64,000 nt of DNA from Vitrella brassicaformis CCMP3155 (Eukaryota > Protista > Chromerida), in assembly GCA_001179505.1 (NCBI GenBank), contig CDMY01000347.1:411259-475258 (forward strand). The letters run 5' to 3'. Positions 1 to 64,000 of this stretch are shown piece by piece. Below the pieces are notes generated by a model. The model did no database searches and was not told where the DNA came from. It saw only the letters and a program-made list of their open reading frames with translations. Made by a program: the position numbers and the translations under genes. Position 1 is the first letter of the stretch; each line of letters opens with the position of its first letter.

Positions 1-739
1 CGGCCTTTCTTTGCCTCACACACACACACACACACACTCACACACACACACACACAGAAGGGCCGTCTGTGTGGGGCGAAGGGGTGGGTGGGTGGGTGGG
101 GTGGGGTCCGACGGAGCGAGTTTTGTCAAGGCTTTGGTCCTCTCTGACTCATTTCTAAGGCTGCTGTCATGATGCCATCCATGGTGCCTGCCTGGCTGTC
201 TGCCTGTGTGCCTGTGCCTCGATCGACGTGACGTATGTGCGGATACTCGTACATTTATAAGACAGACAGACGGACCGGCACTGACTGCAGTGGGGGGCAG
301 GGCAGTTTTTGAAAAGGACCTTACACACCGACCGACCGACCGACCGACCGACCAGCCGATATGTATACGACAGCACGGCAACCATCATTCTCACCAGGCC
401 AGGTCCACACACTCCACTCCATGTCTGCCTTGTCCAGTCCCACTCACTGGCAGAAAGGCAAACCCACCGATAGATCTCGCACATCTCACACGCGCCATGC
501 CATGGGCACTGCAGCAGATATCGCCACAGCGGGTGATTTGATGTATGGATAAATGAAGCTCTCTCACAGGACGTTCCAGAAAGACAGACACATGACACGC
601 ACACAGACACAATGTGATAAACGAGACCAAAGGACAGTGTGTGCCACGCCCGCCACACACGACGAGAAATGTGTGTGGGCCATCGCCCATCTAGAAACCG
701 GCAAGACCTATGACCTACCAATCCCCTGGCTGTGGCCCT

Positions 740-1912
740 TTACTGTGGTGTGGACGTCAGCATCTGGTCGGCCAGCTGCTCCACAGCCTGCACACCGGAC
801 AAGGCTTCCACGGGGTGCTCGATCACACCCACTTGGTGCCTGCACACGACACCCACAGATCGATGTGTTGATTGCCATGAGGTGACTGACATCCTGGCAG
901 GTAGGTACTCACTGTATGGCTCCGACGACGCCAAATTGTCCGCCGAGGAGCCCCAGCGCGCCATCGCCGATGACGCCCAGGGCCAGGTCAAACTCAGCCC
1001 CGGTGTCGCCCTGCCGCGCCTTCTCCAGGCCAGCAAAGAACCCAAAAGTGGCCTTCTTCGGCTCAGCCTTCTCATCCCTCTGCTCGGCACCTGCACGACC
1101 ACCAATGCATAGGCAGGCCGCATAGCATATCGGCGCATATGTGTGTGTGTGTGGTGTGTGGTGTGTGGTGTGTGTGACCTTCTTCCTCTTCTGGAATGTC
1201 TGGCTTCTTCTCTCGGAGCGCCTCGGCCACATCGGTCAGACCGAGGTCCATGACTTTGCCGCCGACAGCGCCGCCAATCATCGCTCCAGGGGCACCACCG
1301 AGCGGCGCGCCAATCAAGCCGAACACGAAGATGCCCGTCGTCCGTGTGGCAAGCTGCAGTGTCTGGGTCGCACCCTGACACAGAGAGAGAGAGGGAGAGG
1401 TGCGTGTGTGCAGGGGTGCTGCACGTACCGTACCTCAGTGTCGCCAAACCCCAGGTGTATCCCGGCGTTGAGATGGCCGACGACGGGGCATGCGTCGACC
1501 GTGGCATTGACCACCTTCCAAGTGCTCCGCAGGAACTCCTTCTGCGTCTGGGTGGCATTGTCACGCTGACCCAGCGACGCCTCTACCAGTGACCGGCACT
1601 GGGAGATCACCACAAAGCAAACATGGCATGGCGGGACCGCACACACAGATATATGGGATGTCGTTGACCGCTTAGCTTACTGCTCCTGCGTGTGCCGTGC
1701 GCCAGCAGTGTCGCCTCGAAGCGCCTGCAGGGGATGATTTGCAGGGAAGGGATGAATGAGCCACGCAAATCAAATCGGAGGGTGAGTCCATTGGATCATT
1801 TCACTCACTGCATGAGTGCAGTGCTGCTTTTTTTGTCTGCCTGACGTACCTGGTACGCCGACTTGACCTGGCTCACGAAGGGCAGGAGATCTGTGAGCGA
1901 CTGCGTCGCCAT
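740..1912 (-). CDS. Multi-exon uncharacterised protein with repeated P(V/F)V(S/G)(Q/H)...GD...A..TQ helical units and glycine-zipper segments
   Basis: Manual splicing: MATQSLTDLLPFVSQVKSAYQ (ATG 1912) / ALRGDTAGARHTQE / CRSLVEASLGQRDNATQTQKEF...PVVGHLNAGIHLGFGDTE / GATQTLQLATRTTGIFVFGLIGAPLGGAPGAMIGGAVGGKV / ...LALGVIGDGALGLLGGQFGVVGAIQ / HQVGVIEHP...STPQ stop at 740. The exon 2 to exon 3 junction does not reconcile in phase with canonical sites. Confidence 0.7.
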
Positions 1913-2761
1913 CCCTCTCAGGCCACCAGCTCAGCTCGCGAAGGTTCCGTGAAACCGCTCTCGGAAGAGAAAGGGAAAAGAAGAAGAGGAGCAAACACCC
2001 GCCAAGCGCAACCAACCGTTGTCAACAAACCACCCAGCTGTCTGCTTCAGTTTGATCAAAAGAGCAGCATCTCTTTCCTTTTCTTGTTCGAAGAAACAGC
2101 CGTACTGTAACAGCCAGAGGCTCTGCCGCTCGTGGTGTATGTGCATCGTCGCCCATGGGCCCTTCGGACCGATAGCTGGCATTTCCGGCACTCTGTGAAG
2201 ACTTGCCGAGGTGTCCCATCGCCGGCCCATCGCCACACCATGGGCAGTTCAGATGTGGGCTGCGTTGGCCCCGCACGGCGGAGGAGGTCACTCGTCGACG
2301 ACTGGGTAGCTGGGAGGGCCACTGAGGAGCACAGCACCGGAGGGAGCCATGCACCTACCGCAGGACGTGATCGATGCTCTCTGTTTGTGATGATGATGAT
2401 GTTGTTGTTTGTGTCGGTGTAGTTCCGCAATGGTTGTCCTTCCCCCCTCCCTCCCTCTCCCATGTCGCCTGAACGCACTCAAGTGAGACGACTATGACCC
2501 GGGCACACACACGCACACGCACACACACACACGCTGTGGTGCGTTCATGCCTGTCGCTCTGTGTTCTTGTCTGTCTGTGGATCGCGCCACCATCGACCAG
2601 GCGCCAATGTCGCTCCCGAGTGCTCGGGTGAGACAGCAGAGCGAAGACACACGCACAACGAGCAGAGCAGCCAACGAGAGCACTACCACGGCACGGCAGA
2701 CAACGCTTCGCTGTCTCTCTCTCTCCTGTCTGTGTTGCCTGTGGTGTGGTTACAGCGTCAG

Positions 2762-5346
2762 ATGAGCCCCTTCGGCACCGACTGCCCCCGCCCGGTGGCG
2801 TCACGTTCTCACACTCAGGAGCCCGTCGATGGCGATGTCTGGTCTGGCGTTGGCAACTTCGAGGAGCATCTGCTGTGGGCCTTGATGCACCGGCGCGGCA
2901 CGAGGCGGCTGCCGGGCTTTCGCCTGGACCTCAAAGTCAGAGAGGTGAGGAGGGAGAAAGGGAGAGAGGGAGGAAAAGCCATCCAGACACACGGAGGGAG
3001 GCACACAGGGAGGGAGCCATGTATGTGTTGGATGTGTGTGTGTTTCCGCACGCACAGCCTGGTGACCAGATCAAGACGGCCCTGTCGCGGAAGCTGCCCT
3101 TCGATGCGGTGCTGTATCGGGTGCCGGACCCCCCGCCCCTCCCCACGTCCCTCTCGTCGCCAGGCATCATCCCACACCCCTCACACCCGTCACTCGCCTC
3201 GCCGTGGAGCGACAGACCCACCCCTGCGGCCGACGCGGACCCCACCGCCATGTGGGCGTCGCAGGTGCCGTACCTGGCTGCTATAGACCTCACACAGGAG
3301 TGCAGCTTCCCCGGGCTCAAGATTCCCGCCAAAGGTGGGTGGGTTGGGTGAGAGAGAGAGCTTGGCGCGGATGGTTTGGTTGATGGATGGATGGATGGTT
3401 GTCTGTGTGTGTGCAGGCAGTGTGCAGCTGATACTGCAGAACCCCGAGGGGACGCCTCTGCGGTGGTTTGTGGTCGACTACGACCTCACCGACATGCCAA
3501 AGGTGCGCACCGCAAGCCATCGGCAGGGCAGCCTGTGGGCACTCTGATGCCTGTGGGCACTACTCTCTCTGTGTGTGTGTGTTTGGCTTGGCGGTCCTTG
3601 TTCAGGGCACCCACACTTTTGTGAGGCAACGAGTGATCGGTGAGAGAGAAAGGGGCACTCCACTGCCCTGCACCCACAAATGTAGTGTGCCTGCCACAAA
3701 CGTTGTGCGTGTGTTCGTGTGTTCAGAGGACGGCCGTGAGTACGCCTGCCAGCTGCACATTGTCTCGCCATCAACCAACCGGTAGGTACCATGGCCACTG
3801 CACTGCCACTAGGGGCCCATGCCATGTGGCATAGATATCAGTCAGTCCGTCTGTGTGTCTGTCTGTCTGTCTTTGTCAGATATTACATCTACGGCGTCCT
3901 CCGTCTGCTCTTCCACCTGCGCGTTGACAACGAACCCAACGAGCCGAGCTCAGACACCCCAAACATCCCCCGCGCCACCTCTCCCCCCTCCCACCCACTC
4001 CCCACACCAACAGCAGCAGCACCCGACTCGCCCCCGCCGGCGCGCAGACACCATCACCACCACCACCACCACCACCACAACCACCACCACCAGCACTATC
4101 CCACATCGCCGTTCAGGTCAAAACGCCCCGCGGCCATCAGATTGCCGCCCGCGGCGGCAAAGAGCGGCGTGTGCGAGACTTCGGAGGGCGACACGAGCAC
4201 CAACTGCTGCGCCGGCTATGACATAGAGCGGGTGGAGGACAGTGGGGGGAAGGGCAAGGGGGGCGTGTTCGTCGGCGGCAGCGGGACCCGCGTCAATCGT
4301 CGGGTCTTGTATGAGTACCCGACCACCAGGGGGGCTGGGGGAGGTGGTGGTGGGCGGTACTTGGCGATGCCGCGGCACGATGTGCGTGCGATGAAGCGGA
4401 TGATCCTGGAGAAGCAGAAGAACAAGTGGGGCGGCAGCCACGCCAGCAGCACTTCCACCTCCACATCAGGTACCTGACGTGACTCCGGAAGGAAGATACA
4501 CACACCAGACAGACGCCACACGAAGGAAGGGCCTCTCTGTTTCTGCCTTTCTGCCTGCCTGCCTGCAGCGGTGCCGTCATCTCCGTGTGAGACCTCGCCA
4601 TTGTCGTCGTGGTCTCCTTCGCCATGCATCTCGCCCCCCGAGTCGCCAAGCTGGCCTCTCGACACATTCACCCTCCCCGGCCACGCACAGGCTGACACAG
4701 AGGGACCCGCCGCAGACGGCAAACGTAAGAAAAGACCTTCCTTCAACACAGACAGGGTGGACAGGGTGGATGCGGCTGTGCGTGTGTGGTGTCCCGTGGA
4801 TCAGTGACGGATTTGTCCAGTCTGTGTGAGACCGACTCGGCCGACGGCGAGTCGCTGTGCTCACTCGGGCCGCCCTCCCCTCCCCTGTCCCTCTCATGTG
4901 CCGTCGATGCCGCCCTCTCACTGCCGGACGCGCAGATCCCGCCATTGCTGATCGACGGCGACACACAGGGGCAGGACAACGTGGTCATCACCATGACTGT
5001 CCAGCCCCACGTGCCCCTCCACCCCTTCGCCACGCCCCCTCCCTCCCGCCCCAATGACCCTCCCGCGGCCCTGGCAATGCGCGCCGAGTCAGAGGACAAA
5101 GTGGCCACCCGATGGTGTGGCGAGAAGGGGCGGATGGTGCGGCTGCAGAAGGGGCGGTCGAGGTCCTTCGAGGTCGAGACACCCCAGAGCAGCGGCGAGG
5201 GCCAGCAGGGACAGGGGAGAGGGCGGTCGGTGTGCAAAGGCACTCAGTCGGTGTGTGAGAGCTGCACGGGGGGACTGCAGAAGACCATCATGGAGGTCAC
5301 GCGGGAACTGCAGGAGGAGAGAGGACAGACAGACCGGCGGTCCTAG
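2762..5346 (+). CDS. FAM214/Atos-like protein (DUF4210 plus Chromosome_seg-type domain) with long low-complexity, His-tract C-terminus
   Basis: Exons read GVGNFEEHLL...GFRLDLKV, KLPFDAVLY, PYLAAIDL, VQLILQNPEGTPLRWFVVDYDLTDMPK, THTFVRQRV, YYIYGVLRLLF. These match my recollection of FAM214-family motifs (GSFEESLL; PY...IDL; NPNKT.VK.F.V.YDL.DMP; TFLRQ). The 5-prime end may extend upstream. Confidence 0.8.
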
Positions 5347-6563
5347 ATAGATGCACTCACTGACTTAGCGTAAAGAAACTGCCTGTCGTGCGAGAGGACA
5401 GACCGGCGCTCCTCGGCGCCTATTTTTTGACAGACAGACGTGGATGGATGGATGGATGGATGGATGGAGATCAGACGGTTTTCCCGGGGCGGGGCGGGGT
5501 TGGGTGGGGCGGGTGTCTTCGCATGTGGGAGTGCGTCGATATGGCAGCTGGCGAGACGTCGACATGAATTCGCGCGTGTGTGAGTGTGCGCATCGAGGAA
5601 TATGGACCGACGATCCCCGTACGTGCGTGTGCCGGACTCTCGCTGCCCGATGGATGGCGGCTGTTCAAGTACACTTGACAGCAGCAGAACACGTGTCTGT
5701 TTGTAGTGTCTGGTTCAGTCAGCTTCGATCAGCACACGCTGGCACCACGTGTGCGTGAGAAATGAGCTCGGCCCTCGTCTGGTACTAGAGATGAGGCCGT
5801 GTGAAGTCAGAGCGAGTTGGTTGTGCAGTGTCTCAGCTGATCGATCATGCGGACGGACATCGGGACGCTCTCTGTGCGTGTGCGTATCTTTTTTGTAGTG
5901 TGAGGCCATGCATGTGCACACGTACACACACCAGGGGTGTCTGTCTGTCTCAAACAGAATCATTACAGTATCAATGACTCAAGGCCTCAATTGGCACGTG
6001 CAGTCCACACAGTCGACAAAGAGAGCGCAACATCCCCAGACGCACCCATGCCATCCATCCTGTCTGTCAACACACACAGCTTAATTGCCTTATGCGCTGC
6101 GCTGGTCTCTCCACTCCAGAAATTAATGGGAAAATCGACGTACGGCAAAAATCCCCAACCAAGGTGCAGATGAAAAAGAGGTGCACGTCTCATGCACAGT
6201 TTCAGTGTCACAAGCATGCCCCACATGCATCACACTCCATGAAGCATGAAACTTACTCTCTGGCTCTACTGATGTTTCAGCATGCATATCAAGGCAACAG
6301 ACAGAACAAGCATCCACAAGCAGAGAGGGAAGACATGGCCACACACATACATACTTACACACAACAAATATACATGTCCTGGGTATGGGACCCTGCATGA
6401 CGGACGGCAAGTAAGGCCGCCACACGACGACAAACTCACTCACTCGACAGCAAAAATCCGACTCACTAGAGGTAAAAACACACGTACGTAGACAGGGAGT
6501 GCATCCATCCTCCTACTACTGCATGGAGACCAGAGCGATCACATGCGCATGCACTCCACTCAG

Positions 6564-7902
6564 CTACGGCGCCATGAGCCCTTCCACGGCTTTCTGCAGG
6601 GCTTCAATCGGGCCCGGCGCTGCGTTGCTGCCACTGCTGCCCTGCTCCAGGCGAGAAATGCGCTCCAGTATGGCGTCATTGGCCTTCATCAGCTCTCCAA
6701 TCGTCTCGTTCATGGCCTCATTGGCCGCCATCAGGTCCGCCTTGGCCCTCTTCAGGTCCTCAATCGTCTCGCTCTGGTCTTCATTGGCCTTGATGATGTC
6801 TTGTGTGACGCCCATTTGCGTGTAGAGCAGCTGTGTAAGGTCGATGGTCATCTCCTCAGCCGGAGCCTCGGCAGCGGCGGCATCTGTCGCCCCTTCGCCA
6901 TTCCCTCCCTCCTCCTGCTCGTCATCATCAGCTTGACGCACGTGTGGCACGAACGTCTTCACAGCCGACGGGAAGATGTGCTGCACCTCAGCAGCGGCCA
7001 GGCCGAGCCGAGCGTCGCCGTCGGCGCGCACACGCAGCTGTCTGAAGGCCTCATAAGCCGCCGATCGGTCGCTGTCGCTCCATTCAGCCATGGAGGTCGG
7101 AAGCTGCTCGCTGTCGGCGCTGTGGATCTCGAACGCGCCTGCAACCGCCCGGCTGGTGATGACTCGAGATCCGCATTCGCACCTGTGAGCGTCCAGTGTT
7201 GGGGCGCGGAGTTCGTCTCGTGCAGTGACATCGTCAGCAGCTTGGACATCGTCATCGGACTGCACGTCCCTTTTTGCTACGACATCACCTTCGTTCACAA
7301 CATACTCTTGGGGGTCGCCCGCCTGCACGCCTGAAAGATAAGCCATCTCAGGGAGCTCCAAAGAACACGTCTGGTCTGTGTAATGGAGCTTACGGCCGCC
7401 AATGACCCTTTCAAAGGCACGCACCACTGGTCCAGCGACTTCCGCACGGGCAATCACGTTCCCTTCCGACATGACGTGGGCACCTTTCGCCTCAATATTG
7501 AAACCGGCCACAATATTTCTCTCAGCAACGACATCGCCATGGTCCGCTGCTTGGTCAGGATCGCCCGCGATAAGGCCTGACCAAGCAGCGTGGAATAAGA
7601 GCTTCGTTCATTTGTCCGTTGAATTCGATCAGCTTACTGTCGAATGCCTTAACGTCGCCGATTGCCTCAACGTCGCCGAATGCCTTAATGTCGCGACCCC
7701 CAACGATGTCACCAGCCGCCCACATGCCGGCCTTCGCCGTCACCATCCGGTCGGCGATGACATTCCCTTCAGCCACAATATCACCGTCGCCCACGAACGT
7801 ATCGGGATTGCCCGCAACGATCTCTGCCAGCACAACCACCACAAGCAAGTAGGTGCATCCAGCGGTGCGTCTGTCTTTCGTCCATTCCTCCGTTTGGCTC
7901 AC
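6564..7902 (-). CDS. Tail-fibre-like repeat protein with peptidase S74/ICA-like chaperone domain and C-terminal coiled coil
   Basis: ORFs 7555-7902 and 6564-7511 join in frame through a candidate 61-nt intron 7637-7577 (GTAAGC...TCAG). Hexapeptide repeats GDIVAE/GNVIAD/GDVEAI/GDVKAF/DDVQAA, then LGLAAAEVQHIFPSAVK...MTIDLTQLLYTQMGVTQDI, then heptads. True start unresolved. Confidence 0.75.
7545..7590. repeat. Perfect 15-bp inverted repeat with 16-nt loop inside the fibre-like gene
   Basis: CGCTGCTTGGTCAGG (7545-7559) is the reverse complement of CCTGACCAAGCAGCG (7576-7590). Confidence 0.95.
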
Positions 7903-8057
7903 TCTTGCAACCGCCGTCGTCCTGACGAATGCAAGCAGTCACACGTTTAGCCCACCCACATGGGTTCAGGCGTGCTCGTCCGGTGTGTTCACGTGTGTGC
8001 CGTTCCTCCGTCATCACTCACCTCTGGCTTCTCCGGGTCACACACACTTTGTCCACG

Positions 8058-9186
8058 ATGGACGGTGAAGGCGAGGCAGACACCGACGAGGAGGGCGAGG
8101 CGAGGAAAGGCCATTCTGTCGGAGAAAGGGATCGGCCGTTAGCGGCGTTAACGGCCAGATGTGCGCGTGAAGCGATGATGAGAAGGGTGAAGGGTGACAG
8201 CTCGTGTTCCAAGGAATTGGCCCGATGAGATCCGCTACCTCGTCACGAGCGTCGCTGAAGATGACTCATGGGATGCCATACCCCGGCAACACATCCCTGC
8301 CTCCGATGGCCTGCAGGGGCTGCGCATCCAGGAGATAACGGACGAGAGCCATCCGCTGGTGGGCGAGTAAGTGAGCGACGCACTCGATGGCCCATCGACG
8401 TGTGTCACTTTCGATGAAGGCTGTGCTGTGCGCTGCATGGTGCGGGGCGGTTGGTGTGTCTGCAGACGGTGCCTGGTCGCTGCGAGAAGGTCAACCAACT
8501 GCAATTAAGAGGAGAAGGAGAGCCACACAGGCTACTTGATCATGGTTTCATGCGATGATTCCATTGTGTTGGGTTGGTTGCCTCCCTGCCTGTCTGTGTT
8601 CTCTTGCAGATGGGAGCCCTTTGAAGTGCTCGGCGAGTAGGTCTGACTGACGTCGATGGAGCAGTGGGTGGATGTGACGTGCTGCCCTGTCTGTCCCCCC
8701 GCCCTTTGTTGTGTTGTGTGCTGCAGGTACACGGGGTACCTGGTCCCGCCGTCACGCGATGGCCCATACGTCTGCAAAGTGAGCGGGTGGGCCGGCCACA
8801 GAGGGCCGACAGATAGAAGTGCTGCTGCTGATGACATGGATTTCTGTGCATTGGCCGCAGTTGGTGCAGGACGAGGCCGACTGGGAAGCTGTGTCGGTCG
8901 ACGCATCCAAGTACGGCCGCTTGCTCATGCGCCCTCCTGTGGTCATCGGCATCCATGTGTGGTGTCCGTCAGGGCCGGGAACGAGCTCCGTTTTGTCAAC
9001 GACTATCGCGGCATCGCGGAGCAGCCCAACGTCACGTTCAGCAGCTGCTTCATCGACGGGCTGCCGCGGACCCTGCTGGTGGTGACGAGGCCTGTGGCCT
9101 TCGGTGAGGAGTTCTTGGCCGATTATGGTCAATCGTATTGGGCGGCGAGGGGTGGTGGCTCAAAGGGGGGCGGGGCAGATGAGTGA
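8058..9186 (+). CDS. Stand-alone SET-domain protein (lysine methyltransferase fold)
   Basis: Spliced exons give ...EVLGEYTGYLV...VSVDASKAGNELRFVNDYRGIAEQPNV...LLVVTRPVAFGEEFLADYGQSYW, matching the SET motifs GEYTG, RFxND and GEEL..DYG..YW. The 5-prime end is tentative. Confidence 0.8.
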
Positions 9187-9430
9187 AGTGAATGGATGCG
9201 GCGAATGTATAGGACGTACAGTTAGCGATGGACGTGTGTGTAAAGGAAACAGATTGCTTGGCCTTCGTTTGGTGCATCTTGATTGACGGATTTCGCGAAC
9301 AGCGTCAATAAGTCACATAAAGCATTCAAGGGGCTCTCTCTGACATATGTGTAGCACAGTAGCATTATCACCATGTACCAGGGCTGAAGCTATGTACAAT
9401 CACACGACCCCAATCTCATTCACCCCCCTG

Positions 9431-10696
9431 CTAGCTGATGTTGTGCTGTTGTACGGGTGGTGCGTCTGGGCCACTCCCCCCGTCGGGCACATCGACCAGA
9501 GCGACGACCGTGACGGCTTTGGTGTGTCCGGTGTAGTCGATGGCCGTCTGGCCCGTCTTAACCTCCCACAGCTTGGCCGTCGTGTCGGACGAACACGTCA
9601 CCACATAGGCACTGTCGCTCGAGAAGATACCGCCCCACACCCACCTGCAACGCAATGGACGGACGCATACGCACAGACACAGCCGGCCACGTGGCGGCCT
9701 GCCGTCACGCCGGCTGAATGTGTGACTTAAGTACCTGATGTGACCGATGAGCGAGGTCTCCTTGGCGAAGCCGTCGACATGATAGCGCCACAGACAGGCA
9801 TTGCCTGACACACAGACGAGAGGGAGTGAGCGACCATTCTCCCCTTCGCCGCCTCGTTGTGTGCGCCTCTCACTCACTGTCGGCCGATGTGGTAATCAGA
9901 TACTGCGACTGAGGGCAGAACCTAATGCGCAGCACTGAACACACACACACCCAGACACACACACATTGACCTTAGACGTCGCTGCCTAGCCCCCTGCTGC
10001 CGTCCACCGTGTGCCACCATCCCATGCTGTCTGACCGTATGCGCTGTGGGCGTCGATTTTCTGCATGGGATCGAGAGTGTCTGGCAGGTACCGCCAGACA
10101 AACAGGGTGCCCTTGTGGTTGGCCGCGGCCGCCAGCCGCCCGTCGGCCGACAGCGCGACGGTCTTGATGGCCACGGCCTTGTCTGGCGCGAGCACCTGGC
10201 GGATGCGGTTGGCACTGAGGTCCCAGACCTGCACGCGGCCCTCCTGGTCGCCCAGCAGCACCTCTGCTTGGTTGGCATGCAGCGCCGCCCCGTGGACAGG
10301 CACCGGCGCGCCGGCCGTGGTGGCCATGGTGGCCGTGGAGGTGCTCTCGTTGTCGAGTGAGAGCTGGTAGCCGGTGCCGCGGCAGTCCCAGATCTTGACG
10401 CTGCTGTCCTCGCTGGACGAGAAGAACCAGCGGCCGGTCTTCTCGAACCCGACGCTCGTAACGTTGCTGGTGTGTCCGTCCATGGTGCTGACGGCCGTGT
10501 TGCTGGCGGATGCCAGGTCGAAGAGCTTCATGAGGGGGTTGCCGGCGCAGAGCACCTGGGTCTTGTCCGGGGTGACCTCCAGGCAGTTGATGTGTGAGTC
10601 ATTGTAGGGGATGGTGCGGAAACACTGACCCAGGTGGGCATTCCAGTAGCGAAGGGTGTGGTCGTATCCGCCGGTTATCAGCAGAGGCAGATCCAT
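9431..10696 (-). CDS. LST8: TOR complex subunit LST8 (WD40), complete 4-exon copy
   Basis: LITGGYDHTLRYW...HINCLEVTPDK...GHTSNVTSVGF...WFFSSSEDSSVKIWD; later exons YLITTSAD, GHIR/WVWGGIFSSDSAYVVTCSSDTTAKLW. Canonical GT-AG introns. Confidence 0.93.
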
Positions 10697-10792
10697 GAGT
10701 CGAATGAGTCTGTCAGCGGTGGCACCCGTCATAGATGCAGCCGCTTCGACAGCGAAATGTCGGCGTCATCGTTAGTATACCTCTTCGGTTCT

Positions 10793-11092
10793 NNNNNNNN
10801 NNNNNNNNNNNNNNNNNNNNNNNNNNNNNNNNNNNNNNNNNNNNNNNNNNNNNNNNNNNNNNNNNNNNNNNNNNNNNNNNNNNNNNNNNNNNNNNNNNNN
10901 NNNNNNNNNNNNNNNNNNNNNNNNNNNNNNNNNNNNNNNNNNNNNNNNNNNNNNNNNNNNNNNNNNNNNNNNNNNNNNNNNNNNNNNNNNNNNNNNNNNN
11001 NNNNNNNNNNNNNNNNNNNNNNNNNNNNNNNNNNNNNNNNNNNNNNNNNNNNNNNNNNNNNNNNNNNNNNNNNNNNNNNNNNNNNNNNNNNN
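10793..11092. other. Assembly gap (300 N). Identical 300-N gaps at 17858-18157, 23923-24222, 26249-26548, 43843-44142 and 58199-58498
   Basis: All six N runs are exactly 300 long, so the length is a placeholder and true gap sizes are unknown. Confidence 0.98.
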
Positions 11093-11871
11093 GAACCTAA
11101 TGCGCAGCACTGAACACACACACACCCAGACACACACACATTGACCTTAGACGTCGCTGCCTAGCCCCCTGCTGCCGTCCACCGTGTGCCACCATCCCAT
11201 GCTGTCTGACCGTATGCGCTGTGGGCGTCGATTTTCTGCATGGGATCGAGAGTGTCTGGCAGGTACCGCCAGACAAACAGGGTGCCCTTGTGGTTGGCCG
11301 CGGCCGCCAGCCGCCCGTCGGCCGACAGCGCGACGGTCTTGATGGCCACGGCCTTGTCTGGCGCGAGCACCTGGCGGATGCGGTTGGCACTGAGGTCCCA
11401 GACCTGCACGCGGCCCTCCTGGTCGCCCAGCAGCACCTCTGCTTGGTTGGCATGCAGCGCCGCCCCGTGGACAGGCACCGGCGCGCCGGCCGTGGTGGCC
11501 ATGGTGGCCGTGGAGGTGCTCTCGTTGTCGAGTGAGAGCTGGTAGCCGGTGCCGCGGCAGTCCCAGATCTTGACGCTGCTGTCCTCGCTGGACGAGAAGA
11601 ACCAGCGGCCGGTCTTTTCCAACCCGACGCTCGTAACGTTGCTGGTGTGTCCGTCCATGGTGCTGACGGCCGTGTTGCTGGCGGATGCCAGGTCGAAGAG
11701 CTTCATGAGGGGGTTGCCGGCGCAGAGCACCTGGGTCTTGTCCGGGGTGACCTCCAGGCAGTTGATGTGTGAGTCATTGTAGGGGATGGTGCGGAAACAC
11801 TGACCCAGGTGGGCATTCCAGTAGCGAAGGGTGTGGTCGTATCCGCCGGTTATCAGCAGAGGCAGATCCAT
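11093..11871 (-). other. LST8: Near-identical second copy of the LST8 5-prime part directly after a gap (probable contig-overlap or haplotype duplicate)
   Basis: From 11093 the sequence repeats about 9918-10792. The only differences I noticed are around the GFEKTG/GLEKTG codons. Confidence 0.8.
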
Positions 11872-12093
11872 GAGTCGAATGAGTCTGTCAGCGGTGGCAC
11901 CCGTCATAGATGCAGCCGCTTCGACAGCGAAATGTCGGCGTCATCGTTAGTATACCTCTTCGGTTCTTCAGTATCCAATGAGGGAAGATAGGGACGATGC
12001 TGGTCAGGCAAAATTGCTCGACCCCTTCTTTTTGCCTGATCGGTTTAACGCAGTACCCCGCGCGCAACGGCCAACGGATTTTTTTTTTTGGCG

Positions 12094-14239
12094 ATGCCGG
12101 GGAGCTTGAAGGGCGAGGCCACAGCGCCCTCCAAGTGGTGGCTGCTGCAGGTCGTGGCCAACGCCACGTTCGGATCTTTTCAGGTGAGGCCAGCTCAATG
12201 AATGAGTGTGTGACACTCATTTGCTTGTCTGCTGCTCGATCTGGTCCTTGCCCCTTCTCAGTTTGGCTACAACCTGGCTGTCCTCAACACGTGTCTGAAG
12301 ATGGTGGGCGGGGAGGGAGCAATAGAGTAGAAGCAGCTCACCACATGTGTTTGTGTCGTTGCCGTTTTGTCTGTTCTTCTTCAGGTCGTGCTGCTGATGC
12401 GATGGTGCGGCGAAGACCAGCTGACAACAGGTAATTAAGTCGGTCACTCAACTACCAGAACTGCAAATGTGGGTGGGCAAATGTGTCGTCATTTGTCGTC
12501 AGAGTGCGATGCCGCCCGCAATCGTGACGGTGCCATCACCGTAGGGGTCTTCGTTGGCGCAGGTCAGAAGGGCACATACAGGAGCAGACAAGCGTGTATG
12601 CTTTCCTTGTTTCTGCAGCTGTGGGTTGCCTGCTGGGCGGCAAGTGGATGCACCGTGGCCGAAGGAGGACCCTGATGATGGCCCACCTCCTCTTCATTGT
12701 GGGGTCGTTGCTGTCAGCCGCGTCCGTCGACTTTGTGATGCTGCTGGTGTCCCGCGTCATTGTGGGTGTCGGTGTTGGCGTGGCGACCGTCGCTGTGCCC
12801 ATGTACATATCTGAGGTCACCCCCGCCGAGAAACGGGGCGCTTACGGGTAGGGCAAGGGAGAGAGAGAGAGAGGGAGGGAGGGAAGTGGTCAATGCCTGG
12901 CTCTTCTCTGCCTGTGTGTGTGTCTGGCAGCACGATGAATCAGCTGCTGATCACTGTGGGCATCATGGTGGCCATCGTTCTCGGCAACGTCCAGCGCAAC
13001 GATCCCCAGCACTGGCCATCGCCCGACACGGTCCCAACACGCGAGGCCATCTGGTGGCGCTTCATGCTCGGCTTCAGCGCCCTGCCCTCCATCGTCTCAC
13101 TCTCCCTATTCCTCTTCGTGTTCCCCTTCGAGACGCCCCACTTCCTGGTGGAGGAGGGAAAGGCCGACCAGGCCCTGCCCATCCTCGAGAGAATGTACTG
13201 CACGTCGGGCGAGACCGATGCCGAGGCCCAGACCGCCCAGGCGAAGTTGGACGACATTCAGCGAAACGTGCAGGAGCGCAGAGCGTCCGAGAAGAGGACA
13301 GTAGGGCTGTTCAAGGCCTTCCGCGACCCTTGGTACCGTTACGTCCTGCTGGTGGGTTGGGTGCTGTCCGCCTTTCAGCAGCTGAGCGGCATGAATGCCT
13401 TCATCGCAGCGTCTAATCACATCTTCGAGCAGGCGGGCTTCACGGGCGGCCGGGCCACCCTGCTGTCGACGTGCATGGGCGTCATGAACGTCATCCTCAC
13501 CCTGGTGACTGTCAAAGCCATCGACTGGGCGGGGAGGAGGAAGCTCATGCTGATCGGCACCCTTGGCCAGTTCGTCGCCACCGCCCCGACGGCCGTGGTG
13601 CTGCTGATCGGGTCGGGCGCCGTGAGTGAGGGCGTCATGATATGGCTGCCAGTGGCCTCGGTGTTCGGCTACGTGGTGTTCTTCGCCATTGCGTACGGGC
13701 CGGTGCTGTGGGTGTATCTCAATGAGATATACCCGGTGGAGATCAAGGGTCCTGCTGTGGGGAGTGCATCGGCACTCAACTGGGTGGCGTGTATTGCGGT
13801 GGTCTTCCTGACCAAAGTGCTCAACAACACACTCATCTTCTCCATCTCCTCATGTACATAAGCACACATACACACCGACCCACACGTGCCTCCATGATGC
13901 CATCCCTCTCTCTCCCCTCTGTGTGAGTCTGCAGGCTGCAGTCTCTTCGCGTGTGTGTTCGTCTTCGTGTTTATGTTGGAGACCAGCGGCGTCTCCATCG
14001 ACGAGTCTCCCTACCTCAAGGGCCGCCCATCCGACTCCACTGCTGCCAGCAAGGCCAAGATCGACTCCCTCAGTGCCAAGCAGTCCACTGCCAAAAACAT
14101 CCCAGCATCGGACGGCGACAGCATGCCCGCCCAGCCGTGTGGTGGGCTGGGCATTGCGCACCCCGACTCAGCCAGCAGCCGAGAGGGTGACTTGGTTGTA
14201 CTGTCCTCATCCGTCGGTGTCTCGACGGGCGACTGCTAG
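12094..14239 (+). CDS. MFS sugar porter, hexose transporter of apicomplexan HT1 type
   Basis: GSFQ/FGYNLAVLNT, GRRRTL, SRVIVGVGVGVATVAVPMYISEVTPAEKRGAYG, QLLITVGI, FQQLSGMNAF, IDWAGRRKL, GPVLWVYLNEIYPVEIKG, FMLETSG. ATG at 12094, TAG at 14239. Confidence 0.93.
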
Positions 14240-15454
14240 ATGGGGGAAAGCTGTCGGTTTCTAGTTAGGGAGGGGGGAGAGGGGACAGCGCCATGCAATT
14301 GCTGGACAGTTTGTCGTTGTGCAGATAAGCGCGTATGTGACGTATGTGACACAACCACTCCACTCCACTCGCTGAGCTGCCTCTCTGGCCACAACGACGA
14401 TCGCAATCAATCTCACTGTCTGTGTCTATGTGTCGGCTACACACATAAGGGGAGGGAGGGTGCATGTTGTGTCTTCGCTGTCCAGTGGTCCTTCATATGA
14501 GGTCGAGAGCCGTGCACACGGCGGCGAGAGCGGGTGCATTGTCGTGTTTGTAGTGTTTCGCGCGTGTGTGATGTGAGGCTGACAGTGAGGACCTGGGACC
14601 CCGAGACACACACACACACGTGTACCACACATATTTGGGCAGAGAGCCTGCCAGCCAGCCTTCATCAGTCGACCAATGGATGGACCAATCCTCCGTCGAG
14701 TCGACCTTGTTATGTGATTGATTTGTGCCCGTGCGTGTTCACGTCAGTCAGGGATTCACGTTCATGCGACGCGACACCGATCAGGGATGAATGGAATGGA
14801 TCGGTGGGTAGGGGATTTTGTCTGTTTCTTGTGAGGGCTTTAGTCAACGGAAGAAGGAGGGAGGGAGAGAGGGACAGTGCAATCACTGGACTGTTTAGTA
14901 CGTCGCTCTACCACCACTGAGCTGCCTGCCTGCCTGCCTGCCTGGCCACAGTTGACGACTGCAACCTCGCTGTCTATGTGTGTGTGTATGCGTATGGGAT
15001 GGAGCGAGGGGTGCATACGTCATCCATCGTACATTAGACACAGATGGGGAGACAGAGACACACACGACCGGAGAGCTATGTCATTGGTGACAGGTCGTGG
15101 ATTGGGGGGTAGGGGGGTGGGTGGGGGAAGGCATGGAGCGTATGTGTGTGGCACAGCGTCCATGCCTCTGGTCTCTGATTTATCAACACTAGGTCGAGTT
15201 TTGCTGTCGACTTTCCCCCACGTCAGTAAGTGCCATTGTGCTTAGAGTGTGTGAATCGTTGTATGCCGAGACTTCGATGGATGGATTCCTTGACGCGACA
15301 AGAGAAGCAGACACAGGCTAGGTAGGGGGTTTCTCGCATGGATGGATGGCTGTCAGACACAACTACAACTACCTGGCTGGCTACAAGGACGCACTGACGC
15401 ACGCATCGATATCACCACCGTCTGTCTGCTTGGTCCCGTCTCTTGGTTTCTTTC

Positions 15455-17840
15455 TCACGCAACGCAGTGGCACAGCGAGGGCAGGATCTGCTCGTGCAGC
15501 GTCCGCCAGCCCACCTGCCTCACACGCCACTGCCGTCCCCTCCTCCTGGCCCTTCTTCGTGGAAACCCTCTTCTCCGCCTCACGCCTATCCCCCTCCGTG
15601 CTGTGGCCATTCTCACAGGGGGACGATATAGCCCGTTTCTCACGTCAGTCCGCCACATGCACTGCACGTGAGCGGCCGTCACGTGATGCACCTGAAGAGT
15701 GGAAAGAAAGAGGCATGATGCATGTTCGTGTGTGTCTGTAGTCTCCTGTGCGATAGATAAAGCATACCATCCACGTGTTGTTTTGTATCGGTGCCCACGG
15801 ACTGCCGCATTTAGGCTCGAACGCCATGCGCGTCCGATCCCTGTCGTCCAGCTGCAGGAAGGAACAAAGGACAGAGAGAACAGCAGATAGCAGCGTGCCG
15901 ATCGTCCTTGAATGTGTGGGCGAGGACCTGACCTGCAGGCCCGTTTTGTTGTGCTTGAAAACGAGAGTCCACAGCCACAGCCCAATCGTGATGTCGTCGT
16001 ACTGCAGCAGCGGGTAGGAGCTATCACTGCTGCCCGCCTCCACCAGCAGGCCGACAATGTCTCGTGAGAGGGCAAAGCACGGCCCCAGGGCGAAAGGCGG
16101 ATAAACATCACGCGGCTCGGGAAAGGCCTGTGTATGTGGCAGGGCAGAGTGGGAAAAGCGTGTGACCAGCAGTCTATCTGCTTTGCTCACGTCTAGAGTG
16201 ATGTTGTTTTCGGAGCTGGGCTTGCGCACGACATGCGAGCCGTACTCGATGAACCTGACACACACACACACAGAAATGGAGACGAGACGACTATTTGTCG
16301 CTGTCTCGCTTGGTGTCTTACCCCCATAAGTACTCGGCCCTCGGCGAATGCTGTAGCCGCTCGAGCAGATACAGCGGGCGAAGATACACATCGTCGTCAA
16401 CTATGGTGAGGTACGACCAATGCCCGCTTCCGACCTTGCCCCTGGTGCCACGATTGACCTCTCGAAAGACCACCATCTGCCCGTTGTGTGGGCTCTCAGC
16501 CTCGCTGATCGACTTGACGTAATCGGCGGACCCCATATGGACGTATCTAAGGATCTCGATGGTCTTCCTTGTCACGTGCCACTCATAGCCATCGTTCGCC
16601 CACACCATAACGATATCGCGGTGCTGCCGCTGCTCCTCCAAAAGCATGCTGGCCTCATCCGTTGTCGCATTGGCGGATGATGTGTCGTTGGTCAGGCCGA
16701 CGAAGAAGATCAACCGAGAGTTTTTGAGAGAAGCCTTGCCCACGATGCCACGGAACAGCCGACCCCATGACATCCGAATAGCATCTCGACGCCCTCTGTG
16801 TCCCACCGCCGACTTCACTGCGAATATCGCCAGGTGCCGATCAGCCCCCATCGCCCTCTCTTCACACAAGGCCGTGGCGTGTCTCATGAGCCGCTCGTGG
16901 TGCGACAGACGGTAGCGGTAGCGCATCAGCAGCGACACCATGTGAGCGGCATTCCTCCTCGCCCACACGTGGTGGGGGCTAAGCTGAGAGCCCAGGTATA
17001 CGATGGCCCTGTCAGGCCTGAAGTTTTCGATGGGCATCACGGCAAACGGTAGGAAGAAGCTGATTTGTTTGAGGGATAGGAAGTCGTGGTTGCCGTCGAC
17101 CAGAGGAATGCCTCCATACATGATGCATGTGATGAAAGCTGGGAGGAGGGCGTGGGAGCGGGAATCGCCTCTGCCGGGCAGCAAGAAGCTGAACACTGCC
17201 TTGGAAAGAAACAAAAACAGACACAGAATACACATAAGACAGAGAAAGACTCTCTGTTTCAACCCTTACCGTATCTCTGGCAGGCTTCTCTGAGGCTATC
17301 CGAGCGTGCTAGTGAGCTGCCAGCCTCCGCCACATACACGGCACCAGGCATGACCACAATGGATGCCTCTACAATCTGATGTGCATCGAGACCTTCCCGT
17401 ACTGCAATGGTCGCTCGCGCCGATGCTGGTGCTGAGGCCTTCACTGGCACCAACAACGACAGAACCTGGGTCCTGTTGCCATCAAATATGACGCCGCTCC
17501 TGCTGGTGTCGAACGCATCCAGCATCTTGAACAGACCTGGCTTCGTGTGGGTGAGAGAGGTCGGGACGAATGGCTTCTCGAGATAGTACAGCCGCTTTGC
17601 CCCGTCGAAGGCCATGAACGGCACCAGGGCGGGGCGCTCCGTCAGGACTGCATCGAATTGAAGATGCTGGGCCATCGCATCTCCAAAGCGGTCCACGAGA
17701 ATGCGGCATGATGTGGGTGAAGCCGACGGATGGCTGACATTGCCGAGAGGACGAAGTGAGCCGTCCGGTGTGATCAATGAGAGGTCGATTGATGGCGCAG
17801 CGGCTGCAGCCGCGAGGAAACAAGCGATAAATCGATGCAT
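15455..17840 (-). CDS. GT31-family (beta-1,3-galactosyltransferase-like) glycosyltransferase with N-terminal signal peptide and long N-terminal extension
   Basis: AVKSAVGHRGRRDAIRMSWG, FFVG, EQRQHRDIV, TIVDDDVYL (DxD), YPPFALGPCFALSRD, YDDITIGLW, HHVT. An upstream exon begins MHRFIACFLAAAAAAP (ATG 17840) with a donor GTAAGG near 17270. Confidence 0.85.
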
Positions 17841-18157
17841 GGGAGGGTGTCTACAGANNNNNNNNNNNNNNNNNNNNNNNNNNNNNNNNNNNNNNNNNNN
17901 NNNNNNNNNNNNNNNNNNNNNNNNNNNNNNNNNNNNNNNNNNNNNNNNNNNNNNNNNNNNNNNNNNNNNNNNNNNNNNNNNNNNNNNNNNNNNNNNNNNN
18001 NNNNNNNNNNNNNNNNNNNNNNNNNNNNNNNNNNNNNNNNNNNNNNNNNNNNNNNNNNNNNNNNNNNNNNNNNNNNNNNNNNNNNNNNNNNNNNNNNNNN
18101 NNNNNNNNNNNNNNNNNNNNNNNNNNNNNNNNNNNNNNNNNNNNNNNNNNNNNNNNN

Positions 18158-20050
18158 CTCCCAGCCACCCACTCACCGCCGTCAATGAGGTCCTTGTCGA
18201 TGTTGAGGTAATCATAGATCTTGCCAATGATGTCGATGTCGGTTTGGTTCTTGACATCAAGGTCGATCAAATCCTTCACCAGGTCATAGATCTTGCCGAT
18301 GATGTCGATGTCGGTGTAGTCCTTGACATCAAGGTCGATCGAACCCTTCACCAGGTCATAGATCTTGCCGATGATGTCGATGTCGGTGTAGTCCTTGACA
18401 TCAAGGTCGATCAAATCCTTCACCAGGTCATACACCTGCACAGACACCAGACGCCACACAGCACACGAATCATGGGGGAGGGGTGTCGAGGGGAGGATTC
18501 GGTGGCTGACAGACCTTGTCAGGGATGTTCCCGGTGATGTTCTTGGCGATGTCAAGGTAGTCATAGAGCTTCTCCGCCAGGTCTGCACACACATACACGC
18601 ACACACACACGCAGGCAAGGAACAAGGAAGGAACCATTAGAGCACACACATGTGTCTCCGTTTCTGTCTGTGTCTCTATCTCTATCTCTCTGTGTCTCCC
18701 AGCCACCCACTCACCGCCGTCAATGAGGTCCTTGTCGATGTTGAGGTAATCATAGATCTTGCCAACGATGTCGATGTCGGTGTAGTTCTTGACATCAAGG
18801 TCGATCAAATCTTTCACCAGGTCATACACCTGCACAGACACCAGACGCCACACAGCACACGAATCATCGGGGAGGGGTGTCGAGGGGAGGATTCGGTGGC
18901 TGACAGACCTTGTCAGTGATGTCCCCAGGGATGTTCTTGGCGATGTCAAGGTAGTCATAGAGCTTCTCCGCCAGGTCTGCACACACATACACACACACAC
19001 ACACACACGCAGGCAAGGAACAAGGAACCATTAGAGCACACACATGTCTCCGTTTCTGTCTGTGTCTCTATCTCTATCTCTCTGTCTCCCAGCCACCCAC
19101 TCACCGCCGTCAATGAGGTCCTTGTCGATGTTGAGGTAATCATAGATCTTGCCAATGATGTCGATGTCGGTTTGGTTCTTGACATCAAGGTCGATCAAAT
19201 CCTTCACCAGGTCATAGATCTTGCCGATGATGTCGATGTCGGTGTAGTTCTTGACATCAAGGTCGATCGAACCCTTCACCAGGTCATAGATCTTGCCGAT
19301 GATGTCGATGTCGATGTCGGTGTGGTCCTTGACATCAAGGTCGATCAAATCCTTCACCAGGTCATAGATCTTGCCGATGATATCGATGTCGGTGTAGTCC
19401 TTGACATCAAGGTCGATCAAATCCTTCACCAGGTCATACACCTGCACAGACACCAGACGCCACACAGCACACGAATCATGGGGGAGGGGTGTCGAGGGGA
19501 GGATTCGGTGGCTGACAGACCTTGTCAGTGATGTTCCCAGGGATGTTCTTGGCGATGTCAAGGTAGTCGTCGGGCTGCACACGAGCACATGACAAAGAAT
19601 CATGGGGAAGGTGTGTGGAGGGGAGGATTCGGTGCCTGATAGACCTTGTCAGGGATGTCCCCAGGGATGTTCTTGGCGATGTCAAGGTAGTCATAGAGCT
19701 TCTCCGCCAGGTCTGCACACACACACACACACACGCAGGCAAGGAACAAGGAAGGAACCGTTAGAGCACACACATGTGTCTCCGTTTCTGTCTGTGTCTC
19801 TATCTCTATCCCTATCTCTCTCTGTCTCCCAGCCACCCACTCACCGCCGTCAATGAGGTCCTTGTCGATGTTGAGGTAATCATAGATCTTGCCTGTCTCC
19901 CAGCCACCCACTCACCGCCGTCAATGAGGTCCTTGTCGATGTTGAGGTAATCATAGATCTTGCCAATGATGTCGATGTCGGTGTAGTTCTTGACATCAAG
20001 GTCGATCAAATCTTTCACCAGGTCATACACCTGCACAGACACCAGACGCC
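18158..20050 (-). repeat. Tandem array of exon+intron units containing 72-bp (24-aa) coding sub-repeats
   Basis: The string ACCAGGTCATAGATCTTGCC recurs at 18278 and 18350 (72-bp period). Whole exon-intron blocks recur at about 18160, 18700, 19090 and 19830-19900. Confidence 0.95.
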
Positions 20051-20992
20051 ACACAGCACACGCGTGTGGGTGTACCCCCCACACTCACGACTCACTCACC
20101 CCATCAAGGTCGGGCGAGGTGGTTTCCGCAAGCACCTTCAAATCCTCATAGATATCCTGTGGCCGCCGAGACACACACAGAAGGCACAATTGACTGAGAT
20201 GACAGGCTCAGCCCTCACCCACCCACCTCGATCTTGTCGATGATCTCAATGTCGTAGATTTTGTCGAGGCCGTCGTCGACGATGCCCGCGACACCGTCAA
20301 CCACCTTGTCGCCGACATCCGTGGCTATGTCATCGACCCCTGATAGGATGGCACACAACGCAGCAGGTCAGGATGGATGTGAGGCGCGCCCATCAGTCAG
20401 TCTGTCTGTCCCCTGTCACGCGTCTGTTTCCCTGACTGACTCACCGTCGACCACGTCCTTGACGTCGTCATAGATCGAGTCGAGAACGTCAACATCTGCC
20501 CAGCACAGACGCGCACAACCACCATGAGTCTTCCATGACCATCAACCAGCTCATCCTGTTGGCTCACCGGTGGTGTTTTTGTCAAGGTCGATGATGTCGT
20601 CCAGGTAGTCGTACACCTTGTCAACCGTGTCAGTGACATCGTCATGCACCTGCTCTCACACACCGTACACGACACACGAACGACACAAAGGTGTATGCAA
20701 CCGCGCATACTGTGAGTGGGAGGAAGCCAAGGCCCAGCTGACCACCCCCCCGGTGCAGGTGAGTGCGCAGGTGGGAGGGGCGGCCGGCCGGTCACGCACG
20801 CACACACGCCTGCCACGCCCCTCCCCTCACCTTGTCGGGGTCGATAATGTCCCTGATGATGCCCAGAATGCCGTCGATCATAATCTCTGTCTCGTGCCCC
20901 TGCAGGCGGCGCTTCTCGCTGCTGCTCAAGAATGCGTCATTGGCGTGGCAGACCACGCACAGCGCGGCCAGCAGAGAGAGCGCCCTGATCAT
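18158..20992 (-). CDS. Secreted Asp/Ile/Leu/Val/Lys-rich repeat protein, 5-prime part (3-prime end lost in gap)
   Basis: Signal peptide MIRALSLLAALCVVCHA, then EKRRLQG, then many short exons and repeated exons VYDLVKDLIDLDVKDYTDIDIIGKI and DLAEKLYDYLDIAKNIPGNITDK with GT-AG introns. Confidence 0.85.
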
Positions 20993-21279
20993 TCTGTCTG
21001 CTGACGGACGGGGCGCGGAGGGAGGAAGGGGCAGGCTGGAAGAGGGAGGGTCGACGGTCAATGGGGCTTCCTTGTGGCGCCAGGCACTCACCGCCGCTCT
21101 CTTAAAAAGGGAACATACAGGGACACTACGCAGCGCGCGTCTTTGATGGTTTTTGAGTGAGACGAGCAGCCTGTACGGGGAAACCCTAGGTCAACATGCA
21201 GCCGTTCAAGTTGTAAATTGACTCGCTTTTGACTTTGGGAAGAAGGGGCAGCGACACCGCTCACACGAGGCCACGATCG

Positions 21280-23086
21280 ATGATGCGGCGAGGCGTCGCG
21301 TTGCTCCTCGTCGCAGCGGCGGGGCTGACGCTCGCCACAGACGATTTCATGAACAAGCAGAAGCAGCCACAGCAGCAACAGCAGGCTGGAGAGGGGCAGC
21401 AGGTGGATCAGAGGCGTCTGCAGGAGATCAACGCCAGCCGGGCAGTAGAGGAGAGGAAAAACCGAACGGCCATGTACAAGTAAGCAGCTCGGCTCACCAG
21501 GCAGACACCGGAACTTAACTCGCTGTCATTGTGGCGTTGATGCTTATGCAGGTTCATGCAGAATACGATGCCCCTTGAGGATAGGAAGAAGACACTCGGC
21601 CTTATTATGACGTGAGATCGATGCACGAGGGAGGGAGGGAGGGAGGGAGGGTCTTCACTCACTCACTCGCTCGCCTCCCTCGGCGTGTGCGTGCATTGCT
21701 TGTTGTGTGGGTGCGGTGCAGTGACTCGGCGCTGCGGACGCCTCAAGAGAAGGTGACCGACCTGCTGGATCCTATAAATCTGGCTCCGACCGATGTCAAG
21801 TTCCTTGAGGACTTCTATGCCCTCATCGACGGCACGTACAAGGACGACGAGCTCATCTTCGGTCCGCCACACGCCGCACGCCACACACAAACCGGCACCT
21901 GCACACACGAGGACAAGCCATCACGCGCGTGTGTGTGTCTGCGACTGCTTGCAGGTCTGTTGCCAAAAGGATTCTTCAAGGGTTTGCCCGGGTTTGTTTT
22001 GGGCCTTCCTGCTGCCTTAGTTGACGCGATACCCGTGCTCGAGGCCATCGAAAATCCCCCATACCCCGGCTTCATCACCATCTCGACAGAAGAGCAGTGC
22101 CTGACTGAGAAGGAGGGCACCACGGAGCTTGTGGGGTACGACCTGAAGCTCAACGAGTGCTTCCTCAAGTGTCAGCTCCGGTCTGGCTGCACGGGCATCA
22201 CATACGAGCAGACAGACGAGGACGGTCAGTGTGCACACACGAGTGAGAGACGTGTCTGTCCAGTGAGTGAGTGTATGTGGATGTGGCGCTCTCGTCGCTT
22301 GGCCTGTGTGTCTGCAGGGGTGGCGATTGAGCAGTGTTATGTCCACACCAGCAAGGTCACCGGATCTGATCCCGTGACGTGCTTCGAGAGGATTTTCTTT
22401 GACGGCGACACAGAGACGGGCTTCAACGAGACGTTCGTTGAGACCGGCCAGGGCAAGTGCCGGCTGTCAGACGGAACAGACTCATCGGCACCCAAGCCAC
22501 CCAAATTCAGTCAGTATTCCACCGCCCGACACCAACACAGCCTGTGCACACTTCGGTGTGGGTCTTTTCTGTGTGCTGGCTGGTTTGAATGAACAGTTGA
22601 AGAGTCGGTCGAGGTTGAGGACATTATTGCGTGTGCGGAGCTCTGTGTGGAGGCGGGCGAGAACTGCCAGGGCATTGAGTTCCTCGGCGAGGTCGAACTC
22701 GATGAGGACGAAAATGCCAGCAGTGGCGCCGGCAGATGCAGTAAGTGCACTCACTGCACACCACGGGGTGTGCAGGCCAGGCCAGTCAGAGAAATCAAGC
22801 AAGGAAGGAACAAGCCGACAGACAGATGGACGCTAGCTACTAATGCTGGAATCTTCTGTGTCTGTCTGTCTGGCTGTCTGTCTGTGTATCTCTGCCTAAG
22901 TCCTTCAAAGCCACGGGCCGCCCAGCCGCTTTGCCGTCCCGCAATGCTACGTCAACGTAAGAAAGAGAAACACCGGCAGCCCAGCCCGTGTGTGTCACTC
23001 ACTTCCGTCCGTTGGTTGTGTCTGCCTGGTTGCAGCTGCCCACGGGCCTATTCGGCCTCGGCAAGCTGGGCCTCGATTATGTCTGA
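21280..23086 (+). CDS. Secreted protein with two PAN/Apple-like domains
   Basis: Signal peptide MMRRGVALLLVAAAGLTLA, then QRRLQE. Cys patterns ECFLKCQLRSGCTGITY...QCYVH...TCF and GKCRLSDG...ACAELCVEAGENCQGIEF...GRC. Last exon LPTGLFGLGKLGLDYV stop at 23086. Confidence 0.8.
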
Positions 23087-23828
23087 GCCATCCCAGCAGC
23101 TCAACAACGCCCTCTACAATGCTTCCTGTGTATTACCATGCTCTTTGCCTCCCCCACCGTCCCCTCTCTGCCGACTCTCTTGGCTGTCCCTCCCTCCCTC
23201 CCTCACTCCCTCCCCCTCTCTCTCTCTCTCTCTCTCTGAGCACCTGATTGAGTCTTGTCAGTGTCAGTCAGTACTTAAAGCTAGTGTGCGACGGTGCGTG
23301 CGTCTATGTGTGCGTGGATGAGCCAGGTCCCTTTCGCGAGTAAGGCCCCTGATTGCTGTGGCAAAGTTCGGCAGCCACCAGGGGCCGGTACGTTCGCGGG
23401 CACCTGGTAAGGTGACGAGTCAGTGACAAGTGAGTGCATGAGTAGTGAGTGGCACGTAGGCTTCGCTGTCATGTGGTGTGGTGCATGTACGTGCGTGTGC
23501 CTGTGAGTAATGGATGGATGGATGGATGGATGTGACAGACATTGGATGATAGCATTCTTAATGTGTCGCGCGTCCAGCCCATCAGCCATCCTGCATGTCA
23601 GTCAAACAATAAATCAATCAATCATGGGTCATTGTCATTCATTCATTCAGTGATTCACTGCAGACAACTCCCTCGGTTGCTTCGCTTGGGAGACGGCCGT
23701 AATCCTGGCCTGACTGGCCACGAGGTGGCCGGCCATGGGTGTCTCACATCACCCATTCATGGTCAATATAGCCGGCCACCCTATATAGAAACACCCACCC
23801 ACCCACCTCCCCCGTCGGGTCTTCCGGC

Positions 23829-23922
23829 GGAAGAGCCGACGGGAGAGGTGTACGTATACATGTATTTGTACGAATGTGTACCCTGTAAAGGGTATACGTA
23901 CACCTCTCCCGTCGGCTCTTCC
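23829..23922. repeat. Perfect 31-bp inverted repeat (32-nt spacer) running into a gap
   Basis: 23829-23859 GGAAGAGCCGACGGGAGAGGTGTACGTATAC is the exact reverse complement of 23892-23922. Confidence 0.97.
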
Positions 23923-24222
23923 NNNNNNNNNNNNNNNNNNNNNNNNNNNNNNNNNNNNNNNNNNNNNNNNNNNNNNNNNNNNNNNNNNNNNNNNNNNNNN
24001 NNNNNNNNNNNNNNNNNNNNNNNNNNNNNNNNNNNNNNNNNNNNNNNNNNNNNNNNNNNNNNNNNNNNNNNNNNNNNNNNNNNNNNNNNNNNNNNNNNNN
24101 NNNNNNNNNNNNNNNNNNNNNNNNNNNNNNNNNNNNNNNNNNNNNNNNNNNNNNNNNNNNNNNNNNNNNNNNNNNNNNNNNNNNNNNNNNNNNNNNNNNN
24201 NNNNNNNNNNNNNNNNNNNNNN

Positions 24223-24705
24223 ACTGAGGTCCCAGACCTGCACGCGGCCCTCCTGGTCGCCCAGCAGCACCTCTGCTTGGTTGGCATGCAGCGCCGCCCC
24301 GTGGACAGGCACCGGCGCGCTGGCCGTGGTGGCCATGGTGGCCGTGGAGGTGCTCTCGTTGTCGAGCGAGAGCTGGTAGCCGGTGCCGCGGCAGTCCCAG
24401 ATCTTGACGCTGCTGTCCTCGCTGGACGAGAAGAACCAGCGGCCGGTCTTCTCGAACCCGACGCTCGTAACGTTGCTGGTGTGTCCGTCCATGGTGCTGA
24501 CGGCCGTGTTGCTGGCGGAGGAAAGGTCGAAGAGCTTCATGAGGGGGTTGCCGGCGCAGAGCACCTGGGTCTTGTCCGGGGTGACCTCCAGGCAGTTGAT
24601 GTGTGAGTCATTGTAGGGGATGGTGCGGAAACACTGACCCAGGTGGGCATTCCAGTAGCGAAGGGTGTGGTCGTACCCGCCGGTTATCAGCAGAGGCAGA
24701 TCCAT
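24223..24705 (-). CDS. LST8: Diverged LST8 paralog, 5-prime part only (rest in gap or truncated)
   Basis: Same WD40 sequence with substitutions (LSSAS vs LASAS, TTASAP vs TTAGAP). About 130 bp of recognisably homologous but diverged upstream sequence. Confidence 0.85.
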
Positions 24706-24931
24706 CAGTCGAATGAGTCAGTCAGCGGTGGCACCCGTCATAGGGAAATGCAGGCTGAGCCGCTTAAGCCGACAGCGAAATGAATGTCGGCGTCATCGAT
24801 CGTTGTGCTTCTTCGGTTGTTCGATATCGAATGACGCCTCGAGCGCGTCCACTCATCGGTTTCACGGAGTAGCTCGCGCCCGAAACTGCTGATGCGAAGT
24901 AGAAGGGAGGATCTGTGCAGCGTTCAGGTCC

Positions 24932-25808
24932 ATGACGACCACCATCTGTCCCTCTGGCAGCCCTGCATTATCGGCAGATGCGAGATCCAGAAGGCGCCAT
25001 GCCCCATTTCCCTTTCTTTTGTCCCTGCTGTCTTTCGCGCTTGTCTTGCACGTCGTAAGCGCTTTCGTGTGGACGCCTGCAGGGCGGCCTTCGAGCGCAC
25101 TGCATGGTGAGAGGAGCAGCATGGCAAGGAGGCGGTGGTCGCGAAGGATGGCGGCCGAAGAGCCGGAGAAAATGACTGTTGCTGCCGCAGGTGAGTGAGA
25201 TGAGAGAGATGTCATTTATTGAGATGAGCATGGTGCAGGCAGGTGAAAACATTGCTTGTACGTATCATATGCGATTCCTCTCTCTTTGTCTTCATCAAAA
25301 CAAACAGAGTCCCCAGCTGTTCCGTCCTCCGTTCCGTCTGTGACAGCGACGGCTACTGAGGCCAGCCCATCCCCTCCCCCTGCGCCATGCCCCAACTTTC
25401 CAAGATGCGACGGAAAGGGGTCAGTGAGTGATTCATTCCAAAAGGGAGGGAGGGAGGGAGGGCACCGCATGGCATGGCCAGGTCGACCTGTTCGCGTCTG
25501 TGTGTGGTCATGCCATGCGTGTGCAGGTTGGCCCGTGGGTGCGATGGCCAAGGCCGCATCCAGGGCGGCATCGGGGCTATTCCCCTGTTCTCGTGGTGGC
25601 CCATCAAGGTCTATCGACCGTGTCCCTCCTTCCTTGCGGCTGGCTACCAGTACCGACGCGCCGGGCAGGTCGGTATGCGACGCGGATGCGTATGTGTTGT
25701 GCATTCTCTGTGTCGTGTGTCGTGTTGATTTTGTGTTGTGTGCAGAGCTGGGACGAGATTGTGTATGGGGCGGACTCACCGGGCAACTCGTTCGTGAGGG
25801 ACCAGTAA
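24932..25808 (+). CDS. Small predicted plastid-targeted protein of unknown function
   Basis: Hydrophobic leader ...FLLSLLSFALVLHVVSA-FVW followed by a Ser/Arg-rich transit-like stretch. Mature part CPNFPRCDGK / GCDGQGRIQGGIGAIPLFSWWPIKVYRPCPSFLAAGYQYRRAGQ / SWDEIVYG; stop at 25808. Confidence 0.7.
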
Positions 25809-28108
25809 GAGTGCTGTACCTGGCAGACCACCGCCTGGAGGTGGTGGAGGTGCCACCGGGCCTTTGTATTGTCCATTCATCCGGATCGAGGGCGGCAAGC
25901 TGGTGGAGACGACGTGCACGAGTGTCACTGCGGTGTGTCTGGTGCGTGGCGGGCGGTGTGCAAAGCGACGCTAAGCTAAGCTCTGATGCGTGTGCAAATG
26001 GGACGATATGAGGAGGGAGATACAGATCTATAGGTCCATGGATGGTACACGGACGTTGCTCGGTCCTCCTGTCTTTGGATCGTTGGAGAGAGTGGAGAGA
26101 GGTTTGTGAGGCGACCGACAGCTAGCTGTGGCCACTGCAGACAGACATGTCACTGATGAATGAAGAGAGTAACGAGAGGAATGAGCAGATAAGTGAATCA
26201 GGAATGCCCCCCCCCCGGTGTCCACCCCACCTCCCCACCCCTCCCCCCNNNNNNNNNNNNNNNNNNNNNNNNNNNNNNNNNNNNNNNNNNNNNNNNNNNN
26301 NNNNNNNNNNNNNNNNNNNNNNNNNNNNNNNNNNNNNNNNNNNNNNNNNNNNNNNNNNNNNNNNNNNNNNNNNNNNNNNNNNNNNNNNNNNNNNNNNNNN
26401 NNNNNNNNNNNNNNNNNNNNNNNNNNNNNNNNNNNNNNNNNNNNNNNNNNNNNNNNNNNNNNNNNNNNNNNNNNNNNNNNNNNNNNNNNNNNNNNNNNNN
26501 NNNNNNNNNNNNNNNNNNNNNNNNNNNNNNNNNNNNNNNNNNNNNNNNCCACAGCCCACCGCCCCCGAATCATCAGCCAGGTCGTTTGCTCACACAAAAC
26601 GGTCAGGAGAGGCAGTAAAACACGCACTCACACACACACAAAGCACCCCACCCCACCCGGTCGGGTATCAATCAGTCATCTCGGTGGGCATCAATCACGT
26701 CCGTCCGTGGCCAAATGCAATCAATGCACGCAGCCAGTGAGTGCCTCACCTCATGTCAACCGCCCCACCACCACTGATCGGTGTCAGTGATGTGTCTGTC
26801 TTCCTTCCTTCCTCTTGTCTTAAAAAGGGCCGCGATCGAGCCGCATGAGCAAGTCAGGCAAGTCAAGAGGATGGAGGACACAACACACACGTATGCACGC
26901 AAAAACGATATTATAAGTGAGAGAGAACCAAACCGCTGTGGGCCGGTCTGTCTGTCTGTCTGTCTGTCTGCTTGCACGCCTGCAAGGTCGACTCGAGGCA
27001 GACAAGCTGTATCTGATACACCAGCCAGCCAATCAATCAATAATCAGCCAAGTCGATGATAGATAGGACTAGATAGAGAGAGAAGACAAGGATAAGAGAA
27101 GAGGGCGGCCGCGCCGCGCCCGCCCCCGCCCGCCCGCTTGACAGACAATGAATGTCTCCTCCTCCCTCGTCTGTCTCACCTCACTCATGGTAATCATATG
27201 CAATTCCCCAGCCCCCAACCGGTCATCACAGCACTTCACGTCACGTCCGCCCCATGCCACTACCCAGGCCACGCCAGGCCACCAGCCAGCCCGGCAGCAA
27301 GCCCAAGGCAAGGCAAGGCAAGGCAGCCACAAGGAAGGAAGGGGTCGATTAAATAGCATAGCACACGGATGCGCATCACAACGGGTATGGTATCAACAGG
27401 AAGGAAGGAGGCCGGCAGCCGGACGGACGGACGGACAGCAAGCAAAACTGAGCGACGCAATAGACTCAGGCAGACAGACAGGCACGTCCCGCCCCGTCCT
27501 GTGGACACGGGAGAGTGGGTAGGTAGGCAGACAGACACACAGCCAGCCAGCCAGCCAGCCAGCCCTGGATGCAATCAATACGCTCAGGATAGATGCGTCA
27601 TGGAAATGGTATTTCACGCACACACACACACACACCCCCCACATATATTCGGTCACACAGTCACTAGCTTTGGATTGCATCTCTCTCCCCCGCACCCCTC
27701 CCCTCCCCTCCCCTCTCTCTCTCCGCGCCTGTGTCTGTCTGCCCACCCACTCACCCCACCCCACCCGTGCAGTGCACGCAATGCATTGCAGCATGCATGG
27801 ATGGATGGATGGATAACACCGAAAAAATCCCGCGCCACACGCCAGCAACTCCAGACAGACAGACAGACAGTGAGAGAGAGTAAGTAGCACCGATCGGATC
27901 GGAACAAGATACATAGTCAGTAGCGGAGAATGAATGACCAGCCCACGTGCATTCACCCGAACGAAGATCCTGCCTGCCTGTCTGCCTGCCTGCCTGCCTG
28001 CCTGCCCTTTGTTTACCCTTCTCCAGGAGAGTAAGACAGCAAGACCCCATCCCCCACCCCACCCCTCCCCACCCCACCCATCATGGGTTGGGATGCGAGT
28101 CGAGTCAG

Positions 28109-31100
28109 TCAGTTTGCCTCCTTGCCGTTGACCTGCTTCTTCCCCTGCCCCTCTCCCTTGGCCCTCTCGCCCTCACCCGAATCACCCGCACCACCACCAG
28201 AAGTTGCTCGCCCGGCCTGTGACTGTGCCTGTGCGTCGTCCTGCTGGCGCGCCGTGGTTGTCGTGGCAGCATGCGGCCGTCGGGGCGCCGAGAACATGCC
28301 CTGGCCCAACTTTAACAGCTGCTGCAGACCCCACCCACTGCCCTGGCTGGCACTGCTCGACGCTGCGGGGGACGGCTGTGGGTGGGCCTGGGTCTGCGCC
28401 TCTGTCCGTGCAGCAGCAGCAGGTGGAGCAGCAGGGGGAATGGCAGGCTCAGGAGTCTGGCTGTCAGCTGGGGGCTGTGGCTGTGGCTGCTGTTGCTGGT
28501 GTTGAGGCTGCGGCTGCTTGGCGCGGAAGTCCTCTCGCAGACTGGTGAAGACAGGAGGCGCGACGGTACCATTCTTGTGATCTGCCGCACTGTTTGCCTT
28601 GCCCCTCTCGCCCTTGTGCTGCTTCCTCCTGCTGCTGTTGCCCGTCGCCGCCGCTTCCGGAGGCACCTTGGTCCAGCGCATCACCTGACGAGCAAGGGTC
28701 GGCTGGGCGGGCTGCGCCACCCCCCCCTGACCCTGCTGAGCCTGACCCTCCCCGTTGTCCTCCTTGCTGCTGCTGTTGTGATTGTTGGTGTCAGTAGGCG
28801 TGAGCTGCACCTCTGTGTTGACCGAAGACGAGCCCGATGATGACGTGTTGGTGTTGACGGGGGGAGGGGGTGGCGGGGGGGCTGCGGCAGGTTTACCTCC
28901 ACCCCTTTGCTGCTGATGGTGAGGGTGCTGGTGCTGAGGGTGGTTGGTCTTCCTGTAGTGCACAGCAGACTGTCCGAAGTGCGGTGGCGGGGGCTGCGAC
29001 GGCCGCATGGGAGGCCGATGTGCTTCCCGAGGTGGCCCCATCAGTGGCACTGTCCCGGGGGAAATGTCAGGAGTCTTGAGCAATCCGGGTCTGACAGCCT
29101 TGTCGCCCCCCGCCCCCTTGCCGTCGTCACCCTGGCTGTGGCCCTGGTCCTTCCTCCCTCGCGCGTTCTTCTTGCCGCCACCACCAGCTGAACCCGGCAG
29201 TCGGAATCCCTCCACTGACGGCTGGATGCCCACACGAGCATGGCCCGGGTGGTGGGGGTGCCCTGGCAAGCCGTAGTATGGCACCTGAGGGGGGCCGCCG
29301 TAGAAGGACACCTTGCCGTGGGGTGTCGCTGGGTCGGTGGGCTTGAGGGCAGCAGGGTGGTTGAAGGCACCGTAGTATGGTGGTTGATGGGGCAAGAGAG
29401 GCCGTGGCGGGGGCGGCCGGGAATCGTATGGCGGAGGGGCGGGGGCGGGCGGCGGGTGATCTGTCGAGAAGTCCGTCATGGCACGGACCAGCAAAGACGG
29501 CTGGCACGAATGAATGCGCACAACACAAGGGAAGCAGCAAAGAAAGACATGAATGAGCACAGATCGATCAAAGAGTGCGTGGTCTCTCTCTCTCTCGGTG
29601 TGTATCTGTGCGTGTCCGGCATCCATCGACTTACGTCTCGTTCCTGCCCCTGGCGACCGTCCCTTCTTCTGTCGTGCCACCCGCTGCTCAATGGCGGGAA
29701 CTCGGCCGTGCTGGGCGAGTCTTCCCGGCCCCTCACTTCCTCATCCCTCCCGCCATCGCTCGGCGGCGCCGGGTGAAACTGCCCCTCGAACCAAAAGGGC
29801 ACCGCAGGCAGCCCGTCGCTGGCCTGGTCGTCACCACCTCCCGCATCATCCATCGGTGCTGGAGGGTTGAATGGTGGTCGTCTGGGAGGGGGATTGGCGG
29901 GGCGGTTCTGAATCTTGAACCGCCCGGTTGCTATAGACCCCTGCGCACGTGTGGTGACGGTCTGCACGATCGTCCTGGCCGCCTCGCGCCTCTCCATCTC
30001 GTCAGCCACAGGCGCCTGCATGCCCAAGTCCATTCTGGGAGGTAGCGGGGGGTCGGTGGCCCTCTGCGCCTGTGACCGCACTTCTGTGCGTGACGGGAAG
30101 TCGGGTGTCCGGAGCAGGCCGCCTCCCTCTCTGCCGCCGTTGTTGGTGTTGGTGTTGGTGTTGGCGGTGGCGCTGGCGCTGGCTTTGTCTGGGCGATATG
30201 CGGTCTTGAGGCTCTCGTTGACAGTGGTGATCGCGGTGAGAGTGGATGAGGGTGTGGGCGGTGGGGGTGGTCTGGGTTGCAGCTGGAGGATCTTGGGCGG
30301 TGGCGCGGGGAGGGCCGGGTGGCCTCGGTGAGGGGGCGAGAAATCTGTAAACATAACATGCATGGCCACACAAGACGTTTTCCATCAAATGGGGAATGTG
30401 CCGCAGCGGGTATGTTATGTGTGCCTGGGTGTTCCGGTTGGGTGTAGGTACCTGCATTGGCTGCATCCCGGAGGACACTGGCCCAAACCTTCCCGTAGCC
30501 CCGCCCCTGCTGCTGATGGTGCTGATGGTGGTGCTGGTGCTGCTGTGGTCCGCTCCCCAGGAGCGCCTCCGCCCTCGCACCCCCACCAGCAGCCGCCATC
30601 TTGCCGTCCCTCTGCTGTGACGGGGGCAGTGGCGGTGGGCAAGGGGGGTATTGCCACTGCCCCTTCTTGGCTGTTTTGTCCCCAGCTCCAGCTGCAGCTG
30701 GTGGCTGCTTCCGCAACTCCTCTGGCGGCGGGGCCGGGGGCGTCGGCGGCTGGGCATGGTGTGCGTGTGAGCTCTGCAGGATCTTGATCGTCCCGTAGGT
30801 CAGCGACGGCCCCTTCTTGTGCTCGGTGGCCGGAGGTGTGCCAGTGGGGGGCGGCACGGGGGGCGGGAGGGGCAGATGAGACGCCGCACCGGACGAGAGG
30901 GAGAGCGACCCCGACGAGTCGAATGAGGCCTGCGACGGGAGCATGCCCCAGCTGGTCGGTGGGTGTGGGTAAGACGGGCTGCTCGCCTGCGAGGCGTGTG
31001 ATGGAGATGGGTCATCGAACACCGCTCTCCCCACAGCCCGGCTGGACGACTGAGGGCTCGTATCGTCGCTCGTGACCGTCGCTGGTGGTGGGCTGCTGTC

Positions 31101-32114
31101 CCTCTGCGCAGCCTCGGGGAACCATATGTGGTCGTCCGTCTCCAGCAGCACCGGGTGTGGCGTGGGCGGCACGGGGGAGCCATCGCAGGAGGAGAACTGC
31201 ACTCGCCTCGGGGGGGCGTTGCCGGGCACCTGACGCTGCAGCACTGACACCCGCTGGCTTCGGGATGCACGCGTGGCGTCGGCCGTGTGGTGGGGGGCGT
31301 TGGATGGGGTCGATCCGGCCGCCATGTCGTCATAGGGGTCAGGCTCCTCCACTCCCGACGGCGGTGCTTTGCCGTAGGGTGCCGCGTCCTTGGCGAATGT
31401 GCATCTGTCTCTGAAGTGGCCGGCCGTGTCGGCTGTGTCTGTGTCCCATATGCGTCGGAGCCACGGCTCGGCCACCTTGGCGTCGGTGTCTGTCATCTTG
31501 CGGGTGAGCGGGAGGGGAATGTGCGGCGGGAATGGGGACGACTGGTAGGCCACGTTGACGTGATGCTCCCGCGAGGCCCGCATCTTGGCGTCATGGTGGT
31601 GGCGCGGCCCCGGCGGCTGTGGCTGCTTCTGTGGCGGGCAGGGCGACTCGAGCGAAGACCACCTGTCCTCGGTATCGCTGTCGTCCCCACCAGCACTCCC
31701 CTGGCCGTCCCTCACATTGCCGCCCGAGTCCGACGCGGCCGTCTGCGGCAGCCCGCTGTCCACATAAGGAGAAGCGAACAGCCACCCACACTTGCACAAG
31801 AGCTCCTCTGCCGAGGGCAGCTCATCCGCAGGGATGGAGTCGCCGCGCGGCGCCTCCGAGCTGGACCGAAGCGACGCGTCGAGAGCCTCCCGTCGTCTTG
31901 GACTGAGTGACTGGCTTCTGCCGGGCGGTGGGGAGGGGCTGAAGAGATGGTCGGCGGTGAGGGTGGTGCGGTGGAGCATGGCGGCGTGGGTGCGCTGGGC
32001 GTGGAGGCCCTGCGGCAGGAGGATGCCCACCTCGGTTCTGGATAGAGGATAGATTGTCCAGTAGGGGAACCAGCCCACGCTGAAGGGAGGAGGAAGGCCA
32101 GATGGTTGGTACAT
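28109..32114 (-). CDS. Very long Pro/Ser/Gln-rich intrinsically disordered coding region (own gene or 3-prime part of the Not3-like gene)
   Basis: ORFs 29931-32114, 29476-30369 and 28109-29680 can be joined in frame by GT-AG introns near 30449-30347 and from about 29634. No globular domain recognised. Confidence 0.65.
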
Positions 32115-32324
32115 CGATCAGTATTTATTGTGGCGTGTGAGATGTGCTGTGTTGTGTTGTGTTGGGTTGGGTTGGGTTTGCTCGCTCACCGTTCTGGCTG
32201 GTCCTGTAGACGCCCATAGGTCCACCCCGAAGGATCCCAATACAGCACTTCAACCTGATGGACAAACCACACGCACACGACCAAACGGATGACAGCAGAT
32301 TGTGACATCTCATCTCATCTGATC

Positions 32325-35300
32325 TCACCCCTCTCTCACCATGCGCCCTTTCTCCGGCTCCAACAGACTCGGTCTCTCATCGTCTCCCAGGATCCCCCCG
32401 CCCCGCAGCGTCTCATCCCCCCGCCACTCCAGCAGCACCTCATGCACCTCAACCCGTCTCACCAGCACCTCCTTGGGCCACTTCTCGCCATCACGCTCCG
32501 CCGAATCCACACAACCTCGGTCACCCCCCACAGCACAGGGGAAGCACGGCCGCCGGGGGGGGAAACGTCTCGGCGGCGAAGGGTGGCGGGCGAGGAATGT
32601 CGGGAGCATGGTGTCCGAGCCATACAGGCCCACGGGCAGGGGAAAAGCGGAAGACCACTCATCATGATACATCATGGGGGAAGGGGGAGGAGGCGGGCCG
32701 GGGGGAGACGGCAGTGACATTGGCGGCTGGGGCGTCGTGTGCGCAGACGGGTCGCTCTCGGACGACTCGCTCACGAAGTACTGGGCAGTCGACGGCGGGC
32801 GTGGCGGGGTGGGGCCTCGCAGCCACCGAAAGGACCACTTCTCGTCCTCTTGGTCTCCCTTGCCGTCCTCCTCGTCCGCCTTCTCCTGCCCCTCATCTCT
32901 CGACCGCTTCCTGTGGGCGGGAGCGGACGGCGTCTGTGGCGAGCGTGGCGATATGAGGCCCAGCGGCGGGAAGTGGTAGCCCTCCTGAGGATCATAGCCT
33001 TCGATGGTGTTGGAGATGGCCCTGATGGTGATTGGCGACCGGCCCTCTGACGGAGTGGATGGCGCGCCTTCCTGGTCCGACGCAGTCGCCTTGTCGTCTC
33101 CCCAGCCCCGCCAGTCCTTCTTGGCTTCCATGGCACGCGCGGACGAGGCGAGAGAGGGGAAGGCCGCCTGGGTCGGCAGACGCATGTATGGGAGCGGGTC
33201 GAGCTGGCTCTCGTCGGTGCTGGGGAGGGTCGTGTCCGTGCTGCGGAGCGACGTCCCCCAGACGGACTTCTCCTCGATCCGCCGCCTCACGTGTCCCTCC
33301 CTCCTCACCCTGCCAGTGGGGACGACGAGCTTCTCTCCCACCTCGTTCTCTCCCCCCTCGCTCCGCTGCTTGTCCGTGGCCATCGTGGTGCAGGTGGCTT
33401 GGGAAGGGCTGCCCTCAGCCATGGTCCCGCCAGTCTTGGCCGATGGGAGGCTGGGCGACGTACCGTCAACCATTGGGAGGGCCTTAGCCTGCCCGGTTGA
33501 GCCGCTCTCCTTGTCTGGTTCGGCTGGCGGGCTCTCGGTGCCCGTCTCAGGGATGGAGGGGGACGACGGCGCCGCCCACCCGCTGGCCCTCTCGTCCATA
33601 AGGGACACAGACGGCGAGGCGTCTCCATCGCCCCTCGTGAGGGCGGGGAACGATCCAGTGTCATCCAGCAGCGGTCTATCAGCCTTCTTGCCCTTGCCGC
33701 CCGTCGTTCTGGCCTTGGCCGCGTACTGCATGCCCACACCGGTGGGCGTGATCGGGTTGCACGGACTCACCCGCACGATCCCCGAGTGCCCCGTATACGG
33801 CACTGTGCCCCGGCCGCTGGCCTTGACCACCACCGAGGGCACAGCCGGCGACGGGCCCGGGGAAGAGCCGCTGTCCGTGGCCCTCTCGCCGTCCGACGCA
33901 GATGGGGACGACGCGTCGATAGACGGGCGCGGTCGGCCGCCGTGGGCCGAGCCACCGCTGCTGGAGCTCTGCGTGTGAAGGCTCTCGCGCCGGAGGCCGC
34001 CCATGTGCTGGTCCTCGCTGTGCTGTGGCTGTGAGGATGGGGCGACAGACGGGGGAGATGGAGAGTGGCCGGGCGACGAAGACGCGACGGGCGGCCCGTA
34101 GGCCCACATGCCGCGAGCCACAGGTGAGGCAGAGGCTGGCGTGGGGGACGCTGACCGGCCCTCTCCGTCGTCCTTGATGACGGGCTGCGATGGCGCCACC
34201 TCCACTTTGATTGCTTTCTGCTTCCACACCGACGTCGCATTCGGGGGCGTCTGCGTGCCGCTGACCCGCCCCTTGCGCATCCCAGCCGATGATGACGCTG
34301 CCACACTCCCACTGCCGTCCTCCGCCCGGTCGCCCTCTCCGGCCTTCTTCCGTCTCTTCTGTGCCGACAGCTGTGCGTCGAGGTGGTCATTGGACGGTCG
34401 GCTGATGGGTCTGGTGTGTGGGGTGTGTGCCGGTGCGGCCTTGGCAAGGGCGGTGTCGATAGTGGCGTTGGATCGGGTGGGCGTGACTGACGCCTGGCGG
34501 CTGAGGTTGGACGGGGTGCCTGACGTACGCCGACGAGCCTCGCTGCAGACACACACAGAGAGAGAGAGAGAGAGAAGAATCGGCGAGTGTTCGTTGCGTG
34601 CGTGTGAGTGTGAGTGTGTGTGTGTGTGTGTACGTGTGTGATGAGATGCCCCGGTGGACGATGCTCTCCTTCCTCCCTCTGAGATCCTTCTTGGCGGCGT
34701 CAGGCGGCCCCGGTGCCTCGATGCCCTCCACCCCGTCGGCCACAGGCGACTCGTCAACAGCCATGGGAGACGGCGACGCAGCAGCAGCAGCAGCTACAAC
34801 GGCCTGCACAGAGAGAGGAGAGAGGGGGAGGGGGTGGTTGTGATTGATGTTGTCTGTGTGTGGTGGTGTGGTGATGGCCGGACGGGCGGACGTGACGTAC
34901 CTCGTTCGTGGCGTGTGCGTCTGCGGTGGTGGTCTGGTCGGGGACTATGGTGCCGAAGGGCTCGTATATCTCGGTGTAGACGAGGTAGGCGTAGTCGTCA
35001 CTCTGATCCACATAAGGCTCCAGCTGCGCGTGCAGGTCATCCAGCAGGGACTCTGTTATCTGCAGATCGATCACACACCAGACCATCAGCCACCCAACAC
35101 ACACCAAACACACACACGTACACGTGTGTGTCGCTGCTGTCTGTCTGTCTGTCTGTCTGTCTGTGCGCCTCTGCGTGCGTGTCTGTCTTGTATGCGTACG
35201 TCTTGGTCCTGGTTTGCGAGTCTTCTTTTGATGGTTTCTAGGTGTCTGATGTGGTCGCCGTGGTTGCTCTTGACGGCCTGTATCTGGGAGATGCGATCGT

Positions 35301-36372
35301 TGATGCGATCCACCTCTGCCTCGTCCAAAGGCGGCGGCGGACTCTTGGCCTGACGCTGATCAATACACACACACCGTGTCGAGATGATTGTGTGAGGATT
35401 GGCTGCCCGTGCAGACAGACTTTGGTTTTGGCTGTCTTGCGCTTGCTGGTGTCAGGTTCGGCTCTGGACGTCCGCTCCTTCAGGTTTTTCTGCAGCTGAA
35501 GAATCTCAGTCTCGATCGCCTTGAGAGACCCAGGGAGGGAGGGACATATATATCCACACGCATCTCTCTCTCTCTCTCTCGTGTGCATGTGGTGTGTTAC
35601 TTTGCTTACCTCTTGCTGCTGTGTGAGTGTTTCTATCATTGTCTGCAGTCGCCGTTCGCTCTCGGTGAGGCCCTCCTGGCGGTCCCGCAGCTTGTGCAGC
35701 ACCGCCTCGCTACCAAGGCCCTCACGATAGAACTCACGACCGCGCTTGTAACGGATCTCAATCTGGATAGACGACCAAGCGACCGATGGACAGACAGAGA
35801 AAGTAAGGTGGGCTGGTGTGTTGTGTGTTGTGTGTTGTGTGTTGTGTGTTGTGCTGTGCTGTGGTGACAGATTTGTGCGCGAACCGAACCGCATGGTAGA
35901 CTCTTCTGAGCTCGTCCTTCTGTGCGGCCTCGTTGGTCTTGCAGTACTGCTCGACGGCCGTGTTGTAGCTCTTGACCTTCTTCAAACAAGTCTCCAGCTC
36001 ACACTCCAGCTGCAACCAACCACACACGCACACACACCCACGCAGAGAGAGAGATGCATGTCCGCAGCGGTGTCCACATGTTTCCCCCAATGCACCCAAG
36101 ACCAGACCGCTGTGCTGTGTAGGTACCTTTTTCTTTTGGTCTATGGCATGCTGCACGTCCACACGGTCCAGCGCCCCCGCCGACCGCAGTGCGCTATGCT
36201 TCCGCCCCCTGAGCAGCGAGGCGTCCTCGACGGCTCCCCCGCCCGAGTCGAGCTCGTGGTGAAAGGCCTCCAGGAAGGCACAGTACTCGTCGAACTTCTC
36301 GTCATAGCGGTCCAGACTCGCCTGCACGTCCTTCAGAAGCTTGTCGATGTCCAGCTGCAGCTTGCGCGCCAT
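32325..36372 (-). CDS. Not3/Not5-like protein (CCR4-NOT subunit 3 N-terminal coiled-coil domain) with long disordered tail
   Basis: MARKLQLDIDKLLKDV, ELETCLKKVKSY, FYREGLG, HIRHLETIKR, LEPYVDQSDDYAY resemble CNOT3/Not5 N-terminal motifs (RKLQ.EID..LK.V; YSKEGL; H...LE...R; Y.E.N.E.DF). Followed by an 810-codon low-complexity ORF. Confidence 0.8.
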
Positions 36373-36579
36373 ACCGACTCGACTGCAGGCCTTTCGTGCT
36401 CGTCAGTGGCGGGGACGGCGGGTAGAGGGGGCGTGACGCCTCACAGAGGGCATGAGGCATCGGACAGAGCTACAAGGTCGCTGAGGCGCATGCAAGAGCG
36501 AACAAAGAGGGTAGAAGGTTCGCCTCCAGGCCTTCAGGTGGAGCCTCCCGGCGTCAGTGTGTTGTCGGGAGGAATATAT

Positions 36580-36759
36580 AAAGGCCTTGCGGAAAGAGGC
36601 GTCCGCTCTCAAGCTCGCGCGAGCTAAAATCCGACGCCGTCACGCACTGAAATTTCAGAGGCAGTGACGGGGCTACACAGCTGCACGGAAATCTATCGTC
36701 TTCTCTGGCGACACCGACAGCAGCGGCATGGTCAACCAAAGAGAAAAGGCCTTGCGGAA
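36580..36759. promoter_or_regulatory. Candidate cis-element: 15-bp direct repeat AAAGGCCTTGCGGAA in a divergent promoter
   Basis: Exact copies at 36580-36594 and 36745-36759. The first is preceded by the TATA-like ATATATA. Confidence 0.45.
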
Positions 36760-36892
36760 GGGGGCGTGAAGTCCGCCCCATTGCAAACGCCTTTACTAAG
36801 TCTGGTGATCTGGTGAATGAAGACTCTGAGGGAAAGGCCAAAAGAGGAGTTTTGTTTTCGTCTCCACGCCGTCTCCCCACAGTCATTCCCCC

Positions 36893-38642
36893 ATGCCAGC
36901 CTTCGTCAACCCAGCTGTGTTCGTGCCACGGCGCGACTACCCAAGCGGCACCACCCCTCCCCTCAAGCTCCCCCTCATCAGCTCAACCGTCCCCCTGCCG
37001 GAAACGCACTCATTCGCGAAGACCCCAAGACAGGCCATCACCACCAGCCAAAGGGCCACACAGGAGCCCGCGACGCACAGCCCCGTCCTCGCTCAGCAGG
37101 CCGACATCGCCTGCAAATACCCGACGGGCTCGCGAGTGGTTTTTGGCAAGGCCATTCGGCGGGACGGCCGTGTGGGGATGGGCAGGGAGGGGCAATGTTG
37201 GCCTGGGCCGGGGGAGTACGACATGAATATAACGCCACTGGTGTCGCCGCGGGCGGTAATTCGGTTTGGCCGGTCGTGCCGGTTTGAATGGGAGGAGGGG
37301 CAAGGGCGGGAAGGAAGTCAACACGGCGAGAGGAGGCAGCAGCGTCCCGAGCCTTTGTCGTATGACCCGCTCACTGCATGGGCACGAGTGTGCGCACCGG
37401 GAGTGCCGGCCTATGGTAGGGACAGGGAGAGGGAGAGGGAGAGGGAGGGGTGAGAAACCATCTCCATGATTACGGTGGATGGTTTCAGGCCCTCTGCGTA
37501 ACCGAGAGAGGCGGATGCCGTCAAGTGAGACAGAAGGCCCCGGCCCTGCCGCATATGTGACCGACAGCCAGCAGGTACCCACCCACCTACCCTACCTGTA
37601 TGTGTCTATCTGTGTGCGCACAGACAGACAGACAGACAAACATACAAACATACACACACTGCCTCATTGTGTTGTGTGCGCCGGGTGTGGTGTGGTGTGC
37701 TGTGGTGTGGTCTGTGTCCCTCCCTCCCTCCCTCCCCCCCTCTCTCAGACCAAACGCATGACAGAGCCGCAGGCGCTGTTCCAGCCCTCATTTGTGAGCA
37801 GCAGCCACTCCACTGAGTGTGGGTGTTGTTGATGTGTTGATGTCACTAGCTAGCATCTAGGGATGTCTGTGGGTGTGGGTGTGGGTGTGTGCTGCAGAGG
37901 TTCGCCCGTTCCAGCCGGCTGGACTCGACTGCCGCCCGCCTGGCGGCTGGGCAGGGCTCCGGCCCGCACGCAGGACCAGGTCAGATATATGATGTGGTCA
38001 AGTGAATGAAATGAGAGCGACCATTACACACACACACACGTATACCAAGTCAACACGTCCATGCATCCATCCATCCATCAGGTGCACAGCAAATCCAATG
38101 TGTGTGTGTGTGCGGCTGTGGTGCCAGGTAGCTACAGTGTGCCGTCTACGTTCCGAAGCTCCGACTTCACTCCGAGTGTCCGGGTGCCCAGAGGCAGGAC
38201 ACGGGCACAGGCCGGTGAGGGGGAGGGAGGGAGAGAGAAAGAGAGAGAGCGTCAGGGAGGCCGTGGGAAGGGGAGAGGGTTAGCAGCGACACAGACAGAC
38301 AGACAGACTGACAGACAGAAAGGCCTCAGGCACTACGGGAAAACATTTGACGAAAACTGACTGACTGACGGACAGCAGCAAGTCTAATGAAGGCGTTGCT
38401 GCGTGTCTGTGTGTGTGTGTACGTCTGTGTGTGTGTCCGTTAGGTTGGTCTCTCTACTCGCGCCGGCCACTGCCCCCTCTCCACCACCACCACCACCCGG
38501 ACGCCTCATCCCTCCCCGGCCCGTGCACAGCCCGACAGTACACCACTTTTTGATCCACACCGACACATACAAAGACAGACAGACAGACAGAGCCAGGTTA
38601 TCGACGTGTGGTGTGTGTGGGGTGGGGTGGCGAGTTATCTAG
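36893..38642 (+). CDS. SHIPPO-1/ODF3/STPG-like PGP-repeat flagellar protein
   Basis: Repeats PGPGEYD, GPGPAAY, GPGQIYD, PGSYS with F..S.R spacers (RFGRSCRF, RFARSSRL). Both ends are approximate. Confidence 0.75.
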
Positions 38643-38937
38643 CTAGATGAACAGACGGACAGACAGGCGAGTGTGTTGGCTACGAGAAGAGAGTAGAAGC
38701 CACAGACAGACACGAGTGTTGTGTGTGTCCATGTGTGTGAAAAGCACTCTTGCTCGTTCGGCTGCTGGCTTTCGAGGCGGTCAGTCTGTCCATCCATCCA
38801 TCCATCCGTCTCTCCGTATCTACGTCCCCCCGCCCGCCACCGATGGAAAAAATCAGTGCACCCACACCCACACACCACACACCGCACACACAGCCGTCCA
38901 CTGCATACATACGTCTGGTCGATTGGATTGCTCGAAT

Positions 38938-41900
38938 TCAATCCTGCTCCTGCTGTGCCTCTGGCTGCTGGTGCTGGTGCTGGTGCTCGCCGCCGCCGGC
39001 CGTGTGCTGCTCCTGCTGCTGCTGGTAGGGGTGGTGGTGGTGGTGGTGCTGGTGCTGCGCCTCCATTGCGGCCTGGCTGAGCTGCTGAGCCGTCATGGCG
39101 GACTGTGCGTTGCGCAAGACCTCCGGCAGCATCGACAAAGCCCAGGGGCCGGGGTGCATGTGCTCGCCACCTGAGACATATGCCGACAGACAGACAGACA
39201 GACAGATGGATGGATGGATGGATGGCACACAGAGATGGGGGAGTGTGTGTGTGTGTGTGTGTGTGAGGGAGAGGGTACATACCCTCTCCGTTGACGGCGC
39301 CGGAGGGGTCGAGGCTGTAGCCGTCATAGCCCCCGCTGCCGCCATGGCAGATGAAGCGGTGGGCGTTGACCGCTGCGGCGCCTGTCTCTGCACCGCACCC
39401 ATACACATCCATCCATCCCCCCGTGCTGTGCTGTGATTCACCCACGGGTGGGTCAGCCCAGCCCCCCACGCACGCACTCACCCGAGTAGCCCTGCTCAAT
39501 GACTTCGTCGGCCGCCATGAGGGGGTGGTCCGTCGTCCGCCGAGTGCGGCGGCCCTTCTGCCCACAAAGACACACACACACACACAGAGAGAGAGAAAGA
39601 GAGACCACATTTCATTCATGTGTGTGTGTGTGCGGGCCATCCCATCCACACACGCACCAACGCACCAACGCACCTTTCTCTCCTCCTTCGGCTGGACTTT
39701 CGCCTTTGGCTTGGGTTTGGGCTTGGGCGTCTTGCGAGGCTTCTCGGCCCGCCCGACGATGGGACGCGGCTCGGCGTTCTCGCTGACCTCTACGTCCACT
39801 GTGCCCTCGCCGTCAAGACCTCCACGCACACCCACACCAACACCGCCCCCACCACCAGCCACAGATCTGGTCAACAAGTGGACACACAGGCGGGTGTTCC
39901 ATGTGTGTGTGGGTGTGGGTGTGGGTGTGGGTGTGTGGGGTGTTGCGCTGCGTACACGCCCTGTGCGATTTCGGTTGAGTCCTCCCAGTCGTCCCACTGC
40001 ATGCGGCGCTGCTGGTCACGCACACGAATCTGAATCAATCGCACCATACCAGACCAGACCAAGAACACACACACAGAGGATTGATGTGTGTGTGGATTTA
40101 TTTGTGGATGTGTGGGTGAATGCAATCTCATTCTCTTGCTTACCGCCTCTTTGAAGGCCTGACGCACGCCGTCCTCCGTGAACTCTGACGGCCTGCACAC
40201 ACACACACACACACACAGGTGCAGTGCAGTACAGCAATGCTGGGCGCTTCCGTCTGTGTGTGTCCCCCTCCCCCTCTATGCTATGCTACGACTCCCGCAC
40301 ACACCTGACTGGTCTCATGATCTGGTAGCTGCCCGACTGGCGCCAGACATTGTTGCCCTCCTTGCGAGCTTGCTGCACGGCAGTGCAGTGCACCAGCGCA
40401 CCCACACCCACCCCAGGCACACACACAAGGTCGTTTCATTCATTCTCTGTCCGTCCGCCAGGAGAAGGCACGCACCCACCCACATACCTACCTACCTGCA
40501 ACATCTGTGTGACTTCCTGGCTGCCCATCTGGGCGGGGTGGATGGTGCCGACCCACACGTGGTAATACCTGCAGGCCCACACCCATACACACACATACAA
40601 ACAAGACACACGTGACTTTAGTCCTTTGTGTCTGCTGTGACAGCGTGGGTTTGGTGTGTCTGTCTGTGTGTCTGTCTGTGTGTCTGTCTGTGTGTCTGTC
40701 TGTGTCCGTGTGTGGAGGGAGGGTATACCCGCGAGGGTGCCAGTGCAAGCCCAGGACGCCCCTGCGCATGCGAGACTTGGGTCGCAGAGGTCCACCGCCG
40801 CCCTCCTCGCCCTCACCGTCCTCCTGATGGATGGATGGATGTGGCCACACACGTGTGCTGTGCGCGCGTGGTGGGTCTGTCTGTCTGTCTGTCTGTTCTG
40901 TGTTCGCCGTGGAGTGAGTGGATGAGTCCATGTGGCCTACGCGTTTCTTGGGCTTGCGCTTCCGCTGCGGCGGGGGCATTTGCTGTCGTATTAGCATGCA
41001 CACACACACACACGAGTGGTGGGTATGTGTGTGGCTGGCTGGCTGGCTGGCTGGCTGGCGGGCTGATTCACTCAGCTGCGCGTACCTCTAGGCGCCTCCT
41101 GTCAATCTCGCGCTGCTCGTCCAGCAGGGACTTGGCGAACTGACAGCGTGTCCATGGGGATGTGTGTGTGTGTGTGTCTGTGCGAGCAAGCAACGGCCGG
41201 ACCTGGTTGAGCTCTTCGTCTCTGAGGATCCTCCGTGACGTCAGGGCAGACAGGCCGTCACCTGCAGGCACACACACGGCCGAGAACGCACCAAGGCGTG
41301 TGTGTGTGTGTGTGTGTGCGCGAGTGCACCATACCATCGTCAGGGCGTGGCAGGATGCGACGGCTGTTGGACGAGTCGCCTGCACCACACACACACACAC
41401 ACACACCGCGCGCGCGCGCGCACACACACAGATGCACACACAGACGGTCATCTGTGTGTGTGTGTGTGTCGCCGCCCGCCCGCCGTCCACCTGGTCGCTT
41501 CCGCGTCTGTCGTTTCTTCTGCGGCTGCGACGCCTCCCGGTCCCCCGCAATCGCCTGTTGAGCCGCGTACAGCTGCATGAACTCAGCTCCGGGGATCTGC
41601 ATGCCTGCACACACACACACACACACACACATGGATGGATGGATGGATGGATGGACACACAAGTGTGGCGTGGCGTGTTGTGTGATGTCGTGGGTGAATT
41701 ACCGGCGGCAAGGTACTGCTGGATGGCCGCTTCGTCGTAGCCCCAGCCCGCCATGGCCTCCGTGCCGAAAGCATATCCCATCGCCGCCAAATACTATATG
41801 TCAGTCACACAAACACACACAGGTTTGCAGGCCGGTAGCTGTACCTCTCTCTCGCCCTCCCCGTGTCTCTGTGTGAGTACCTGTGCCTGCTGAAAGGCGT

Positions 41901-44863
41901 ACCCCTCCAGCCCGGTCATCTGGTCGGCAGCAGCGGCAGCAGCAGCAGCTGCTGCTGCAGCGGCTACAGCGGCACTCTCGCCCTCGCCCTCGTCCTTGGT
42001 AAGCAACGGGTCTGCGAGCGTCATCCATCAACCACATGTGATTGATGTGTCTTTCCTCTCTGTATTGTGTGGGCTGCTCTCCCTGTGTGTGTGGGGGGGG
42101 GGAGGGAGGGTGGGTGGGGGAGGGTGGGGGAGGGTGAAGTGAATGCGCCTACATCCGGTGGGAAGGAGTGCGTGTGGCAGCCCCAGCGCCTGTGCGTGCG
42201 GCGGGAGACCACTATCGACCATCACACGAGCAGCAGCAGCCTGTCCAGTCCACACACACACACACACACATTGAGTACCCACCCACCCCATCTGGACACA
42301 ACACAAGCTCACCGCAGCTGCAGCGGCCTCGTGGCCCTGTGCGTCGAGTTGTCCCTCGTCGTTGGCCGCATTGGCGCCCTCGTCGATGCCGTCGCCATGT
42401 GCCGAGCTGCTGGCCTCCTGCCGGCCGCCCTGCCCGCCTCCCATGTACCCTGGCGACGAACCACCACCCCTGCAGCAACCAACACAGGTTGACAAGGAGA
42501 GAAAAACAGGATACAGGATTGTGTGTGGCAGGGTGGGTGAAGGGCTGGGTGGACTGTTTAGGTACGTACGATCGGGCCAGCATAGAGCTGCGGAGGAAGT
42601 CCTTGAGCTGCTTCTTGGGCGGAGACGGATCTGGCCAGCCATGCGAGTGAATCGAATGCACGCACTCACTGTATGTCTCTGTCTGTCATATCTTCCCGTC
42701 AGATCCCCCCCCCACACAGCCACTCACTAACCAGCTCGCTCACCTTTGGCACGGCCGCTATCGAGCGACAGAGGTGCGAAGGGCGGAGGCACGTCGCCAC
42801 CATCTGGTATCATTCACACCACACACACACACAGGTGCACACAATGTGTGTGTGTGTGTGTGTATGCAGGGTGCCTGCCGACTGACTCACCGATGCTACT
42901 GGATGCCACGGCGTGCGATGGGCTCATCAACGATCGCTTCGTCTTGTCCTTATTGCCGCGGTAGTGAGCCGCCAAAGCCGGAACTGCACTCAACACACAC
43001 AACACACACAGCATAGCACAGCACAGCACATGCAGGTCAACAAGAGGTGGGGCCCCGGTGGGGTTATGTGCTTATTGACTGACCGAGTCGCTGTTTGGGC
43101 GGTCGTCCGGCGAGGGGCAGCTGCTGGTCCTGCGAGGCCACGAGAGCGCCGCTGCTCGAGGCTTGCTCCTACACCATACCACAACCACCACACACACAGA
43201 CACAGACACAGACATGGGCGTTGCACTTGATGGTGTGTGGTGGGTTACCTACCTGTCCTTCTGTGTCGTCTTTGTGTCGCTTTGGCTCCTGGAACATGGC
43301 GAGGCAGTCGACGATGGCACTGGGGGCGGCAAAGGAGCAGCAGGGAGGGAGGGAGAGATGCCATCTGTGTGAGTGGGGGGTGTCTGTGTGTGTGTACCGT
43401 TTTGGCTGAGTAGCTCTGCCAATACACAGACGTCCACAGACGGGACGGGCAGATAAATAGCACAAGAACACACACACACACACAGAGATGCTGGTGTGGT
43501 GGTGTAGTGTACGCGACATGCCCACCTCTCTCTCATGCTGGGCGTGAGCCCCTCCCCCTCGCTCTCGCTGTCGCTGAATCAACAGCCACACCATCACCAT
43601 ACATACCACACCCCATCCATCTAGATTTCCGTCCCTCCCGAGCTCTCCCACACGCACCAGTAGCCGAACTCGCTGGCCTTGTTCTTCTTGCGATTGGTCG
43701 ATTCTCGTGCGTTGCTGTGTCCCCCGCTCTGCCCAGCAACGGGCGGCAGGGAGGGCGGCTCCAGGGGGGGCATGCACAGCAGCTGGCGAATGAGGGGGTA
43801 GTGGTCTGAACGATCAACGATGCACGCACACACACACACACANNNNNNNNNNNNNNNNNNNNNNNNNNNNNNNNNNNNNNNNNNNNNNNNNNNNNNNNNN
43901 NNNNNNNNNNNNNNNNNNNNNNNNNNNNNNNNNNNNNNNNNNNNNNNNNNNNNNNNNNNNNNNNNNNNNNNNNNNNNNNNNNNNNNNNNNNNNNNNNNNN
44001 NNNNNNNNNNNNNNNNNNNNNNNNNNNNNNNNNNNNNNNNNNNNNNNNNNNNNNNNNNNNNNNNNNNNNNNNNNNNNNNNNNNNNNNNNNNNNNNNNNNN
44101 NNNNNNNNNNNNNNNNNNNNNNNNNNNNNNNNNNNNNNNNNNGGAAGGAGGGGGGTTGCGCACCCATTTCCTGCATGTTGTGCGTCTGGTTGGTGGGCTT
44201 GGGGCAGCTCCAGACCATGGCGTGGTGACACCCCGACAGCCCGCAGGCGACGCTGCTCAAGTCAGGCAGACCTGCACTCAACACACACAGCCACACACAC
44301 ACAGCGCCATGCCATCCACCCAGAGTATCTGTGTGAGTTGATGAGTGCGTGTGTGCGTGTGCGTGTGTGCTGACTGACTGTTCTTGACGAGTAGGACGTC
44401 CCCGCTGTTGATGGCGACCTTGACCACACTGTCGGTCTCGAGCAGACGGAAATGGGGAACCGTAAACACACCTGCGTCGTGCCACCGGACAGCACAGCAC
44501 ATCCAGGTGAGGCGTGTACGTGTGTGTGTGTGTGTGGCGGTGCAGTGCAATGTACCACTTCCACCGACGGGTACGATCACTCTGTAGGTGCCGTCCATCT
44601 CGCCCTCGCCGCCCATCCACCCCTCTAGCGATACGTGCAGGCAGCACGACGGCCACAGCGAGCCCCACGAGTACCTGCCAGCCACGGATACAGCACAACA
44701 CAACACACACGCCACAGCGGGTAGGCTTCTCGGCTTCTCGTCGAGTACACATCAGTCATGTGTGCACACAGCTGTGCGTACGGAAACGAAAGTGACGAGT
44801 TGTGGATGGCGTGAGCTGTGGCATTCTCACTCATCGCCACCTGTTTGTTGTCACACGCATCAT

Positions 44864-44895
<32 letters not shown>

Positions 44896-45793
44896 GAGCG
44901 TGGCCACGTCTGTGTGGCTGTGTGTGTCGTGTGGGCCGTTGTCGACCTGGTTAGCGATAGGGAGTGTCCTCATGGCAGCGAGGGGCATCTTCTTGCTCTC
45001 CACGTCCACCACACCAGACTCCTGTGACACAATTAACACCAGACCAACGCACACACACACACACCAGATCCAACCATCCATCCATCCATCCTCCCTCCCC
45101 CTCCCCCTCCCTCTCCCTCTCCCACCCACCAGTTGCTGTGTCTGCGGGACTGTCATCCGCTGCAGCGCCATGACGAACGTGTTCTTGAGCTGCTCCACCA
45201 ACGGCTGGCACGCCTCCACAAACGCCCGGACGTGAGGCGCCGACTCTGCACCCACCCACGACACACGACATACGACACACGTCACACACACTTGGGTGTG
45301 ATGGTCTGTCTACCCTGCCCCGCTGCGTGTCTGTGTGACTGACGTACCTGCCCCGCCCACAGCCCCGCCAACGCCCACACCCACAGCGGCCCTCATGAGG
45401 GGGGATTCCTCACACGCGGGAGGGAACTGGGTGAAGGTAAAGCCGAGGGAGAGGGGCGACAGCGGAGAGGGCACCGCCTGGATCAGCGACTCCACATCTG
45501 CAGACAGAAACCACACCATACATCGACCAGACAACACAACATACACACGAGCTGGCTCACCGGCCAGCTCCTCTCATGCTCTCACCGTTGGCGAGTTTCT
45601 GTATGAGGTTCTCGGTGACTCCGCCCCTGACCACCTGGAAGACCACCTGGCCGCCCTCGGTCACACCCACCGCGTCGCGCCTCTCGCCCTCTCCCCCCTC
45701 GCCGCCCAGCAGCCCTCCCTCCTGACCTCCACTGGCATGCAAACCCACATAGAACACCTCACACATACGAGACTCCGACGGCTGGTCCTCCAT
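38938..45793 (-). CDS. Large multi-exon protein with an ApiAP2-like DNA-binding domain, poly-Ala/Gln/His tracts and an uncharacterised N-terminal globular region; may be two genes across the 43843-44142 gap
   Basis: Spliced domain RRGVLGLHWHPRG/YYHVWVG...SYQIMRPVR/PSEFTEDGVRQAFKEA/IRVRDQQRR at about 40775-40000. Last exon ends EAQQEQD stop at 38938. First exon MEDQPSESRMCEVFYVG (ATG 45793). Confidence 0.6.
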
Positions 45794-46334
45794 TGCCCGA
45801 CACAGGGAGCTGCTCTGCCGGCCTGTGCGGGGCGGGAGGAGCCTTGGCTACTCAACGAACGGTGTGGGCGAGGTTCCTCACGGCCTGGGCGACCTGATGG
45901 GTGTCGGAGTGTGCGGCAACGGGCGATCCTCGGAAAGTGTCTCGGGGAGCGCACGCGGCGTGTCGGATGGCCCTTGGCACGGTCCTTCTCTTTTTATTCG
46001 ACTCCCAGCGCCGCGTTTACTCTGCAGTAAACAACTCTTCCTCCCCCGAGTTAGGGAGGAGTCAGAGCGGAGCGCGAAACGGATTACCGCCCTGCCAAAA
46101 TTACAACAAACCCCCATTCAATGGTCAATGGTCAATGTGACACCACACACACTGTGTCTGCACCAGACGGGTCGGTCCAGTAGAATGGCCGTCTTCCCCC
46201 GTCAAACCGTCGATATGTATTACATATATATGTACAATCATCGCACCGCACGGCACCGCACCGCACCGGACAGCAGCGTACTCGTGCTCGTGTGTGAGCC
46301 TGTCTGCCGTCTGTCCTTCGTTGCGTTGCTTCCT

Positions 46335-46944
46335 TCATGTGGCAGCCGTCTGCGTGTTGGCCTGCGGCTGGGCTGCCTGTTGCTTGGCGCTCTCAAAGGC
46401 AGCCACCTGACACGGACACACACACACAGACAGGTGGTCGGAGGCGTGGATGGATGCTTCTATGCACTTCTGAGTATGTGTGTGCTGGAGTGGACGCAAA
46501 GGCACAAGCAGGAGTGGCGCGCGCACCTTTTGCTCGCACTCCTTGAGTGTGGTCTGGAGGCCCTCCACAATCGACCCGGCACGCTCACTGCAGGCAGACA
46601 GACAGACAGACAGACAGACAGCGGCCGACAAGCAGCATAGCAGCCACACACAGACAAAGATGGACAGATGGATGTACAGGCCAGGCCAGGCGATATGCAG
46701 CGCCACGCATGTGTGGCAGGGCAGGGCACGGCACGGCACGGTGCGGGTGTGTGCGTTTGTGTGCTGGTGTTGGTTCTCTCTCGTGTGGTGTGCACACCGC
46801 ACGCACGTAGGGCACGCACATTTCCTTGTCGATGTAGTCGAGCCTCTTGTCGACTTGCGTCTTGGCTTCGTCGATGGGCTGCTTGACCAGCAGCGGCCCC
46901 ACCAACTTGTACACCTCTGCGTCGCTCTCAAGACACCCAAACTC

Positions 46945-46983
<39 letters not shown>

Positions 46984-47308
46984 CGAGGAACGACCGGATG
47001 AATGAGCGGATTGATGAATGGCATTCGCATCAGTGTGTGCGTTGGTCAGTCAGCTGTCCATCCCATGCATCAGATTACGCATTACCTCTTTGACCATCTT
47101 GTTTTCGCTCTGCTGCTGGATGAGCTTCTCGCGATTCATCAAAGCCTCGCGAAGCGCTGCGCACACTCACACGTGACACACACAGCAGCAGCATTCCTCC
47201 ATCTCGGTGCAAGAGAACCGAGTGAGCACCTTCTTCAGTTTTCTTATAGAGTTTGACGATCTCCTGTAGCTCCTTCTCAGATGGCGCACTCACACCCTCG
47301 GACGCCAT
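46335..47308 (-). CDS. PFDN6: Prefoldin subunit 6 (beta-type)
   Basis: KLIQQQSENKMVKE / EFGCLESDAEVYKLVGPLLVKQPIDEAKTQVDKRLDYIDKE, which carries the VYKL.GP.LVKQ...EAK..V.KRL.YI signature. Confidence 0.9.
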
Positions 47309-47396
47309 CCTTACCCGCAGATCTCTTCGTCTTACCCTGAAACCCAAACCCTACACTTGAAGAGTCCTCATTCTCACCGCTCGTCCTCACGCCAAG

Positions 47397-48703
47397 ATGA
47401 TGGTCCCCGAGGGTCTGCAGCAGCTGATAAAGGACCGTGATGCGATGGAGTCCGAGATGGAGGCGCTGACGGCGTACCTGACGGCTCCGGGCATGCCCGG
47501 AGTCAGAGGCAACCTGCTGGTGAGTCACTCAGTCATATGTCAACAAAGAGGAGCACGGAAGCAGCCAACTCACGTTCCGTTTTGTGTTTGTTGCGAGGTG
47601 TGCAGGATGCTGAGGGCTTCCCGCGTGCAGATCTCGACATCGTGCCCATCCGGCAGGCGCGGCACAAACTCGCCTGTAAGCAGACAGAGCAGACACCACA
47701 CCGGCTCATGACATCCATCTAAGGAGGCGGGAGGACGGCAGCCAGCCAGTGTGTTGGGTGTGGCTGGCGTGGCGTCAGGTTTGCAGACGGACCATGCGGA
47801 GTTGATGAAGAAGATTGAGGCGGGGCTGCACGACCTGCACGCACAGGGGGCTGTGCGCGTGCCCAGAGGTGGGTGAGCGACGGAGGAAGGATAAGAGAGA
47901 GGTTTTGAGAGGGAGGACTGCCGTTCGCGGCTCCAAGGAAATGTATGGCGGTGGATGTGTGTGTGTCAGGCCCTGGGTCGTCATCTTCTTCGTCGGGTCC
48001 GAGCAGTCGCGCCAATGGTGTGGGGCACCGGCCCGCCTTCGCTGTTGTCGGTCGGTATTCTCTCTCTCATCGACACACACACACACTCAGGCAGACCAGC
48101 CATGCGCAAGTAGCGAGTCAGTCGTATGGATGCCATGCAATCGGGTGTGGTGTGTGTCCTGATTTACCTGACTGACAGATGAGGTGTCCGCCGGGTCACC
48201 GTCCGAGGCTGCTGGACTGCAGATCAGTAAGTTACGTGTAGCTAACTAGACAGACATGCAATGAACGCATTGCTGTTCGTTCCGTCATCGCGTCATGTCA
48301 TGCAGATGACCGCATCGTGGCCTTTGGGGATGTGGACGCCTCGACGCCTGACGGATTCAAGTCAGTCAGTCAGTCAGTCACTTGGCTGGCTGGCTATCTA
48401 TCTCTCCATCCACCTTGTTTGCTGCTGTGACCCCTGCGCTCATCCCTCCCTCCCTCAGGAGCATTGCGCGAGTGGTGCAGGAGAACGTCGGCAGAAACGT
48501 CAACGGTCCGCACCCACACACGCACACACCATCCAGGGGCTTGCTCACTGTATCCCCCTCCGCACGGCGCGTGTGTGTGTCGTGTGGTGCACATGACTGC
48601 AGTGGTGGTGCGTCGTGAGGCCCGTGAGATGGCCTTGTCGCTGCGGCCGCAGACCTGGTCGGGGAGGGGGCTGCTAGGCTGCCACCTGCAGCCCATGAAG
48701 TGA
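47397..48703 (+). CDS. PSMD9: 26S proteasome assembly chaperone p27/Nas2 (N-terminal helical domain plus PDZ)
   Basis: GNLL/DAEGFPRADLDIVPIRQARH, DHAELMKKIEAGLH, PAFAVV/DEVSAGSPSEAAGLQI/DDRIVAFG, LRPQTWSGRGLLGCHL. Confidence 0.93.
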
Positions 48704-49131
48704 GAGAGAAAGGAGAGACTGTTGGTTGTATTGCAATTGGTGAAGCAGGCCAAGCCCATTGTGAAGGAAGGAAGGCGAGAGAGACTGACTGACTGCAGGA
48801 AGTGGCCTCATGTGTACGTCCGTATGGAGTGGCCGTGGTGGCAGAGATCTCTGGTTGACAATTGGTGTGGAGCTGCGTGAGTGCGTGCGGCGTTTATGAG
48901 TCGTTTTTGATGATGAATATGCCTCTTTGCGCTCGCGTCGCCGTCTCCCCTCTCTCCCGTCTCGGGCCCCAAACTGACCCCAAGTTTAGCTCGCAGATTC
49001 TTCCTGCAGGATGAAAGATACGGCCGTTCCTCAACCTAGCTCCAAAGGAAGGCGTCTCCAAATGTCCACAGGACGGCCAGAGGCGAGAATTCGTCCAACC
49101 GAGTCGCCTTTCGCTGGCTAATGGGGCCCAC

Positions 49132-50751
49132 ATGGAAGACAGACCTTTGCTGGACGAAGAAGTAGGCGGCGACAAGGGCACACAAACAGGAGGGAAGAGC
49201 AGAGACTGTCCCTGTGTGTCTGTGTGTGTGTGTTGCGCCTGCGTGTGTGTCCAGATGAGCACTGAGGGTCACATCGGCGGGCGGACAATGTCGTTTGATC
49301 AGAGCGAAGACGGCCACCGGACCAAGAAGGCCTGGCTGGCCTCCTCTGTGCAGCAGGACCTCTCTGCAGCACACACCAAGATGCCCGAACAGCCCTTTCC
49401 GAAGTACGTCAGCCAGGAGAGAGAGCCCCACTCACACCACACAGACACCCGTGCCGTGTCCGTTTGCCTTGTTTGTTGTGTGCAGGGAGGGGGATGAGGG
49501 GAACATTGCTGCGGAGCCTGACGTGAGGTCGCCTGGCAGAGCTCACATGACACGGGGTATGTATGTTGTCGATACATGGACACACGGATGAGCACTTTGT
49601 GTGGTGTTTGTGTGTCTATGACTTTCTATGTGGCTTGGCTTCATTCCTTCGCAGTGCCGCCGTTGCCTCTGCGGGCCATCACACAGGCTGCCAAGGACAG
49701 CAAAGAGCCAGTCAGGCTACCCACCTTCCCTGTGAGCAACCTACCAAACACACACACACACACAGCGCATCCATCCATCCATTCGTCGTATGCAGGCGCC
49801 GGAGAAGGGCGAGAAGGCCACCAAGATGATGGATTTGGGTGACTTTATGAGGCGAGAGAGGGAGCAGCGGGGCAGAGACAAAGGAGGACACCCCGAAGAC
49901 ACCTCGAGCGCACCCGGCAGGACGTAAGGACTCACTCATCCACAGACACACGGACAGACAGGCAGACAGACAAGGACAGACAGACAGACAAACAGACAGA
50001 CAAGGACAGACAGACAGGAGAGGAGAGGGTGTCTTGTCGTTCTTGGATGCAGTCTTGAGGACACATCGCAGGCCGGCTCGTCCTACGCCGAGACGGCCAT
50101 CACCGTGGTCAGCATCGCTGTCTCTATCTCCATCTCTCTCTCTGTGCGTGTGTGGATACTTCCTTGTGTCGACTTGCCGTGTCTCCCTGCAGGCTGACCC
50201 TTACAGCTTATGGGAGCGGACCCTGCAGCTGCAGCAGGAGAGGCGAGCATGGCAACTCCTCAAACCTGGTATGTGTAAACATGCGTCTGCAGATACGTGT
50301 GAGTTCGCCTTGCACCAAAAGTGTGTGTGTGTGTGTGTGTGTGCAGGCGACGCCAAGACTGACGTGAGCAAGGGCAGTGCTGGCGTGGCGAGCGACGTGG
50401 GATATGACGCCAGCGAAGAGGGTAAAGACTCACTCTCACCCACCATACTGTGTCTCTCTCTGCCCTCATGTGTGTGTGGTTTGGTATGGTATGTGCCGTT
50501 GATTGCCTGACACACACAGGTGACGACGATGAGATGTCCGAGGCGGTCCAGGAGGACGTGGAGGAGCAGCGGGAGAGCAGACTGCGGGGATACTGGAGAT
50601 GGTACACACACATACAGAGGGAGGGAGAGTGATGCACACACTTGTGCCGTCATGTGCATGATGGATGGATGGATGGACGCAGGTTGAGGTCGCTTATCGT
50701 AATCGACTCAAAGTGGTCACTCATGGGTCGGTCGGCACTCCCCCACAGACA

Positions 50752-50789
<38 letters not shown>

Positions 50790-51270
50790 AAGAGAAAGAA
50801 AAGTCCTCTCTATTTGTCGTGAATGTGTCTCTCTGTGTGAGAACAGGTCACCTGTTCCTGCTGCTGGCGTGTGGGTGTGTGGGTCTGTACGCCTGGTATC
50901 GATGGCCAGGGGAAAGCGGAGACGAAGAGCAGCTCGGACTGAGGTATACAGACACAGACGAGACGCACACAGACACAGACGCACTCAGGTGTTGTGTTTG
51001 TCTCTCTCTGTGTGTGTCTTCTGTCAGGCTGAACGAACTGTGGAAGTGGGGTACCTTCGGGGCTGCCGTGATCTTGGTCCCTGATGAATGATTGCACAGA
51101 CACCCACGTGTTGTGTGTGTGTATGCCGCAGTGTCCATATGTGTGTGGTGTGTATGTGAATGTGTGCCTGTGTAGGTGCGTGTGGCCATTCGGCTGGTGT
51201 ACGGCTTCCTGGAGATCCTTGTCAACCTGGTCGACCAACAATCAGAGCTCCCCATCGGTAAGTCACAGAT

Positions 51271-51301
<31 letters not shown>

Positions 51302-54300
51302 AGGCCAGAAAATCAGTGTGTTTGTGTGTTTGTGTCAAATGCATCAACCAGGGATGGTCCTGCACAACATCAAGAGGGAATCACTCTCCTGGATGCTCGT
51401 CTCCTACTTCCTCTTCATCGAAGTCATGTTCCCCAAAGGCATGGCAGTGAATGAATGAACACACAACGCACTCCACTCACGCACACAGATCGTTCATTCA
51501 AAGGCAACAGCACCGACCCGATCACTTCACCCGTCTGATTTTCTTGCAGAGCACCGATACTCCAAGACGACGGGCGAGGTCCGCAAGTACGTCCGCCTCG
51601 CCCTGGAGGTGGGCATCTTTATTGGCGGCGAGGAGCTCCTGAGGCAGCTTCTGCGGACTTACATCTCTGTCGCGAGGTCCAAGCAGAGAAACGCACAGGT
51701 GCGTCCGAACGAACACACAGACAGCCATACACACGACAGACACGGAGAGAGGGGAGACAGGGGAGGGCGTGGTGTTGGCGACCAAATGAATGCCCTCTGG
51801 TCTGTGTCTGCCTGTGTGTGTGTGTGTGTGTGTATGTGTGGGTGGGTGTGAATGTGTCTCGGTATGTATGTGCAGCTGCAAACGATAGTATGGCGTCTGA
51901 AGGCGATCGGCCGCCTCAACTGCCCTCCCTTCAGATTTCTTCGCTCGCACCGAATGGGTGCGTGAGGACACACGGACACGGACACGGACACACACGCCCC
52001 CCTATCAATAAATACGCCGCCTATCAACAAATACGCCGCGTGTGTCTTGTGGTGTGTTGTGGTGCTGTTGTGTGTCTGCAGGTCTGCCAGGGATGGGTGG
52101 GACGGTTGCGTCGATTTTCTCGCCCAAAGCCAAGCAGCAGCCGCACCCGCCCAAACCACCAAGTGAGCATGTCCATGCGCCAGCCCAGTGAGTGCCATAC
52201 ACACATACCTTCATGCTCCGTTATGTGTGCAGGGACGACCAAGCGTGCGAGCGTGGCGGCCGCCACCAAGAAGAACCCCTTCGCCAGGACGGCCAGGGGG
52301 CAGACGAGGACAACCAACAAGACCACCAGAGCAGGGGGAACCAAGTCGCCGCAGCCCACCACCGCCACACCGGGTGGCGGCGGGGTGGCGGCGCCCCCGT
52401 CCCCCATTCTGCGGCAGGACGGCGGCCCGGACCGGCCGACCAAAGTACTAAGCGTTGTCCGCTTCCCAACCGGTACACACACACGAACAGACAGACAGCT
52501 GTCTTCTCCAAGTCATTCTGCGGCCGTGTATGTGCGGTGTGCAGACATCATTCTCCAGGCGCAGGACACCGTGCTAACACAGGACAGCAAGGGGACCGTC
52601 ACGGGAGAAAGGGAGAGGGAGAGAGCCACCAACAACGGCACAAACAGCAGTGGGGGCGAGGTGGTCTCCGGCAGCACCCACACACACACCACTGCACAGC
52701 CGGCCACCTCCGTAGCCACGGGGACGGCCACCCACACGCACAGCCAGTCCCCGTCCCCCTCTCCAGGCGCAGTGAGCATCCACATCCACCCGCCGCGTGT
52801 GGCGACGGAGCCCAACCTGACGCCCAGCAGCCAGCGGTCGAGGGAGAGGGACCTGGTTGACAATCACACGGGGTTCGGGTGCGTACGTGATGCGAGCGCA
52901 GACACATCGGTGGACGCACGCATACGTGTGATTGTGTTGTGTTGTGTTGTGTTGTGGTGGGCAGGTTTAGCCAGACGCTTGATTTGGCTGCCGCGTCGAT
53001 GGAGGAGGGCCACGCGGAAGACATACGAGACACACAGGTGCGCTCGACCGTGGAGGGGGGCGAGGGATCATTGACCATGCGCAGAAAGGCGTGCTTTATT
53101 TGTGACCCCCACAAAACAGTCCCACCAAGCGGACCGCACCCGCGGCGACAGCCTGGAGTCACGCCCACCAGAAGAGTGTGTCGGCACTCTCGCGCCAGAG
53201 GCATTCGCCGCCCTTTGGACCGCTGGTCAGTCCCTGCCATCAACACCACCCTAAACAACACAACACACCCATACACCCCCGTGTGTCTGTCTGTGTGTGT
53301 GCAGGGCAGCAGCAGTCGGACGTGCACATGCCATCAGGGGAGCAGGGCGAGATCCAGCGAACGGCATCGCCCTCGTTCTCGGCACAGCCGCCGCCAGCAA
53401 TCTCTCTGCAGGCAGGAGGGCTAGGCGGGCTTGGGGGCAGGGTGGGCTCGAAGAGAGCAGAGTGGCAGCTCTCACGTGTCTGCATGCAATGCTTGGTGGA
53501 CTGCCACACAGGTGCCCAACGTCGACACGCCCACTCTCGTCGCCTACAGCGCTCTCGAAGAGGGCGCATTAGACCACGTGAGCCACCTGACTGACCATCC
53601 ACAATAGCTCCATGTGCGTCTGCGTGATTGTGTTCGTTGGATGGGATGGCCAGGAGGACACGTCATTCCACCGGGGAGTATCGGTCTTTCACCGTCTGGC
53701 GTCGCGGTTCATGCCCTCCCTAAGAAGCAGCGGGCTGCCGGTCACCAAAGAGGCCGATGGCACTCCGAAGGAGGGAGGAGTCAAAGAAGGTGCCCCCCCG
53801 GTCAAGGAGGCCGCCGCCGAGGAGCGGGAACATAGGAGGTCCGAGTGGGTGTTCAAAGGACTCGGACACGTTGTGACGGGGGGATTTGACCTGACTGTGC
53901 GCTTGCAGGACATCCGCACTTTCGCGTCGCTCGCGACGCCCACGCGAGCCCTCTGCCATCGGTAGTCTTGCCATGTCTCTTTGCATACGTGGTGTCTCTG
54001 TCTGTGTGTGGGGGGGTTGGTTGTCTACGAAATACGAATTTTCGCGTACACACATGCATGCAGGTGGGGGTATTGCCGTGGTGGGCCGCGCGGGGACGAT
54101 GGCGTCGACGGTGGCTGACCAGGGCGGCTCTCGACGCACCAAGACCAAGGCAGATAGATCGCGATCGATGCACTTCCCGCCACCCCCACCAGACCAGAAA
54201 GCAGGTGAGCTGAGCGGGATGAGAAATGGCGGAAGGGAAAGGAGCTGCAGAATATCTATGTGTATGTGTCAATCAGCGCCCATTTACGAGGGTGGTTGGG

Positions 54301-57300
54301 GTCTGGATGGCGTGGCTGCGCCGGTGGCTGCTCCTCCTGCTGTGGGTTTCGGCGCCGTCAACGTCATCGAATACGACGACAGCCCCATGCACAGACAGGC
54401 AGGCAAACAGGCAGGCAGGCCATGTGTGTGTACTGGATGTCCGGCACCGGTGTCTGTCTTTGTGCGCACACTGCAGGTGCCGGCTGAGCTGGAGAGGAAG
54501 AGGAGGAGAGTGACGCCCTCAGTCAGCACCTTCACGGGGGGGCTGTTGGCGAACGTCGACCAGGGCCGGCAGCCGAGCGCATGGGAGAGCTGGCGATACC
54601 GACACTACATTGCCACACACCCACTGCGCGTCTGGAACGAAGGCAAGGCGCTTACCCACCCAGTGAAACATGCATGTCTCTTTGCCCATCACTCCGTCTC
54701 TTCGCACACACAGGTCGCCGCGTGGAGATCCTCACCCGCCGAGAGGCCCAGTGCGTGGCGTCGCAGGTGTTCACGCAGCTGCTGCAGTGGCAGGCGGCGT
54801 TCATCCCGCCAGAGGCACAGATCGTCCCCCCAGCACAGGGGGGCCAGGGACAGCCGACCCCCCAGGCGACACCACAGCCACCACAGCAGCAGACCCCGCC
54901 ACAACCTCCACCAAACGAGGGGCCGGAGAGAATGCGTACGGAGAAGACGCGAATACATGGAGCAGGTTCTTTGGATGTGTGCATGGGTCTGTCTCATTGT
55001 CTGCTGCGGGTGCAGCCACGGTGTCGGATAAGGGTGGCGGTGGCGACACGGACGGCGACACGGACCGGCCAGGGTGCTCGCCCTCATTCGCTCCCGCCTT
55101 GGCTCTGCCGCTGGTGGCGCCGCTGCCCGAAAGTGCACAGCCCAAGATAAGAAGAGGTTTGTCAAGGGCGGGCAGGCAGACGGGCAGAAAGATGCAGGCA
55201 AGATGCAATTTGCATGATCCATTGCAGCTGGGACCAAGGACACGGAGAGGACCTCTGCAGCGAACCGGTCGCCCAAGCATCATCCAGTGGGCGGCGACAA
55301 GTCGGGGCCCCGCCGCGCCTCGACCAAGAAGACCGAGGCGGCGGGAAAGGCGGACGAGGCGGCACAGCAAGGGGCACAGGGGGAGGACGGCGGCGCCACA
55401 GTCGTCGCTGCTGCACCGGTCGGCACACATATAGATACACATGCCCTGCAATGCAAACACACACATGCATCCATCCAATCCACGACACTCGCGTTGATGT
55501 CCATGTCTGTCTGTCTGTGTGTTTCTTTGGTCAGACGACTCGTTTGACGTTTGGCAAGGCGTTGCTGGAGCTGTTTCTGACGACAGAGCACGCAGACAGC
55601 CTGCTGAGGACACTTGACTCAGATGGTATTATGGTGCCCCCGTCCACACACACACACTGAAAGACAGAGAGACAGATTGACGAGATGTGCTGTGATTGCT
55701 TCACCCAGGTGAGGGCATCGTGTCTCGCCGCAAGTTTGTGGCCGCGGTGGTGGACACCTTCACGGACAGGCAGAAGCTCCTCGCCTCACTGCAAGTCGAC
55801 GACTCTGTTACGGTGAGTCGGTCTGCCTGCTTGCCTGCCTGCTGCGCACATGTGTCGATAACCACACACACATGAATGAATGGCTGGCTGGCTGGCTGAT
55901 GCAGGACGTGTTGAAGAACACGGTGAGCGGCGCCATGTGGCTGATAGCCTTTTTCATCGCCCTCGCAATGATCGGCGTGGACGTGTTCAGGTGTGTCAGT
56001 CAGTCAGTGGAAGGGTGGGAGGGTGGGTGGTGCGTGTCTTTTTGTGTGCGTGCTATGGCTTTCTGTCTCTCTCTCTCTCTCTCAGTGTTCTATTGGGCAC
56101 ACTCACCATCACGGCGGGACTGGCGTTTGCGTAAGTCGCAATGAATGCACACATTTCATTCTGGCTGATGTGGCCTGGCATGGTCTGGCCGTGTGTGTAT
56201 GTCTCTATGCGTCCGCATCCGCGCAGATTGGGCAACATGATTCGCAACTTCTTCGACTCGCTGGTCTTCATATTCTGGTACCAGCCATATGACCTAGAGG
56301 ACTGGGTCGTCGTCAACAACGGTCGGCACAACAAACACGCCACGCCCACCACCGACATGATGTAAACACTCGTTCACTCACGCCTGAACCGTTCAGGCAC
56401 CCCCATGCAAGTCAAGAAGGTCAACATCACCTGCACCCAGTTCGTCACTTGGCACAACAAAGCGGTGAGTGAGTGAGTGGACACCACCCACACAACCACT
56501 CAACCACTCAACCCCCCACAGTCTCACCTCCTGTCGGTGTGTGTGTCTGTCTGTCTGTCTGTCTGTGTGGGTCAGTGTCTGTTCCCCAACTCTGTGTTGG
56601 CGCTGGCGGAGATCATCAACCTCAGCCGATCGCCAAAGGCGTGCTTCGAGCTGTGCTTCCTCATCGGCGCATCCACGCCACGAGACAAATTCGCGGTCAG
56701 CACGGCAGCAACTCAATCGCCATCCATCCATCCATCCATTCATCCCAGCACCGCGCTCTCTGCATCTGTCTGTCTGTCTCTCTATATGTGTGCTGCACAG
56801 GAGCTGAAAAAGTCGATTCAGATGTTTTGCCTGCAGCACCCGACCGAGTGGGAGCCGAACCCGATGTTTTCGATCTACCAGGTGCAGCCGCACGCCCACA
56901 TCCAGTTCGGCATCTGGCCCACACACAAGATGGGCTGGGCCGAATTCAAGTACATCTACGCCTCGCGAAACGACCTCTTCTGGTATGATACATACCTTCA
57001 CGACGGGTGGGTGAATGGGCGTGTCATGACATGAACGGATGCAGGGAGATACTGCGGGAGATGGATCGCCTCAACGTCCGCTACGCCCTCCCACCTCAGC
57101 CAATCCTGTTTCCGCCAAGTGACTGCACCCGCACACACACAACACAACACACCTCCCCTTGTGTGCACATGCAATGCAGACGAGAGCCCCTATGACGGCG
57201 TCCCAGGCGGTCCTGGTGGGCCGGACCCCATGACTGCGGCAATGATGGGCGGAACGGCCAGGGGCGGGTAGGTGCACACCCACACACGGACAACATCCTC

Positions 57301-58143
57301 ACCACATGCACTCTCTATGCATGTCTCTCTCTGTCTGTCTGTCTGTCGTGTATGTGTGTTGCAGTGCGGCAGCGCTGCCCCATCCCCCGCTCTCAGCCGA
57401 GTCGGCGCCATCCACGCCGCGGCAGAGTGAGGGAGCACCCGACATGCAGCCGTCGCCTATGCACGGGGGCGTGCCTTTGCCGCCGGCACAAATGATGATG
57501 ATGCACCACCATACTGCTGCGGCCGCCATGATGCCCCAGGCACCTGTGACGTACGCTGGTATGCCCCACCATCCAAGATAAGCACAATTGACAGTGTCAC
57601 AACGACATTGGCGCGCGTGTGTGTTCTGCAGGTCACGACTTTGCACCGCATCATGTCCATCAGCACCCTCAGCACCAGCAGTCGCCCTTTGGCCTGACCC
57701 ACCCGTGGCAGAGGCACACAGCGGGGGGGATGCACCACCAGTCCCACCCACCAATGTACCACCCGCTCCACCCCACTCACGCGCCCAGCCCCCCATACCC
57801 GCCACCAAACGTGCAAAATGCCTGGTATGTATGGTACTTTCCTACAGACATCCAACACAGAAGACACACACACACACATCTGTCTGTCTCACTGCTCATT
57901 GGCAGGTATCAGCAGATGTGGGGCGGTATGCAGCCGTGGGGCAGGGGTGCGAGGGGCCGGCGGAAGTCCAAGCAGGAGGACCCCCCTGACAGAGACAGCA
58001 AAAGAGACAGAGACAGAGACAGAGGGAGGGCCAGCAGGGCGGCGAGAGAGAGAGTGCGGGAGGAAACCGGCAGCGGCACAGACGAGGTGCCGCGGGAGGT
58101 GCCCGGCCTCTTCTTTGGCGAGGATGCCGCGAACATGGTCTAG
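49132..58143 (+). CDS. MscS-like (MSL/Msy-type) mechanosensitive channel with EF-hand-like motif and large disordered insertions
   Basis: N-terminal TM exons (LNELWKWGTF, VAIRLVYGFLE, SWMLVSYFLF). Core TLDSDGEGIVSRRKF, VLLGTLTITAGLAFA, NFFDSLVFIFWYQPYDLEDWV, MQVKKVNITCTQF, FPNSVLALAEIINLSRSP, HPTEW.P, RYALPPQPI. Final exon ends DAANMV stop at 58143. Confidence 0.85.
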
Positions 58144-58996
58144 CTGCACAATGAGAGGTGCTTGATTGATGGATGGGGGGCTGGCTGTTTTGTGTTGGNN
58201 NNNNNNNNNNNNNNNNNNNNNNNNNNNNNNNNNNNNNNNNNNNNNNNNNNNNNNNNNNNNNNNNNNNNNNNNNNNNNNNNNNNNNNNNNNNNNNNNNNNN
58301 NNNNNNNNNNNNNNNNNNNNNNNNNNNNNNNNNNNNNNNNNNNNNNNNNNNNNNNNNNNNNNNNNNNNNNNNNNNNNNNNNNNNNNNNNNNNNNNNNNNN
58401 NNNNNNNNNNNNNNNNNNNNNNNNNNNNNNNNNNNNNNNNNNNNNNNNNNNNNNNNNNNNNNNNNNNNNNNNNNNNNNNNNNNNNNNNNNNNNNNNNNGG
58501 TCTTTCGGTTCTCCTTGATTCTTTCAGTGTGTCCTGGGGTGGGGAATGGGTGGGTGGATGGGGGGGGGAGGGGCCGCCTGCGTGATGGGTCATTTGTTGA
58601 AATGTGTGTCTGTCCATGGATTCATTTCTCTGCTCTCCAACACACCACACCCTGCCTGCTGCACTTTTCCACATCTTTGTCGTTGTCCATCCATCGTTGG
58701 TTGGTTTTTTCCGTGTCCGCCAAACGAAGGAAGGGACCAGGTAGCAAGCAAGGATGACAGACAGTAAGTGCAGCTCACTTTTCCACCCCACCCCACACCC
58801 CCATCCAACCCGATTATCACGCAACTCGCCCGCCCCAAGCAGAGAGGAAGGAAGGAATGGAATGGGTGGGACGAACATACGCACGTACAAGTGTGTCTCC
58901 ACTCACACAAGAGTGTGCGCCTCCATGTCTTCTGTCTGTGTGTCTCGTGCCCGATTTGTGGACCGCCATTTTGTGGACGGGCCGGGCTGGCTGGAC

Positions 58997-59033
<37 letters not shown>

Positions 59034-59364
59034 TGTGTGCATGTGCTGTGCTGTGCTGACGGGACTGCGTGTGTGTGGAGAGAGGGGGAGGGGGGGACAC
59101 ATGGCATGACAGAGACATCAGGCCAGTCAGCTGACGATCGCGATGTCTCGGCTTCAGCCACTCTACGTGCATCCCCTCTCAGCTCTCATCGTTGCTTAAG
59201 CTGATCAGGGAGATCAACGCACCAACACAGCTGCTTGGACAACGAGCGTCCCACGAACGAACACATCCGATGGATGCAGACAGCGGGGTTGCTCCCATAG
59301 AGTCACATCCACAATCAGGCAGACAGACATATCGGCGGGCCACGAACCATCTGGCTTCTTCGTG

Positions 59365-59519
59365 TCATGAGCCCTTCTTCTGCCGCTGCACGACGCTCGT
59401 CAAGGATGGCCGTTCAGACGGAGAAGGGTCAGACACGCCGTTCTCCACTGAGTGAGGTTTGGCTGCCTCTTCGGCTGTAAAGAAGCTCCCTATCCACCGA
59501 CCAGCGTCCAACACCACGT

Positions 59520-59557
<38 letters not shown>

Positions 59558-60520
59558 CAGCGGCAGGCACCCACGTGCCCAACACCGAACGACGGCTGTG
59601 TGTCGTCACTCGTAACGCTCTCCCACGTACTTGGCGGCTCGATCTCGATGACGATTGGCTTGTCAGGCGTCCCCTCCTCAACAAACACGTCCTTGATGAG
59701 GCATGGTGGCAGGCGGTCTCGTGCCACCGCTTCTGCCCACAGGTCACTCGCTTCTTTGCGGAGGTACTTGAACAACGGCGGAAAGGCTTGCCAGTGCCTC
59801 TCAAACCCCACGTGCGGGAGAGCTGCGTAAGCCTTCGTGTATTGGATGACATCCGCTGTGAAGATCACGAGATCGGTGTCGTCCGTGTAGGACACAGGGA
59901 ACGGACCAACCAGCCGGAAGGGCTCGCGTAGTCGACTCTTCTGCATCACTTCCACCAACCAATCCGCGCCGTGCTGGAACGCACCACACCCTTCTCAGCC
60001 TCGGTCAGGTCTGCACGTGCACCAGGCTCTCGTCTTCGTGCAACACCTGCATCTCTGGACACTCAGACACAGAGAGAGAGAGATGTCAGCACATCTGACC
60101 TTCTGGCTGCTTCTGGCCACGTGTAGAGCTCAATATAGGTAGAGCTTTACTGTAAGCCTCTCTCCTGCTGATTTGTGGTATTTGGCGGGGTCTGTGCGTC
60201 CTTCTCCTTTCCCCACGTCTAAGCTCGCACTTTGCCGATCGCCATGCGCGAGGCTTTCTCCGATTGCAGGCGCGTGAGGAGGTTGCTGATGTGCTCATCT
60301 GGACCCTAGTTGTGCGTGGGGTCTGCGCTTTTCGTCTGCGCGTGTGCGACACAAGTGCAACACATCCACAGGTTGGGTTCTATGTGCGGCAGAGTTCGGT
60401 GGGAGGGGTGTGTGAGGGAGGGGTGTGTGTGAGAGTGTCTGTCTGTGTTGAGTCGACCGACCGACCCTTTACATTGACAGGAGGACTATCATCATCAAAG
60501 GTCTCACTCACACGCAAGTA
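59365..60520 (-). CDS. Hypothetical multi-exon protein
   Basis: Protein-like exon ...VEVMQKSRLREPFRLVGPFPVSY...PSFGVGH and upstream exon DEHISNLLTRLQSEKASRMAIGK with GT-AG boundaries. No family recognised; ends uncertain. Confidence 0.45.
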
Positions 60521-61489
60521 ACAACACAGACAGGCAATGCATGCAGGTCAGGTGTGTATTAGAACATTGTGACAGACAATGCGTCAGTCAGTCAGCAGCC
60601 CAGCCAGCCAGCCAGCCTACATGCAGCAAAGCTTGCCTGTAAGTCTCTCGTCGATCGATCGAAGCAAAACGGGCGGCAAATACATTCATCCACACCGACC
60701 CATGCCATGCACTCGTCAGTCCACGTCGATCTGTCTGTCTGTCTCTGTCTCTGTATGTCGCTCCACTCACTGAGTCTCTGTACATCGATCTACACAACAG
60801 ACATTGATGGCATGCATACATTAAAGCGTGTGGATGTGAGTGATGTGCGTCCTCATAAATATAAGTATGTAAGGCCCGCCACACACACTACACACAGGAA
60901 GACGCTTATCTCCCCCTTTGTCCTTTGAAAGGGGGGGAACATCGCGAGATTCCTGCTCAACACTTATACACACAAGTGAGCAAGACACTACAGGCAGGCA
61001 GATCGATACATACAGACGAGAGAGAGACGAGAGACAAACAGACAGACAGAAAGCTGTCGTAGCATGTGTGCATAGCATGATGAATGACATCGGATAAAAT
61101 GAAAACTCTAGCGATAGATAGATAGATAGGTATGTTTTGTAATGGCGATATGTACATGTAGCAGCGTACTTACTGATCGTATGCAGGCGGGCAAGAGAAA
61201 GCAACGAGCGCCCGTACATCGACAGAAATGACCGCCTGCCTTTAGCCTTCTTTACGCAGGGGACGGAGAGAGCGAGAGGAAGAGGAAGAGGGAGAGGGAG
61301 GGGTAGAGACACAGAGACAAAGCAAGCATGACCTAGCTACCCCAGAGACACGACACACCCCACACAGACAAGACAGACACATGCCCGCTCCTCAAGTCAC
61401 TTCACACGCCTCATGAGCGGGAGAAGAGCTGCACACACACCACACACACACACACCACAGGACAGGACAGCAACCATTACACCTAGGTC

Positions 61490-64000
61490 TCCCTCCCTCT
61501 ATCTATCTGGGCGTGTCAGCTGACTGACCTTGACGCTGCAGCTCTGTGTGGATGAGGTGGCCGGCTTGTTGTCCTCATCGAAGAGCTTGCAGTTATTCTC
61601 ACCCTTCTTGGCGAACTCGAAGCCGTTGCAGCTCCCAGATGACACGCAGGCGTGCTGGCACGCACCCTGCTCAGCCACGGTCAGCTCTGCACAGCCATCC
61701 ACACGCATACACACACATGACGCATTGCTTTCTCCCTCCCTCCTTCGCTCGCTCACCCTCCTCAGCTTCTGGGATGGAGCCGTCCTTGCGTCTGCATGCG
61801 CCGACGCCGACCTCCTTGAGCTCCTTGTCTGCGGTCGCATCCTCATCCTCCGCATCCTCGAGGCTGAAGCACCTGACGCTTGTGGTGCCCTTGATGGCCT
61901 TGGAGATCAGCTTGCACTGCGCCTCGGCCTTGCCGTCCTCGTCAGTGTAGCCGAAATTAACAGCCTGGCACGAGAGGTCAAGTGAGCATCTGCACACACA
62001 GACGGGGGATGGGTGGCACAAGTGGATGGATGGATGGATGGGCTTCTTGCTTACGCGAAGAGGCACTCGTATTCGGTGATCTCTCCCTCGCCGAAGAAGG
62101 ACTCCTTCTCCTTTGCCGCATCGTCGTCAACCAGGCAGGCCTGGGTCTCGCTCTCCTGCTTGAAGCCAGGGAAGTTCAGGATGATGTCGTCAAAGCCTGC
62201 ACACACATACACACATTAGAGCACCACGGCACTGATCAAACGGACTCAGCTTTCCCCTTCCTTCCTGGCCTCTGGTGTTCTGACCGAAGCGGAGCCTGTC
62301 GAGAGCTGTGAAGTCCGGGACGATCTTGGAGAGGATGTCCACGTCGGCCTCCAGGAGGCGCCGTCCTTCGTCCTCGCTGAACAGCTTGTCAAGGTCGCCG
62401 AGGTCCAAAAGGAGACCCTTCTCGTAGAGCCTGGTGAGGAGGCCCTTGAGGTAGTCAAGGTCGAGGGAGAGGAGGTCGATGTCCTTGAGAATGTCGAGGT
62501 CGATGTCGTAGAGGCCCTTCAGGGGGTCTGTCAGGTCCAGTCCGGGCAGCAGGCCCTTCTCGTACAGGTCGGGGATGATCTCCTTGATGATGTCCAGACT
62601 CCGGATGACATCTGCAGACAGACAAAGGGAGACACGGAGTGGCAGGGGGAGAGAGTGGTGAGGATGGGTGTGTGTGTGTGTGTGTGCGTGTGTGCGTGTG
62701 GCGCCAAACGTACCGACGTCCTTGATGATTCCAAGGTCGATGAGCGAGATGATGTCGCCGAGGTCCTCGATGGCCTTGTCGTAGTCGACGAGGTCGCGGA
62801 TCTTGTCCAGGTCGGTCAGGTTGTACAGGTAAAACTTGTACTCATCTTACACATATACAAACGCACAGACATGAGACGCAGATCCCTGTCTGTCTGGCTT
62901 CGCGTGTTGACGCACCGATGTCGACTTTATCGAAGAGGTCCTCAAGGCTGTCGCGGACCTTGTCGAAGTCGTAGTCGGGGAGGAGCGAGATGTCCTTGAG
63001 CTTGTCGGCGACGACCTCAACGCCGTTACCGATCTTGACCACCTTGTCGATCGAGCCACCGATTTTCTCAATGATGTCTGACACGCACACAGAGACGGAA
63101 ACAGTGGTGTGCTGCTGTCTCAGGTCGGCTGCTGTGCTGTGATCACCCTTAAAGATGCCAGTGACGCCCAGTTCAACGCCTGCACAGATGTCAAAAGAGA
63201 CGGGCAGAAAGGCGTGCTCACGTGAGTGTGATAGGACGGATGGGACGCACCAGTGATGATGTTCTTGACGCCACTGTAGAACTTGTCGCCGATCTTGATG
63301 GCGTCCCCGACCTTATCGGTCACGTCCGCAACCGGACCTCCGATGAGGATCTCGTCAAGGACCTTTGTGATCGCCACAACGACGCCGTCGATCACGTCCT
63401 TGGAGGCGTCATCCACTTCTGCACGCACACAAATGTGGGGTGGGAGGGGTCAAGTCAGCTACACGCGTGTGTGAGGGCGTGTCGGGTCTTACGGTCAACA
63501 ACGTCCTTGACATCGTCGTAGATATCTATGGTATCGACACCTGATGGATGGATGGATGGCACACAGCAGATAGACAGGCAGAAAGGCAGACAGGCCACGT
63601 CTGTGCACCACACTGAATGCTCCCCTCTGTCACTCACCGTCGATCACGTCCTTGACGTCGTCGTAGATCGTGTCGAGAACGTCCAGGTCAAGGTCATAGT
63701 CCTTATCGTCGCCAGTACCGTCACCATTGCCATCGTCGGGCTGTACACGAGCACATGACACACGAATCATGGAGGAGGGGTGTCGAGGGGAGGATTCGGT
63801 GGCTGACAGACCTTGTCAGTGATGCTCCCGGTGATGTTCTTGGCGATGTCAAGGTAGTCATAGATCTTCTCCGCCAGGTCAAGGTAGTCATAGATCTTCT
63901 CCGCCAGGTCTGCACACACATACACCAATGATTTTTTTTTTGCAGGCAAGGAACAAGGAACCATTAGAGCACACACATGTGTCTCCGTTTCTGTCTGTGT
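61490..64000 (-). CDS. Secreted Asp/Ile-rich repeat protein, 3-prime part, with two C-terminal PAN/Apple-like domains (continues beyond the window)
   Basis: 63720-64000 matches the repeat exons and introns at 18.5-19.7 kb. Then DIIEKIGGSIDK..., DEGRRLLEAD, LNFPGFKQESETQACL...CQAVNFGYTDEDGKAEAQCKL...RCF, GACRRKDGS...ACQHACVSSGSCNGFEF...NCKLF. Confidence 0.85.

What the first reader, a model, noticed from the sequence alone, without database searches (positions are those of the whole stretch)
20897..21426. Family of secreted PAN/Apple proteins with PEXEL/TEXEL-like RRLx(E/G) motifs in a probably free-living alveolate
Seen: signal peptide then RRLQG (20911-20897, minus); signal peptide then RRLQE (21412-21426, plus); and an internal RRLLE (62363-62349) upstream of the PAN pair in the 61-64 kb gene. 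The 21 kb and 61 kb genes are clear paralogs: GFITISTEEQCL vs GFKQESETQACL; CTGITYEQTDEDG vs CQAVNFGYTDEDG; GQGKCRLSDG vs GVGACRRKDG. Known: RxLx(E/Q/D) is the Plasmodium PEXEL cleaved by plasmepsin V, RRL is the Toxoplasma TEXEL cleaved by ASP5, and PAN/Apple domains are typical of microneme adhesins. Inference: a pre-parasitic secretory maturation system in which an aspartyl protease processes adhesin-like or wall proteins, with the internal RRLLE releasing the PAN module from the acidic repeat stalk. RRL is also a generic dibasic-like propeptide motif in many protists, so a kexin/subtilisin-type enzyme is an alternative.
Basis: partly seen in the sequence, partly recalled or inferred. Interest (0 to 1): 0.8.

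Follow-up and report, generated by a model that had tools for sequence, protein, structure and literature searches.

The report
Secreted algal PAN proteins with RRL motif
In the free-living alga Vitrella brassicaformis, a close relative of malaria parasites, three linked and expressed genes for acidic secreted proteins each carry one Arg-Arg-Leu motif that looks like the cutting signal parasites use to mature exported proteins, but cutting itself is untested.

Summary
The window is Vitrella brassicaformis CCMP3155 (a chromerid). RRLQG (20911-20897, minus), RRLQE (21412-21426, plus) and RRLLE (62363-62349, minus) all lie in coding frames.

The first two follow plausible signal peptides of two divergently transcribed genes. 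Spliced transcript contigs from three runs confirm both genes.

The plus-strand gene (P0001, 370 aa) and the 61 kb gene (P0002) are each other's only relatives among 1.84 billion proteins. Both pass the Pfam PAN_1 threshold, with 12 conserved Cys.

Corrections:
- The minus-strand gene shows no PAN module in the assembled sequence.
- The 61 kb gene combines that gene's acidic repeat stalk with the PAN pair.
- The RRL positions are not homologous between the paralogs.

All three proteins are Arg-poor, so RRL is unexpected in each (expected counts 0.056, 0.042, 0.01; pooled P about 2e-4, uncorrected for selection).

My reading is a secretory-pathway processing site (about 0.5). Within that, I lean to an ASP5/plasmepsin-V-type cut after Leu over a kexin-type cut after RR. 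No cleavage data, orthologues or genome-wide enrichment test were available, and an ASP5 orthologue could not be searched.

The scan has noted RRL motifs at least 15 times elsewhere in this genome. I did not check those notes.

The parts
20831..20992 (-). Gene A exon 1. It encodes the signal peptide (aa 1-17, 20992-20942), a 13-aa spacer NDAFLSSSEKRRL, and then the start of the acidic Asp/hydrophobic repeats.
   Evidence: Translation. The exon and its donor site are confirmed by spliced contigs in runs X1, X2 and X8, and the 5' UTR reaches at least 21166.
20897..20911 (-). RRLQG motif of gene A (aa 28-32), preceded by EK.
   Evidence: Codons are CGC CGC CTG CAG GGG.
18158..20646 (-). Gene A downstream exons and the tandem exon-intron array. 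They encode Arg-free Asp/hydrophobic repeats. The 3' end is lost in the N gap at 17858-17857+300.
   Evidence: Exons 2-5 come from spliced contigs, the array ORFs, and the N run 17858-18157.
21167..21233 (.). Shared divergent promoter. At most about 70 bp lie between the outermost transcript ends of gene A and gene B.
   Evidence: The gene A contig reaches 21166. The gene B transcript contig L002 starts at window 21234.
21280..23086 (+). Gene B = P0001. It has 8 exons and encodes 370 aa: signal peptide, a Gln-rich spacer, RRLQE, a helical acidic region, and two PAN/Apple modules.
   Evidence: Searches give the protein and the exon map. Searches give intact cDNA contigs. Six of the seven introns are seen as joints (the 21612-21721 intron lies in a skipped repeat); the seventh is confirmed by the cDNA contig L002.
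21412..21426 (+). RRLQE motif of gene B (aa 45-49), 25 residues after the predicted signal-peptide cut.
   Evidence: Codons are AGG CGT CTG CAG GAG.
22098..22947 (+). PAN/Apple pair of gene B, from Cys182 to Cys351 (12 Cys), across exons 4-7.
   Evidence: PAN_1 scores 24.3 bits against a cutoff of 21.4. Atlas features point to PAN clusters at 0.93.
61411..64000 (-). The 61 kb gene (P0002 as annotated from 63770). It continues upstream to the contig end and consists of an A-type acidic stalk followed by a B-type PAN pair.
   Evidence: The stretch 63632-64000 is 76-96% identical in DNA to gene A's array units and exon 3.
62349..62363 (-). Internal RRLLE of the 61 kb gene (P0002 aa 309-313), about 45 residues before the first PAN cysteine.
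61538..62134 (-). PAN/Apple pair of the 61 kb gene.
   Evidence: PAN_1 scores 33.2 bits in two stretches, and 21.8 bits on the last exon alone.

Best explanation
Three linked, expressed, lineage-restricted genes of Vitrella brassicaformis encode very acidic, Arg-poor secreted proteins. Gene A is signal peptide plus an Asp/hydrophobic repeat stalk. Gene B is signal peptide plus a short acidic region plus two PAN/Apple modules. The 61 kb gene is an A-type stalk plus a B-type PAN pair. They are most likely extracellular matrix, wall or adhesion proteins in which the PAN pair is the binding end.

The single RRL in each is most likely an endoproteolytic maturation site used in the ER or Golgi. In A and B it would remove a short N-terminal propeptide of 13 and 28 residues. 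In the 61 kb protein it would separate the stalk from the PAN module.

Within this reading I lean to an ASP5/plasmepsin-V-type aspartyl protease cutting after Leu (about 0.3 overall) over a kexin-type subtilase cutting after RR (about 0.2).

Shown here: the motifs, reading frames, expression, splicing, PAN identity, paralogy and Arg-poverty. Inferred: secretion, cleavage, the enzyme and the function.
For: - Motifs lie in verified coding frames.
- RRL is unexpected from composition: expected counts are 0.056 (P0001), 0.042 (P0002) and 0.0097 (five RNA-confirmed exons of gene A). The pooled P of three or more is 1.9e-4, before any correction for selection.
- Exons 2-5 of gene A contain no Arg at all.
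- In A and B the motif sits between the signal peptide with a low-complexity spacer and the start of the acidic or helical body. This is the usual place for a propeptide boundary.
- The two N-terminal motifs share RRLQ but use different Arg codons, and the leaders do not align. They are therefore either independent occurrences or a retained tetrapeptide in otherwise fully diverged leaders.
- TEXEL is defined as RRLxx with P1' and P2' dispensable. It can work both near the N-terminus (GRA16, residues 63-67) and internally (MYR1). Plasmepsin V cuts RRLAE about twice as well as a canonical PEXEL (PMC4764566). The organism belongs to the chromerids, the closest free-living photosynthetic relatives of Apicomplexa (PMC4501334).
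Against: - There are no cleavage data of any kind.
- RRL positions are not homologous between the paralogs. P0002 RRLLE aligns with P0001 GLPAALVD, and P0001 RRLQE aligns with P0002 ADKLKDIS.
- P0001 has no relative other than P0002 among 1.84e9 representative proteins, so conservation cannot be tested.
- The motif was picked post hoc by a reader who looks for it. RRLx[EQDG] occurs 17 times in the six-frame translation of this GC-rich window, including an out-of-frame RRLQE at 7916-7902.
- An ASP5/plasmepsin V orthologue in Vitrella was not tested. The one phylogeny paper found names chromerid enzymes in its text only for clade B and, as 'free-living basal Apicomplexa', clade F, not for the ASP5 clade D (PMC8540915).
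- Gene A has Gly at P2', which does not fit PEXEL.
Confidence: 0.5

Rival explanations
1. Chance or a purely structural tripeptide. RRL is not recognised by any protease. The three occurrences are coincidences noticed by a reader primed for PEXEL/TEXEL, or they are ordinary residues of amphipathic helices.
For: - The motif is not at homologous positions in the paralogs.
- The leaders do not align.
- There are no orthologues.
- The motif is frequent in six-frame noise of this GC-rich DNA: 120 RRL in 128,000 residues, including one out-of-frame RRLQE inside another secreted gene.
- The low-confidence model puts RRLQE at the start of a predicted helix.
Against: - Composition-based expectations are low in all three proteins (0.056, 0.042, 0.0097), and the product of the single-protein probabilities is 2e-5.
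- Two head-to-head secreted genes both carry RRLQ within 30-50 residues of the start.
- Arg is otherwise almost absent from gene A.
Confidence: 0.3
2. Kexin/furin-type dibasic processing. A Golgi subtilase cuts after the Arg-Arg pair (EKRR|LQG, DQRR|LQE, EGRR|LLE), as in fungal Kex2 substrates and prohormones. Leu would then be only the P1' residue. This is a sub-case of the processing reading above, with a different enzyme.
For: - All three sites hold an RR pair, and gene A has the classical KRR context.
- Apart from the RR in the signal-peptide n-region and one RRK inside a PAN module, these are the only RR pairs in P0001 and P0002.
An unchecked scan note reports an Arg-directed subtilisin elsewhere in this genome (s1-201642).
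Against: - Leu follows RR in all three sites, which a P2-P1-directed convertase does not require. This carries little weight, because the sites were selected for containing RRL.
- No convertase gene was examined here.
Confidence: 0.2
3. A non-proteolytic sorting or binding signal. RRLQ would be read by a cargo receptor for routing to a particular secretory compartment or wall layer, without cleavage.
For: The only support is the position just after the signal peptide in two co-located genes. Nothing specific points this way.
Against: I know of no precedent for a lumenal RRL sorting signal that is not also a cleavage site. The third motif is internal.
Confidence: 0.08

Closest known systems
Toxoplasma TEXEL (RRLxx) substrates of the Golgi aspartyl protease ASP5, e.g. 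GRA16 (RRLAE, aa 63-67) and MYR1 (internal RRLSE)
   Same: All three sites have the RRL tripeptide, a secretory protein context, both N-terminal and internal positions, and an acidic P2' in two of the three.
   Different: The host is a free-living phototroph with no host cell to export into. The carriers are acidic repeat and PAN proteins, not dense-granule effectors. Cleavage and the presence of the enzyme are untested. In gene A the motif lies only 10 residues after the predicted signal-peptide cut.
Plasmodium PEXEL (RxLxE/Q/D) cleaved by ER plasmepsin V
   Same: RRLQE of gene B, 25 residues after the signal-peptide cut, fits the consensus and the usual spacing. RRLLE fits the consensus. Plasmepsin V cuts RRLAE efficiently.
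   Different: Gene A has Gly at P2'. The 61 kb motif is internal. There is no export machinery context.
Kex2/furin-type dibasic propeptide sites
   Same: All sites have an RR pair in an acidic, disordered context, and gene A has KRR. A short N-terminal propeptide follows the signal peptide.
   Different: A constant Leu follows the RR pair. No Arg is present at P4, as furin would need.
Apicomplexan PAN/Apple adhesins (TgMIC4, EtMIC5, Sarcocystis SML; own knowledge) and Pfam PAN_1 (PF00024)
   Same: There are two tandem six-Cys modules that pass the PAN_1 threshold, and the proteins are secreted.
   Different: The modules are very divergent, with no PDB sequence hit even with a profile. There is no relative outside Vitrella. 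The modules are attached to an Asp/hydrophobic repeat stalk not known from microneme proteins.

Membership tests
PAN/Apple domain (Pfam PF00024 PAN_1) | Profile score at or above the curated gathering threshold (21.4 bits) | tested here: met
   P0001 scores 24.3 bits. P0002 scores 33.2 bits in two stretches. The last PAN exon of the 61 kb gene alone scores 21.8 bits. Gene A has no hit.
PAN/Apple domain (Pfam PF00024 PAN_1) | Conserved cysteine framework (four to six Cys per module) | tested here: met
   Each module has six Cys, and all 12 are invariant between P0001 and P0002.
PAN/Apple domain (Pfam PF00024 PAN_1) | Fold: a helix packed on a curved antiparallel sheet | tested here: inconclusive
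   The AlphaFold2 model has mean pLDDT 31.9, so no fold search was run on it. Atlas language-model features point to PAN clusters at 0.93.
TEXEL (ASP5 substrate) | Entry into the secretory pathway | tested here: met
   Genes A and B have hydrophobic N-termini with small residues at -3 and -1. This is heuristic only, with no SignalP. The N-terminus of the 61 kb gene lies off the contig.
TEXEL (ASP5 substrate) | RRL at P3-P1 | tested here: met
   RRLQG, RRLQE and RRLLE. The definition is from PMC4764566.
TEXEL (ASP5 substrate) | Cleavage after Leu by an ASP5-type protease | not testable with these tools
   This needs N-terminomics or reporter assays.
TEXEL (ASP5 substrate) | An ASP5/plasmepsin V (clade D) orthologue in the genome | not tested
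   No ASP5 or plasmepsin V sequence was available by reference to use as a query. The text of PMC8540915 names chromerid enzymes only in clades B and F. An unchecked scan note (s1-201876) claims such a gene elsewhere in the genome.
PEXEL (plasmepsin V substrate) | RxLxE/Q/D about 15-30 residues after the signal-peptide cut | tested here: inconclusive
   Gene B meets it (RRLQE, 25 residues after the cut). Gene A does not (Gly at P2', 10 residues). The 61 kb motif fits the consensus but is internal.
Kexin-type dibasic site | K/R-R immediately before the scissile bond in an exposed segment | tested here: met
   The sites read KRR, QRR and GRR. Exposure is only inferred from low-complexity flanks. 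The enzyme was not examined.

The most novel reading that the evidence does not exclude
RRL-directed maturation by an ASP5/plasmepsin-V-type protease already operates on ordinary secreted wall or adhesion proteins in a free-living chromerid. Under that reading, the PEXEL/TEXEL signal of parasites is a co-opted general secretory processing site, and these three genes are among its native substrates.
Probability: 0.27. Interest if true: 0.8.

Novelty: new member of a known kind. Interest (0 to 1): 0.45.

Why it matters
How the PEXEL/TEXEL export signal of malaria and Toxoplasma parasites arose is an open question. If a free-living relative cuts RRL in everyday secreted proteins, the parasite signal would be an inherited housekeeping maturation site rather than an invention of parasitism.

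Vitrella would then offer a host-free system for studying the protease. The two genes at 21 kb are small, expressed and fully resolved, so they would be convenient reporters.

Without cleavage data, the present finding is a well-documented candidate and not a demonstration.

Tried and rejected
- Orthologue conservation: P0001 against 1.84e9 representative proteins returned only P0002. P0002 against 5.8e9 proteins returned only itself. No conservation test is possible.
- Full-length transcripts: a search of JGI metagenome contigs for the 61 kb gene, and an exact-DNA search for gene A exon 1, both found nothing. The N-terminus of the 61 kb gene and the 3' end of gene A stay unknown.
- Structure: the AlphaFold2 model of P0001 with a two-sequence alignment was unusable (pLDDT 31.9), so I ran no fold search.
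- PDB sequence and profile searches gave no hit.
- Shared ancestry of the two leader exons: there is no BLASTP alignment, and the only DNA similarity is the 15-nt motif itself.
- A PAN module in gene A: none was found with a profile of the PAN pair over all six frames. The segment after the N gap is unrelated to P0002.
- Plastid-type bipartite leader (Phe shortly after the signal peptide): rejected. The spacers and mature proteins are strongly acidic, and the proteins carry disulfide-rich PAN modules.
- Oomycete RxLR: rejected, because there is no Arg at position 4.
- Literature: no paper in the library links TEXEL, PEXEL or ASP5 to chromerid substrates.
- Only single exons and database proteins were used.
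Full report
**Source and setting.** The window is the last 64 kb of contig CDMY01000347.1 of Vitrella brassicaformis CCMP3155 (GCA_001179505.1). Window position 64000 is the contig end. The DNA is 50-65% G+C, rich in introns, and holds six 300-N assembly gaps.

**The observation.** A six-frame scan places all three motifs as described: RRLQG at 20911-20897 (minus), RRLQE at 21412-21426 (plus) and RRLLE at 62363-62349 (minus). All three lie in real coding frames.

*Gene B.* Gene B (plus strand, ATG 21280, stop 23086, 8 exons) is the database protein P0001, 370 aa. My hand-made splice model matched it residue for residue.
- Two JGI transcript contigs encode it intact.
- Spliced contigs from three public runs in two studies show six of its seven introns as joints. 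The seventh (21612-21721) lies in a repeat the tool skipped, and the cDNA contig L002 confirms it.
- The product starts MMRRGVALLLVAAAGLTLA|TDDF. A Gln-rich spacer follows, then RRLQE at residues 45-49.

*Gene A.* Gene A (minus strand, ATG 20992) starts MIRALSLLAALCVVCHA|NDAFLSSSEKRRLQGHETE.
- The same runs confirm its first five exons and four introns, and its 5' UTR reaches at least 21166.
- The outermost transcript ends of A and B are at most about 70 bp apart, so the two genes share a divergent promoter.

*The 61 kb gene.* RRLLE is residues 309-313 of P0002, the annotated product of the 61 kb gene.

**PAN identity and paralogy.**
- P0001 scores 24.3 bits and P0002 33.2 bits on Pfam PAN_1, against a gathering threshold of 21.4. 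Single exons score lower, as expected for split domains.
- Language-model features of P0001 residues 165-360 point to PAN clusters at 0.93.
- The two proteins align over two six-Cys modules with all 12 Cys invariant. BLASTP on the central exon gives E=2e-10.
- An exhaustive HMMER search of 1.84 billion representative proteins found P0002 as the only relative of P0001. P0002 found only itself among 5.8 billion proteins. This is a two-member family restricted to Vitrella.
- Fold-level confirmation failed. The AlphaFold2 model had pLDDT 31.9, and PDB sequence and profile searches were blank.

1. Gene A is not shown to be a PAN protein.
   - After exon 1 it consists of Asp/hydrophobic repeat exons and a tandem exon-intron array. 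It then runs into an N gap at 17858-18157.
   - A profile of the PAN pair finds no third PAN gene in the window.
   - The public 1126-aa model joins gene A to a galactosyltransferase gene across that gap. That join is doubtful, because the segment after the gap is unrelated to P0002.
2. The 61 kb gene is modular.
   - Its 5' part (63632-64000) is 76-96% identical in DNA to gene A's array units and to gene A's exon 3, and the matches run across exon-intron boundaries.
   - Its 3' part is the B-type PAN pair.
   - Its annotated start (MIRVSCARVQ, 63770) is very likely an artefact. The repeats continue to the contig end, so its true N-terminus is unknown.
3. The RRL positions are not homologous. 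In the alignment, P0002 RRLLE faces P0001 GLPAALVD, and P0001 RRLQE faces P0002 ADKLKDIS.
4. The leader exons of A and B do not align. The only DNA similarity between them is the 15-nt motif, which uses different Arg codons: CGC CGC in A and AGG CGT in B.

**Is the motif more than chance?** Two points argue for caution.
- RRL occurs 120 times in 128,000 six-frame residues of this GC-rich window. RRLx[EQDG] occurs 17 times.
- One of those is an RRLQE at 7916-7902, inside the neighbouring secreted tail-fibre-like gene. My phase check of its first three exons puts this motif out of frame: exon 1 is 93 nt, the 19-nt micro-exon 7921-7903 reads DDGGCK, and exon 3 is then in frame.

Against chance, the three real proteins are Arg-poor.
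- The expected number of RRL from composition is 0.056 for P0001, 0.042 for P0002 and 0.0097 for the 152 RNA-confirmed residues of gene A.
- Exons 2-5 of gene A contain no Arg at all.
- The pooled probability of three or more occurrences is 1.9e-4, and the product of the single-protein probabilities is 2e-5.

I conclude that pure coincidence is the less likely explanation (about 0.3), though it is not excluded.

**Mechanism.** The published definitions hold.
- ASP5 needs Arg at P3, Arg at P2 and Leu at P1, while P1' and P2' are dispensable.
- TEXEL works near the N-terminus (GRA16, residues 63-67) and internally (MYR1).
- Plasmepsin V needs RxLxE/Q/D and cuts RRLAE about twice as well as a canonical PEXEL (PMC4764566; PMC8540915).

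All three Vitrella motifs meet the TEXEL definition. Gene B also meets PEXEL in sequence and spacing. Gene A does not, because it has Gly at P2' and sits only 10 residues after the predicted cut.

The motifs sit at plausible maturation points.
- In A and B they lie between the signal peptide with its spacer and the body of the protein. Cutting would remove propeptides of 13 and 28 residues.
- In P0002 the motif lies about 45 residues before the first PAN cysteine.

A kexin-type cut after RR fits equally well on sequence, and gene A reads EKRR|L. I lean to the aspartyl-protease reading for two reasons: the lineage is the closest free-living relative of the organisms that have RRL-specific enzymes, and Leu is constant. 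The second reason is weak, because the sites were chosen for having RRL.

I could not search for an ASP5/plasmepsin V orthologue, because no query sequence was available by reference. The text of the one relevant phylogeny paper names chromerid enzymes only in clades B and F. No paper in the library links TEXEL or PEXEL to chromerid proteins.

**Earlier scan notes.** The scan has at least 15 notes on RRL motifs in secreted proteins of this same genome, on other contigs. Two have follow-ups that describe invariant RRL-containing cassettes. One of those cassettes is EKRRL, the same pentapeptide as in gene A. A first-reader note also claims a plasmepsin V/ASP5-type gene elsewhere. These are unchecked AI notes and I could not reach their DNA, so I treat them as leads and not as support.

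**Function of the proteins.** These are acidic, secreted, lineage-specific proteins with a repeat stalk and a terminal PAN pair. I infer that they are wall, matrix or adhesion components, with the PAN pair as the ligand-binding end. Nothing here tests that.

**Verdict.** The family claim needs correcting. The TEXEL/PEXEL interpretation is a reasonable but untested hypothesis: about 0.5 that RRL is a processing site, and about 0.27 that the enzyme is of the ASP5/plasmepsin V type.

Noticed in passing
window 15455-20992 (-), N gap 17858-18157: The public 1126-aa gene model joins the acidic-repeat gene A to a Galactosyl_T gene (PF01762, 38.7 bits on ORF 16321-17262) across a 300-N gap. A Met at 17840 followed by FIACFLAAAAAAP could be the transferase's own signal anchor, so the fusion is probably an annotation artefact.
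   Followed up: partly
window 63632-64000 (-) versus 18462-19797 and 20439-20490: The 5' part of the 61 kb gene is 76-96% identical in DNA to units of gene A's tandem exon-intron array and to its exon 3, and the matches run across exon-intron boundaries. This points to recent duplication or gene conversion between two loci 43 kb apart. The annotated start of P0002 at 63770 is probably not the real one.
   Followed up: partly
window 21167-21233: Genes A and B are transcribed head to head from transcript ends at most about 70 bp apart, which indicates a compact bidirectional promoter.
   Followed up: partly
window 7902-7916 (-): There is an RRLQE just downstream of the signal-peptide exon of the tail-fibre-like secreted gene. 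A phase check of exons 1-3 puts it out of frame: the 19-nt micro-exon 7921-7903 reads DDGGCK. This bears on the overlapping scan note s1-218632. I had no reads call left to confirm the micro-exon.
   Followed up: partly
window 22804-22905: Contig depth is hundreds of times that of the flanks in all four runs, over a (CTGT)n-like simple repeat in intron 6 of gene B. The repeat attracts many unrelated contigs, so this is not a feature of the gene.
   Followed up: no
window 23749-24705 (-): A WD40 repeat gene, interrupted by an N gap, lies directly downstream of gene B. It resembles LST8/G-beta-like proteins by eye.
   Followed up: no
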